NCBI GenBank assembly: GCA_951406725.2
Contig: OX597817.1
Coordinates: 56,730,001 to 56,794,000 of the forward strand
DNA: 64,000 bases
Reading direction: 5' to 3'
Source: Octopus vulgaris
Lineage: Eukaryota
Position numbers and translations under genes: made by a program. This document shows, one piece after another, positions 1 through 64,000 of this stretch (positions are counted from its first letter, which is position 1; each line of letters starts with the position of its first letter). Under the pieces are notes generated by a model that made no database searches, was not told the origin of the DNA, and saw only the letters and a program-made list of their open reading frames with translations.

Positions 1-888
1 TGTGTATATATGTGTATGTATGTGTGAATATATAAGTATGCAAGTGTGTACGTATGTGTATGTATGTGTGCTTTTCTGCCTGTGTGTGAGAATCTGCATC
101 TTCTTGATTCTTTTTCTAGAGAGCGTCACAGTCTGTACTTGCTACAGCATAATGGTTCCAACACTCTGCCAACCAATCTAACTTTCTGTGGCACCGCTGC
201 CGCGACTACATTGCTACCGCTATCACCACAACCACCACCACCACCACCACCACCACCACCACCACTACTACTGCTACGACACCAGCTATCACCACCACTA
301 CCACCACTACCACTACTTCTACAACCACCACCATATCTTCCCCTACCACATCCCTATCGGGCATTAGATTTTGATTTATTTCCCGCCTTCAGACCTGAAA
401 ACGCCGGACATCTTGATATTTCGCTTTCATTCCAGTTTTCCTCTCTTTTATTTCCTCTTCCATTCTTCTTCTTCTTCTTCTTCTTCTTCTTCTTCTTCTT
501 CTTCTTCTTCTTCTTCTTCTTCTTCTTCTTCTTCTTCTTCTTCTTCTTCTTCTTCTTCTTCTTCTTCTTCTTTATCTTCTTCTTCTCCATCTTCTTCTTC
601 TTCTTCCTCCTCCTCCACCTTCTTCTGTTTCTGTCTGTCTTCTCTCTTCCGTCTAGTTTTTCTTATGTCTTTATTGGTCTTTCTTTCCTCCCACCCACTT
701 CTACTCTCTCCATCCTCTCTCTCACTTTGTCTCTCTCACACACACACACTCTTCTCCTCTCTTCTCCTCTTCTCTCTTTTCTCATGTCCTCCTCCTCTTC
801 TATTACTTCTGTCTTCTAAATAATCTTCTGTCTTCTAATACTGTCTTCTTTCCACTTCTTCTAATGTCTTCTGTTTCTGCTACACCTT

Positions 889-928
<40 letters not shown>

Positions 929-1304
929 AATTTCGTTCGCTACTACTTCACCATCGTTTCTATATAACCCTCCTCTATCTCCTCCAATCTTCATCGTCTT
1001 TTTTATTTTTCATCAACATCATCATCATCATCACCATCGTCATCATTATTACCTTCTTCTTCTCCTCCTCCTCCTCCTCCTCCTTCTTCTTCTTCTTCTT
1101 CTTCTTATTCCTATCCTTTCTTTTTTCTCTTTTTTCTGTTTTCTTCTTCTCCTTCACCTCCGGCAAAGCAGGAAAGCCAGGAAATTACCATAGTCTTGTC
1201 TTCGTTTGCTTTTACCATCCACCACTTCTATGGCACTTCTCAATATGTCTCTCCCTCTCTCCACCTCTCTCTCCCTTTTTCTCTCTCACTCAATTTCTCT
1301 CTCT

Positions 1305-1342
<38 letters not shown>

Positions 1343-1733
1343 CTTCTTTTTCTCCAGTGTCTTGGTGTTCTTTGTTTTGTTTTAGATTTTATTTTTGTTT
1401 GTTGTTTTTCAACTTCCCCTCTTCATATTCGCACTCTTTAGCCACCACGCCACCTGCAACCATCACAAGCACTACAACCACCACCAGCACTACCACCGCC
1501 ACTATCACCTTCAACGTCACCACTGTGATCAGCAAACATTACCACACCGTTGCTGCCATAACTACCTCTACCGCACAACGACCACCACTGCTGACTACTT
1601 CTGTACTGCTATACACACAAATTATGCGTGTGTATGTAGATGCATACATATATATATATATGTGTGTGTGTGTATGTGCATGCATGTGTGTGTGTCTATG
1701 TGTATATACATATATACATATATATATGCATAC

Positions 1734-1814
<81 letters not shown>

Positions 1815-1940
1815 CATATATGTCCTTCATTTACACATATATATTACATATATGAAATATATATGTGTACATATATTATACATACAGACAGATAGAATGA
1901 CATACACACATGCACCATGCATATATAAACCCTTTATTGC

Positions 1941-1971
<31 letters not shown>

Positions 1972-2765
1972 TCAGTATACATACTCAGATAAGAATAACC
2001 ATATATATATATATATATACATACATGTACGTATACATATACATATACATATATATATATATAAGGAGGTAAATGTATGTGTATATTATATACATACACG
2101 CGCATACAGAAACACACGCACGCGTTAAACACAGTCATAGACACACATGGACACATACACACACATACACGCACTCACACACACAAACACACACAAGCAC
2201 ACACGCGCCATATTCCTCTCCTCTTCATCTTCATTTCCCGTTCTTTTCCGTCTTCTTTCCTTACAATAAACTTCTCTTTCCATCTTAACTTCGCATTCCT
2301 TTGTCATTTGCACTTCACTCCGTTACTCCACGTTATACTCCGCCTTCACTCTCACTCACCGTTCCTCCATTCCACACTCCATTTTCAATCTCTCTCTCTC
2401 TCTCTCTCTGTTTATCATTTACTCACATTCTCGTGTCGCATTCACTTCTCATTCTTTCACCGTCTCACTCACTCACTCTTCCTCCCTCTCATCTTCATCT
2501 TCCATCACTTCTCTTTCCCTCTCACATTCTATCAAAACCTCCCTTACCTTCACCTTCTCTCTCCCTCATTCCCCCTCATCCTCTCTTGTTTATCTATCTA
2601 CCTCTTTCTCCCTCTCTGTCTTATTCGTCTCTCACATCATCCTCACATCGCTTCATTAATCTTTCCTTCTCTCTCTTTCTCATTCTTTCCCTCTCAAGAT
2701 TTTCTTTCCTTCTCTCGATCTCTCTTAGTTTATAACCCCACACTTATCATTGTTGTTGTTGTTGA

Positions 2766-2825
<60 letters not shown>

Positions 2826-2924
2826 TCACTCAATTACCTCCCTTTTTGCTCTTCGTGTTAGCATATCTCAATATATATGCATACGTGTGTATACGCATAA
2901 TATTTGCGCATATATATATATATG

Positions 2925-2966
<42 letters not shown>

Positions 2967-3311
2967 CCTGTATGTATGTATATATACACGTACATATATA
3001 CATGCATATATTTATATATGCATACATACATAATTTATGCAGCATATATATACATACATACATACATACACATATATGTTGAATATACCATATACACATA
3101 CATAGAGTGTGTGTATGCTATATTCAATATATATATATATGTGTGTGTGTATATATATGAGAGTGTGAAGGTAGTGGTGGCTGATGTGATGTCTGTGTGT
3201 TGATGTATGTATATGTGCACGTGTCTGTGCGTGCTTGTGTATGTGTGCTTGTGTGTGTGTATGTGTGTGTGTATGTTTATATACATATATATATACATAT
3301 ATGTGTGTGTG

Positions 3312-3385
<74 letters not shown>

Positions 3386-3449
3386 CATACATATACATAC
3401 GTTTATGAATTTGTATTCCACGTCTTCATATATATATATATATATATAC

Positions 3450-3499
<50 letters not shown>

Positions 3500-3733
3500 G
3501 TGCGGTGGAATACATATATAGTCGGCGACACACAGACAGACCACTCATACAGTTTGTCTTCCTATACGTCTCATTTCCTATCCACTTCCCATCCTGTCCT
3601 TCATTGCCATTCCTTTATTTTATGTTTTCAGCTCCTTCCTCTCCTATCTGCTGTTCGCCTTACTCTTCTACCTACTCCTAACTCGACTTGTTCTCCATTT
3701 ATTATTTCTCCCAATCCCTTCTCTTTCACCACC

Positions 3734-3772
<39 letters not shown>

Positions 3773-3789
3773 TCCTTGTTCATGCATAT

Positions 3790-3854
<65 letters not shown>

Positions 3855-4057
3855 GTATACATATATATATATATATATATACGTATATATATATAATGTA
3901 TACATACCAACGTGTATCTGTCTATCTATATCTTTCTCTCTCTCTATATATATATATATAGATAGATAGATATTTGCACGCACCCGCGCATATATATATG
4001 CATATATTACGTATATACATATATATGCGCCTATGCATACACATATATATATATCTT

Positions 4058-4097
<40 letters not shown>

Positions 4098-5490
4098 CCA
4101 TACATTATATACATGCCAATATCATGCATATATATATATATATCTATATATATATAAATATATATATATATGTATGTTTGTATGTATATATACGCATATG
4201 CATATGTGTGTGTGTGTGTGTAAAACTATTCATACACTTCGTTTCGACTTCCTGTCTATCTGTCTTATTATTTCCTGTCTACCTCGCTTTACCTCCCCCA
4301 CCCCCCACGACACCCCCTCCCGCCACCACCACCCCCATCACTGTCCATTCATTTCTAACCTTCGCTCTCCCCCCTCCCTCTCCTATGTTTATTTCGTCAC
4401 CTCGCTTTCTAACACTCTTTTTGCCTTCTCATTCTCTTACTCTATCTATCGCCACCTCTCTATCATTGTCATGCATTCTCTCTCTCTCTCTCCCTTCCTC
4501 CTCCTCCTTCTTCAGCCTCCCCTTCTTTATCTTCTGCTTTTCTACCCCCATTACCTCCCTCCCCCTCTCATATTTCTTCAGCTTTCTTTAGTCTGACTAT
4601 ATTATCGTCTGCTCCTTCAAATCTAGCGCCTCCCCTTCAGTCAAATATTTTTCCCTTTCTCCTCCCCCTCCTTCTTTTATATTGCATAGCTTTCTTTTCC
4701 CCCTCACTAAATTTGTTTCCCTTTCTCTTTCTACCTCTTGCTCTTTGTCTACCTCGCATTCCCCCTCCTTCACATACTCCTGCATCTCTTTACTCTTCCT
4801 TTCCCCCTCATTCATCCCCTCTCTTTCTCCACTAATATTGTCATCTAGCCCCTCCCCTTCTCTGCTAAATATTTTCTTCATCTTTCATATTACATATTTT
4901 ACCATAGATATAACTCTCTCCCTCTTACTCTCCCTCTCTCTTTGTGTCACTTACTCTTTCTCGCTCACTTTCACTATCCCTCTCTCTCTCAGGCCCCCTT
5001 ATTTCCCCCCTCTCTTTACTCCTTCCTTCTCCCTCTATCTCTCTACCTCTCTCTCAATCTCTCTGTCATTCAATTATTCCTCTCTCACACTCTCCCTCTC
5101 TCTCTTTCTCTCTCTCTCACTCTCACTCTCCCTCTCACTCAGTCACACTCTGTAACGCATTAATATTTCCCACTTACATTGCTCTTTCTCTCTCACTCTC
5201 TCTTCCTCTGCTTTCTCATTTTTTCTCTGTCTACATCTACCCCTCTCTTTCTCCCTTTTTGCTCTCACTCACTCTTTCTCCTTTCCCTCCCTCTATTCCA
5301 TTTACCTCCTACCTCTTCAATATCTCTATATTTCTTCCTCTTATTTTTTTTCCTGTCGTCTGCTATTTCCAATTTCTCCGCATCACATCTACCATTAGGT
5401 ATTTTCATTCCTTTTCTTTTCTCTTTCATTCTAATTTCTATTTCTCTCATTTCTTTCCTTTCATTTTCTCTTTCAGTACTCATTCTCTCT

Positions 5491-5549
<59 letters not shown>

Positions 5550-6482
5550 TATGTCGTTCTCTTCCAATTTCTCGTCATTACGTGATATTTTCATTCCTAA
5601 TATTTTTCTCTTTCATTTCACACTGCTCTCTTTTATTTCTTTCGTTTGACCAACTCTATCACTACATCTCACTCTCCCTCTCTCTCTTTCTTTCTTTCTT
5701 TCTTTATCTCCATGCCTTCTTCTCATCTCTTCAGCACGTCCACCAGAGAAAGATATTTTCATTCCTTAACTTTCTCTTTCTTTCCGAATTTACAAATTAT
5801 TCTAACTTTTATCTCCTTCCTATCTTTTTTCTTTCATTACTTATTATTTATTCTCCATTTCTCTTCCAATTTCCTCCTTCACTCACAATTTTCTCTACAT
5901 CAGGACAGCCTCCTTTCTATCCATTTATTCTTTCTCCCACAAATCCTTCATTCTGTTTCCTTCTTTTAATTCATTCCATCCCCCTCAATTCGCACTATTC
6001 CATCTCACACTTTCTTTTCCATCCCCTCTCTCTCTTTCTTTCCCTCTCTTTCTATCTATCTCTATCTTTGTGGTGTGTGTGTGTGTTTGTGGACATGTTT
6101 CTTCTTCCTTCCGATTCATTCCTTCAGTAATCCAAATTTAATTCCTTTCATATATCAACTTCAACAACAACATCATCATCATCACCATCATCATCACCAC
6201 CATCATCACCACCATCAGCATCATCGTCATCACAATCATCATCACAATCATCATCATCATCATCATCAGTGTCTTCTTTCATTCCTTCCTTCCCTCTTAA
6301 TACCTCCACATATCTTAAAATTTTTATTCTTTTACCAACCCCACCCCACCCCGTTTTACTCATTCACTTTCGTTTTCTGTCTCCCTTTTACTACGCTCCT
6401 TTCTCACCATAGTCCCTTATATTTTCTTCTTCTTCTTCTTCTTCTTCTTCTTCTTCTTCTTCTTCTTCTTCTTCTTCTTCTT

Positions 6483-6525
<43 letters not shown>

Positions 6526-6592
6526 AACTATTTCTTCATTTCTTCGTCTTCTGAGAGATATACACACCTATACATCTCTGTTTGTATGTATG

Positions 6593-6635
<43 letters not shown>

Positions 6636-6884
6636 CACGCACACGTATACACACATATATAGGTATACACACACACACACACACAGCACACACATACACA
6701 CACACACACACATACATATTTAGCTATATCCTCTTCCTCCGTCTCTTTTACCCAAGCACGCTATTAAGTCGTACTCTTTAAGTCTCCTCCTCCTTCTCCT
6801 CCAACTCCATCACTTCTCACTGAAATAGCTGAAACAGTAAAGAAACTCTCCACTCGTGGAGATACATTTTTTTGTTACGCTTTA

Positions 6885-6955
<71 letters not shown>

Positions 6956-7073
6956 GTTTTGCTTTTTTTTCTTTTTCCCTTCTGTTAAGCTATTATTCTT
7001 GTTCTTTATTTTATTCTTATTCTTTTACAGTCGTACACACACAAACCTGCGTCCACGCACGCACGCGCACACG

Positions 7074-7131
<58 letters not shown>

Positions 7132-7238
7132 CACAGATGCATGCACGAAAAGAAGGAATTAGAGAGTTGTGTGTTCGTATGAGCGTGGATTTAATTACAG
7201 CTATAAATGTATTGGCATGTGTGAATATACGTGGGTGC

Positions 7239-7281
<43 letters not shown>

Positions 7282-7316
7282 CATATAACTGTGTGTATAT
7301 ATGCATACACATATAC

Positions 7317-7380
<64 letters not shown>

Positions 7381-7399
7381 CATGTATACGTATATATAT

Positions 7400-7445
<46 letters not shown>

Positions 7446-7619
7446 GAATATAAATACATACAATTAACCATAAACTTATATGCTTGCCTATGTGTGTATA
7501 TGTGTGTGGGTATCCACATGTATATATACGTACCTATATAATACATATGTATATACATGTATATACATATGCATATATATTCGTGAGTGTGTATGCAAAT
7601 CTGCATGCACACATACGTA

Positions 7620-7672
<53 letters not shown>

Positions 7673-7675
7673 ATG

Positions 7676-7709
<34 letters not shown>

Positions 7710-7750
7710 CATGTATGTATGCGTGTGTGTATATGCGCATACGTATGCAT
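1..7750. repeat. Simple-sequence domain: (CTT)n, (CCA)n, (CTA)n, (TA)n, (TG/CA)n, (CT)n, (CAT)n and long polypyrimidine tracts
   Basis: Read directly, e.g. (CTT)n ~463-570, (CT)n ~5500-5545, (CTT)n(CTA)n ~6425-6530 and many (TA)n runs. All ORFs here are homopolymeric or dipeptide read-throughs. Confidence 0.95.
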
Positions 7751-8435
7751 ATGTCATTAAACAAATAATTGGAAAGCTTTGTTAACCAGTTTAATGTTAA
7801 TCTGTTGGTAAGCGTATCCGCGAGCTGCACATCTGTTTGGTACAGTAACAGGGTTTATTGCATCGCTTTTTATAATGAATAGAAACAAGGAGCTAGATTA
7901 GACGAGCTTTTGACCACAATCGTAGTCATCTGCAGAGCTATGTACTTAAGATTCGGCTGGTATTGATATACGAGCAGGTAAGTAGATGTACAAACAGCTG
8001 AGCACCATCATGTGAAATTCATATCGGCTTTAATTATACACTTCCCCTCAGAGGGACATAGAACGTATAAGATGTAATGGCGTCCTTTTTTAGAGCTCTT
8101 TCTCATTGTGCGGCTAACTGACGTTTAGAAAAAAAATGGCGGTTGTTATTTTATAAGTATAATTATGGCAGAAGGTTTAAAGTATATGACCACGTCGATC
8201 GTAAGTTTTATTATTTGTGTTGCAGTCGTTGTTTATTTAGTTTTACAGTTTATTTAATTTTTCTTAGAATTATTTTCAATTCTTTTCTTTGTAATTGAAT
8301 AATTTATATTTGGGGGTTTATGTTAGTTTATAGCGGCGCACTTATTTGAATAATACTTCAATTTTATCTCCGTTATATGTGTTCTTTGTTTTTTTCCTTA
8401 AGATTTAATTCTACTCTCTTCTCAGAAAAGATTCA

Positions 8436-8462
8436 ATTATTATTATTATTATTATTATTATT

Positions 8463-8512
<50 letters not shown>

Positions 8513-8676
8513 TATTATTATTATTAGTAGTAGTAGTAGTAGTAGTAGTAGCTGTAGTAGTAGTAGTAGTAGTAATAGTGGTGGTGGTGGCGGTGATAGT
8601 AGTACCATCAATATCATCATCATCATCGTTATAATCAGCATCATCATTATAATCATATCCTTATTATTATTACTAT

Positions 8677-8709
<33 letters not shown>

Positions 8710-8731
8710 TATTACTATTTGTTGTTGCTGC

Positions 8732-8800
<69 letters not shown>
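8436..8800. repeat. Compound trinucleotide microsatellite (ATT/CAT/AGT/GTT)
   Basis: Direct reading of the sequence. Confidence 0.95.
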
Positions 8801-8803
<3 letters not shown>

Positions 8804-9489
8804 ATGTCTGTTATAAAAAGTATTTAATTTTTTCCCCCTCTCCTAACGTTGTACTATCTGGTTAAATTTTATGGAAATCCTGAAACGAAAAAAAAAGTAG
8901 GAAGGAAATAAAATAACCAAAAAAAAACCCCGAAATGTGTTGCACGCTCCAGCAAATGCATAGGTAGGCGTCTCAAAGTAGTCGTAAATGTCTGTTCAAT
9001 ATGACAACATCTAATTTTACACGTAAATTTATTAACTGTATGCCAGGAAACCGCGGTTCCAAATACAAAATTATAGGTTAGCATTTCGAATCATAAGTCC
9101 TTTCAATTTAATATTTTTTTCTTTTCTAATAAATAATAAGTGTTAATCTTTACCATAGAACTGGCATTTAACTTCTTACAAGAATTTTTTTCGGTTTAGT
9201 AAAATGGAAGTTCCTAATTCTGTAATGTGTTTTATTTGTTTCAGCCATTAGACAGCCGCCATGTTGAAGATTTGCCTTGAAAGATGTAGTCGAACAAATC
9301 GACATCAGCACTTGCTTTTGTTTATTTTTTTGTTTTTAATTAACCTGGTACTCTGAACCTTTCCAAGTTCAAATCCCGCCATAACCTTCTTGGGTGGTAG
9401 ACGTTATCTGTCGCATGGGTTAATTCCATCTTCAGACAACTTGAGTGTCTTTAGTGGCGGTTACTTTCTTGCAAGCGTTGGGAACATCA

Positions 9490-9960
9490 CCAATACCACC
9501 ATCTCCACAATAACAATCAGCAGCGGCAGCAGTAGCAGTAGCTGCAGCAGTATCATCATCATCGTCATCATCATCATCATCATCATGATCTTCATCATTA
9601 TCATCACCATCATCATCAACATCATCCTCAACATCTTCATCATCATCAGCTTCATCATTATCATCTCCATCATCATAATCATCATCATCTTCATCATCAT
9701 CATAATCATCATCACAACCATCATCAACATCAACATCATCATCATCATAATCATAATCATCATCATCCTCATCATTATCAGCATCCTCATCCTCATCATC
9801 ATCGTCGTTGTCGTCGTCATAACCAATAATGCTACAGCTACCACAGTAACCACTATTACAAGATATACCACCAGAACCACTACAACCACAACAACCACTG
9901 CTACCAACTAACCTCATCTTGCGTCATAACCACCACAACAGCAACTGCAACAACAACTGT
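9490..9960. repeat. Degenerate (CAT)n/(CAA)n microsatellite
   Basis: Direct reading; gives poly-I/D/M ORFs. Confidence 0.9.
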
Positions 9961-10273
9961 CTCTGCTATATCCCATACTATCACCACTAATATTAACACA
10001 AAATCCACCACTTGTGAGTAGATTTGACAGAAACTGAAGGAAGCCCGTTGTAGCTATACATATGATATAACTACTATATATACATATATATATATATGCA
10101 AAATGCTCGAAATGAGGAGTAGATAGACAGCGGACAACTGATGAAGGGTCGTTCTTTATGTTACTTGTCCTGTTTTCAATTTGTTTCTCTGGTTGTTTGC
10201 GTATTGAACTCATTTGTTTTCGTATTTCACATTGTTTACAGTTGTTGACTTCCTGTACCCATATATGCATGTG

Positions 10274-10347
<74 letters not shown>

Positions 10348-10467
10348 TATATACATATATATATATTTATATATATATATGTTTATATATATATGCATAT
10401 ATATATATTATTTATGCTATTTGATTGAACGCCACGCATCTATTTCCAAGTAAGTTTATATATATAC

Positions 10468-10527
<60 letters not shown>

Positions 10528-10531
<4 letters not shown>

Positions 10532-10748
10532 CAAATTTACAGAAGACAAGAACAAGTGAGGGAACAACGAGCAGATGTATTAGTTTAACGATCGGGGTGA
10601 ATGAAAAAGTGTTTGATGTTTCGAACATATGCTCTTCAACAGAAAGGATTGAGAGGGGAAAATATTGGAGATAGAACGAAAAAAAAATGAAAAGAGAAAA
10701 AATGTGTAGGAATTACCGATTCAACATTATGAAATGATGAAATGACCA

Positions 10749-10786
<38 letters not shown>

Positions 10787-11612
10787 TAAATAAAATAAAA
10801 CATATGCATATATATAAACATATATGTACGTACCTACCTCTACATGTACATATACACGTATATATGAGTACAGGACACCAAAAGGACGTCGAACACAAGG
10901 AGAAACGAAAACATAGACACAAACCAAAGGAATTAGACATTTATTTAAAAACAGCAAAAAAATAGAATACAGGACAATTAACACAAAGAAAAAACCCCTC
11001 CTTCAGTCGCTAAAGCTTTCATCTACTCTATGTTTCGAAGGATAAAAGCGAGACGTATCTTCGACAAGAAAACTTTCCTTCCTGCGAAAAGCAAATCAAT
11101 TAAAATTCTGAGATCTTTTCGCAGAGGGGTAAAAAATAGTAACAACAGGACAGTAACGACAGTACAAATTGTAAACAGTAGAAGACAGGACAAGGAAAAA
11201 CAAGATAAGAAGGGCTGTTGACGCCGAACGAAAAAAGTATTGCAAACGCAGAATTTTTTATGGACGACGAGCGGAGCCAAAAGGAATGTCGTCCATTACC
11301 TTGAGAGAGCCAGGTGAGAGAGACAGCAGCGGAAGTGACGTCGCGGGTGAACGACGGGAAGGCGGAAGTCACGTCGCGGGTGAACGACGGGAAGGGGGGA
11401 GGAGGAGCAAGAGAAAGGGAGAGAAGAAGGGAATGGCTGCGAGGAACCCATAAAGAATGGAGAGGGGGAGAGAGAGTGAAGAATGAGAGAGAGGAAGAGA
11501 CAAGTTAAGTAGAGGAAAAGGAAAACAAAGAATGAAGGCTGAGAAAGGGATGGGACAGAAAGGTTAAGAGTGCGCGTGAGAGTTAATATCAAGAACAAGA
11601 ACTTGATATAAA
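10528..11612 (-). mobile_element. Degenerate Penelope-like 3'-end fragments between (TA)n tracts
   Basis: Minus strand at ~11612-11560 reads KFLFLILTLTRTLN, resembling the GIY-YIG C-terminal 'I..L.P.LN' end. Decayed hammerhead-like motifs lie at ~10612-10642 (TTGAAGAGCATATGTTCGAAAC) and ~11028-11066. Confidence 0.4.
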
Positions 11613-11821
11613 GAACAATCTTAATTAAATATATATATATATATACGTTTAAATATTTGTTGTGCAAGATTTTTTATGTGAAGTCGTGTGTTGAAACAGA
11701 TATTGTTATATTTCGGAATGGTCATATTGCCAGTTTAGCCAATAAAAACACACGCACTATATATTTGGTGTTATTTTGCTTCAGTGATATTTATTTTTTA
11801 CATTAATCTTAATCTTATTTC

Positions 11822-11866
11822 GGCCAAAGTTCTTTCGTCACACTCCTGTGACCGCATCAGTGGTCC
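11822..11866 (-). ncRNA. Minimal type I hammerhead-like motif in the 3' pLTR
   Basis: Minus strand GGACCA-CUGAUGCG-GUCAC aggagu GUGAC-GAAA-GAAC-UU-UGGCC. The core has C at A9 plus an extra G. Confidence 0.6.
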
Positions 11867-12375
11867 TTTGTTTTCTTCTCACTTACTTGTGTCTCTCCTT
11901 ACTAACCGTCAGCCATTTTGTATTTCTATTGTATGTCTTCATTTGCGCATGCTTATATCTCTATGTGCGTCTATGTTTATTTAGTGTGTGTGTGGGGGGG
12001 ATGCCTGTAATATTTGTATCTTCTGGTTATATACATTTTTGTAATTTGTATTTTGTTTTTGTTGTTGTTGCTTTTGTTCTAATTTTGTTCATGTGTTTAC
12101 ATCCACCCATTATTATCATTACATATGCTTGTATGTATGTATAACAACAATATTAGTAATAATAATAATAAATCTAATCGAAAAAAAAAAAAGAATATAC
12201 ATATACATATATATATATACATACATATACATATACATATATATATATATACATATATACACACATATATACACATATACATATACATATATATACACAT
12301 ATACATATATATAGATATTCATTTCTATTTCTTTAATTACCTGTGTATTTATTATGTTTGCAGGATCCACTATTG

Positions 12376-13144
12376 TCATATGTTGTGGTGTGCGCTATTG
12401 CTCAATTCTAGTTTTCTATTCAGGCTAGGTTTATTTTCTATTATATGTGTAGCTTCTGTAATTTGTCTAATTGTTGCATCTGTTCTATGTGTGGACAATA
12501 TCTTAATCTCTATGTTATTGATTGATCCCCCGTGTTCTTGTTCGGCGTGTTGGTACAGAATCGATGAGCTTTTACCTTCCTTGAGTTGTCTCCAATGTTC
12601 ATTCACCCGCTCACCAATGCTTCTTGCAGTTTCCCCTACGTATGTTACTGTCTTGTTACTGCATCGTCCCTCTATACATCTTATACTATAGACCACATTT
12701 CTGGCTTTACAGTTCGTTTGTGGGCTAAATCTACATACAGTGCAATAGTTATCCGTACAGAGAGTTCTACTAAAAGGATAGCTTCTACCAATTATAGATC
12801 TGATAGGGTTGCCTGGCTTTTCAACAACCTTAATTCTTAGTTTAAGTTTATCTAGGGTCCTTCTAAAGCGGTACGCTAGTTCACCTCCAGGGGTGGTGTC
12901 AACGAACATGACACTCTGGTATTTATGGCTATCATACCAAGAGTTGGCCTTCCCTATTTTCTTTTTGTCCTTTCTATAGTGTTCCATGACTTGTTCCTAT
13001 AGAGTGGGCAAATCCCATTCCTATCATTACATAATATATTATCAAATTTCTTCATGGCTCCTTTGTATACTCTGATCCTTTCTTTATGGCTGTAACCTGA
13101 GAACTGCATGCGGTGAATGAAATACTGTATGTGTCTCTTTAATT
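12376..13144 (-). pseudogene. PLE ORF C-terminal half: RT thumb end, Cys-rich linker and GIY-YIG endonuclease (one frameshift near 12980)
   Basis: ORF 12376-12987 contains CTDNYCTVC...NC, VVYSIRC...YVGETARSIGERVNEH and EATHIIENKPSLN (GIY-YIG hallmarks). An upstream frame gives RMQFSGY...GICPLYR. Confidence 0.9.
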
Positions 13145-13262
13145 CTAAATAAACATAGATGCACATAGAGATATAAGCATGCGCAAATGAAGACATACAA
13201 TAGAAATACAAAATGGCTGACGGTTAGTAAGGAGAGACACAAGTAAGTGAGAAGAAAACAAA

Positions 13263-13307
13263 GGACCACTGATGCGGTCACAGGAGTGTGACGAAAGAAC
13301 TTTGGCC
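13263..13307 (+). ncRNA. Minimal type I hammerhead-like motif in the inverted 5' pLTR
   Basis: Identical reverse-complement copy of the 11822-11866 motif. Confidence 0.6.
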
Positions 13308-13421
13308 GAAATAAGATTAAGATTAATGTAAAAAATAAATATCACTGAAGCAAAATAACACCAAATATATAGTGCGTGTGTTTTTATTGGCTAAACTGGC
13401 AATATGACCATTCCGAAATAT

Positions 13422-13466
<45 letters not shown>

Positions 13467-13470
<4 letters not shown>

Positions 13471-14217
13471 GTTGGCAACGAAGTTCCCACCGTTTTTTTT
13501 TAGATTTTGGAATTTTTTTTCTTCGAGAATTCTATTTTTGAATCATTTTGGAATCTTTTTTTGTTTTTTGTTTTTTCCTATTTAATTTTTGTTTATTTTT
13601 GTTTATTTTCATATCACTAAATGGAAGTTAAGAAAAACGAGCATTTTCGAAACCTTTTTGCTTTTAATCGTCGTACTAAGGATGCAAAAGCTGCTCGCGG
13701 CATTTGTGCTGTGTATGGAGAGGGTGCCATAGCTGAAAGAACTGCTCATAATTGGTATGCCAAGTTCAAAAATAGAAATTTTGACCTCAAACGCGCACCT
13801 CGTTCTGGCCGTCCAGTTGAGTTCGATGAAGAGCGATTAAACCAATTTTTGGACGAAAATACTCATCAGATGACAAAGGAACTTGCAGAGAAAATGGAAT
13901 GCTCCCACATTGCAATAGAGAAGCATCTTCATTCGATAGGAAAGGCTGTACTCTCCTGATTTGGCACCAACGGATTTCCACCTCTTTCGATCTCTTCCAA
14001 ATGCTATGAACGGAGCTTCGTTCAATACTGATACAGAATTGAATTGAAATCGGGTGATTTGTATCAACGAGGTATTTAAAATCGTGTTGAACGTTGGGAA
14101 GAAGTTGTAAACAACAAGGGTGAATACATTATTGATTAATTAGTTGTTATTTTTTATTAAACCTTCTAAAAAAAATTTAATTAAAACGAAACTGTGGGAA
14201 CCTAGTTGCCAACCTAA
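13467..14217 (+). mobile_element. Internally deleted mariner transposon (751 bp)
   Basis: TIRs TTAGGTTGGCAACGAAGTTCCCAC / GTGGGAACCTAGTTGCCAACCTAA with TA on both flanks. N-terminal HTH ORF with PRSGRP, then YSPDLAPTDFHLFRSL in another frame from ~13949. Confidence 0.93.
13621..13959 (+). CDS. Truncated mariner transposase (DNA-binding HTH region only, 112 aa)
   Basis: AARGICAVYGEGAIAERTAHNWYAKFK...PRSGRP...ELAEKM matches the mariner bipartite HTH. The WVPHEL linker and most of the DD34D domain are deleted. Confidence 0.8.
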   Translation: MEVKKNEHFRNLFAFNRRTKDAKAARGICAVYGEGAIAERTAHNWYAKFKNRNFDLKRAPRSGRPVEFDEERLNQFLDENTHQMTKELAEKMECSHIAIEKHLHSIGKAVLS

Positions 14218-14226
14218 TATATATAT

Positions 14227-14370
<144 letters not shown>

Positions 14371-14613
14371 GGGAGTACAACTGCAAACCTTCAGGGAAAA
14401 ATTCAATTTAGTATTAAATCAAATGTCACAACAGAAATATATAATATATAAATTAGAAAAACAGGAGTGCATTTTGTAGGAAAAAAAAAGCCAATATGAG
14501 AATTTCTGTCTATATACTGTAATATAGTGTATTCTAATAAAAACCCCACGTTTAAGGGCATATATATATATACGTTTCTACGATATATGTATATATATAT
14601 CCCCACGTTTAAG

Positions 14614-14669
<56 letters not shown>

Positions 14670-14743
14670 CTTAAACGTGGGGTTTTATTAGAATACACTA
14701 TTTACCAAGACAGATATTGGCTTTTTTTTCTACAAAATGCACT
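14371..14743. repeat. AT-rich repeat fragment with an inverted repeat around (TA)n
   Basis: GAGTGCATTTTGTAG...AGCCAATAT and ATAGTGTATTCTAATAAAA(A)CCCCACGTTTAAGGG (14466-14557) recur reverse-complemented at 14667-14743. The start (GGGAGTA...CAGGGAAAA...ATTAAATCAAAT) recurs at ~61895. Confidence 0.75.
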
Positions 14744-15250
14744 CTTTTTCTATCGCTAGCGAGGAGATAGATGCCCGCTATGGCCAACACCGAGACCACC
14801 AGATCATGTCATTTCCACCTTGCCTGGATTTGTTGATGATGGACATTCCACCGCTAGAGGCAGCACTGAGACTTTCTCCTGTGATAACTACTGCAGTGTA
14901 GTTTGTTGAAAAAGAAGATTTACGTTTAAGTGGGGATAAATATTACTGCCTTTATCGCTAATATATGTTTTTTTTTAAACAAGCTAACTGGCCAACCGCG
15001 ACAGCCTTCTGTTGTGGCACTGTCAATCTGTATATTGTCGGCGGAGAGATGAATCGCTGCTACCTTTGTCGGTGAAGTGTCCATCATTGACAAGACCAAA
15101 CAAGGTCGAAATCACAGGATCTGGTGGTCTCGTTAGCAATGTTAACAAGAGTACAATTTGCAACAAGAAGCCAACAAGAACAAGTTTAAATGGGGTTAAA
15201 TATTATCTCTCGATATTAATTCTGCTTCTGTCGATATATAATTGTTTGTT

Positions 15251-15317
<67 letters not shown>

Positions 15318-15373
15318 GTGTGTGTGTGAGTGTGTGCGCGTGTGTGTGTGTGAGTGTGTGTGTCATTGTGCAG

Positions 15374-15700
15374 GTGTTTGTCCCCAGCGCTGCTTGACAA
15401 CCGGTGTTGGTTTGATTCCGCCCCCCCGAAACTTAGCGTATGTGTGTGAGTGTTTGTGTGTGTCTGTGTGTTTGTGTGTATCTGTGTGTTTGTGTGTATC
15501 TGTGTGTGTGTGTGTGCGCGCGCGCGCCTTTGTGCGCGTGTTTGTCTCCCAGCACTGGGATCGATTGAATAAGTCCCCAGCTAAAATCAAAAAGGAAAAG
15601 AAATAGTCGCCAGCGTTCGATTTATTCGATGAAACCCTTCCAGACAGTGCCTCAGCATGGCCGCCATCCAATGACTGAAATAAGTACAAGATACAAAGAT
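15374..15700 (+). mobile_element. SINE family B, diverged 3' part
   Basis: GTTTGTCCCC...GCTTGACAACCGGTGTTGG...CAGCATGGCCGCC...ATGACTGAAATAAGTA is shared with the other B copies. Confidence 0.7.
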
Positions 15701-15950
15701 AGAATGTAGCGATATGACTCATTTATCTGATAGTAGACTCGCCACGGCTGGCATTCAAGACTTCTTAACGACGGACAGCAACGTAGTGGCAGTTTAACGG
15801 CTGGCGCAACATTTTGAACTTGATGTAAAAGAAAATTCCTAAACACAAAGTTTTGAAGTGATTCTTTCTCACGACACTAGACTCACCATGGCAGGCATTC
15901 AAAACTTCTTCATGGCGGACGGCAACACATTGACGTTTTAAAGGCTGGCG

Positions 15951-16101
15951 CAAATTCCGCCGAGGTCGACTTTGCTTTTCATCCTTTCAGGGTCGATAAA
16001 ATAAGTATCAGTTGATTACTGGGTGGGGGGGGGGGGGCGATGTAATCGACTTACCTCTCCTCCAAAATTTCAGGCCTTGTACTTATAGTAGAAAGGATTA
16101 T
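15951..16101 (+). mobile_element. SINE family A, 5'-truncated
   Basis: AAATTCCGCCGAGGTCGACTTTGC...GGTCGATAAAATAAGT is shared with more than 10 copies in the window. Confidence 0.8.
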
Positions 16102-16305
16102 CCACCCTGCCCCCTTTTTTACTAAACCTTTCTATGTTATTCATGTCTCTTCTTTTTCAGTGTATACTTACCTCTTTTAATTTTTTTTATCATTTCATAA
16201 CATGTAAACCCCTACACTTTATGACTGTCTTTGTATTGTCTCCCTCATCCTTCGCCCTTGTTGCAAATAAGCGAAATCATTATTATTATTATTATTATTA
16301 TTATA

Positions 16306-16347
<42 letters not shown>

Positions 16348-16393
16348 CATTATTATTATTATCATTATTATTATTATTATTATTATTTTTATA

Positions 16394-16508
<115 letters not shown>

Positions 16509-16512
16509 TTTT

Positions 16513-16864
16513 TTTTCCTTCTTTCAAATTTGCTTCCATTTCTTGCCGAGTGTCTTCCCGACTCCTAGGGCAAAGAAACTCATAGTATACATTGGTAGGC
16601 CATTAAACCAAACTCAATAGTTCGTTTTTTTTAAGTTAAATTAAAATACATGAGCAGCAACAGTTCTCACATCGACAATGCTCTTCTCAATACGTGTGAT
16701 GTACCAGTTAAGACAATCTTTTGCACTTCTTGCAGGGATGGTAAGCCAGGGATAATTCTCATATAATTTTCGGTTCCCTTCTTGATCATTCCTAGTGCTC
16801 CTATGATCACTGGTATTGTAACCGCCTTGAGATGCCACATTTTCTCAATTTCAATGAGTAGGTC

Positions 16865-16867
<3 letters not shown>
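16513..16867 (-). mobile_element. R4/Dong-type (RLE) non-LTR retrotransposon 3' end inserted in (TAA)n
   Basis: Minus strand DLLIEIEKMWHLKAVTIPVIIGALGMIKKGTENYMRIIPGLPSLQEVQKIVLTGTSHVLRRALSM* plus 3'UTR, with (TAA)n on both sides. Confidence 0.85.
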
Positions 16868-16907
<40 letters not shown>

Positions 16908-16949
16908 GATTATTATTTTTATTACTATTATTATTATTATTATTATTGC

Positions 16950-17001
<52 letters not shown>

Positions 17002-17026
17002 TTTATTACAATTATTATCATTATTA

Positions 17027-17105
<79 letters not shown>

Positions 17106-17243
17106 CATCATTATTATTATTATTTTTATTATTATTTTTATTATTATTACCATTATTATCATCATTATTATTAGTATTGTCATTATTATTATTATTATTA
17201 TTATTTTCATTACTATTATTATTATTGTTATTATTGTTGTAAT

Positions 17244-17640
17244 TACTCTTTTACTCTTTTACTTGTTTCAGTCATTTGACTGCGGCCATGCTGGAGCACC
17301 GCCTTTAGTCGAGCAAATCGACCCCGGGACTTATTCTTTGTAAGCCCAGTACTTATTTTATCGGTCTCTTTTGCCGAACCGCTAAGTGACGGGGACGTAA
17401 ACACACCAGCATCGGTTGTCAAGCAATGCTAGGGCGACAAACACAGACACACAAACATATACACACACACTTATATATACATACATATATACGACAGGCT
17501 TCTTTCAGTTTCCGTCTACCAAATCCACTCACAAGGCATTGGTCGGCCCGGGGCTATAGCAGAAGACACTTGCCCAAGATGCCACGCAGTGGGACTGAAC
17601 CCGGAACCATGTGGTTGGTTAGCAAGCTACTTACCACACA
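17244..17640 (-). mobile_element. tRNA-derived SINE family B, near full length
   Basis: Minus-strand head GTGTGGTAAGTAGCTTGC...GGTTCCGGGTTCAGTCCC (B-box-like) and tail (GTAAAAGA)n. Many copies in the window; probably one of the described octopus OK/OR SINEs (not assigned). Confidence 0.88.
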
Positions 17641-17873
17641 CCCCTTTATTAATAATAAGCCCTTTATTAATAATAATAGTGGTTTCAAATTTTGCCACAA
17701 GGGCAACAATTTTAGCGGAGAGGATGTTCAACTGGTACTTGATTTATCAACCCCGACTGAATGAAAGGTAAAATAATAAAGATATAAGAAATCAGTCGTT
17801 TTGTTGTTGCTGCCTTTGTTCCTGTTTTTAGAACAAGAGTAATTGTTAGAAATCTTCCTCCTCCTCCTTCTCC

Positions 17874-18226
17874 TTATTACCTCCGCCTTGTTTTCAGTAG
17901 TCTTTGTTTGTTTGTTCGTGAACAAGATATCTCAAGAACCACTGGATGGTTTCGGATGAAACTTTCAGGGATATTTGACCTTGTGACTGGCACGAACTGA
18001 GTAGATTTGGGGATCGATCCGGTACTGGACAAGGATTCTGGATTATTTTTCCTGTTTTTTCTTATTTAATTTTTGAGAGCGGTCGGGTTCATTTTTAGTA
18101 TTCTTGTTTGTGCGAGCAGTCAATTTTAGTTCAGATATTTTCATTTTAAAATTCCTCTCCTGCTAATCGTTGAGAGGATGTTGGTGCTGCCTTGGTGGAG
18201 GTTTGCGCTCTCTGAGTGCTCTTTTT
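17874..18226 (+). mobile_element. Non-autonomous Helentron-like element (HINE/DINE-1 architecture)
   Basis: 5' TTATTACCTCCGCC, (GTTT)n near the 5' end, subterminal inverted copy GGTGGAGGT, 3' hairpin GCGCTC-TCT-GAGTGC, then a T run. Confidence 0.65.
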
Positions 18227-18229
18227 ATT

Positions 18230-18778
18230 AGTATTTTCATTGTCAATTTTTCAATTCTGTTTCCATTTCTTGCTGAGTGTCTTCCTGACACATAGGACGA
18301 AGAAACACACTGCATACATTGGTAGGCCATTAAAATAAACACAGCAGATTTTTCATTTACAAAGTCATGTGACAGAGAGAAAGGAAAAAAATTAAAATGT
18401 AAACCAAGAAAATAAAGAGGAAAAGGGGAAAGAAATTTCACTGTGACAATGCGCTTCTCAATACGTGTGACCAGTTAAGACAATCTTTTGCACTTCCTGC
18501 ATAGATGCTAAGCCAGGGATCATTCTTAAATCATTTTCAGTTCCTTTTTTGATTATTCCGAGTGCTCCTACAATCATTGGTATTGTAACCGTCGCGATGT
18601 CTTTTCGATTTCGATTAAGAAATCTTTATATCTTCTGATCTTATGAAATTCTTTTCCCGAGATATAGTCACAGGGCTTGTTCATGTCAATCAATAAATAG
18701 ACTTTAGTGTTTTGGTCTTTCACAACAATATCTGACATATTAGCTTTGATAGTCCAGTCTGTACATACTGGGAAGTTA
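18230..18778 (-). mobile_element. R4/Dong-type RLE fragment (older copy of the 16513 family)
   Basis: Minus strand FPVCTDWTIKANMSDIVVKDQNTKVYLLIDM (decayed RPDIVV...LID), then IVGALGII and QEVQKIVLT. Same 3'UTR (ATACATTGGTAGGCCATT on +). Confidence 0.8.
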
Positions 18779-18801
18779 CTATTATTATTATTATTATTAT
18801 T

Positions 18802-19333
18802 GAGTGAGAGAGCAGTTCATGCCATCAAAGTGACACTGGGGTAAAATATACGAAGCCCAATATACCCATCATGACTACCCGTCTGATAAGGGTACACCAG
18901 GCACATGCATCACAACCATATGTGCGCGACATGGTGATCTCATATCAAGATAAACAGCACATGACCTTGCAGGTGGGGCCTAGTTAGAATTTTCTTCAGG
19001 TTGAGTAGCCCATCCGGCTCAAACATCCCTGAATAAGGGTTGTTTAAGGATGTTGAATGAAACACCCATGTTTCCAGAGGTGAATTATTCAAACCCCAAA
19101 GAATCCCTTTCAACACATGGCTATGATGCTCCCCCACTACTTCTGCTCGTGATCAGAGATGCACATATCGTCAGCCACTAAGGGACATACTCAACTGGTT
19201 AAGGTCAAACAACTGACAAGCAAATCTGTGGTATTGAGCATAATATTTGCTGTAGCCCATCTTTTATACCAAGACAAAACAATGTACACTTCCAATCAAT
19301 TAAGATCAGAAGCCATGAGAGCCACTGCCTGGT
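18802..19333. mobile_element. Unclassified ~530-bp interspersed repeat flanked by (ATT)n, copy 1
   Basis: Colinear with 19420-19876; a reversed fragment lies at ~37520-37580; no convincing ORF. Confidence 0.75.
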
Positions 19334-19355
19334 ATATTATTATTATTATTATTAA

Positions 19356-19419
<64 letters not shown>

Positions 19420-19875
19420 GAGTGAGAGAGCAGTGCATGCCATCAAAGTGATACGGGGTAAAATATTCGAAACCCAGTATACCCATCATGACTACCCGTC
19501 TGATAAAGGTACATCAGGCACATACATTACAACCATATGTGCGCGACATGGTGATCTCGTATCAAGATAAACAGCACACAACCTTGCAGGTGGGGGCCCA
19601 GTTAGAATTTTCTTCTGGTCGAGTAACCCATCCCGCTCAAAAGGTCCCTGAATAAGGATTGTCAAAGGATGTTGAACGAAACAGCCATGTTTCCAAACGT
19701 GAATTATCCAAACATTTAAGAATTCCTTTCAACACACAGCTATGATGCTCCCCCACTACTTCTGCTCATGATCAGAGATACACATATCGTCAGCCACTAA
19801 GGGACGTTGTCAACTGGTTAAGGTCAAACAACTGACAAGCAACTGAGAGCCACTGTCTGGTACTGCATCAGGGCA

Positions 19876-19876
<1 letters not shown>
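19420..19876. mobile_element. Unclassified (ATT)n-flanked repeat, copy 2 (internal deletion)
   Basis: Starts with the same GAGTGAGAGAGCAGT and is a diverged copy of 18802-19333. Confidence 0.75.
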
Positions 19877-19959
<83 letters not shown>

Positions 19960-19979
19960 TATTATTTATTTATGGGTTT

Positions 19980-20095
19980 TTCTTCTTCTTTCAAATTTGC
20001 TTCCATTTCTTGCCAGGTGTCTTCCCGACTCCTAGGGCAAAGAAACGCATAGTATACATTGGTAGGCCATTAAACTAAACTCACTAGTTCGTTCA
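19980..20095 (-). mobile_element. R4/Dong-type 3'UTR-only copy
   Basis: TTCTTTCAAATTTGCTTCCATTTCTTGCC...GGTAGGCCATTAAAC is nearly identical to 16519-16625 and is flanked by (TAA)n. Confidence 0.8.
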
Positions 20096-20143
20096 TTTTT
20101 TTTTTTTTGATAGAAATAAATTTATTATTATTATTATTATTAT

Positions 20144-20226
<83 letters not shown>

Positions 20227-20880
20227 TCATTATTATTATCGTCTTCATCAACACTACCATCACCACCACTGTCATCATCATAATCAACAGCAGCACTCTT
20301 CAAAACAGTCGCCAGGAGTTAAATTGCCTGTTGTCGCTGTTCGAGTGCCATCAATTGACAGGAATTCCGCCATATTTGAGCTGTAGTAAGGTGACAGTAA
20401 ATTGTCCATTAATGGTATCCAAGAGGAGGTGTGATCGTGAGAGGAAGGACAGGGGGTATAATTATACGTCACCTCCACCTTCACCGCTTCCATCAACACC
20501 ACCACCATTAACGATGACAACAGCAACGACAATATTTACGCTCTTTCTCTAATCACTAAGTTTCTCTCCTTCATACACACTCACATTCCCCATTTCTATG
20601 TTACTCAATTTTTCTTTCTCTTCTATCCACTCTGTGTGTGTGTTTGTGTCTATCTGTGTGTGTGTGTGTGTGTATGTGTGTGTGTGTCTGTGTATGTGTG
20701 TATGTGTGTGTGTGCCTGTGCGCGTGCATGCGTATGTGCTTGTGTGTGTGTGTCTGTGTAAATACATACACATTTAATCAAACATGTATACACACACATT
20801 TTAATTTCTCTCGTTAAGTTGGATATAGAAGCAGTAGCTATTATTAATTACATCTTAGAAATTTACTGCATTTACATTTA

Positions 20881-21062
20881 CAGTAATCCCTCACCATATC
20901 GCGGTTCACCTATCGCGCACTCAGAACATCGTAAATTTATATTGCGGTCTCCTCAGTATATCGCGGGTTACCTCGACCGATGGGTATTTATAATTTTTTC
21001 GATTTTATTTATTTCTGTGCGAGGTTTTGGAACGTAACACCGCAATAGTCGAGGGATTAATG
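20881..21062. mobile_element. pogo/Tigger-like MITE
   Basis: TIRs CAGTAATCCCTC / GAGGGATTAATG, TA on both flanks, 182 bp. Confidence 0.65.
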
Positions 21063-21339
21063 TATATCAATTCCAAACTGTTAATCTAACTTTTGGAATT
21101 GTTAATACTCTCATCCTTTATAAGGCGGTCAACTGGCAGAATCGTTGGCACGCCGGACAAAAAGCTTGGTGGTATTTCGTCCATCTTTACGCATTGTGGG
21201 TCGATCTAATCAACTTAGTCCTTCCTCGAAATTCCTAGCCTTCCTTTACGTTCCAAATATAATTAGACAGTGAAGTAGCAAGCTGTCAAATAAACGCTGT
21301 TATATAGTGTTGTATCTTCCATTTGAGTGTTATATTTTC

Positions 21340-21747
21340 TCGTGATATGTTAATGGTGGTTGTCCAGTGAAGGTAGTGACTGTGGTGTTGATGAAAGTTG
21401 CGGTTGCTATTGCGTTGATGGTAGTGCCAGCGATCATCATTTGGTGATAGAGGCGATTGGTGTAGTGGAGGTGGTCGTAGTTACAATGGGGAAGATGGCT
21501 GTACCCGTTGTGAAATGGATGATGATAATGATGGACGTACATATTTGTTTGGAATGACATTCATGGTGGTGGTCGTGATATATCGATGGTGTTTGCTGTG
21601 GTGATGGCGTTGGTGATGATGATGATGGTTGTGAATGTAATGTTGGTTATGATAGTGGTCGTGATGGTAAGAGATAATGGTAACGATTGGCATGCTGTGG
21701 CAACTAGTGATGAAGGTAGTCGTGATGGGGGGCGGGGTGGGGGTGGC

Positions 21748-21794
<47 letters not shown>

Positions 21795-22355
21795 TGGCGG
21801 TGGCGGTGATGAGTGGGGGGATAGTGGTGGGTTGGTGGGGATAGTGGTGGCGTGGTGGGGTGGTGGGGTGGGTGGTGGTGAAGGTGGGTGGTGGTGGTCG
21901 TGGTGGTCGTGGTGGTCGTGGTGGTGGTGGTGGTCGTGGTGATAGTGGTGGTGGTGGTGGTGGCGACGGTGGTAGGTGGTGTAGTTGGTGGCGGCGGCAG
22001 CGGCGGCGGTGGTGGTGGGTGGTGGTGGTTGCGCTGACGAAGGTTCGTATGGCATTGCAAGAGTTGTTATTGTTCTTGAAATTATTTAACCTCATTTTAG
22101 ACCTGCTGGAGCAGTCATCCTTTTATCAAAGGTATCCCATCTGTGACCATCCCACCTCCTGTCTTCAAGTATGTATCCCAGAACTACGTTATCCAACGCG
22201 TTTTTTCTAAGATGGAGGTATTTAATTCGAGAGACGCTGCTATTTCTAGCATGTCCAGTGACTATTTAGCTTCCCTCTTTAGCTTGCTGCTACTGCCGCT
22301 GGTGATGGTGATGGTGATATTGGTGCTGATAGTGGTTATAATAATTGTGGTGTTG

Positions 22356-22430
<75 letters not shown>

Positions 22431-22760
22431 ATGGTGGTAGTGGTGTTGGAGGTGATGATAATGTTAGCACTGGTGGTGGTGGTGGCGGTGGCGGTGCTCT
22501 TGTTATTACCGGTGTTGATGTAAGGAGCAGCGATTGGTTAATTGTATGTGTAATATCGTCCAATGAAAGTGAAGATGTAACAATGTTCAGCCATTTTGTT
22601 TCGAATCAATAACAGTGAGTCAGACAACAGAAACAGTTTCTCCTGTCTTTCTCTGGAACTTTGGCAAAATCCCGACATAGGAAGAAGCGCTGGCTGGCCG
22701 GTTGGATGGTTGGATGGTTGGATAGCTGGCTGGTTGGCTGAAAGGATGGCTGGTTGGCCG

Positions 22761-22827
<67 letters not shown>

Positions 22828-22856
22828 GGATGGATGGATGGATGGATGGATGGATG

Positions 22857-22923
<67 letters not shown>

Positions 22924-23420
22924 GGTGGTCGTCGTTGTGATGTAAATGGGATGTCGTCGTCATGATTGAGCTGCTGGTTATTTACTGGTGGTGGTAGCGG
23001 GGAGAGGTAATGTTTTGGTTGTTGGTGCTGGTGATGGTGGAGGTGATGATGACTGTGGTAGTGATTGTGGTAGTTGTGGTGGTGGAGATGGTGCTGCTAA
23101 TGCTGTTGCTGCTAATACTGCTGCTGGTAGTGCTGGTGGTGGAGATGATGCTGATGATGCTGATGGTGGTGGTGGTGGTGGTGGTGCTGCTGCTACTGCT
23201 GCTGCCGCCGGAGATGCTGGTGGTGGTAGTGGTGGTGGTGGTGGTGGTGGTGGTGGTGGTGAAGGCGGAGAAGGAGGTGGTGCTCTTCGTTGTTGTCGCG
23301 TTAATAGCGATGGTATTGGTTGTAGTGATTGAGATATTCTTGTTATATAGTTTTGGTGTAGTTAATAATAACAGTGTGTGTGTGTGTGTGTGTGTGTCAT
23401 GGTCCTGGTGTTCATAATAA
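21340..23420. repeat. Low-complexity (GGT/GGC/GAT/AGT)n and (GATA)n domain
   Basis: Direct reading; produces poly-G/P/H/T/V ORFs in several frames. Confidence 0.9.
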
Positions 23421-23599
23421 CGATGGTGATCTACATATGTACTTAGTGATATTGTTAGTATTAATAATACCACTGATGTTGTAGTTGGTGCTCGTATTGG
23501 TAAACATGCTAACAATTGTCTTCTTGACGTCGTTGGTGATTTCAAAAGATGCGTCGGCTTCGATGCGTGCCATGATGATCTTTTGGTGCTGGAGTATTC

Positions 23600-24130
23600 A
23601 TCTCATCTAGGTCGTCCCATAGGACGCCCCTGTTTTAGGGGTTTCGGTTGCGCATACTATAGGAGTCACAGGGCGCTGTTCCATGTGGTCCCGCAGTTTC
23701 CCTCTAACTTGGAATATTAGGGTCTCATCTATTGTCTTGTATTCAAGGTCTTCTGCATGACATCCTGCTAGTTCAAAGCCAGGAATCTGATTTGTTAGGT
23801 CCCCTGCCGATAACTAAATCCATGCCCTGCTGCCGACGCTTTGTAGTTAAGGTTTTGTCTGTCTCCTACCCTTCGATCTGTCTGGCCTGGTAAGACCTGC
23901 TTGAAGAGTTCTCTCCCTCCAGCATAGCTCTCTGGATCAATGGAGCACACAGGCACTTCATCGCGACAAGGTAATTGTTGAATTGGCCGTTGACTAACCA
24001 GTAGTTCTTCCGCCCTTTGACAGGTCTTAGTTTTCGGCCCGCAGGGTGTCCAACAACACCCTCCTCGACCAAGCAAGCTTGATGGGCTAGCCAGTTTAGT
24101 CGCCAACGACCCAACCATGTAACAGGTTGT
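23600..24130 (-). mobile_element. RTE-clade related element (5'UTR-like region)
   Basis: Minus strand CCTTGTCGCGATGAAGTGCCTGTGTGCTCCATTGATCCAGAGAGCTATGC...CAGACAAAA resembles RTE/BovB-type 5'UTRs, recalled from memory and not aligned. Confidence 0.45.
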
Positions 24131-24222
24131 ACTGGGTTACATATTACCAGTAGCGCACAAGAGCAACCTGACATTCCTGGAGTATTAGAACCTGGATTTG
24201 CAGTGGTGAACAGAGTAGTAAC

Positions 24223-24636
24223 ATTCTTTCTATTAAAGGCACAAGATCTGGAGTTTGTGGGGGGAGGGGTAAGCCGATCACATCGACCCCAGTACTTGAA
24301 CTCGTACTTAATTTATCGATTCCGAAAGGATGAAAGGATGAAACTCAGAACAAAAAGACAGACGAAATAACGCTTAGCATTTTGCCCAGCGTGCTATCGA
24401 TTCTTATTTCTTTATTGCCCACAATGGGCTAAACATAGAGGGGACAAACAAGGACAGACACACGGATTAAGTCGATTATATCGACCCCAGTGCGTAACTG
24501 GTACTTAATTTATTGACACCGAAAGGATGAAAGGCAAAGTCGACCTCGGCGGAATTTGAACTCAGAACGTAGCGACGGGCGAAATACCGCTAAGCATTTC
24601 GCCCGGCGTCCTAACGATTCTGCCAGTTCGCCGCTT
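24223..24636 (-). mobile_element. tRNA-derived SINE family A (composite/nested copy)
   Basis: Minus-strand head GCGGCGAACTGGCAGAATCGTTAG (A-box-like), GAGTTCAAATTCC (B-box-like), tail GTGGGCAATAAAGAAATA. Confidence 0.85.
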
Positions 24637-25245
24637 TAACCCAGGATGGTAATATAATAATGCTGCTGGTGATGCTGGTGGGTGCTGTCGGTATTTATGC
24701 TGGTAGTACTAATGATTGGTGTGTTGCTAGACACAAGAAAACACTAGTCATGTTTAGCCGGCCAACGCAACGACACATCACTGAATCATAGCACGAATAA
24801 TGGCGGCTGGAAGTTAACTAAATAGGAGAGACGTCCAACTAAAATAGCTACACTGGATTGAGAGAATATTCTGGAAAGAATACAAAAGATGGAATACGAT
24901 AAGCGATAACGATCATTATTTGGGGGCTTTTTTCCAAAACGATAAAATCTCAACATTTATCGGAATATCGATAATTCAACTGATACTTACTGAAGCCTTT
25001 CTAAAACACCAGAAGGTTCTACTAACGGTTGGAACCGTTGCTGGGAGGGATGCATCTGTATAGAACTGATCGTTGTCACTGTGTGTACGCATATACATTT
25101 ATACATATATATATGTGTGCATGTATGTGTGTATGTGTGTGTATACATGTATACATACATATACATATATATATATATATACATACATATACATATATAT
25201 ATGTATATGTATGTATATGTGTGTGTGTGTGTATTTGTATACATG

Positions 25246-25642
25246 TACTCTTTTACTCTTTTACTCTTTTATTTGTTTCAGTCATTTGACTACGGCCATG
25301 CGGGAGCACCGTCTTTAGTCGACCACATTGACCCCTGGACTAAGCCTAGTACTTATTCTATCGGTCTCTTTTGCCGAACCGCTAAGTGACAGGGACATAA
25401 ACACACCAGCATCAGTTGTCAAGCAATGCAAGGGGGACAAACACAGACACACAAACACACACATATATATACATATATACGACGAGCTTTTTTCAGTTTC
25501 CGTCTACCAAATCTACTCATATGGCTTTGATCGGCCCGAGGCTATAGTAGAAGACACTTGCCCAAGATGCCACATAGTGGGACTGAACCCGGAACCTTGT
25601 GGTTGGTAAGCAAGCTACTTATCACACAGCCACTCCTGCGCC
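25246..25642 (-). mobile_element. SINE family B, full length
   Basis: Minus strand starts GGCGCAGGAGTGGCTGTGTG and ends (GTAAAAGA)n. Confidence 0.88.
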
Positions 25643-25937
25643 TATTGTGTACCCATATCTTTTATTCTTTTATTCGTTTCAGCCATGTGGTTGCAGTCAT
25701 GCTGGAGCACCAGCAGGATTTTGTACTTTTGCACGTCGTTCTTCTTTGGCTGATTTCTTGAGGGTGGTGGGATTTCATATCACTACCCCTTCATGTGCTT
25801 TTCCCTTGGTTGTTGGCCCATTTGGCTCTCACCTGTATCTCATGCAAGGCCGTTTGTGTGCATGTATGTTTGAATGTGTGCATATACGTGTCTGTGTTTA
25901 TGTATGTATATATGTGCATGTACATATACATGTAAAA

Positions 25938-25985
25938 CTTGCCTGAAGATCCTGTACACTCACAGGTCAAACTCAGAGTAACAAG
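25938..25985 (+). ncRNA. Degenerate hammerhead motif
   Basis: CUUGC-CUGAAGA-UCCUGU acacuc ACAGGUC-AAACUC A GAGUA-ACAAG. Stems I-III are present but G12 is missing. Confidence 0.5.
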
Positions 25986-26003
25986 GGACTGACTCGACCA
26001 AAA

Positions 26004-26067
<64 letters not shown>

Positions 26068-26069
<2 letters not shown>

Positions 26070-26267
26070 AAAAAAGTCAAGATAGAAAATACTAAAATAA
26101 TTTTATAAAAAACATTTCAGTACCGTTTTCAGTCATTGGGACTTTTCTTTTAAGTTTTCTAAATTTAATTATTTAATTGTTACAGTTGAAAAGTCTCAAT
26201 GACTGAAACCGGTAGTGAAACGTTTTTTATAAAATTATTATACCATTTTCTATCTTGACTTTTTTCC
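26068..26267. repeat. Fold-back element (~80-bp inverted arms) within (TA)n, probably a PLE pLTR remnant
   Basis: 26068-26147 is the reverse complement of 26188-26267 with few mismatches. It contains the decayed hammerhead-like TTGAAAAGTCTCAATGACTGAAACCGGTA. Confidence 0.75.
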
Positions 26268-26297
26268 ATATATATCAACTCGTGTGTTCCTTTTCAT

Positions 26298-26363
<66 letters not shown>

Positions 26364-26499
26364 ACATCCATATACAACGAAAGCACGCTACCGCGATCTA
26401 CGGGTGACGGCTATCTTATTTCAGTAATTTTAACTACATTTATATAGATTGCATTGTGTTCATACCTTTTGCTGTAATGTTTCTTTATTTAGTCTACTT

Positions 26500-27350
26500 C
26501 TATAGTTGTCGTCGTTTCATTTGCCAATTCATTGATGATCTATTTGTTCATTTGTAATCTTTGTAGTTGCCCCTTCGTATAATATTTTTTTCAGATTCAG
26601 TTACCCTGTATCCAATTGTTTTAACTAAAAATATTTATCTCAATATCGTTTCCCAGAAACCAATTCAGTAACTGGCCTATAATAATTTCTATTTATCTCT
26701 CTGTTGCGTAATCACTCCTATATTTCTTAACTATGTAACCTATAGCTTTTTATGCTTTTGTATTTTATCGCTTATCTATTTGTTGGTGCAAAGTTTGCTT
26801 TATATCTCTTTGCTAACAACGTAATTCTATTGTTCATTATATTTCTTAAATTGTTCTTTCTCTCTGATGTTGTCACAGGAGATGTTTTTGATATTCGCTG
26901 GTTCTTCTATTTTTCATAAATAGGTTTTCTTATTGCACACATGCATGTCATTTTGTATATTCTTTTGTCCTGTTCTTTTTCCAAAGTTGTTTGTCTGTAT
27001 ATCGTTATCTATTGGCTAATCTAATAGGTGTTCTTTCTCTGCATGTCTATTACCTAATTGCATCCTGTATTCCGAAGTAGAGTTCTGTTTTTTCATAGCT
27101 TCTTCATATATTTATCTCTTATTTATTTAGACTGAAGGGTGGGTTCGACCAGAAGATATTGTTCTTGTGTCCTTCTTTCCTTTATGATTCATTTTTCTGG
27201 CTTTAAGTATATATTCTAATATTTCTTTGATGCCACTCACTTTTTTTCTAGTAGATTGGTGCTACTTTGTTCTATTTTGTCTTCTTGGATTTTATTAAGA
27301 TGCACCGGCTTGATAGTTTGTATTTTCCAGGGAAGCATTGTCTATTGATT
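26500..27350 (-). pseudogene. Highly decayed Penelope-like ORF fragment
   Basis: Minus strand NIFWSNPPFSL (~27165-27128; WFNPP motif of some PLEs), then CMC and YIGV (~26724); many stops and frameshifts. Confidence 0.45.
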
Positions 27351-27436
27351 ATCATATCAATATTGCACATGTATATATATTTTTATAGACGTGGGCGTAT
27401 ATATGCACAATATAAACACATACATATATATTATAT

Positions 27437-27533
<97 letters not shown>

Positions 27534-27534
27534 T

Positions 27535-27576
27535 CATTATTTACTATTATTATTATCATTATTATTATCATTATTA

Positions 27577-27625
<49 letters not shown>

Positions 27626-27627
27626 CA

Positions 27628-27658
<31 letters not shown>

Positions 27659-27866
27659 TATCATTATTATTATTGTTGTTGTTATTATTATTGTTATTAT
27701 TATTGTTATTATTATTATTGTTATTATTATTATTATTATTGTTATTATTATTATTGTTATTATTATTATTATTATTGTTATTATTATTATTATTATTTTT
27801 AATTATTATCATTATTATTATCATTATTATTATCATTATTTTTTTATTAACATTCTTTATTATTCC

Positions 27867-27918
<52 letters not shown>

Positions 27919-27930
27919 CATCATTATTAT
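27535..27930. repeat. (ATT)n/(GTT)n microsatellite
   Basis: Direct reading. Confidence 0.95.
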
Positions 27931-28080
27931 AAATACCATTTCTATTTATAAGGTAGTACGATCCGAATGATCCTGGTATAGGCAGTTATCGAGTTTCAAG
28001 CATTTATAGACCTAGATGACAGAAAATGGACAATAAACGATACAATTTAATAACCATCGTATGGAATAAGTGTGTATGTA

Positions 28081-28116
<36 letters not shown>

Positions 28117-28289
28117 TACGTATGTATACATACATATTCATACATATATATATATTTATATGAAATATATATATATATACATACATACTATATGTATGTA
28201 TGTGTGTGTGTGTATGTATGTATGTATGTATAGGATTATAAATGGTGAGAGTAAGAGACACTTTTCAAAGCATGCTTCATTCAGATGAC

Positions 28290-28382
<93 letters not shown>

Positions 28383-28791
28383 TGAAATGTTTGGAGATGT
28401 CATAGTGTGTTTGTTGGTCGGTCAGAAGGACAAATCTTGAACGAACGAAGCGGATGGATGGATGATAGGACGAAGCGTCCAGTTTGGAAATGATCCAAAT
28501 AGATTCTTGGAATATTGATACCAAATCAATGAATTGCATGTCAATGTTGATTAGAATGAGACATTTTGGGTCATTGTTTCAATTAGCCTTTCATTGGAAG
28601 CAAAATCTAGAATGACCTTCGTCCAAACAGTGAGTAACAATGTCTTCAAGTTGGTTTTAGGAAGAATGAAGGCGACACGCGTTGCCCTCGCCATCTTTCT
28701 ATACATTTGCGCTTCTATAATTACATAGTTATGGATATATGTGTGAAGGAGAGGGTGTATATATGTGCACATGTATGTGTATGAGCGCATG

Positions 28792-28837
<46 letters not shown>

Positions 28838-29008
28838 TAGAAAGAGAGACAGAGGGAGATGTATATACTAATATATGTATATGTACATTTATACATATGC
28901 ATGTATGCATATATACATATATATATAGAGACCTGTGTATGTGTTTCTGTGTACGTATGTGCGTGCATATATAAATATTCATGCTTACTCATATTTCTAT
29001 GCATGTAA

Positions 29009-29123
<115 letters not shown>

Positions 29124-29258
29124 CACACATAAGCACACACACGCAGACACACACACATACACGCATATAATATATTCAAACTTGTGCAACTATGTGTGCA
29201 CGTATTTATATGTAATATGTGCATCCTTCTATACGTCTATATAATTTTGTAGATGGAT

Positions 29259-29297
<39 letters not shown>

Positions 29298-29890
29298 AAC
29301 CTGGAGTGAATGAAATTCTATCGGTTGCCAATAACTAAACTCGGCACACCGTCAACAAATGGACTGTATGTCAAATGACAGTTGAGGAGAGCGTAAGACA
29401 AGGGGAAGAATCGATATGAAAAGAGACGAGACCGAAACCAGATATGGCTGCGTGAAATTGAATTAAAATCCGAAAGCGAAGAAGAAGTGAAACTGAGACT
29501 TCGGATATGAATATCGGACAAAGTCAACGGGGGCGGCACAATACCACTGGGTTGAGGAGAAGAAAATATATATAGAGTCACAGATAGAATGTTTACAGCG
29601 AAATCATTTGGGTTGCAGTTCGATTCCTAGTACGAGAGCCCGTCATTTTGCATGTATATATATATCTCTTCTAAACTTTGCACTTGTTTCAGTTATTAGA
29701 CTGCGGCCATGCTGGGGCACCGCCTTGGAGAACGTTTAGTCGAATGAATCGATCCCAGTAGTCACTTTTTTAAAGCTGGCTACGTATTCTATCAGTCTCT
29801 TGGCCGCACCACTAGGTTACACAGTCACACACGCTGGCAGGCACACACACATACGCACACACTCATACACACACACACATTCACATGTAT

Positions 29891-29943
<53 letters not shown>

Positions 29944-29946
<3 letters not shown>

Positions 29947-30241
29947 TTTTATTTGTTTCAGTTATTTGACTGCGGCCATGCTGACGCACCGACTTTAGTC
30001 GACCAAATCGAGCCCAGGACTTATTCTTTATAAGTCTAGTACTTATTCTATCGGTCTCTTTTGCCGAAACGCTAAGTTACGGGGATGTAAACACACCAAA
30101 ATCGGTGAGGAGACAGACACACAAACATATATATATATATATACGACGGGCTTCTTTCAGTTTCCATCTACCAAATTCACTCACAAGGCTTTGGTCGGCC
30201 TGAGGCTATAGCACAAGACACTTGCCCAAGATGCCACGCAG
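29944..30241 (-). mobile_element. SINE family B, 5'-truncated (another partial at ~29680-29820)
   Basis: Matches 17244-17590. Confidence 0.82.
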
Positions 30242-30749
30242 CATTTTATCCACTATTGTGTAACAACCCGCATATTTCCTCCAGTCGATTGTAGAAGCAG
30301 TACTTATATTCTTGTGTTAACCATTAATCTCAGTCCTTGTTATCCAAAAACATCGGTGCTCTGAAGTTACGTTCCTGTCCATGAATATCAAAGGCCTCGA
30401 TCTCACTGATCCCAAGAAACCATTCGTACAATCCCTTCTTCAAGGACAAACTAATATTATTTTCAATCCACTTATTCATTTGTGCTTTTTATTATAATAT
30501 TTCATACATTAGCTAAGCTGTCTTTTGCGGAACATATTCTACCTCGAAAATCTTTGGTTTTTATCATTTTTTTTCTATTCAGTCTTTGGTATTCATTGTT
30601 AAAGAAGATACAGTTTTGTTTCATTGGCTTTCTCATTCATCAACGTGTATTATTTCAGCCCCTACCCTCACTCCCACCCCTGCCTATTCGGGTCTACTTC
30701 ACTTTTCTTAAAGGCTTTCTACATTAACTATTATATATCTCTTACTTAA

Positions 30750-31190
30750 GGCGGCGAGCTGACAAAAACGTTAGCACGTCGGACGAAGTGTCTAGCGGTA
30801 TTTCGTCTGCCGTTACGTTCTGAGTTCAAATTCCACTGAGGTCGAGTTTGCCTTTTACCCTTTCGGCCATACTAGAGCACCACCTTGAAGAAGTTTTGTC
30901 GATCGATTCGACATCGGCACTTATTTTTTAGGCGTGGTACTTATTCTATCGGTTTATATTGCTGATAGTTACGGGACATAAACACACCAACACCAGTTGT
31001 CAAGAGGTGGTGGAGGACAAACACAGACACACACACATAGATATATACATATATACAACGGGCTTCTTTCAGTTTCCGTCTACCAAATCCACTCACAAGG
31101 CTTTGGTCGGCCTGAGGCTATAGTAGAAGACACTTGCCCAAAGTGACACACAGTGGGACCCAACCCGGAACCATGTGGTTGGGAAGCAAG
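30750..31190. mobile_element. SINE A 5' half (+, 30750-30864) fused to SINE B (-, 30865-31190)
   Basis: GGCGGCGAGCTGAC head runs directly into GGCCATACTAGAGCACC of family B. Confidence 0.8.
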
Positions 31191-31247
31191 ACAGCAAATA
31201 CAGATACAAAATCACATATGCGTAGATACATACATACACATACATAG

Positions 31248-31300
<53 letters not shown>

Positions 31301-31303
<3 letters not shown>

Positions 31304-31533
31304 GTTGTTCAAAAAGGCTCTCCGCAGGAAGTATTTAATGGTTTTCGGGCGATTCTTGTACGTTGATCTTTTACTTGCTTCCCAGAGAAAAAAGTCTGGT
31401 GGTGTTTAATCAGGTGATCTTGGCGGCTAAAATCCCTTCAAAATAATCCGTTCACCGAAAAACACTTGAAGTAGCGGCATGGTGATATGCAGGATGAAAA
31501 AACTCACTACAAAGAGACTTTTTGAACACCTTG
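31301..31533 (-). mobile_element. Tc1/mariner-superfamily deletion derivative (MITE-sized)
   Basis: Imperfect TIRs CAGGTTGTTCAAAAAG / CTTTTTGAACACCTTG with TA flanks. The internal minus strand reads PPRSPD*TPPDFFLW (WPPRSPDLTPxDFFLW motif). Confidence 0.7.
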
Positions 31534-31535
31534 TA

Positions 31536-31698
31536 TATACGACGGGTTTCTTTCAGTTTCCATCTAGCAAATCCACTCACACGGATTTGATCGGCCCAAT
31601 TCTATAGTAGAAGATACTTGTCCTAAGTGCCACGCAGTGAGACTGAACCCAGAATCGTGCGGTTGGAAAGCAAACTTCTTACCACACAGCCACGCCTG
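31536..31698 (-). mobile_element. SINE family B 5' part
   Basis: Matches the head of the other B copies. Confidence 0.78.
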
Positions 31699-32403
31699 TC
31701 ATATACTAATCGACTGCTTTGAGATTTCTCTTCATAGCCACAAAGTATTTCAGCCCCGCAACAGTTATTGATAATCGTCAAAGTTCGGGAGAAGCCCACA
31801 TCTGAAGTGGTGCTACTGTTACTGCTGCTGCTGCAGCTGCTGTTCTTGCTGTTTCTGCTGCTGCTGCTGCTGCACCACATGTACCACGTAGACAACATCT
31901 AGAAAGGATCCCTCTGACAAATTAACATAAAGTCATTCACAGACGTCCTCCATCCTCCAGGTTTTAGCTCGCTCTTCTTTCTGGCTTTTCTACCGCTACT
32001 TTAATACTATTTGGTCTTCAGAGCTGACTCAGCCATATCACCATTCCCCTCAGGCCCTCCTATCTCACTCATCTTTTCACCTCCAACTATCCTATTTAAA
32101 TCTGTTGTAAAGCTGTCTTTTGCCATTGTTGTATCTGTCTTTTGACGACGGTTGTCGCTCTGACAGACGTTGTTATATTCCGAAGTCGTCGGCAAAATGG
32201 TTCTATCTGGCATTTTTGACCCCCAGTCGTACACTGTTATTATCCTCAAAAGGTTGGATCGTTATAACGTCCACTCAGCATCACAGTATAATTAATATAT
32301 CAGCACAGACACGACTATCAACACAGTCTACACCTACCCTCGACCTTCCTGAGCTTCTACTCTCGACTGGATACTAGTCTATTTATAATAGTCTATTAAT
32401 AAT

Positions 32404-32758
32404 CGCCGGGCGAAATGCTTAGCAGTATTTCGTCTGCCATTACGTTCTGAGTTCAAATTCCGCCGAGGTCGACTTTGCCTTTCATCCTTTCGAGGTCGAT
32501 TAAATAAGTACCAGTAACGCACTGGGGTCGATATAATCGACTTAATCCGTTTGTCTGTCCTTGTTTGTCCTCTCTGTGTTTAGCCCCTTGTGGGTAGTAA
32601 AGAAATAGGTATTTCATCTGTCAATTCCGCCGTGGTCGACTTTGCCTTTCATCCTTTCGGGAGTCAATAAATTAAGTACCAGTTGCGTACTGGTGTCGAT
32701 CTAATCGACTGGCACCCTGCCCAAAAGATTCCAGGCCTTGTGCCTAGAGTAGAAACGA
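32404..32758 (+). mobile_element. SINE family A (dimeric arrangement)
   Basis: Body plus tail, then a second AATTCCGCCGTGGTCGACTTTGCC unit. Confidence 0.85.
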
Positions 32759-33069
32759 ATTTTGTTCTCTGTAGAATTCCATTCTATTTTCAAAAACATT
32801 TTGAAGTATTTTATTATATCTCGTTTCGAATCGATTCATCTCTTCTGTTTTTACACCATTTTGTTTTTTATTTAATATTTTTTATCTGTCTGCCTGTCGG
32901 CCTGTCTGTCTGTCTGTCGATCACTGTATATTTCCTTATCTATCGATCAAGCTATCTATTTATTTATCTATCTATCTATTGAAATCCCGCCAAGGTGTCA
33001 CCTAACTTAGTGCCTTCCAAAGTTGATAAGATAAGCACCATTTGTTGTTGTTTTCGTTATGTTGTTGTT

Positions 33070-33300
33070 GTTTAGCTCTACATCAGTTTTGGTCGAGAAG
33101 TTCTAAGAACAAAGATATTCCATCTGTGACCATCACGTCCTATTCTAGTTTACGGAAACCTAGGACGACATTGTCCAACATTTCCTTTTTCTTAGTCGAT
33201 AGGATGTGATTCGAAAGACATTTAACTGCTACGCCTAGTAAATTGAACCACCACATGTGCGCTGGTTGCTTCTTCGAATAGATACCAGTAATATACTGAG
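33070..33300 (+). mobile_element. Old interspersed repeat family D (also ~22095-22265, ~37160-37345, ~55468-55530 and reversed ~55620-55765)
   Basis: Shared motifs TTTAGC..., AAAG.TAT.CCATCTGTGACC and GCTATTTCTAGCA. Confidence 0.6.
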
Positions 33301-33654
33301 ACTAATTCATTCAACTAAATTATTCTTGCTTCACTTCCGACTTTCTGCTTCGTGTGAGAAATGTTTATTCCTACCTTTGACAAAAAAGGAGCGGCGAGAA
33401 GTCTTATACATATCAACACTTTTACTCACCTGTATCTATATTCAACTCAAGTGATTCTGTCTGTATGTCGCTCACCTAACTGTCCATTAATCTCTCAATT
33501 ATTCTCAGTCAATCAGTCAATCTATCTATCTATCTATCCATCCGTCTATCTACCTATCTGTCTATCTTCGGTCTGTCTATTACTCTCCATCAAACAATCT
33601 GTCTATCTCTCTCACTCTTTTCCTCTCTTTCTCTCTCTCTCTTTTCTCTCTCTG

Positions 33655-33743
<89 letters not shown>

Positions 33744-33856
33744 TTATTTGTCTCTGTGCCTGTCTGTATCTCTATCCGTCTAAATAACAATCTATTGATC
33801 TATCAATCTGTATATTATTCTCTACCAATCTGTCTATCTGCCTGCCTTCCTGTCTG

Positions 33857-33941
<85 letters not shown>

Positions 33942-34753
33942 CTCAATCGTCGATCTTTCCATTTGTCTCTCAGTGTAGCTTTCTATCAATCTATCAAGCT
34001 TGCTATCCATCTATCTATCTGTCTATTTATCTATATCTATATCCATCTATTCATATCCATCTATCTGTCTTTGTAACTATCTAGCACTCTATCAATCTGT
34101 CTGTCAACGTATTCCTCTATCAATCTATCAATCTCTCAGTGTATTAATCTATCAATCTTTCTACCTGTGTCTTTATTACTCTCTACAAATCAGTCTATTT
34201 TTCATTCAGTATATCTATTTATCTTTCACTCTATGGTTCTATCTATCCATTAGTCTCTCTATTACTCTTTGTCCCTCTCTCATCTTCTCCTCTCCCTCTC
34301 TCTCTCAGTCAGCCTATGTTTCATTCATTTTGTCTGTCTATATGTCTGTCTGTCTGTCTGTCTGTCTATACATGTGTGTTATGTATTTTTCTGTATGCTT
34401 ATTGGCTGGCTGGCCGGCCAGTCGCCCGGTCGGTTTGATGTGGCTGACCTCTGCGTGTATTTGCTAAGATTACATCCTAATTAGGTGAAAGGTCACACAT
34501 AAAAATGGACACATTCACAGGGAAAGAAGAAAACGAGAAAACGAGAAAACGAGAAAATGGCGTCTTTTATTCAACGAGAATAGATGCCGCACAACTGACT
34601 CCAGTACATTTGTGTATGTGTGTGTGAATGAGTAGGGGGGCTGTGTGTGGCTGTGTGTGCGTGTGTATACGTTTATATATACATATACATATACACACAA
34701 CTATATACCTACATGTATATATGAATAGATATACATACACACACATTTCACAC

Positions 34754-34791
<38 letters not shown>

Positions 34792-35149
34792 GTATAGACG
34801 TGTGTGGATACATACACACACACACACACACACACTCATGCGCGTGTATCTATCTCTTTATGTGTGAGGATGTATGCATGTGTCTATAAACACGCGCACA
34901 CACACACACATACATACAGAGGCAAATAATATTCAGAGTGCGTATGTACCTGCTATTTCCTTGTTTATTCCTATGCATTTATGTGAAGCTGAATATAGGT
35001 GTGTATGAGCGTGTGTTTGTGTGTGTTTGTGCATAAGTGAAGGAATGCATGTATGTATATCTACACACGTAGATACGCACATCCACGCACACTCATTGCA
35101 ATGCTCGCAGAAACATACACACGCACAACACGCGCATAGAGATAGATAC

Positions 35150-35949
35150 GTACGTATGTATGTATGTATGCAAGTATGTATGTATATAGGAATGTTTGTA
35201 TTTATATGTGTGTATGAATGTATGTATGTGTATGCATGTATGTGTGTATGTATGTATGCATGTATGTATGTATGTATGTACGCATGTGTGTATGTATGCA
35301 AGTATGTATGTATGTATATAGGAATGTATATATATATGTGTGTATGAATGTATGTATGTGTATACATGTATGTGTGTATGTATGTATGTATGTATGTATG
35401 TATGCATGTATGTGTGTATGTACGCATGTGTGTATGTATGCAAGTATGTATGTATATAGGAATGTATATATGTATATGTGTGTATGAATGTATGTATGTG
35501 TGTATGCATGTATGTGTGTACGTGTGTATGTATGCACGTATGTATGTATGGTTGTATATGTGCATGCATGTCTGGATGTATGTGTGCATGTATGTATGCG
35601 TGTATGCATGCATGTATGTATTTGTATGAATATATGTACATGTGTATATATGCGTGTATGCATGTGTGTATGTATGTATGTGTGCGTATGTGTGCATGTA
35701 TGTGTGTATATATGTGTGTATGTATGTGTATGTATGTGAGTATGTATATGTGTATGTATGAATATATGTGTGTATGTATATGTGCATGTATGTGTATGTA
35801 CGTATGTACGTGCATGCAAATACATTTGTTTCTGATCTTGTTTTGATTCTTTGACGGTGTTTTCGTTGATAGAAGCATACATTCATTCATTCATACATAC
35901 ATACATACATACATACATACATACATACATACATACATACATACATACA

Positions 35950-35983
<34 letters not shown>

Positions 35984-36060
35984 CATACATACATACATTT
36001 ATACATATATTCATTCAACGATACATACATATATGTGTGTGTGTGTGTGTGTTTGTACGT
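35150..36060. repeat. Degenerate (TATG)n followed by (CATA)n simple repeat
   Basis: Direct reading; polarity switches at ~35870. Confidence 0.9.
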
Positions 36061-36179
36061 ATATATATGTGAGTGTTCATATATATATATACACATATAT
36101 GCACATACAGACATACACACGATATATGCCCAGTCTCTTTTTCCCCCATCTTTTGAAAACTAAATCGTTCATTACTTCA

Positions 36180-36220
<41 letters not shown>

Positions 36221-36242
36221 ATATATACATATATATATATAC

Positions 36243-36308
<66 letters not shown>

Positions 36309-37019
36309 CTCGGCATACAGTTCCTCTGAAATTTAAAATTACTCTCTTTCTGTTTCATTCCTTTTCTTTCTCTATTTTCATTCAATCACTTTCTTTCTTT
36401 CTTTCTTCCTTGATCACTGCTCTTTCCCACTTCATCACCTCTCTCCCTCCCTTCCTCTCTCTCACTCTCTTTCTTTCTTTCTTCTTTCTCACTCCTCTTC
36501 TTTCATTATAAATCCCCGTCTTTCACCTCGTTCATCCTCACCACCATCCCCACTTTATCCCAACATCCCTCTCTCCTCCCCCATCAAATTTAATCCCCTC
36601 CCATCCGTCTCTCTCCTCCACGTACTTCTCTATCTCATTATAACTGAACAAATCAAAAAGCAGACGACATTATCTGACCACGAAAAGGCTTCTGGGAAAT
36701 ATTGCTTAGCAACACTCTGCATCTTGCCTTTCATTTCTCACTTTTAATGGCTGCTCAGGGAATCTCATCTTGTTATTGTCGCTATTGTTATTGTTGTTAA
36801 AATGGTGGCAGGGTTGGTGGCTGTAATGGTGGTGGTGGTCGTCGTCGTCGTAATGATAGTGGCTGTGATGGTGGTGGTCGTCGTAGTAAAAATGGTAGCG
36901 ACTGTTGTTGTTGCTGTTGTAATCGTTATAGTAGAGGTGGCCATGCTGGAAGTGCTTGTAATTGTTATGATGTAAATAGTCGATGTTTGATGATTGTGGT
37001 TACGGTAGTAATGATAACG

Positions 37020-37092
<73 letters not shown>

Positions 37093-37371
37093 CATTAGTA
37101 GTAGTTGTTGTGGCTTTAATAGTTGTATTACTGTTGTTGTTTATATAGTTGTTGATGCTGTTTAGCTCCAGCTTGGCCGTTATCCATCCAACTTATAATC
37201 ACAAACATTTCAACTGATAATTTCCTGCTTTTATATATTTTTTAAATTAATTTTTACCTTATATACCTTATCATATTATCCAATGTGTGCTTCCTTTTTT
37301 TCCTTTGCGTCTGACTGCTATTTCTAGCAAATCGAGTGACTGCAAAGTGGATTCAGTGGTTGACATTGTTT

Positions 37372-37785
37372 ACTTTTTATCTTTTTATCGTTTCGGTCTT
37401 TAGACTGTGGCCATGCTGGGGCAACGCCTTGAAGAATTTTAGTCGAACGAATTGCCCCCAATACTTTTTTTCGCCTGGTACTTATTCTCTCTGGGACGTA
37501 AACACACCAACACCGGTTGGTAGCCATTTGAGCATGTCCCTTATTGTCTAATATGCGCATCTCTGATCACGAACAGAAGTTGCCGGGTGAAATGCTTAGC
37601 AGTATTTCGTCTGCCATTACGTTCTGAGTTCAAATTCCGCCAAGGTAGACTTTGCCTTTCATCCTTTCGGGATCGATAAAATAAGTACCAGTTACGCACT
37701 GGGATCGATGTAATCGATTTAATACCTTTGTCTGTCCTTGTTTGTCCCCTCTGTGTTTAGCCCCTTGTGGGTAATAAAGAAATAA
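37372..37785. mobile_element. SINE cluster: B 3' part (-), fragment of the 18802 family, SINE A (+, 37582-37785)
   Basis: Matches to other copies in the window. Confidence 0.78.
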
Positions 37786-37844
37786 GAATCTTCAGCAGTG
37801 ATTGCTAAGTATGCATTTGTGACTATGTATGTACTCCTTATGTG

Positions 37845-37892
<48 letters not shown>

Positions 37893-38479
37893 CGTGTGTG
37901 TATATGTGTAAGTTTGTGTACCTGTACTTGTGTGCGTGCGTGTGCGTGCGCATGTGTGTATGGGGGCGTGTGCGCCTGTGTATGTAGGTGCGTGTGTTTG
38001 TCTACAGTGTATGTAATATTTGTGATCGGGAAAGGATTGGGTGGAAGACGGAGACTGGAAACTGAGGTATTTGAAGGAAACAGTCATTGCAGATAACAAG
38101 ACAATTAGATCCGTGAAGAAGGATGAACTGATGAGCTGATAGCGAGGGAGGGGTGGAAGAATGCTAGAACGAGTTGATGAGGAGATGAGATGAGACAGTG
38201 GGAGGTGAAGTGAGGTGAAGTGAAGCTGTGAAGGTGTAAAAATGAGAGGATGGGAGGACATAAATATCTGGATGTGTGGCTGAGTGATGATGAACAAGTG
38301 AAATGAAAAGCAGAGAAGATATTGAACTGAAGACGAATATGGAATGTGTATGAAGAACAGTGAAAGAGGGGAAAGCAAACGGAGAAAGACGTCATTCAAC
38401 TAATAGCCGTACTTGTGAAATAATAATTGCCTGGGTATTCTGTGACCTTCGTTAGGTAGTAGTAGTAGTAGTAGTAGTA

Positions 38480-38546
<67 letters not shown>

Positions 38547-38570
38547 AACCAGCAGCAGCACTAGTAGTAG

Positions 38571-38713
38571 TTTAGCGGTTCGGCACAAGTGACCGATAGC
38601 ATAAATACTGGGCTTACAAAGAATAAGTCCTGGGGTCGATTTCTTCGACTAAAGTCGGTGCTCCAGCATGACCGCAGTCAAAAATGACTGAAACAACTAA
38701 AATAATAAAAGAG
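38571..38713 (+). mobile_element. SINE family B 3' part
   Basis: TTAGCGGTTCGGCA...GGTGCTCCAGCATGACCGCAGTC...ATGACTGAAAC. Confidence 0.8.
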
Positions 38714-38745
38714 TAGAATACACACGCACACACATACATATTAGA

Positions 38746-39034
38746 GTATCACGGTACCGACCATTCTATCCGATGTTGTTATACATCGCTGGCCACAATG
38801 CACTTGGCGGCGTTTTAGCTTTCGAGTGATGCAACATTCCTCCTGGTAGGCCAACATTCCTCCTGGTAGGAAGGCCATTTTGTCACAGGGTTACCCGTTT
38901 GCAGCTGGGTGGGCTATTACAGCCTGGAATGAAGTAATTTACTCAAGAATACAACGTATCGCCCAGTCTGGGAATCGAACATACGATCTAGCGATCGTGA
39001 GTACAGCACCGTAACCACTAGGTCACACACCTTC
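38746..39034 (-). mobile_element. tRNA-derived SINE family E (3' parts also at 42888-42967 and 45063-45180, +)
   Basis: Minus head GGTGTGTGACCTAGTGGTTACGGTG...GTTCGATTCCCAG (A/B boxes). The 3' region CATTGTG.CCAGCGATGT.TA.CAACA is shared with the two + copies. Confidence 0.75.
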
Positions 39035-39070
39035 ACCACCAGACAGACAGACAGACAGACAGACAGACAT

Positions 39071-39239
<169 letters not shown>

Positions 39240-39273
39240 CAGACATACAGACAGACAAATAGACAGACAGGCC

Positions 39274-39335
<62 letters not shown>

Positions 39336-39344
39336 AAGAAAGAT

Positions 39345-39385
<41 letters not shown>

Positions 39386-40239
39386 AATAGATGCATGCAT
39401 GTATGTATGTATCTATCTACTATTGCAACTATCATTCAAAAATATGTGGTCAATAATAAAGTGTTCATTAAAATTGTTAACTGTTGTATGCAACAGAAGC
39501 AGTATCAGTTAAAGATAGCTATATGTGCATCATACTTAAAGCTAATACATCGCAGAAAGATATCTCTGTAGATTCCTCTTAAAGACGTACACTGTTAAAA
39601 AATACAAAATGTATCAGCAGCAGTTGAAAATCGTCCAGTTGTGGTGATATTATTACAAAATGTGCATTTCTGCCTCTTTACGCTTCGTCAGTAGCTAGCA
39701 TCCACTGGCTAAGACAAATCTTGTCAGCACTGGAGTAGGGAAAAGAGAGATTGAGAAATGACTGATTTTGCAATTAGCCGCCCAACAAAATAAAAATTCG
39801 TTATGTGCAACAGAGGCAGTATCAGTTAAAAATAGCAATATGTCTATTATACTTAATGTAGATGACATCTCAATGGCAAATAGTTTATATCAGTTGTTAT
39901 ACACCAGTCACTCTCAAACTAAGTAATACCCTACTTCCCAAAATATTTGTTTAATTTTTGGCCCTCTTCCCTCTCTTTAGAAAAGGAGGAGAGTGTAAAA
40001 TCTAAAAACTATACAATTTTCTCTCATGAGAAGACTCCATAGATTTTACATCCGTATACTTTTCACCAAGGTATTTAAAATGCTTAAAATGGTAGAAATC
40101 ATCCATCTATCTAACCATCTTTTCCATCCAATATTTCTGGGCGGATGGTGCTGTTAGAATCTTCTGTCACCTCCACAGGCTCCGATCAGAATCAATCGTA
40201 ATTACACTTTGCTGTTGAATTTATAAGTGTATGCAACCG

Positions 40240-40500
40240 AGACTATGGGTATTGGTCAAGCAATTTCTCCTTAGTCCATCCTAGTCCTGCCGTCAACTCA
40301 ACTTCAAGAATCGATCGTGCGATCCTGTCCTAACGACATTCTAATCACATGTCCGTAGTCCCGGATTTCTGATCCCTTCAGTTGTGACTCGGCGTGAGGA
40401 GACACCCTGATCTCTGAGCTAAGCACCCTATCGAGTAATGCTACTCCTAATATCGTCCAGAAGAATCTCATTTCCGCCGCTTCTATTTGCAATCGTACAA
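40240..40500 (-). mobile_element. RTE-clade LINE fragment (post-RT region)
   Basis: QIEAAEMRFFWTILGVALLDRVLSSEIR...YGHVIRM matches the RTE pattern EM.F.R.I.G....DR.RNE.IR...WYGHV.RM. Confidence 0.7.
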
Positions 40501-41394
40501 ACTATTTTTATTTAAAAATGGCAGTTTTCCGTCCTCTTTCATAATTCTCAGTCGTCACCGCCAAGAAAACTCTAGGCTAGATTAAAGACTTTATATTTAT
40601 TTTATTTTCAATGCACTTTCACTTTTTGATGAGCAAAGTCTATGAAATGATGTTATAGCCGAGACATAAAAGAAAATATGGCGTCCTATCATTATTCGAT
40701 GGCGCAGACGATACATTTGGATATTATATGAATAGACTGTTAAAGCAAAAAAGATCCTAGGGAAATTAATTTGTGGGGAAATATCAGTTTAATGCATAAA
40801 AAATATATTGATATAAAGAAAGTTCAAACTTAAGAATGAAAACATAAAATAAATGGAAAATTGGAAATAAATATTGTGAGTTTACCAAACAAGATGTGTC
40901 TGGAGAGTAATAATAAACTCTACTGATGAGAGAATAGTTTGGGAACAAAAATACAAGTCATAAATGCATAAAAACAAGAGATCGGAGCAAACATCTTTGA
41001 AATAAATATTGACAGACGACAGCCAGGTTGTAAGTCGAATGTGAGGCAAACTACATGAAACTGTCAACCATTCAAAAGATGAATGCCGAAGACTAATATT
41101 AAAAAAAATACGGTGGAGTAAGAAAGACACACAAACAGATTTTGGTCTTTTGGTCTTTGACTGATTCCAGCCAGTTTGTTGAAGTGGTTTGAGCAGTGGT
41201 TCTCGACCAGGATTCACATGATCCTTGAGGGTCCACATAAGATTTTATTACTAAAATATTTATGCAATAAATCGTTTATACTTCTACAGTACACAAAATA
41301 CTTTAAATATTTTTTTTTTTTTGCAATTCCTAATAATATTTAACTACGAAAATATAAAACGATTTTTAAACATCAAATGGTTATGAGGGTCCAC

Positions 41395-42432
41395 CCAAAA
41401 AGTGACACAGGCAGACTGTATGTACCAAGAAAAAGAGGGGGAAAAGGACTGATTGGATGCGAACACAGCATTACATAGCATGGTATGTAAAAACGCCACA
41501 AAACCGCTATTATTGGAAGTAAGAAGGTCAGGCTTGTGTAGGATGGAAGATTGCAAAGATAAAGCACTGTACAAGGACTTGAGAATGAATGAAACTGAAA
41601 ATAGGTGGATAAATAAAATAGTGCATAGACAATTTCATAGGGACGTTGAAGATAAGACTGACAGAGAAAAAAGATGGCTATGGATCACTAAAAGTGATTT
41701 AAAACCGGAAAAGGAGGCTCTAATCTGTGATGCCAAAGAGCAAGCACTAAGAACCAATTACATCAAATACAGAATAGACAACACATCAGAAAGTGATAAG
41801 TGCATAATATGTGGACAAAATGGTGAAATCGTATGGCATATTGCAAGTCAGTTTAGGCCACTAGCCCAAAAAGAATATAAGATACGTCATGACAATATAG
41901 CAAGGATTGTCCATTGGACACTTTGCAAGAAGTATGGACTTGACAGAGCAAAAAAGTGGTACAAACATGAACCCGAAAGCAACATCGAAAAACATAATGC
42001 AAAGATTCTGTGGGATCTTATGATTCAGCGCAACCATGAGATAGAGAATTGGAAACAAGAGAAAGAGTTAATTGAGAAAGAAAGCAAACAATGCTGGATC
42101 ATAGATATAGCATGCCAAGGTGGCAACAAAATATGCGATAAGGAAAAAAGAAAAGTCGATAGATATAACAGGTTAGCTTTGGAGGTTAAGCAGTTGTGGT
42201 CATTGACAATGGTGGTAGTAGTACCAATAATTGTCGGAGCCCTGGGAACAGTGAGTAGAAATCTTGAGAAGTATCTGGAACAAATAGTGGCTGCAATAAT
42301 GGTGGAGCACTTGCAGAAAACAGCACTGCTTGGAACCGCTCGAATACTCCGGATGGTGCTCGAAAAATATAGGGTGTTACCTTAGTTCACTGGTAGTGAA
42401 CAGCTGACACCGTAGTACATCTCCAGCTTCAG
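41395..42432 (+). mobile_element. R4/Dong-type non-LTR retrotransposon 3' portion: RT end, CCHC knuckle and restriction-like endonuclease (decaying)
   Basis: RLYVPRKRGGKGL, then ORF 41453-42385 with EALICDAKEQALRTN, KCIICGQNGEIVWHIAS, YKIRHDNIARIVHW, KILWD, IIDIAC and VVPIIVGALGTV. The last Cys and the PD motif are mutated; (TAA) tail at 42433. Confidence 0.9.
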
Positions 42433-42458
42433 AATAATAATAACAATTATAATAATCT

Positions 42459-42842
42459 TTTCTTTATTGTCCACAAGGGTCCGACACAAAACAAAAAAGA
42501 ACAATACAAAACAAGGGACAAGTGGGGATTAGCATAAAAATACAATAAAAACAATAACAAATAACAAAATTTAAGCAATAAATTTCCTCAAAAGTGAACT
42601 AAGGAACCCCACACATCCTGGTCACCTCGACCACCAAGGGTAGGTATCTCTCTCTCCTCCTCAACCTCTCCGGCTCACAAGTGTATGTTCAGTGTATGAC
42701 CATTCCCAGGGGCCATCCTCTCGTCACATTCACCCACCTTTCAACAAAAATACTGGGGTGCAGGAATAACTTCCTTTTCTACCCTCACTTTCCTTTTCAA
42801 GTAGATCTTGAAATATTCGATGAGGAATTGGCGATATGGCGG
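42459..42842 (-). mobile_element. L1/Tx1-like LINE 3' end
   Basis: Minus strand LIEYFKIYLKRKVRVEKEV, a pyrimidine-rich 3'UTR and an AATAAA-containing end CCCTTGTGGACAATAAAGAA. The clade call is tentative. Confidence 0.5.
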
Positions 42843-42850
42843 GCGATTAA

Positions 42851-42890
<40 letters not shown>

Positions 42891-43016
42891 CTGCTCGCTT
42901 AGCCAGCGGGGTGGCGTCATTCGAAGGCTAAAAAATTGCGAACGCATTGTGACCAGCGATGTGTAACAACATCTGATGGTTTGGTCAAAAGAGGAAAAAA
43001 AAAGATATATATATAT

Positions 43017-43229
43017 ATTTCTTTATTGCCCTCAAGGGGCTAAACATAGAGGGGACAAACAAGGACAGACAAAGGGATTAAGTCGATTACATCGACCCCA
43101 GTGCGAAACTGGTACTTTATGAAAGGCAAAATCGACCTCGGCGAAATTTGAACTCAGAACGTAGCGGCAGAAGAAATACCGCTAATCATTTCGCCCGACG
43201 TGGAAACGATACTGCCAGTTCGCCGCCTT
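43017..43229 (-). mobile_element. SINE family A
   Basis: Head GGCGGCGAACTGGCAG and tail GGCAATAAAGAAATA on the minus strand. Confidence 0.85.
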
Positions 43230-43231
43230 GT

Positions 43232-44356
<1,125 letters not shown>

Positions 44357-44471
44357 TAAATTACACAAAAAGGAAAATAACACTGACATCTCATTTTAAA
44401 GATATATTTACCAAAATTGACAGATTAAAGTCACATTTCTCTTGTATTCTGATAATATTCCATGGCTTTTT

Positions 44472-44870
44472 AAGGAACGAGCTGGCAGAAACGTTAGCAC
44501 GCCAGGTGAAATACTATTTCGTCTGTCTTTACGTTCTGAGTTCAAATTCTACCGTGGTCGACTTTGCCTTTCATAATTTTGGGGTCGATAAATTAAGTAT
44601 CAGTTGCGGGCCTCGTGCCTCGTACCTAGAGTAGAAAATAATATTCCATAGCTTTTAAGGCAGCGAGCTAGCAGAAAATTGAGCACGCTGGGCAAAAAGT
44701 TTAGCGGCGTTTGGTCCGGCTGAGTCCTGAGTCCAATTCTACCGAGGTCGACATTACCTTTTATCCTTTCGAGGTCGATTGAATAAGTGCCAACTGTACG
44801 CTGTGATCGATGTAATCGAATTATACACTCCTCCGAATTTCCAGGCCTCGTGCCAAAATTTGAGACCAAT
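44472..44870 (+). mobile_element. Two tandem SINE family A copies
   Basis: GAGCTGGCAGAAACGTTAGCAC at ~44479 and GAGCTAGCAGAAAATTGAGCAC at ~44666. Confidence 0.8.
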
Positions 44871-45187
44871 ATGAGGAATTGAGAAAATGTAGAAACTGTC
44901 AGATGTCGGCAGGACTGGTTTCAACCGAAAAATTATGAAAACGTAGATGTGTGCGCTGTCAAGTAAGCGTGGGCGCTGTGTGTGAGTGTCTATGTATGTA
45001 AAGATATACATAGATAAACATATATACATACAGGAATATATATATATATATATATACACATTGGCCTGTTCGCTTAGCCAGTGGGGTGCCGTCATTGAAG
45101 GCTAAAACAATGCAAAGCGCATTGTGACCAGCGATGTGTAGCAACAACTGATGGTCTGGTCGGTCACGTGATCACGTGATACATACA

Positions 45188-45223
<36 letters not shown>

Positions 45224-45255
45224 TGTATGTATGTATGTATGTATGTATGTTTGTT

Positions 45256-45305
<50 letters not shown>

Positions 45306-45414
45306 ATCAAATATATTCAATGAGAATAAAGTCTACTGGATTTCAGATAAGTGCTCTTGGTATGAGAAATGTCTGAAACCTTAAAGGTATTTAAAGACTT
45401 AATTAGAGCGGTTA

Positions 45415-45927
45415 TCTATATATATAAAACTGTAGTTGTGTGAGTGTCTGTCCCCTTCGATTTAGATTCCTAACTACTCCCACATTTTGCGGTGCAGTTT
45501 AACCAAATTCGGGTATCTTATAGTCGTGATTCATATCGAGCCCGTCTGAGTATTAGCGCGCGTCTACGATGAGTCTACGATTTTAAAAATAATTTAACAT
45601 CATTTTTTATTCCATTTTAATGCATAATTTTTCGTGTGTCGATGGCGGCGGAGTTGGCGTCCATGGTCACACCTGCACCTGTTTGCTTCTCCCCCTTCTT
45701 CCCTCCCTCGTGAAGCTGTGGGGAAGGGAGTGTAAGGAAATCAACGTCGTAAAGCGTTGTCAAGGAGGCCAGCGTTCTTTTAGAACAACGACTTCATGGC
45801 TTGAAGACACCAAAACAGAAATGGCTAAGAAAGCCCGAATTGGCATCTATAAGGGAAGTAACTCTCTAAAAATGCTTATATAGTTATTTCCCTTACAAAC
45901 CCGAGCAACGCCGGGCGATACTGCTAG
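45415..45927 (+). mobile_element. Non-autonomous Helitron (513 bp)
   Basis: 5' TC(TATATATATAAA), 3' hairpin CCCGAGCAACGCCGGG (45900-45915) and CTAG end. Inserted between A and T with no TSD. The empty-site sequence is present reverse-complemented at 43510-43566. Confidence 0.92.
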
Positions 45928-46057
45928 TATAATATAAAGTAAAAGCAGGAAAAATTACGTCAAAAAATCACAGAAAATATACGTCCATAATATAAACGAT
46001 ATTGTATTAATAGATAAATATATAAAGAATGATTATTTAAAAAGGTTTGAGACATCT

Positions 46058-46140
46058 TACGATCGTTTCATGAATGTATTACTCTTCGAAATGAAATCCA
46101 AAATTCATAATCATTATTAGGTAATACATCCACTCGTCAG
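46058..46140 (-). ncRNA. Type I hammerhead ribozyme motif with extended stem II
   Basis: CUGACGA-GUGGAUGUAUUAC...GUAAUACAUUCAU-GAAAC-GAUC-GUA. Intact core, 13-bp stem II, palindromic stem III ACGAUCGU; stem I is weak. Confidence 0.72.
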
Positions 46141-47208
46141 ATAAAAGGATGAATTTCCGTGTAGTCAAACGAAAGAGATGCTATCTAAAATCGTATTATA
46201 AAGACGTTGTCTAAAAAGTTACTGGTATTGATGTGGATTGGTACAAACTTGGGATAAAAGTTTTGAAAAAAATAATATAAATCCGTGGTAAAGTCCTTTG
46301 TAGTGATCCATAATGGCTGTGTGTAGATAGAAGTTTCATAATTCCTTTTCTCTTCAGTATGTAAGCCATAAATGTAAAGAATTCTTTATTACTCACAAGG
46401 AGTCAACATAGAGGGGAAAATAGAAGGTGGGGACAAAAAATGTAAGGGATGAATAAAATAATGGATGTGTGTGTGCGCGTGTATTTACATATATATATAT
46501 ATATAGTATACATATACATAAATGTATATTAATATAGACATATATTCATATACATACAAGTATATATATAAATGTTAGTACCTATAAATTTGTTATATCC
46601 CTATATGCTTATGCATATATGGATATGCATAAACATACACACACATATATATATACGCATATATGTGCGTCCAAGTGTGTGTGTGTGTGTATTTTGATGA
46701 TTGTGTGTGTATTCCCATATGCATATATCTGCCTCTGTTACGTATGTCGGCATATTTCTACATACACCGCATATATACTCATAGTACATACACAATTCTT
46801 TCCAATAAAACTCTTTATACACTCACTCTTGCTATTCTTTGTTATATTTTTTACTTTATTTTGTTATGTTTGTGTTCTTTCTAATAAACAAACTGTGTTT
46901 TCTTCTCCTTTTTTTCCTCTGTGTTTGCCGTTACAAATGGCATGCAGGCCACGTGACTAATTTCTTGGCCAATCTCGCTGTAAAGTCATCCATCACACAA
47001 ACTTTAGTAACACTCAGTTACTCGTTCAAGCAATAAATCATACAGACTGAGATGGGTGTAGCTATCTCGCTGTGTGTGTGTGTGTGTGTGTGTATGTGTG
47101 TGTGCGTGAGTGTGTGTGTGTGCGTGTGTGTATAAATGCGTGTGTACGTGTTTATAAGTGTATGATGTATATTTAGTATAGGAATGTATATCTGAGTCTG
47201 TAGATGTA

Positions 47209-47241
<33 letters not shown>

Positions 47242-47480
47242 GTAAATATATATACATATGGCCATATATGAATGTGTGTGCATGTGTGTGTGTTCATACA
47301 TACTTATATGTTATAAATATATTAATACGTATACATGCATATATGTTATTATTACATGTATATATATGTATGTGTATGTATATATACATGCACACAGATG
47401 CGCTCAGATAAATTCAAACATAAATACATACATGCTTACACACACACACACACACATACATACATACATACATACATACA

Positions 47481-47533
<53 letters not shown>

Positions 47534-47542
47534 GGATGTATG

Positions 47543-47587
<45 letters not shown>

Positions 47588-48309
47588 TTATGTATGTATG
47601 TATGTATATTTGAAATTTTGCGGGTGCATGTGTGTGTTATTGTACGAGTATACACGTGCTCGTTTGTGTCCATACACACACACACACATGCTCAACAACC
47701 AATAACCATTTCCTTCTCTCTGTGTCTCCCTCTCTCTATGTCTCTTTCTCTCTCTCTCTCTTTTTCTCTCTCTCCACACACATGTATATGAATATATGTA
47801 TATATTAATATATATATATTACGTATATGTATATCTATCTATATATATAAACAAACACTCTTCAACAACCAATAACCATTTCCATCTCTCTCTGTCTCTC
47901 TCTCTGTCTCTCTCTTTCTTTCTCTCTCTCCCTCTCTCTCTCCCACTCTCTCTCTCTCTCTACACACACACACATACACACACTTCACATGCTCAACAAC
48001 CATTAACCATTTCCCCCCTCTCTCTCTCTTTCTCCCCACTCTCTCTCTCTTTCTCGGCCACAAAATAAATAATCAAACAAACAAGATCACTTCGCCAAGA
48101 CCATTTCGTCCCCACCTATTAATAACATCATGTAATAATAATTTGTCTTTAGTTTCGAATATCTTTCGACATATATCTGCCTGGCATTTGGTCTGTCTGG
48201 CAGTCTCAGTGTTCATCTAACTATCTGTTTATCAATATCTCAAGCTATACAGCTAAGAATTCTATCTGCATATATGTATATTTGTCTGTTTGTATATAAC
48301 TATAAAAAG

Positions 48310-48335
<26 letters not shown>

Positions 48336-48341
<6 letters not shown>

Positions 48342-48656
48342 CATTGAGAACCACTTCCCATGGCCAACCGGTGGTTGTCACACGCTGATGACGGAAACTC
48401 GGGTCCGTGTGTATCACGTGAGGCTGGAGATGGGAAGGATGACTTCTCTTTGCAAATACTGCTAGGGCACAAATAGTGTGTCAATATGCAGGTGGAGGAT
48501 ATATCTTCCCGCGGCTACAAGTTACAGTAGCATCGACCCTTAAGGGTCAGCCACATTTAGGTGGCAAATATACTTCACGATATCTGTATATAATTCTATG
48601 TATAGATATACGTCCGTTTCTGTACGGCTACGTGAGTATAACTGTGAATCTGCATA
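48336..48656 (+). ncRNA. Highly structured ~320-nt RNA-like element containing a minimal hammerhead (retrozyme-like candidate)
   Basis: About a dozen helices can be read by eye, with wobbles that are G-U on the + strand; hammerhead at 48379-48411. Confidence 0.6.
48379..48411 (+). ncRNA. Hammerhead core lacking stem II (CG linker)
   Basis: CACACG-CUGAUGA-CG-GAAAC-UCGG-GUC/CGUGUG. Perfect 6-bp stem I and canonical core; predicted cleavage after C48405. Confidence 0.7.
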
Positions 48657-48835
48657 AAACAATTTGTTTGTCTATGATTATCCGTCGGTCAAGCTAAATG
48701 GCTGGGCTGGGCTGATCGATTTGTCAATCAATCCATTTCAGACCCTTTGTCTCTCACAGCCTCTCCTCTTTCTTTCGCCCGATATGTGCGTGTGTATGTG
48801 TATGTGTGCGTGCATATGCATGTACATATAAATAT

Positions 48836-49345
48836 ATGGACTACTGCTCACAGCTATGGTCACCCACCAGTGTAAAATTAACAACGGACCTTGAAGCAAT
48901 CCAGAGAAGATTCACAAAGAAGATCGTCTCTTTGCAACAGCTCAGCTACTGGGAAAGATTGAAACAGCTAACACTCTACTCCTTGGAGAGAAGACGGGAG
49001 AAATATGCAGTAATATATGTCTGGAAGATCCTGGAAGGAATTGTGCCAAATTTTGGCATTGTAAGCTACACCAATGCTAGAACGGGACGACACTGCATAG
49101 TGCCAAAGATCCCAGCAATACCATCACGCTTCAGGACCAGCTTCTGCAACAGCCTGGGTTTCGAGGGCCCACAGCTTTTTAATATTCTCCCAAAGAGTCT
49201 GAGGAACTTGCACAAAGTAGATGTAGTGGTTTTTAAATCAAAGCTGGACATCTTCCTATCAAGAGTCCCAGATTAACCTACCTTACGGCAAGAGGTGCAA
49301 ATGAGAGTAGCTATATCAAACTCCATTATTCACCAAGTGCCACAT
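48836..49345 (+). mobile_element. CR1-group LINE 3' fragment (RT thumb region)
   Basis: DYCSQLWSP...LEAIQRRFTK...LSYWERLKQLTLYSLERRRE...QLFNILP...FKSKLD is a typical CR1 ORF2 C-terminus. Confidence 0.88.
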
Positions 49346-49384
49346 ATTAGACGAGGTTCGTCGTAATAACAGTGTAGCACAAAA

Positions 49385-49590
49385 CGGCGGTGCATCAGCA
49401 TGGCCGCAGCTCTGAGCTGAAACTAGAAAAAAAAATATGTGGTCAGAAACCTGCTTACAAACCACATGGTTCCGGGTTCAGTCACACTGCAAGGCGGCAC
49501 CTTGCGTAAATGTCTTCTATTATAGTCTCGGACCGACAAAAGCCTTGTGAGTAGATTTGGTAGACGGAAACTGGAAGATGTCCGTCGTAT
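49385..49590 (+). mobile_element. SINE family B pieces (3' end then 5' half)
   Basis: GGCGGTGCATCAGCATGGCCGCAG, then CCACATGGTTCCGGGTTCAGTC...GGTAGACGGAAACTG. Confidence 0.72.
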
Positions 49591-49597
49591 GTATGTG

Positions 49598-49669
<72 letters not shown>

Positions 49670-50770
49670 TAGACACACACACACACACAAAACACACAAA
49701 ACACACACACACACACATACATACATGCGCACGTATGTACGTGTGTATGTAAGTACGTAGGACATAGATAGACAGTGAGACAGACAATAGAGAGACAGAC
49801 AGACAGACATTCAGACAGGCAGGCAGGCGGGCATACAGACAGACAAGCAGGTAGGCAGGCAGATAGATAGAAGGATAGGTAGATAGATTGGTAGGTAGGT
49901 AGGTAGGTAGGTAGGTAGGTAGGTAGGTAGGCAGATAGATAAAGATAGACAGACAGACAGACAGACAGATAGATCGATAAGCTTATACTTTTATATACAC
50001 ACACACATATATCCTGTATATATTGGCTTACATGTATTTATAAGCGAACACACACACGTGTATGAATGTAAGTGTGTGTGTGAATGGTTATGTATGTTTG
50101 CGTGTGTTATACATGTCATACACACAGTTATTTATCATCGCATTGGAATTGCAAACATATCGGCCATCTTTGAATACCAGAATCAATTCATCTCCGACGC
50201 CAGATAGTCATCGAATTATTCCGCCATCAAGCTTCCTGATTGGTTCCAAATGTGGAGAAGAACGCTTTCAAAAAAACCCAAAATGCAAACACATTGAGGA
50301 CGCTGAAAACATGTACAGCCAATGGGGGGGTGTGTGTGTGTGTGTGTGTGTATGTGTTTGGGAGGGCGGTTTGATCGAACTTTCCCGAACAGTGACCAAA
50401 AAATTAAAGTTTTCTTACGTTTAGCAATTTGAGCAAAAGATTAATGGCGGAAAGAACAATTGAGTAGAAGAAGATGAGGGAAGATGACATATCGAATAAA
50501 AATGTATTGTGCAAGGATGTTGAACGAAAGTGAAAAAAATCTTTATAATCTATAATTGAAGTATGTGATGGGAGATCATTGAAAGGGAAGTGATAGATTG
50601 GAAGGCTGCCGGTTAGATATTGGTTAGGGCTAGGGTAGCAGGTAAATATGTTGGTAGGTATGGAGGTAGGTAGATGAATTTTTCTAGGTAGGTAGGTGCA
50701 TAGGAAGTGATGTAGGTAAGGTTAGATTGATTGATATGTTATAGATAGAGAGTTATATATAGAGAGAGGT

Positions 50771-50849
<79 letters not shown>

Positions 50850-50860
50850 GAGGTAGATAG

Positions 50861-50898
<38 letters not shown>

Positions 50899-50899
50899 G

Positions 50900-50933
<34 letters not shown>

Positions 50934-50936
50934 TAT

Positions 50937-50970
<34 letters not shown>

Positions 50971-51000
50971 GGTAGATAGATAGATATATATAGAGATAGG

Positions 51001-51068
<68 letters not shown>

Positions 51069-51103
51069 CTACTACAACCATCAACCCTTATTAACAATAC
51101 TAT

Positions 51104-51570
51104 GAGGGCGCGTGGCTTAGTGGTTAGGGCATTCGGCTCAAGATCGTAAGGTAGTGGGTTCGATTCCCAGTGACGCGCTGTGTCCTTCAGCAAGACACTT
51201 TATTTCCCCCTTGCTCCATTCCACTCAGCTGTCAAAAATGCATAACACTTGTAATTCAAAAAGGGCCAGTCTTGTCACATTCTGTGTCAAGCTGAATCTC
51301 CCTGAAAACTACGTTGAGGTTGCGCGTGTCTGTGGAGTACTCAGCCACATGCACGTTAATTTCGCGAGCAGGCTGTTTTCCTGATTGGACGAACTGGAAC
51401 CTTTGTCGCCATAACTCATAGAGTGCCAAAATATTCAGTTCGAAATCGTAAGGTCGTGAGTTCAATCCCCGGCGGCGCATTATGCGTTTGAGCAAGACAC
51501 TTTACTTCACGTAACTCCAGTCCACTCAACTGACAAAAATGAGTTGTACCTGTATTATCACATTCTGTCC
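51104..51570 (+). mobile_element. tRNA-derived SINE family F: full copy 51104-51427, partial second copy, 3' part also at 52275-52387
   Basis: A box GTGGCTTAGTGG, B box GGTTCGATTCC, then TGTGTCCTTCAGCAAGACACTT. Confidence 0.8.
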
Positions 51571-51626
51571 AGAATTCATGACTCACTTGTTATATCTATT
51601 AATATATTAATATTTAGATGCAGCAT

Positions 51627-52010
51627 GGCTGCGAGCTGGCAGAAACGTTAGCATGGCGGGCGAAATGCTTAGCGGTATTTCGTCTGCCGCTACGTTCTGA
51701 GTTCAAATTCCGCCGAGGTCGACTTTGCCTCTCATCCTTTCGGGGTCGACAAATTAAGTACCAGTTATGCACTGGGGTCGATATAATCGACTTAATCCGT
51801 TTGTCTGTCCTTGTTTGTCCCCTCTGTGTTTAGCCCCTTGTGGGTAGTAAAGAAATAGGTATTTCGTTGGTCTTTATGTTATAAGTTCAATTCCGCCGTG
51901 GTCGACTTTGCCTTTCATCCTTTCGGAGCCAATAAATTAAGTACCAGTTGCGTACTGGGATTGATCTAATCGACTGGCACTCTCCTCCAAAATTTAGAGT
52001 AGAAAAGAAT
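51627..52010 (+). mobile_element. SINE family A, full length, dimeric
   Basis: Same layout as 32404-32758. Confidence 0.87.
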
Positions 52011-52711
52011 ATTTAAATGCAGCACGGAATTTTGTCAGTGAACCAACAGGTCGCGGTTTCAAAGCGATGAAAATATGTTGACAAACTAAATTTAAATGTT
52101 GAAGTGAATCTAACAGTTTTTGTGTGTTTCTAAAAATGGCTTCTAAACACCTTCCACGCAGTAATATTTATTAAAATGTATATTAAGGAAATAAAATGAT
52201 AAATTTAAACAATAACAATAAAATAAGCATGTTAAGAAATACAACTGAGTTATGAGTTCTGGCCCTGCCTGTACGTTAAGGTCACGCGTGTCTGTGAAGT
52301 ACTCTGCCACTTGCACGTTAGTTTCAAGATCTGGCTGTTCCGTTGATCAGATCAGCTGGAACACTCGTTGTCGTAACTGACGGAGGACCACTTACTAGCA
52401 GTACTACCACCAATACTACAACTACTGCTGCGACCGTTATTGATAGTTCCACACGCACTACAACAGTAACACATCACAGGCATCGCCACAACCCTAACTG
52501 CTACTACAACACTACTACTCCTACTACCTCCACCTCTTACCTCAGCCATCACAGCATTTTACCACAACCTCCTTCTCCACCACAATCACTACGACCAGCA
52601 CAACTACTGTCACCACCACCACCACTACTACCATTACTGCTATAAGACTACGTCTTCAGCTGCCACTACCACAAATACTACCAACACAACTACACTCAGA
52701 ACCACAAACAC

Positions 52712-53097
52712 CTATTTCTTTACTACCCACAAGGGGCTAAACACAGAGGGGACAGACAAACGGATTAAGTCGATTACATCGACGCCAGTGCGTAACTGGT
52801 ACTTAATTTATCGACCACGAAAGGATGTAAGGCATAGTCGACCTCTGCGGAATTTGAACTCAGAACGTAGCGGCATACGAAATACCTATTTCTTTACTTC
52901 CCACAAGGGGCTAAACACAGAGAGGACAAACGAGGACAGACAAACAGATTAAGTCGATTACATCGACCCCCAGTGTGTAACTGGTACTTAATTTATCGAC
53001 CCCGAAAGGATGAAAGGCAAAGTCGACCTCGGCGGAATTAGAGCTCAGAACGTAACGGCAGACGAAATACGGCTACGCATTTCGCCCGGCGTGCTAT
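52712..53097 (-). mobile_element. SINE family A, tandem units
   Basis: Two ~175-bp units, each ending TAAAGAAATAGGT on the minus strand. Confidence 0.85.
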
Positions 53098-53762
53098 CAT
53101 AACAACGACCACAACAATAACAACCCCATAACTAGTTCCTAAACAATCATAACCACCAATACTGTAATAAACAGAACTACCAACACCACGACAACTGATA
53201 CTACCAAAGCAACAAAATATTTTAAACCCCAGAGGGTTATAAAAGAAAACGAAACTTAAAAAAAGAGAAACGAGATATAATCGCTCGTCTGAAACGCATT
53301 TCGTTTTATACAACAAACCGCTCCCCAAAGCCGTACAGAGCTAGCTACTTCTGACAACGTAATACTTTCGTACTTCCATGGACAGACAGAACAGACGGGA
53401 ATAATGGACGCCATTTATATAATTGAATGGCGAAAACTGAAATTGAAAATTACAGAAAATGAGAAAATTTTTACAGAAATTGTTGAAATGCAATATTTAA
53501 GTAATATTGTTAGATTGCTAGGAGACTGGTGTGGTGGTGGTGGTGGTGGTGAGGAGGGATGTTATTTGTTTTCTGTTGTGTTTTTCTGTTTAGATTTTTT
53601 CTTTGTTGTTCGTGGTATTGTTTTCATATTCTTATATCATTTATGAATTCTGCACGGTAACGAAAACATACATGCATACATATATATATATATATATATA
53701 TACAAACACTCACACACGCAGGCTTACATGTTTGCCGTTGAATGCGCGTTTCTGTCTGCATG

Positions 53763-53824
<62 letters not shown>

Positions 53825-54230
53825 TGTATGTATGTATGTATGTATGTATGTATGTATGTATGCATGTACGTGGTGGCAGTGGTAGTATGTATGTATAGAC
53901 GATCAACCGCTTTCAAAGGTACGACAGACACAGACACACAAAAACACACACAGAGATACACACATTTCCTCGGGCTGTAATAAATGTTTTAAATGGTATT
54001 TAGCAAAGCAAGATGTTCAATGGATTCTGGCTCATGTGTGTATAAAGAAATATATATATATATATATATATATACCAACACATATATACATACATACATG
54101 CATACATATATACACGTATATATATCAATATACATAAGTATTTATATGCATAAATATAATACATGTGTATATGTGTATAAATATAGAGACAGAAAGAGAG
54201 AAAGAGAGCAAGAGATATAAACAGACAGAC

Positions 54231-54341
<111 letters not shown>

Positions 54342-54693
54342 CAGATACCTTCAGGTTGTGTTTCATGTTAGGAAGCTTTTACATTCAACAGAAAAGAATA
54401 ATTAGAAATTATATAAAAAAATACAACGTAAAGATTTTACATGAAAACGAGTCTGAGACTACGCGCGCACGCGTGCATGTGTATATGTTTGAGTGTATGT
54501 GTGCATGTGTACTACTGTACATGTGTGTGGTGTGTGTGTTTGTGTGCGAGTGTCTGTGGTTTCTCGCGTTCTTACGTGTGTACATGTAAGTGTATGTTGT
54601 TGTGTGCACATACAAACACACAGATACACACACACACACACACACGCATATTTGTGTGTGCGTGTACGTGTGTGTGTGTGTGTCTATGTATTT

Positions 54694-55052
54694 GTGCAGA
54701 AGTGGCTGTGTAGTAAGTAGCTTGCTTCCAAACCACATGGTTCTGGGTTCAGTCCCACTGTGACACCTTGGGCAAGTGTCTTCTACTATAGCCTCGAGTT
54801 GACCAAAGCCTTGTGAGTGGATTTGGTAGACGGAAACTGAAAGAAGCCTATCGTATGTGTGTGTGTGTGTGTGTCTATGCTCTTCCCCCCAACATCACTG
54901 ATTCATGTGCGTTTACGTCTCCGTAAGATAGCGGTTCGGCAAGAGGGACCGATTGAATAAGTACTAGGCTTACAAAAAGAATAAGTCCTGGGGTCGATTT
55001 GCTCGACTATAGACCGCAATCAAATGACTGAAACAAGTAAAAGAGTAAAAGA
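54694..55052 (+). mobile_element. SINE family B, full length
   Basis: GCAGAAGTGGCTGTGTAGTAAGTAGCTTGC...GAAACAAGTAAAAGAGTAAAAGA. Confidence 0.86.
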
Positions 55053-55115
55053 ATGTGTGTGTATGTATATGTGTGTGTGTGTGTGCAAGTATGTACATGT
55101 ATATATGTGTATATG

Positions 55116-55150
<35 letters not shown>

Positions 55151-56314
55151 GTATGTGTGCATGTGTGTATTTACACAAACATATATAAACATGCGTACAT
55201 ACATACATATACTACATAAGCATATACATGCACAGAGGGCCATAAAGAGAAAGAGGGGGGAAAGTGCAATTTTATTAGTTATTTAGTACTAATCAGTACT
55301 AATTAGTCTTTGTCCTGGTCTAAGCATTACTAAGCAGTACTAATGAACTACTGATCCCTGATTACATATATCTATAAATGGTTAATTAAGTACGAATGTG
55401 AATAAAAACTCAAACAGCTTCAAACGATGCGAAATTAAAAATGAGTCTGAGTATTCACAGATTGTTGATGTTTAGCCCTAGGTAGGCACTGACCGGGTAA
55501 ATCTATGATCATAGTCATTCTATTTGTGACCCATATATATATATATGAAAAGATCAATAGGAACTAAAGTCTTGCGCCAAATATGCACGCCTCCATGTAC
55601 AGACAGAGACTCACTGACTCCACATGGTCGTCGCCGTGCTAGAAATAGCAACAAACCGCCTTTAAAATTCTATCCTACTGCCTTAATGAAAACAAAATAG
55701 GAACGATACACATACGGGAATGTCGTTGATATATAAAGACACGGAGTGGTCACGGATGGAACAGACTTCATCATAAATTTACTTTATCAACGCAAACTTG
55801 TATTAAACAACTCCAACTTTAAGAACAACAACAATTGTTGTGCATCACGCCAGACTTCTGCACTAAAGAATATATACCCTATCGCTCCACCCCAGATATC
55901 TTTCTGCTCACCAACCGCACCCGCCTCGTCGGGAACACCCTCTTTTGACGCAAGTTTCTTCTTGTAGGCGCCGACCTACAAAACTTCAACCGTATTGATC
56001 TTGCTTCTGTCTGTAACGGTATTCGATAATAATGGGAATTGCTGACCTCTTACCCACTCTCCCGTTCTACACCCTCCCAAGTCTGCTCCCTCACCCCACT
56101 TCCCTTCTTTCAGTAATCAATACAAAAAAAAACAGCAATAACCACCAGTAACAACATCAACAACAACAAAATTATGCCCAAATGGCTTCAGAAACGGGGA
56201 AAGGCTTCAGAAGGCGGATTAAGAAATGAAATCAACTACTTGTTGTTATTGCCGTTGTTGTTGTTGTTGTTGCTGCTGTTGTTGCTGTTGTTGTAAGAGG
56301 TGGTGTTTGCGTTG

Positions 56315-58230
56315 GTGGTGATGATGGTTGTGCTTCCCCCAACGTCATTTTAGGGGGGAAATCTGACACAGAGAGAGTGATGGTGAGAGGAAGCAGAGAG
56401 GGAGAGCAAGAAGAGAGAGGAAGGAGGGGAAGGAGAGAGGGAGACGAAAGAGAGAGGGAGACCAAGGAGAGAGACAGGGATAGTGATGGGGAGAGAAAGG
56501 AGAGAGATAGGTAGGAGAGAGGGAGAGCGAGGAGAGATGGAGAGCAAGAAGAGAGGGAGAGCAAGGAGAGAGGGAGAACAAAGATAGAGGGAGAGCGAGG
56601 AGAGAGGGAGAGCAAGATGAGAGATAGGAAGGAGAAAGGGAGAGAAAGGAGAGAGGAAAGGAAAGGGGTTAGGGAGAGGAAGGAGAGAGGGAAGGGAAGG
56701 AGCGAGGTAGAGGAAGGAGAATGGGAGAGGAAGGTGAGAGGAAGAAGAGGGGAGAGTTGAATAGGTTCAGATCAACGTCGATCTATCGATGGTTCTGACG
56801 GACGATGGTGATGACGATGGTTGTGCTTCCCCCAACGTCATCGGTATTTTAAGGGGGAAAATCTGAGACAGAGAGAGTGATGGGGAGAGCAAGGAGAGAG
56901 GGAGAGGAAGGCGGAAGGGATGGGGAGAAGGGAGAGTAAGGAGACAGGGAAATGAAGGAGAGGAAGGAGAGAGGGAGAGGAAAAAGAGAGGGAGAGGAAG
57001 GCGATGGGGAGAGGGAGAGGAAGGATAGAGGGAGAAGAGGGAGAGAGGGAGAAGAGGGGAGAGTTGAATATGTTCAGATCAACGTCGATCTACCGATGGT
57101 TGTCACGATGGTGGTGACGATGGTGGTGACGATGGTGGTGACGATGGTTGTGCTTCCCCCGTCATCGGTATTTTAGGGGGGAAAATCAGAGACAGAGAGT
57201 GACGGGGAGAGGAAGGAGGGAAGGAGAGCAAAGAGAGAGGGAGAGCAAGGAGAGATACGAAGGAGAGAGGGAGATGAGGGAGAGAGCGAGATGAAGGAGA
57301 GAGGGAGAGCAAGGTGAGAGAGAGACAGAGATAGTGACGGAGATAGGAAGGAGAGAAAGAGGAAGGAGAGAGGGAGAGCAAGGTGAGAGGGAGAGCAAGG
57401 TGAGATGGATAGCAAGGTGAGAGGGAGAGCAAGGTGAGAGGGAGAGCAAGGTGAGTGAGAGACAGAGATAGTGATGTGGAGAGGAAGGAGAGTGGGATAG
57501 GAAGGAGAGATGAAGAGCAAGGTGAGAGAAAGGAAGGCGCGAGGGAGAGGAAGGAGAGAGGGAAGGGAAGGAGCGAGGGAGAGAAAGGAGAGAGGGAAAG
57601 GAAAAACATAGGGAGAGGAAGAAGAGAGGGAGAGGAAGCTGAGAGGGAGAAGAGGGGAGAGTTGAATAGGTTCAGATCAACGTCGATCTATCGATGGTTG
57701 TGACGATGGTGGTGACAATGGTTGTGCTTCCCCAAACGTCATCAGTATTTTAAGGGTGGAAAATCTGAGACAGAGAGAGTGATGGGGAGAGGAAGGAGAG
57801 AGGGAGAGCAAGGTGAGAGAGAGGAGGATAGTGATGAGGAGAGGAAGGAGAGAGGGATAGGAAGGAGAGAGGGTGAGCAATTAGAGATAGGAAGGAGAAA
57901 AGGAGAGGAAGGAGAGAGGGAAGGGAGGGAGCGAGGGAGGGAGAGGAGAGAGGGAGGGAAAGGAGCGATAGTAGTGGTATAGGTTAAGATCAACGATCTA
58001 TCGATGGTTGTGACGATGGTGGTGACCATGGTTGTGTTTCCCTCTACCTCTTCGGTATTTTAAGAGCGAAATATCTGAGACAGAGAGAGTGATGGGGAGA
58101 GGGAGAGTGAAGGAGAGAGGGAGAGGAAGAAGAGATGGAGAAGAAGAAGTGATAGAGAGGAAGAAGAGAGGGACAGGAGTGGAGACTGGAATAGTTTCAG
58201 ATCAACGGCGCCTGCATCGATCTATCGAAC
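56315..58230. repeat. Tandem array of conserved ~130-bp blocks separated by variable polypurine spacers
   Basis: Block GTTCAGATCAACGTCGATCTATCGATGGTT...GATGGTTGTGCTTCCCC...GGTATTTTA.GGGG.AAATCTGAGACAGAGAG at ~56320 (partial), 56757, 57062, 57661, 57980 and 58190 (partial). Confidence 0.9.
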
Positions 58231-58619
58231 TAATAATACAATATAGGACGAGGGATTTAATACTGAAGAATATGTGAACGAGGTGGTAACTGCCGACCCG
58301 CTTATTTTAGTGTTGCTTTTGTTGTTGTTGTAATCTGATTCTTCTTTTTTCCCCCACTGCAAAAACAACTACAATTGCAATTATCACAACAATAACAAAA
58401 AAAAACAACAAGCTTTGTATTGACCACAAAAGTAACATTAACAGCTGCAGTAAGAAAAGTAGTTTAAACAATAATAATGTATCACCAATACAGCAACAAC
58501 AACAACAAAAACAACCAGAACAAAAGCAACAGTAATAACCGTACTATCACAGACGGCAACAACAATCATAATAATCGTATCTTCAACAAGCACAAAGTCT
58601 GACATTTGTGATGATTACA

Positions 58620-59055
58620 ATGACCCCAGTGCGTAACTGGTATTTAATTTTTATCGACCCCGAAAAGGCAAAGTCGACCTCGACGGAATTTGAACTCAGA
58701 ACGTAGCGGCAGATGAAATAGCGCTTAGCATTTTGTCCAGAGTGCTAACGATTCTTATTTCTTTATTGCCCACAAGGGGCTAAATATAGAGGGGACAAAC
58801 AAACGGATTAAGTCGATTATATCGACCCCAGTGCGTAACTGGTACTTATTTAATCGCCCCCGAAAGGATGAAAGGCAAAGTCGACTCTGGCGGAATTTGA
58901 ACTCAGAACGTAACGGCAGACGAAGTACCGCTAAGCATTTCGCCCGGCGTGCTAACAATTCTGCCAGCTCATCGCCTTAGCAATTGTAATAATCCTTTCT
59001 ATTCTAGGCACAAGGCCAGAAATTTTGGGGTGGGGGGCAGTTGATTAGATCGACG
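58620..59055 (-). mobile_element. SINE family A cluster
   Basis: Full copy ~58755-58978 plus partial copies on either side. Confidence 0.85.
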
Positions 59056-59214
59056 AAAGGACCTCCCATCAGGACGGCCTTAGAACATGCATGAAAACTT
59101 GCATTTTATTTATATACATACTAAAATACAAGCACACATGCTCACGTACATGCGTGTGTGTTTGTAAGTGTGCATGTGCACACACAAACATGTATGTGTA
59201 TGCTGTTTATAATT

Positions 59215-59580
59215 TTTGTTTTTATATCGAGTTACAAAACTATTTAATATTAAACTGAAGAATTATTCAATACATTTTTGCTGGGTACGTATTTATTACA
59301 CTTTTACAAGAAGTGATGTAGAGACTTTGAAGCTTCGACCTTCTAGCCTTCGTCGGACCGTTCTACTTTTGGGTCCATTTAGTCTATGGTATGTTGTTTT
59401 TCTAAGGTAGATGGAGTTATGGGAAATGATAATAATGCTTGGTGTACGTAGGTCTGGGGAGTTGGTGTATGGGTGTGTAAACAGAGGAAGTAAGAGGAAA
59501 GTAGTTTGTAAGGCGTGTGTGCCGAGGGAAATTTATTATTAGAAGATTTTGTTTGTTTGAAGTGAGAGTTGCGTTGTTGT
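59215..59580 (-). mobile_element. Decayed Penelope-like 3' end with hammerhead-like motif
   Basis: Minus strand SLGTHA (resembles the LGTL.P.G.N endonuclease end) and CCGACGAA-GGC uagaag GUC-GAAGC...GUC at 59356-59323. Confidence 0.4.
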
Positions 59581-59879
59581 TCAGATTCCCACCATCAAAT
59601 GCTATACGTCAACGCTCACTCTGTTAGGGACATTGAAACACTCAACACCGACTGGATTTCAAATTGTATAGATGACAAAAAAGAGGTTGCATATCATGAA
59701 GGCTAAACTTTTTTTTATATCTTAAACAATCCACACCAACACACGCAATCTTCACCAGATCAACTGTAATAACTCTTTCCCGTACATCATCTTTTCCCCG
59801 CATCTAGTGGCAAAACCTCGTGGCAAAACTTTTCTCTGGCTGTTTACCAATTCCTATCACAACAAACTTCCACACCTGA

Positions 59880-60400
59880 AAAAGGGCACCAAGATCATAG
59901 TTCATACCATCTTCCTATATGGCTCAAAGTTGAGGGTCACTTATCCCCACCATCTACGACTCTTCGAACGCTTCAACCAACGCTACCTGCACACCATCCT
60001 CAACATCCACTGGAGTGACTTCGTCACCAATGTTGAAGTCCCTAAAGAAGCATGGGTCACCACCGTCGAGGCCATGCTGCTAAAGCCCCAGATACGCTGA
60101 GCAGGGCACGTCTTCGGGATGAAAGATCATCGCCTGTCCAAGATCAACCTGTACAGCGAACTTTCCACCGGCCATCGCGACAGAGGGACACCAAAGAAGC
60201 CATACAAGGACTGTTTGAAAAACATCCCTTGGTGACTGCCACATTGAGCGTCGCCAGTGGTCCGCCATGGCTGGAGACTGTGACGCCTTGCATCTCCAAT
60301 CAACCATGTTGTCTCCTCCTTCATCAACACCTGCAGGGTCACTCTCAAGCAGAAAAGGTGCAGGAAGAAGAATCGCAACTCCACGTCATCAAATCCTGAC
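59880..60400 (+). mobile_element. RTE-clade LINE 3' fragment
   Basis: LYGS...LFERFNQRYLHTILNIHWSDFVTNVEV...IR*AGHVFGMKDHRLSKINLYSELSTGHRDRGTPKKPYKDCLK. Confidence 0.85.
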
Positions 60401-61796
60401 CAGTCCTTACTCTTCTACCACTAAATTAGGATAATCACCGTTCATCATCAATATCCACTTGGTTCTCATCCTCATCGTCATCGTCATCGTCGTCATCGTC
60501 GTCGTCGTCATCATCATCATCATCATCATCATCCTCGTTGTCACCATCATCATCGTGGCCATCTTATCACCATCATAATCAACATCCTTCTCTTCATCAT
60601 CATCATCATAATCAACATCTTCATCGTCATCATCCTAATCATCACCGCTATCGCCATCATCGTCATCATCATCATCATCTTTACTATCATCATCATCACT
60701 ATCATCACCATCAACATAATCAGTACTATCATGCTCCTCTTCCTCCTCCACTTCCTCCTATTCATCATCATCATCATCGCGCCCATCATCCTCTTACATT
60801 AAGGCCATACAGAGTACACTCACAAAACAAAAACCCAAGTTTTTTCTTAATACTTTGTAGAAACGAGAATTGTTGAGAAAACATTAAGACATTTTATTAA
60901 GAAGTGAGTGAATCGTCATCTGACTCAGGTAACACTATTAACAGCGACACCTACAGCACTCCATTGACGTCACCATTAATTATTCGACGTCACACTGACG
61001 TCAGCGCAAAAAGACTGCTTCTATGACATTATAGCGTTCAAGTATACATATGTGTGTGTGAGTATGTGTGTGTGCGTGTTTGTGTCTGTGTCTGTCTGAG
61101 TAGTGTATGTGTGTGTACTCCCACACATATGCGTATACAAACATACATCTCATTTACTAGCGCAATGTATATGTACGTAGACATGTATGTATGCATGCAT
61201 GCATATATGCGTGTATTGTGTGTATACGCTCATATACAAATGCAGATACACACACAAGTACACACACGCACACGCACATACACACACAAGCACAAACACA
61301 CTTATATATATATATATATATACGACGCGTTCCTTTAGTTCCCGTCTGTGCGGACGCCGACGATGACAGCATCTGATAAGATCGTTCAATAGAACGACTG
61401 GATAAAACGGAACCATGAATGCACTTAAAATGCTTCCCGGAAACATCTGTAAGTCAACGATGCACTAATAAAGAAATATGTAAAGCCCATTATCTATGCC
61501 TTTTTTATATATACATACATACACACACACACAGACATATGTGTGTGTGTGTTTGTGTGTCTGTGTGTGTGTGTATGTCTGTGTGTGTGTGTGTTTAATT
61601 AAACTGCTGCACATATGACATCCAAAGTACATCTTTTTTCCTCAGCTGAAATTATACTCATGTCTCATAAATGTAAATTTAATCTACAAATTTGTAATTA
61701 GATTATTGGGTATTAATTGAAACAGCTGTAAGAAGCCCAATTTGTTAATAATAAACAGGGATTAACTTTCTTATCTCTATTCTATTTTATTCTCAT

Positions 61797-61892
<96 letters not shown>

Positions 61893-61895
<3 letters not shown>

Positions 61896-62052
61896 GGAGT
61901 ATATCCAAACTTACAGGGAAAAGTTAGATTTAGGATTAAATCAAATTTCACAGTATAAATATAAATTAAATTAGAGATAAAAACATTATTAGGCAACTCA
62001 AACAGTGATAGACATAAACCAAAACATAAAAAACAAAAAATAAATATAATTG

Positions 62053-62103
<51 letters not shown>

Positions 62104-62760
62104 AAATTTAAAATTTAAATTACTAAAATTTTAAATTTTTTAATTTATATTTTTAAATTTTTTAATTATATTTTTTAAATTTTTTAATTTTTAAATTTTT
62201 TTTATATATACCTAACCAAAAAGTATAAAAAGGTTAAATATAATATAATAAGTAAAAACACTACGTACGTTTCATGGCTATAATTCAATTCGAATTACAA
62301 TTAAGTTTAAATTCAATTGAAAATTCGAATTAAGATTATATTCAATCTTCAGGTTAATGATAATAGTTAAATAAATAAGCAAATAGAGTTAAACAATATT
62401 TTTTAAGAAATAAATAAAATAATAATTTTTCTTATAAAAAAACTCTATTATCTAAATTAGAAACTTAAAACATCAGGATTATGTCATACAACCCATTTAT
62501 TATGTTAAATATTAATTTTTAAGGTAAAAAAAAAACAGATAGAAAAATGTATTTATCTATTAAGATATAATATGGCTTTAAAAAACATCAATAAACTCAC
62601 GAATATCCTTAACTCAGTTACAGTCCAATATCTAATTACCAAATTATTTAACAAAATAATCACTATTCATATTTTTAAATTTAAGTTTAAAAATATGAAT
62701 AGTGATTATTTTGTTAAATAATTTGGTAATTAGATATTGGACTATAACTGAGTTAAGGAC
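61893..62760 (-). mobile_element. AT-rich PLE-associated repeat in (TA)n with hammerhead and terminal palindrome
   Basis: Shares its start with 14371; hammerhead at 62352-62262; near-perfect palindrome at 62606-62759. Confidence 0.5.
62262..62352 (-). ncRNA. Type I hammerhead motif with very long AU-rich stem II
   Basis: CUGAAGA-UUGAAUAUAAUCUUAAUUCGAAUU...AAUUCGAAUUGAAUUAUAGCCAU-GAAAC-GUAC-GUA; palindromic stem III ACGUACGU. Confidence 0.62.
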
Positions 62761-62930
62761 AACCAGACACAAAGCACACTTCATACACACACACACACAC
62801 ACGTGTGTGTGTGTATGTGTAAATATATATATATATATATATATATACGACGGGCTTGTCCAGCTGCGGTGGTATTCACACACACACACACACACACACA
62901 CGCACGCACGCACACACACACACACACAAG

Positions 62931-62969
<39 letters not shown>

Positions 62970-62973
<4 letters not shown>

Positions 62974-63700
62974 GACGGGCCTCTTTTCAGTTTCCGTCTC
63001 TCAAATCCATTCACAAGGCTTTGGTCGACCCGAGGCTATAGTAAAAGATACTTGCCCAAGGTGTTACCCTGTAGGACTGAACCCGGAACCATGTGGTTGG
63101 GAAGCAAACTTCTAACTACACAGCCACGCATGAATATTTTAGAACTTGTTTGTGGAGAAGTATTTAGACTCTCCTTAGTATTCTTTTATTCGTTTCAGTC
63201 ATTTGACTGCGGCCATGCTAGAGCACCGCCTTTAGTCAAACAAATCAACCCCAGGACTTATTCATTGTAAGCCTGGTATTTATTCTATCGGCCTCTTTTG
63301 CCGAACCGCTAATTTACGGGGACATAAACACATCAGCATCGGTTGTCAAGCGATGTTGAGGGAACAAACACATACACAAACATATACATATTGGAGCTTC
63401 CAGCGCGAATGCCAAGGAATATAGCATGTCGTTTCCAAATTTCTGGATGAGTGAATTGCGACATGGTGCTGTTTTCCTCACAGACGGTGCCCAACCAACC
63501 CGACAAAATCAAAAACAAACAATGAGCATGCGTGAAATTAAAAATATGAAATTGTGATAATTTGCCCATCACATCCTGAATTCCTTTATTCTTTGTAAGC
63601 CTAGAACTTACTCTATCAGTCAATTTTGCCGAACCGCTAAGTTACGGGGACGTAAACACACCAACATCGGTTGTCAAGCGACGGTAATGGGGAAAAACAT
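62970..63700 (-). mobile_element. SINE family B pieces (62970-63130, 63181-63385, 63585-63700)
   Basis: Matches to the other B copies. Confidence 0.8.
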
Positions 63701-63701
63701 A

Positions 63702-63797
<96 letters not shown>

Positions 63798-63874
63798 GGG
63801 TTGAGTCGGGGTTAACCACAGTAAATAAGGTACTCAATACATAGCAGAGTAAAGTAATTTATTTTATAGAAGGA

Positions 63875-63923
63875 GCTTCTACAGGACTAGAACTGTTTCA
63901 TTCAGATGAAATCTTCAGGAAGC
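63875..63923 (-). ncRNA. Hammerhead-like motif in a (TA)n-flanked ~190-bp insert
   Basis: GCUUC-CUGAAGA-UUUC aucu GAAU-GAAAC-AGUUCUA-GUC...GAAGC. The core is intact but the stem I register is atypical. Confidence 0.5.
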
Positions 63924-64000
63924 TGGCTGTCAAAATAAGGTCTGGTATTTATACATTTAGGCAGATTTAATGGGGGGGACGTTATATATATATATATATA

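Follow-up and report, generated by a model that had tools for sequence, protein, structure and literature searches.

The window, by which we mean the whole analysed stretch of 64,000 nt of the Octopus vulgaris genome (contig OX597817.1, positions 56,730,001 to 56,794,000, forward strand), contains at 48304-48581 a 5′-truncated, stem-II-deleted and likely inactive copy of a non-coding hammerhead repeat (Table 1). Further downstream lie an open frame of 150 aa (48830-49280, + strand), whose translation seems to resemble the C-terminal region of LINE reverse transcriptases, and a SINE-like unit with a (TATG)n tract at its end (about 49430-49590, + strand), presumably resembling octopus SINEs. A decayed GIY-YIG end of a Penelope-like element (PLE) lies on the − strand at 12412-12774.

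Table 1 Features of the repeat copy and its immediate flanks in the window
Feature	Position	Strand	Remarks
Possible target-site duplication	48289..48303 vs 48583-48599	+	9 exact bases, low complexity, by eye; tentative
Putative retrozyme monomer, 5′-truncated, old subfamily	48304..48581	+	unit positions about 86-358
(TA)n tract	48310..48337	+	TA run internal to the unit, expanded; not the insertion target
Long stem carrying the hammerhead, family-conserved	48336..48458	+	z −4.25 alone; pair counts
Type I hammerhead remnant	48379..48411	+	stem I 48379-84/48406-11, core from 48385
Five family hairpins (48466-82, 48494-509, 48514-31, 48535-48, 48550-65)	48466..48565	+	upstream of the 3′ end
Family 3′ end without tail	48568..48581	+	putative first start site of reverse transcription
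Single-copy flank, outside the family	48582..48656		pairs with the window copy only

The window copy, its ribozyme and its fold

The 5′ edge of the copy was set by eye and the BLAST alignment itself runs from 48326 to 48581. The copy lacks the first ~85 nt of the unit and differs from the family majority at 16 of 254 aligned bases (6.3 %). An earlier note on this locus had described a densely folded RNA module at 48336-48656 lying directly behind the (TA)n tract. The tract is however no boundary, as family copies at this site read ...GGAAAAAG(TA)nTTTGCA and, judged by eye, family sequence goes on upstream of the tract to about 48304. On the 3′ side none of the 54 non-self matches among the scored candidates runs beyond query position 278, and a genome search with 48575-48700, which skips simple repeats, returned a single match, the segment itself. 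The fold of the module stands but its delimitation does not: the 3′ limit of the element is 48581, and the 75 nt that follow within the module are local flank.

Cleavage of the hammerhead is predicted after C48405, and stem III has 2 bp with a near-palindromic loop. Between 48393 and 48394 the copy lacks 12 bases that other family members have, so that stem II, which in the old subfamily comprises 4 bp with a C-A mismatch at its base, is lost. With up to one mismatch allowed, the joined motif without stem II has a single genomic site, the window itself, and a subfamily sharing the deletion was rejected on this ground. No hammerhead was returned by an Rfam search of the window, in which nothing reached gathering and just a microsatellite-type miRNA and other chance matches appeared by E-value. 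Helix II measures 4 bp in the canonical hammerheads of metazoans and is longer in the minimal ones of S. mansoni (PMC4209133). As the window motif fits neither form it is likely dead, and we consider the window copy very probably unable to cleave. The hammerhead of the earlier note is thus present as core and stem I but broken as a ribozyme. The family as a whole, with a stem II of 4-5 bp and a stem III of 2 bp, also departs from the minimal hammerheads of PLEs, whose helix II counts 7-8 bp in the S. mansoni families beside a minimal helix III (PMC4209133), and the window copy has no stem II of any length. Being one partial unit rather than two consecutive units with complete hammerheads, it likewise falls outside the two-ribozyme rule of bioRxiv 10.64898/2026.07.22.740005.

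The predicted fold of 48336-48656 is strong, at −119 kcal/mol on the + strand (z −5.66, 0 of 100 shuffles as good; z −3.58 on the − strand). By pairing, ten of the 11 helices that we checked form as described (nine of the 11 had been given in the earlier note with coordinates or sequence), the GAGAA/TTCTC helix is paired in the predicted fold, and the G-U wobbles do lie on the + strand. The five family hairpins upstream of the 3′ end are, we infer, a candidate recognition region for a partner reverse transcriptase. The outer architecture proposed earlier uses sequence outside the element: the 3′ arm of the helix said to close a second domain (48485-93/48648-56) falls in the single-copy flank, on which the three-way arm, the 13-bp hairpin and CCGT/ACGG all draw as well. 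The 5′ arm of this closing helix depends on three changes, each present in one of 79 copies, and in the family this segment pairs locally (helix 8); the TATGCAGG arm was found at one genomic site, the window itself.

The 321-nt module might instead be a functional, locus-specific structured RNA, arisen by exaptation of a copy or as a distinct rare variant with a co-evolved 3′ domain. The pairing of flank to copy contributes −16.8 kcal/mol, more than in all 45 other copies and all 397 random flanks compared, seven substitutions cluster within the 26 nt of 48487-48512 with three of them creating the closing helix, and nine of the 16 changes in the copy are transversions against 33 % overall. These controls however overstate the surprise, as the module was picked for good folding; a cluster as dense was present in two of 52 other copies of similar age, the flank alone reaches z −1.4, and the possible target-site duplication places it outside the insertion. 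The stem-II deletion, the arm and the flank are moreover each confined to the window site, and we regard a locus-specific RNA as very improbable. The flank pairing is local and may be due to chance or to a template switch. Derivation of the 3′ flank from a decayed inverted piece of the unit was borderline and not established (equalled by 13 of 500 shuffles for 48582-48660 but by 173 of 500 for 48582-48700), and derivation of the 5′ flank from the missing part of the unit was rejected, 293 of 500 shuffles doing as well. It is the wider family that matters, the copy in the window being a fossil.

A dispersed family with old and young subfamilies

Searching the 2.8 Gb genome in 227 contigs we identified at least 55 matches to the query, itself included, from 40 scored of 3,484 candidates, so that the one copy visible in the window is one of many dispersed copies. 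The unit is 352-358 nt long and circularly permuted, with a majority unit of 358 nt that includes the head-to-tail junction, and many copies are preceded upstream by the unit's own 3′ end. After removal of ten duplicates from 92 loci, before any counts, the 82 distinct loci diverge from the majority unit by a median of 7.2 %. The hammerhead core is kept in 37 of 55 unselected old copies and the old motif pattern has 57 exact matches in the genome. The GC content of the unit is 0.42-0.46 and the longest ATG-initiated ORF in a concatemer encodes 38 aa. A spaced 13-mer pattern for dimers of the old subfamily gave 0 matches, an exact pattern of this kind missing most decayed copies.

A query spanning two ribozymes brought up one array of 9 units and one of 5, which led to further multimers, the tandem arrays having 2-9 units. 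Among 71 monomers we identified a young subfamily, a 353-nt cluster of 35 monomers from 11 loci with a median between-locus identity of 99.1 % and a maximum of 100 %. Its motif has 439 exact genome matches (0 for the reversed control), and a tandem pair was present at 18 of the 61 loci among the first 100 young motifs listed; if these are typical, the genome would contain about 270 young loci. The young ribozyme has a G10.1-C11.1 pair, its stem II measures 5 bp and its stem III is palindromic. The motif is identical in 34 of the 71 monomers, and aligns to the full Rfam Hammerhead_1 model (RF00163) with 32.2 bits and an E-value of 5e-6, below the gathering score of 34. The arrays of 9 and 5 units, L172 (C2, 14.086 Mb) and L173 (C25, 8.52 Mb), carry a U-to-C change in the ribozyme core and flanks other than (TA)n, and are possibly local expansions of an inactive variant.

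The circular folds of two newer monomers scored z −5.8 and −8.2, with the minimum-energy fold of a young monomer retaining stem I and not the active core; for the old subfamily circular folds cover 14 of 30 near-full monomers. Across 15 hand-picked representatives of the subfamilies, whose related rows are not independent events, the fold covaries, 16 of 91 predicted pairs changing on both sides; such pairs occur in stem II and the long stem as well as in two hairpins, one 5′ and the other the last. In an alignment of 61 of the 67 eligible old copies (six were omitted, mostly for large internal deletions) 22 of 73 pairs were double-changed, a count equalled in 0 of 500 shuffles; as a slid control reached 21, old-copy covariation alone is weak and the cross-subfamily covariation carries the weight.

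The family is head-to-tail within the 150-450 nt range of retrozymes, non-coding and below 50 % GC. We are confident that the window repeat represents a family of non-LTR retrozymes travelling as a non-autonomous PLE passenger. The earlier assignment to a retrozyme-type mobile RNA with a type I hammerhead holds in its class, the unit being a permuted monomer of 352-358 nt in place of the module then drawn. Like the animal non-LTR retrozymes of PMC7229834, which include the 350-390-nt repeats of mussels and Rtz_353 of the axolotl, it has a monomer of molluscan size, a GC content under 50 % (42-46 %), a canonical type I hammerhead with a 2-bp stem III, no ORF, tandem copies and a compact fold; the axolotl HHR_Amex2 shares the mismatch at the base of stem II seen in the old subfamily. 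In the present family cleavage is a prediction and circles are a possibility, and the window copy is truncated and without stem II. The further label "viroid-like" gains no support beyond the general likeness of retrozymes to viroids. Family copies are chromosomal insertions with the anatomy of retroelements; viroids replicate from RNA to RNA independently of any genomic copy.

We found no described match to the family, as the earlier note had thought possible, and no cephalopod retrozyme in the literature searched; repeat libraries and supplements may list the repeat under another name. For an octopus, PMC13282606 counts 31 Penelope-like families with recent activity; the word ribozyme is absent from its available text, and its library may contain the repeat. 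By eye, a type I hammerhead-like motif at L208:5301-5352 (C3, near 94.507 Mb), within a palindromic element of roughly 450 bp, represents a second hammerhead family.

Insertion anatomy and the probable Penelope-like partner

Among the 82 loci, a set biased by the queries, the 3′ end falls at unit position 353-360 in 46, lies 22-47 nt further in 25 (at 39-47 nt in 24 of them) and lies elsewhere in 11, giving two fixed 3′ ends about 45 nt apart. An inverted 5′ piece is present at 26 of the 82, an upstream partial unit running into the unit's own 3′ end at 38, and the 3′ flank is TA-alternating at 36 of 71 intact ends against a background of 4.7 %. In 30 loci picked by ribozyme pattern the 3′ ends divide 10, 10 and 10, nine loci have inverted pieces, five have upstream partial units and 8 of 20 have a TA flank. 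Candidate target-site duplications of 8-14 bp were seen at eight of the 82 loci, a count made without a chance control and in which (TA)n targets hide most. Tail, inversion, partial tandem and microsatellite target, the marks of PLE-type insertion, are thus all present, in young loci likewise. The arrangement is that drawn for PLEs in PMC8557442, and PMC11167929 places the PLE tail between two internal start sites of reverse transcription. The two 3′ ends, the inverted 5′ pieces and the (TA)n targets make mobilisation by PLEs, which the earlier note had put forward, likely.

To find possible partners we searched the genome for GIY-YIG domains and obtained at least 148 matches (150 scored of 6,136 candidates), many of them in 781-aa frames that combine a reverse transcriptase (RT, just under the Pfam cut-off) with a C-terminal GIY-YIG domain. 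The linker of this 781-aa family contains a CxxxCxxC motif, the mark of Neptune and Nematis elements (PMC8557442). Its ORFs are 95-99 % identical to each other, the element ends fall at two points separated by 40 nt and run into (TA)n, and the 3′ regions contain hammerhead-like motifs by eye. The Naiads of cephalopods, the other (TA)n-targeting clade, have long been inactive (PMC8557442). Comparison of the unit with 55 PLE loci gave no sequence match, except for one independent insertion in L125, and no common pLTR, and the match to a PLE pLTR that could have overturned the earlier reading was therefore absent from these loci; as nothing in sequence links the two, the partner is named from insertion anatomy only. 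By that anatomy the mover of the retrozyme family is probably Neptune.

Upstream of its main ORF the 781-aa Neptune family carries another frame, separate and about 360 aa long (L121:406-1482); published descriptions give canonical PLEs one ORF. A third Neptune-type family, whose protein shares 57 % identity with the 781-aa one, is inserted directly behind a retrozyme dimer in the same (TA)n tract (L208:2246-4510). A third Neptune family beside L182 was rejected as a pLTR-ORF-pLTR parent as there is no common pLTR.

Alternatively, the unit could be the pLTR of an autonomous PLE from outside the sample, with the copies representing truncated ends and local tandem expansions of them. The anatomy of the copies is that of PLE ends; of 57 Xenopus retrozyme families, 24 matched repeats, 22 in all and 21 of them PLE entries (bioRxiv 10.64898/2026.07.22.740005); and our comparison covered 148 of the 6,136 GIY-YIG candidates and 55 PLE loci. 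However, copies that reach upstream of unit position 1 carry on into the 3′ end of the unit itself (at 38 of 82 loci), upstream flanks are common to distinct loci in five pairs only, by eye other repeats, and neither the 92 old-family loci nor the 26 newer ones have an RT/GIY-YIG ORF joined to the unit. PLE coding remnants do occur near four old loci, but one is separated by other repeats and two lie downstream; the fourth, an old PLE 3′ UTR upstream of L016, belongs to an older family of which 14 other fetched copies have no unit behind them, and was rejected as parent. Two young motifs 3.25 kb apart were also rejected as a pLTR-ORF-pLTR arrangement, since they bracket a satellite and not an ORF. 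We consider a pLTR origin improbable, and the explanation we strongly favour is that the window holds a truncated retrozyme copy of a family likely moved in trans by Neptune-type PLEs.

Neptune-clade PLEs with an endonuclease (PMC8557442; mechanism in PMC11167929 for a Poseidon element) similarly form partial tandems with an optional tail and an inverted 5′-truncated piece, insert into microsatellites and carry a hammerhead near the 3′ end (PMC8557442). The present unit differs in having neither RT nor endonuclease, a tail of about 39-47 nt, and a canonical ribozyme in place of the minimal one (PMC4209133). The MRC1-type non-autonomous elements of Chlamys likewise ride on PLEs, do not encode protein and come as head-to-tail copies and pLTR-like partial tandems (PMC8557442); unlike the present family they generally have 3′ sequence in common with autonomous families and mostly lack canonical hammerheads (PMC8557442). 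Vertebrate retrozymes interpreted as PLE derivatives also occur as monomers, dimers and multimers together with Neptune, but there the link is made through pLTR sequence (in vertebrates, insects and one anthozoan) and here through the insertion signature (bioRxiv 10.64898/2026.07.22.740005). The insertion anatomy resolved here, with two 3′ ends, tail, inversions and (TA)n, was not seen in the available text of PMC7229834, which proposes, and no more, that PLEs move animal retrozymes from circular templates; the mechanism of mobilisation remains to be elucidated according to bioRxiv 10.64898/2026.07.22.740005.

Template of reverse transcription and RNA reads

In the mechanism we propose a tandem retrozyme locus would be transcribed, two hammerheads would pair via their palindromic stem III to make one cut in each unit, and the cleaved monomer would be ligated into a circle. 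The Neptune RT-endonuclease would then nick (TA)n DNA, with reverse transcription starting at either of two internal sites about 170 or 215 nt downstream of the cut site. Copying would pass the cut site, going round once or several times, before stopping early or flipping, and truncated monomers, multimers and inverted 5′ pieces would result. A model of rolling reverse transcription on circular RNA has been given for animal retrozymes in PMC7229834.

Copies that span the ribozyme were copied through the cut site, so their templates were either ligated or uncut. The choice can be approached through variants in a set of 13 young loci drawn from multimer-biased searches. In 11 of the 13 all units of a locus carry at least one variant in common, in five they share variants absent from the other 12 loci, and at L203 and L210 these locus-wide private variants extend to the inverted units; the median number of differences between young units is 2 within a locus and 5 between loci. 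Such sharing within loci suggests a bottleneck of one monomer, as a circular template copied by rolling reverse transcription would impose, and it could be mimicked by unsampled source loci or gene conversion. At L210 a unit-specific variant appears in the same order in the direct and inverted arms. One monomer circle does not account for this pattern, for which the template must have been multimeric or the new strand itself copied; a dimeric circle was rejected here as strict alternation failed.

The competing reading is of a PLE passenger copied from uncleaved linear multimers, with a dispensable hammerhead, no circle, and arrays formed by tandem insertion or unequal crossover. Hammerhead mutants left insertion in vitro unaffected and no reads ended at the cut site in PMC11167929, the 9-mer and 5-mer arrays carry U-to-C in the ribozyme core, L210 has the multimeric pattern, and insertions of the old subfamily rarely reach two units (seven two-hammerhead loci were examined and the pattern search returned 0 matches). 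Set against this are the most canonical ribozyme residing in the youngest subfamily, with its motif identical across nearly half of the monomers, and the private variants common to all units at five loci, the inverted units of L203 and L210 included. We consider the linear template a serious contender of lower probability, and on balance lean slightly towards the circle as the usual template.

Three RNA runs of a related organism contained 326, 319 and 164 reads from the repeat among 12.9, 12.0 and 11.5 million (14-27 per million) on both strands. Reads crossing the end-to-start junction numbered 20, 25 and 12 (57 in total), a junction that tandem DNA gives as well. The earlier note had suggested looking for RNA 5′ ends at the cut site; in these runs, aligned to an old copy at 84 % likeness so that the young subfamily (79 % alike) was largely invisible, no pile-up of read ends occurred there, as the linear template would have it. 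A loose end at L052:1505 recurs in 31, 47 and 28 reads of runs X21-X23 and is a single transcribed locus of the related organism giving many reads. Among sequencing runs that contain the repeat, which bear six organism labels at shares of up to 0.35, none was listed as RNA, a result that speaks neither for nor against transcription.

One genome combines a young high-copy subfamily that bears the two-start-site signature of PLEs with intact Neptune ORFs, within-locus variant sharing offers a means to tell circular from linear templates, and the young subfamily is valuable chiefly as a test system. More speculatively, and in our view possible rather than probable, the lineage is still active, shares no sequence with its mover and is recognised by RNA structure alone, Neptune starting at two fixed sites and rolling round a circle so that each multimer clones one molecule, and the dated subfamilies record a ribozyme improving, from the mismatch at the base of stem II to a G-C pair, as multimer insertion took over. 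If this is true, the family would offer direct genomic evidence for the proposed, unproven life cycle of retrozymes, with enzyme and substrate both named. In contigs of run X1, which may or may not be RNA, the letters of the newer subfamily are favoured at several sites, an observation that carries no weight for expression.
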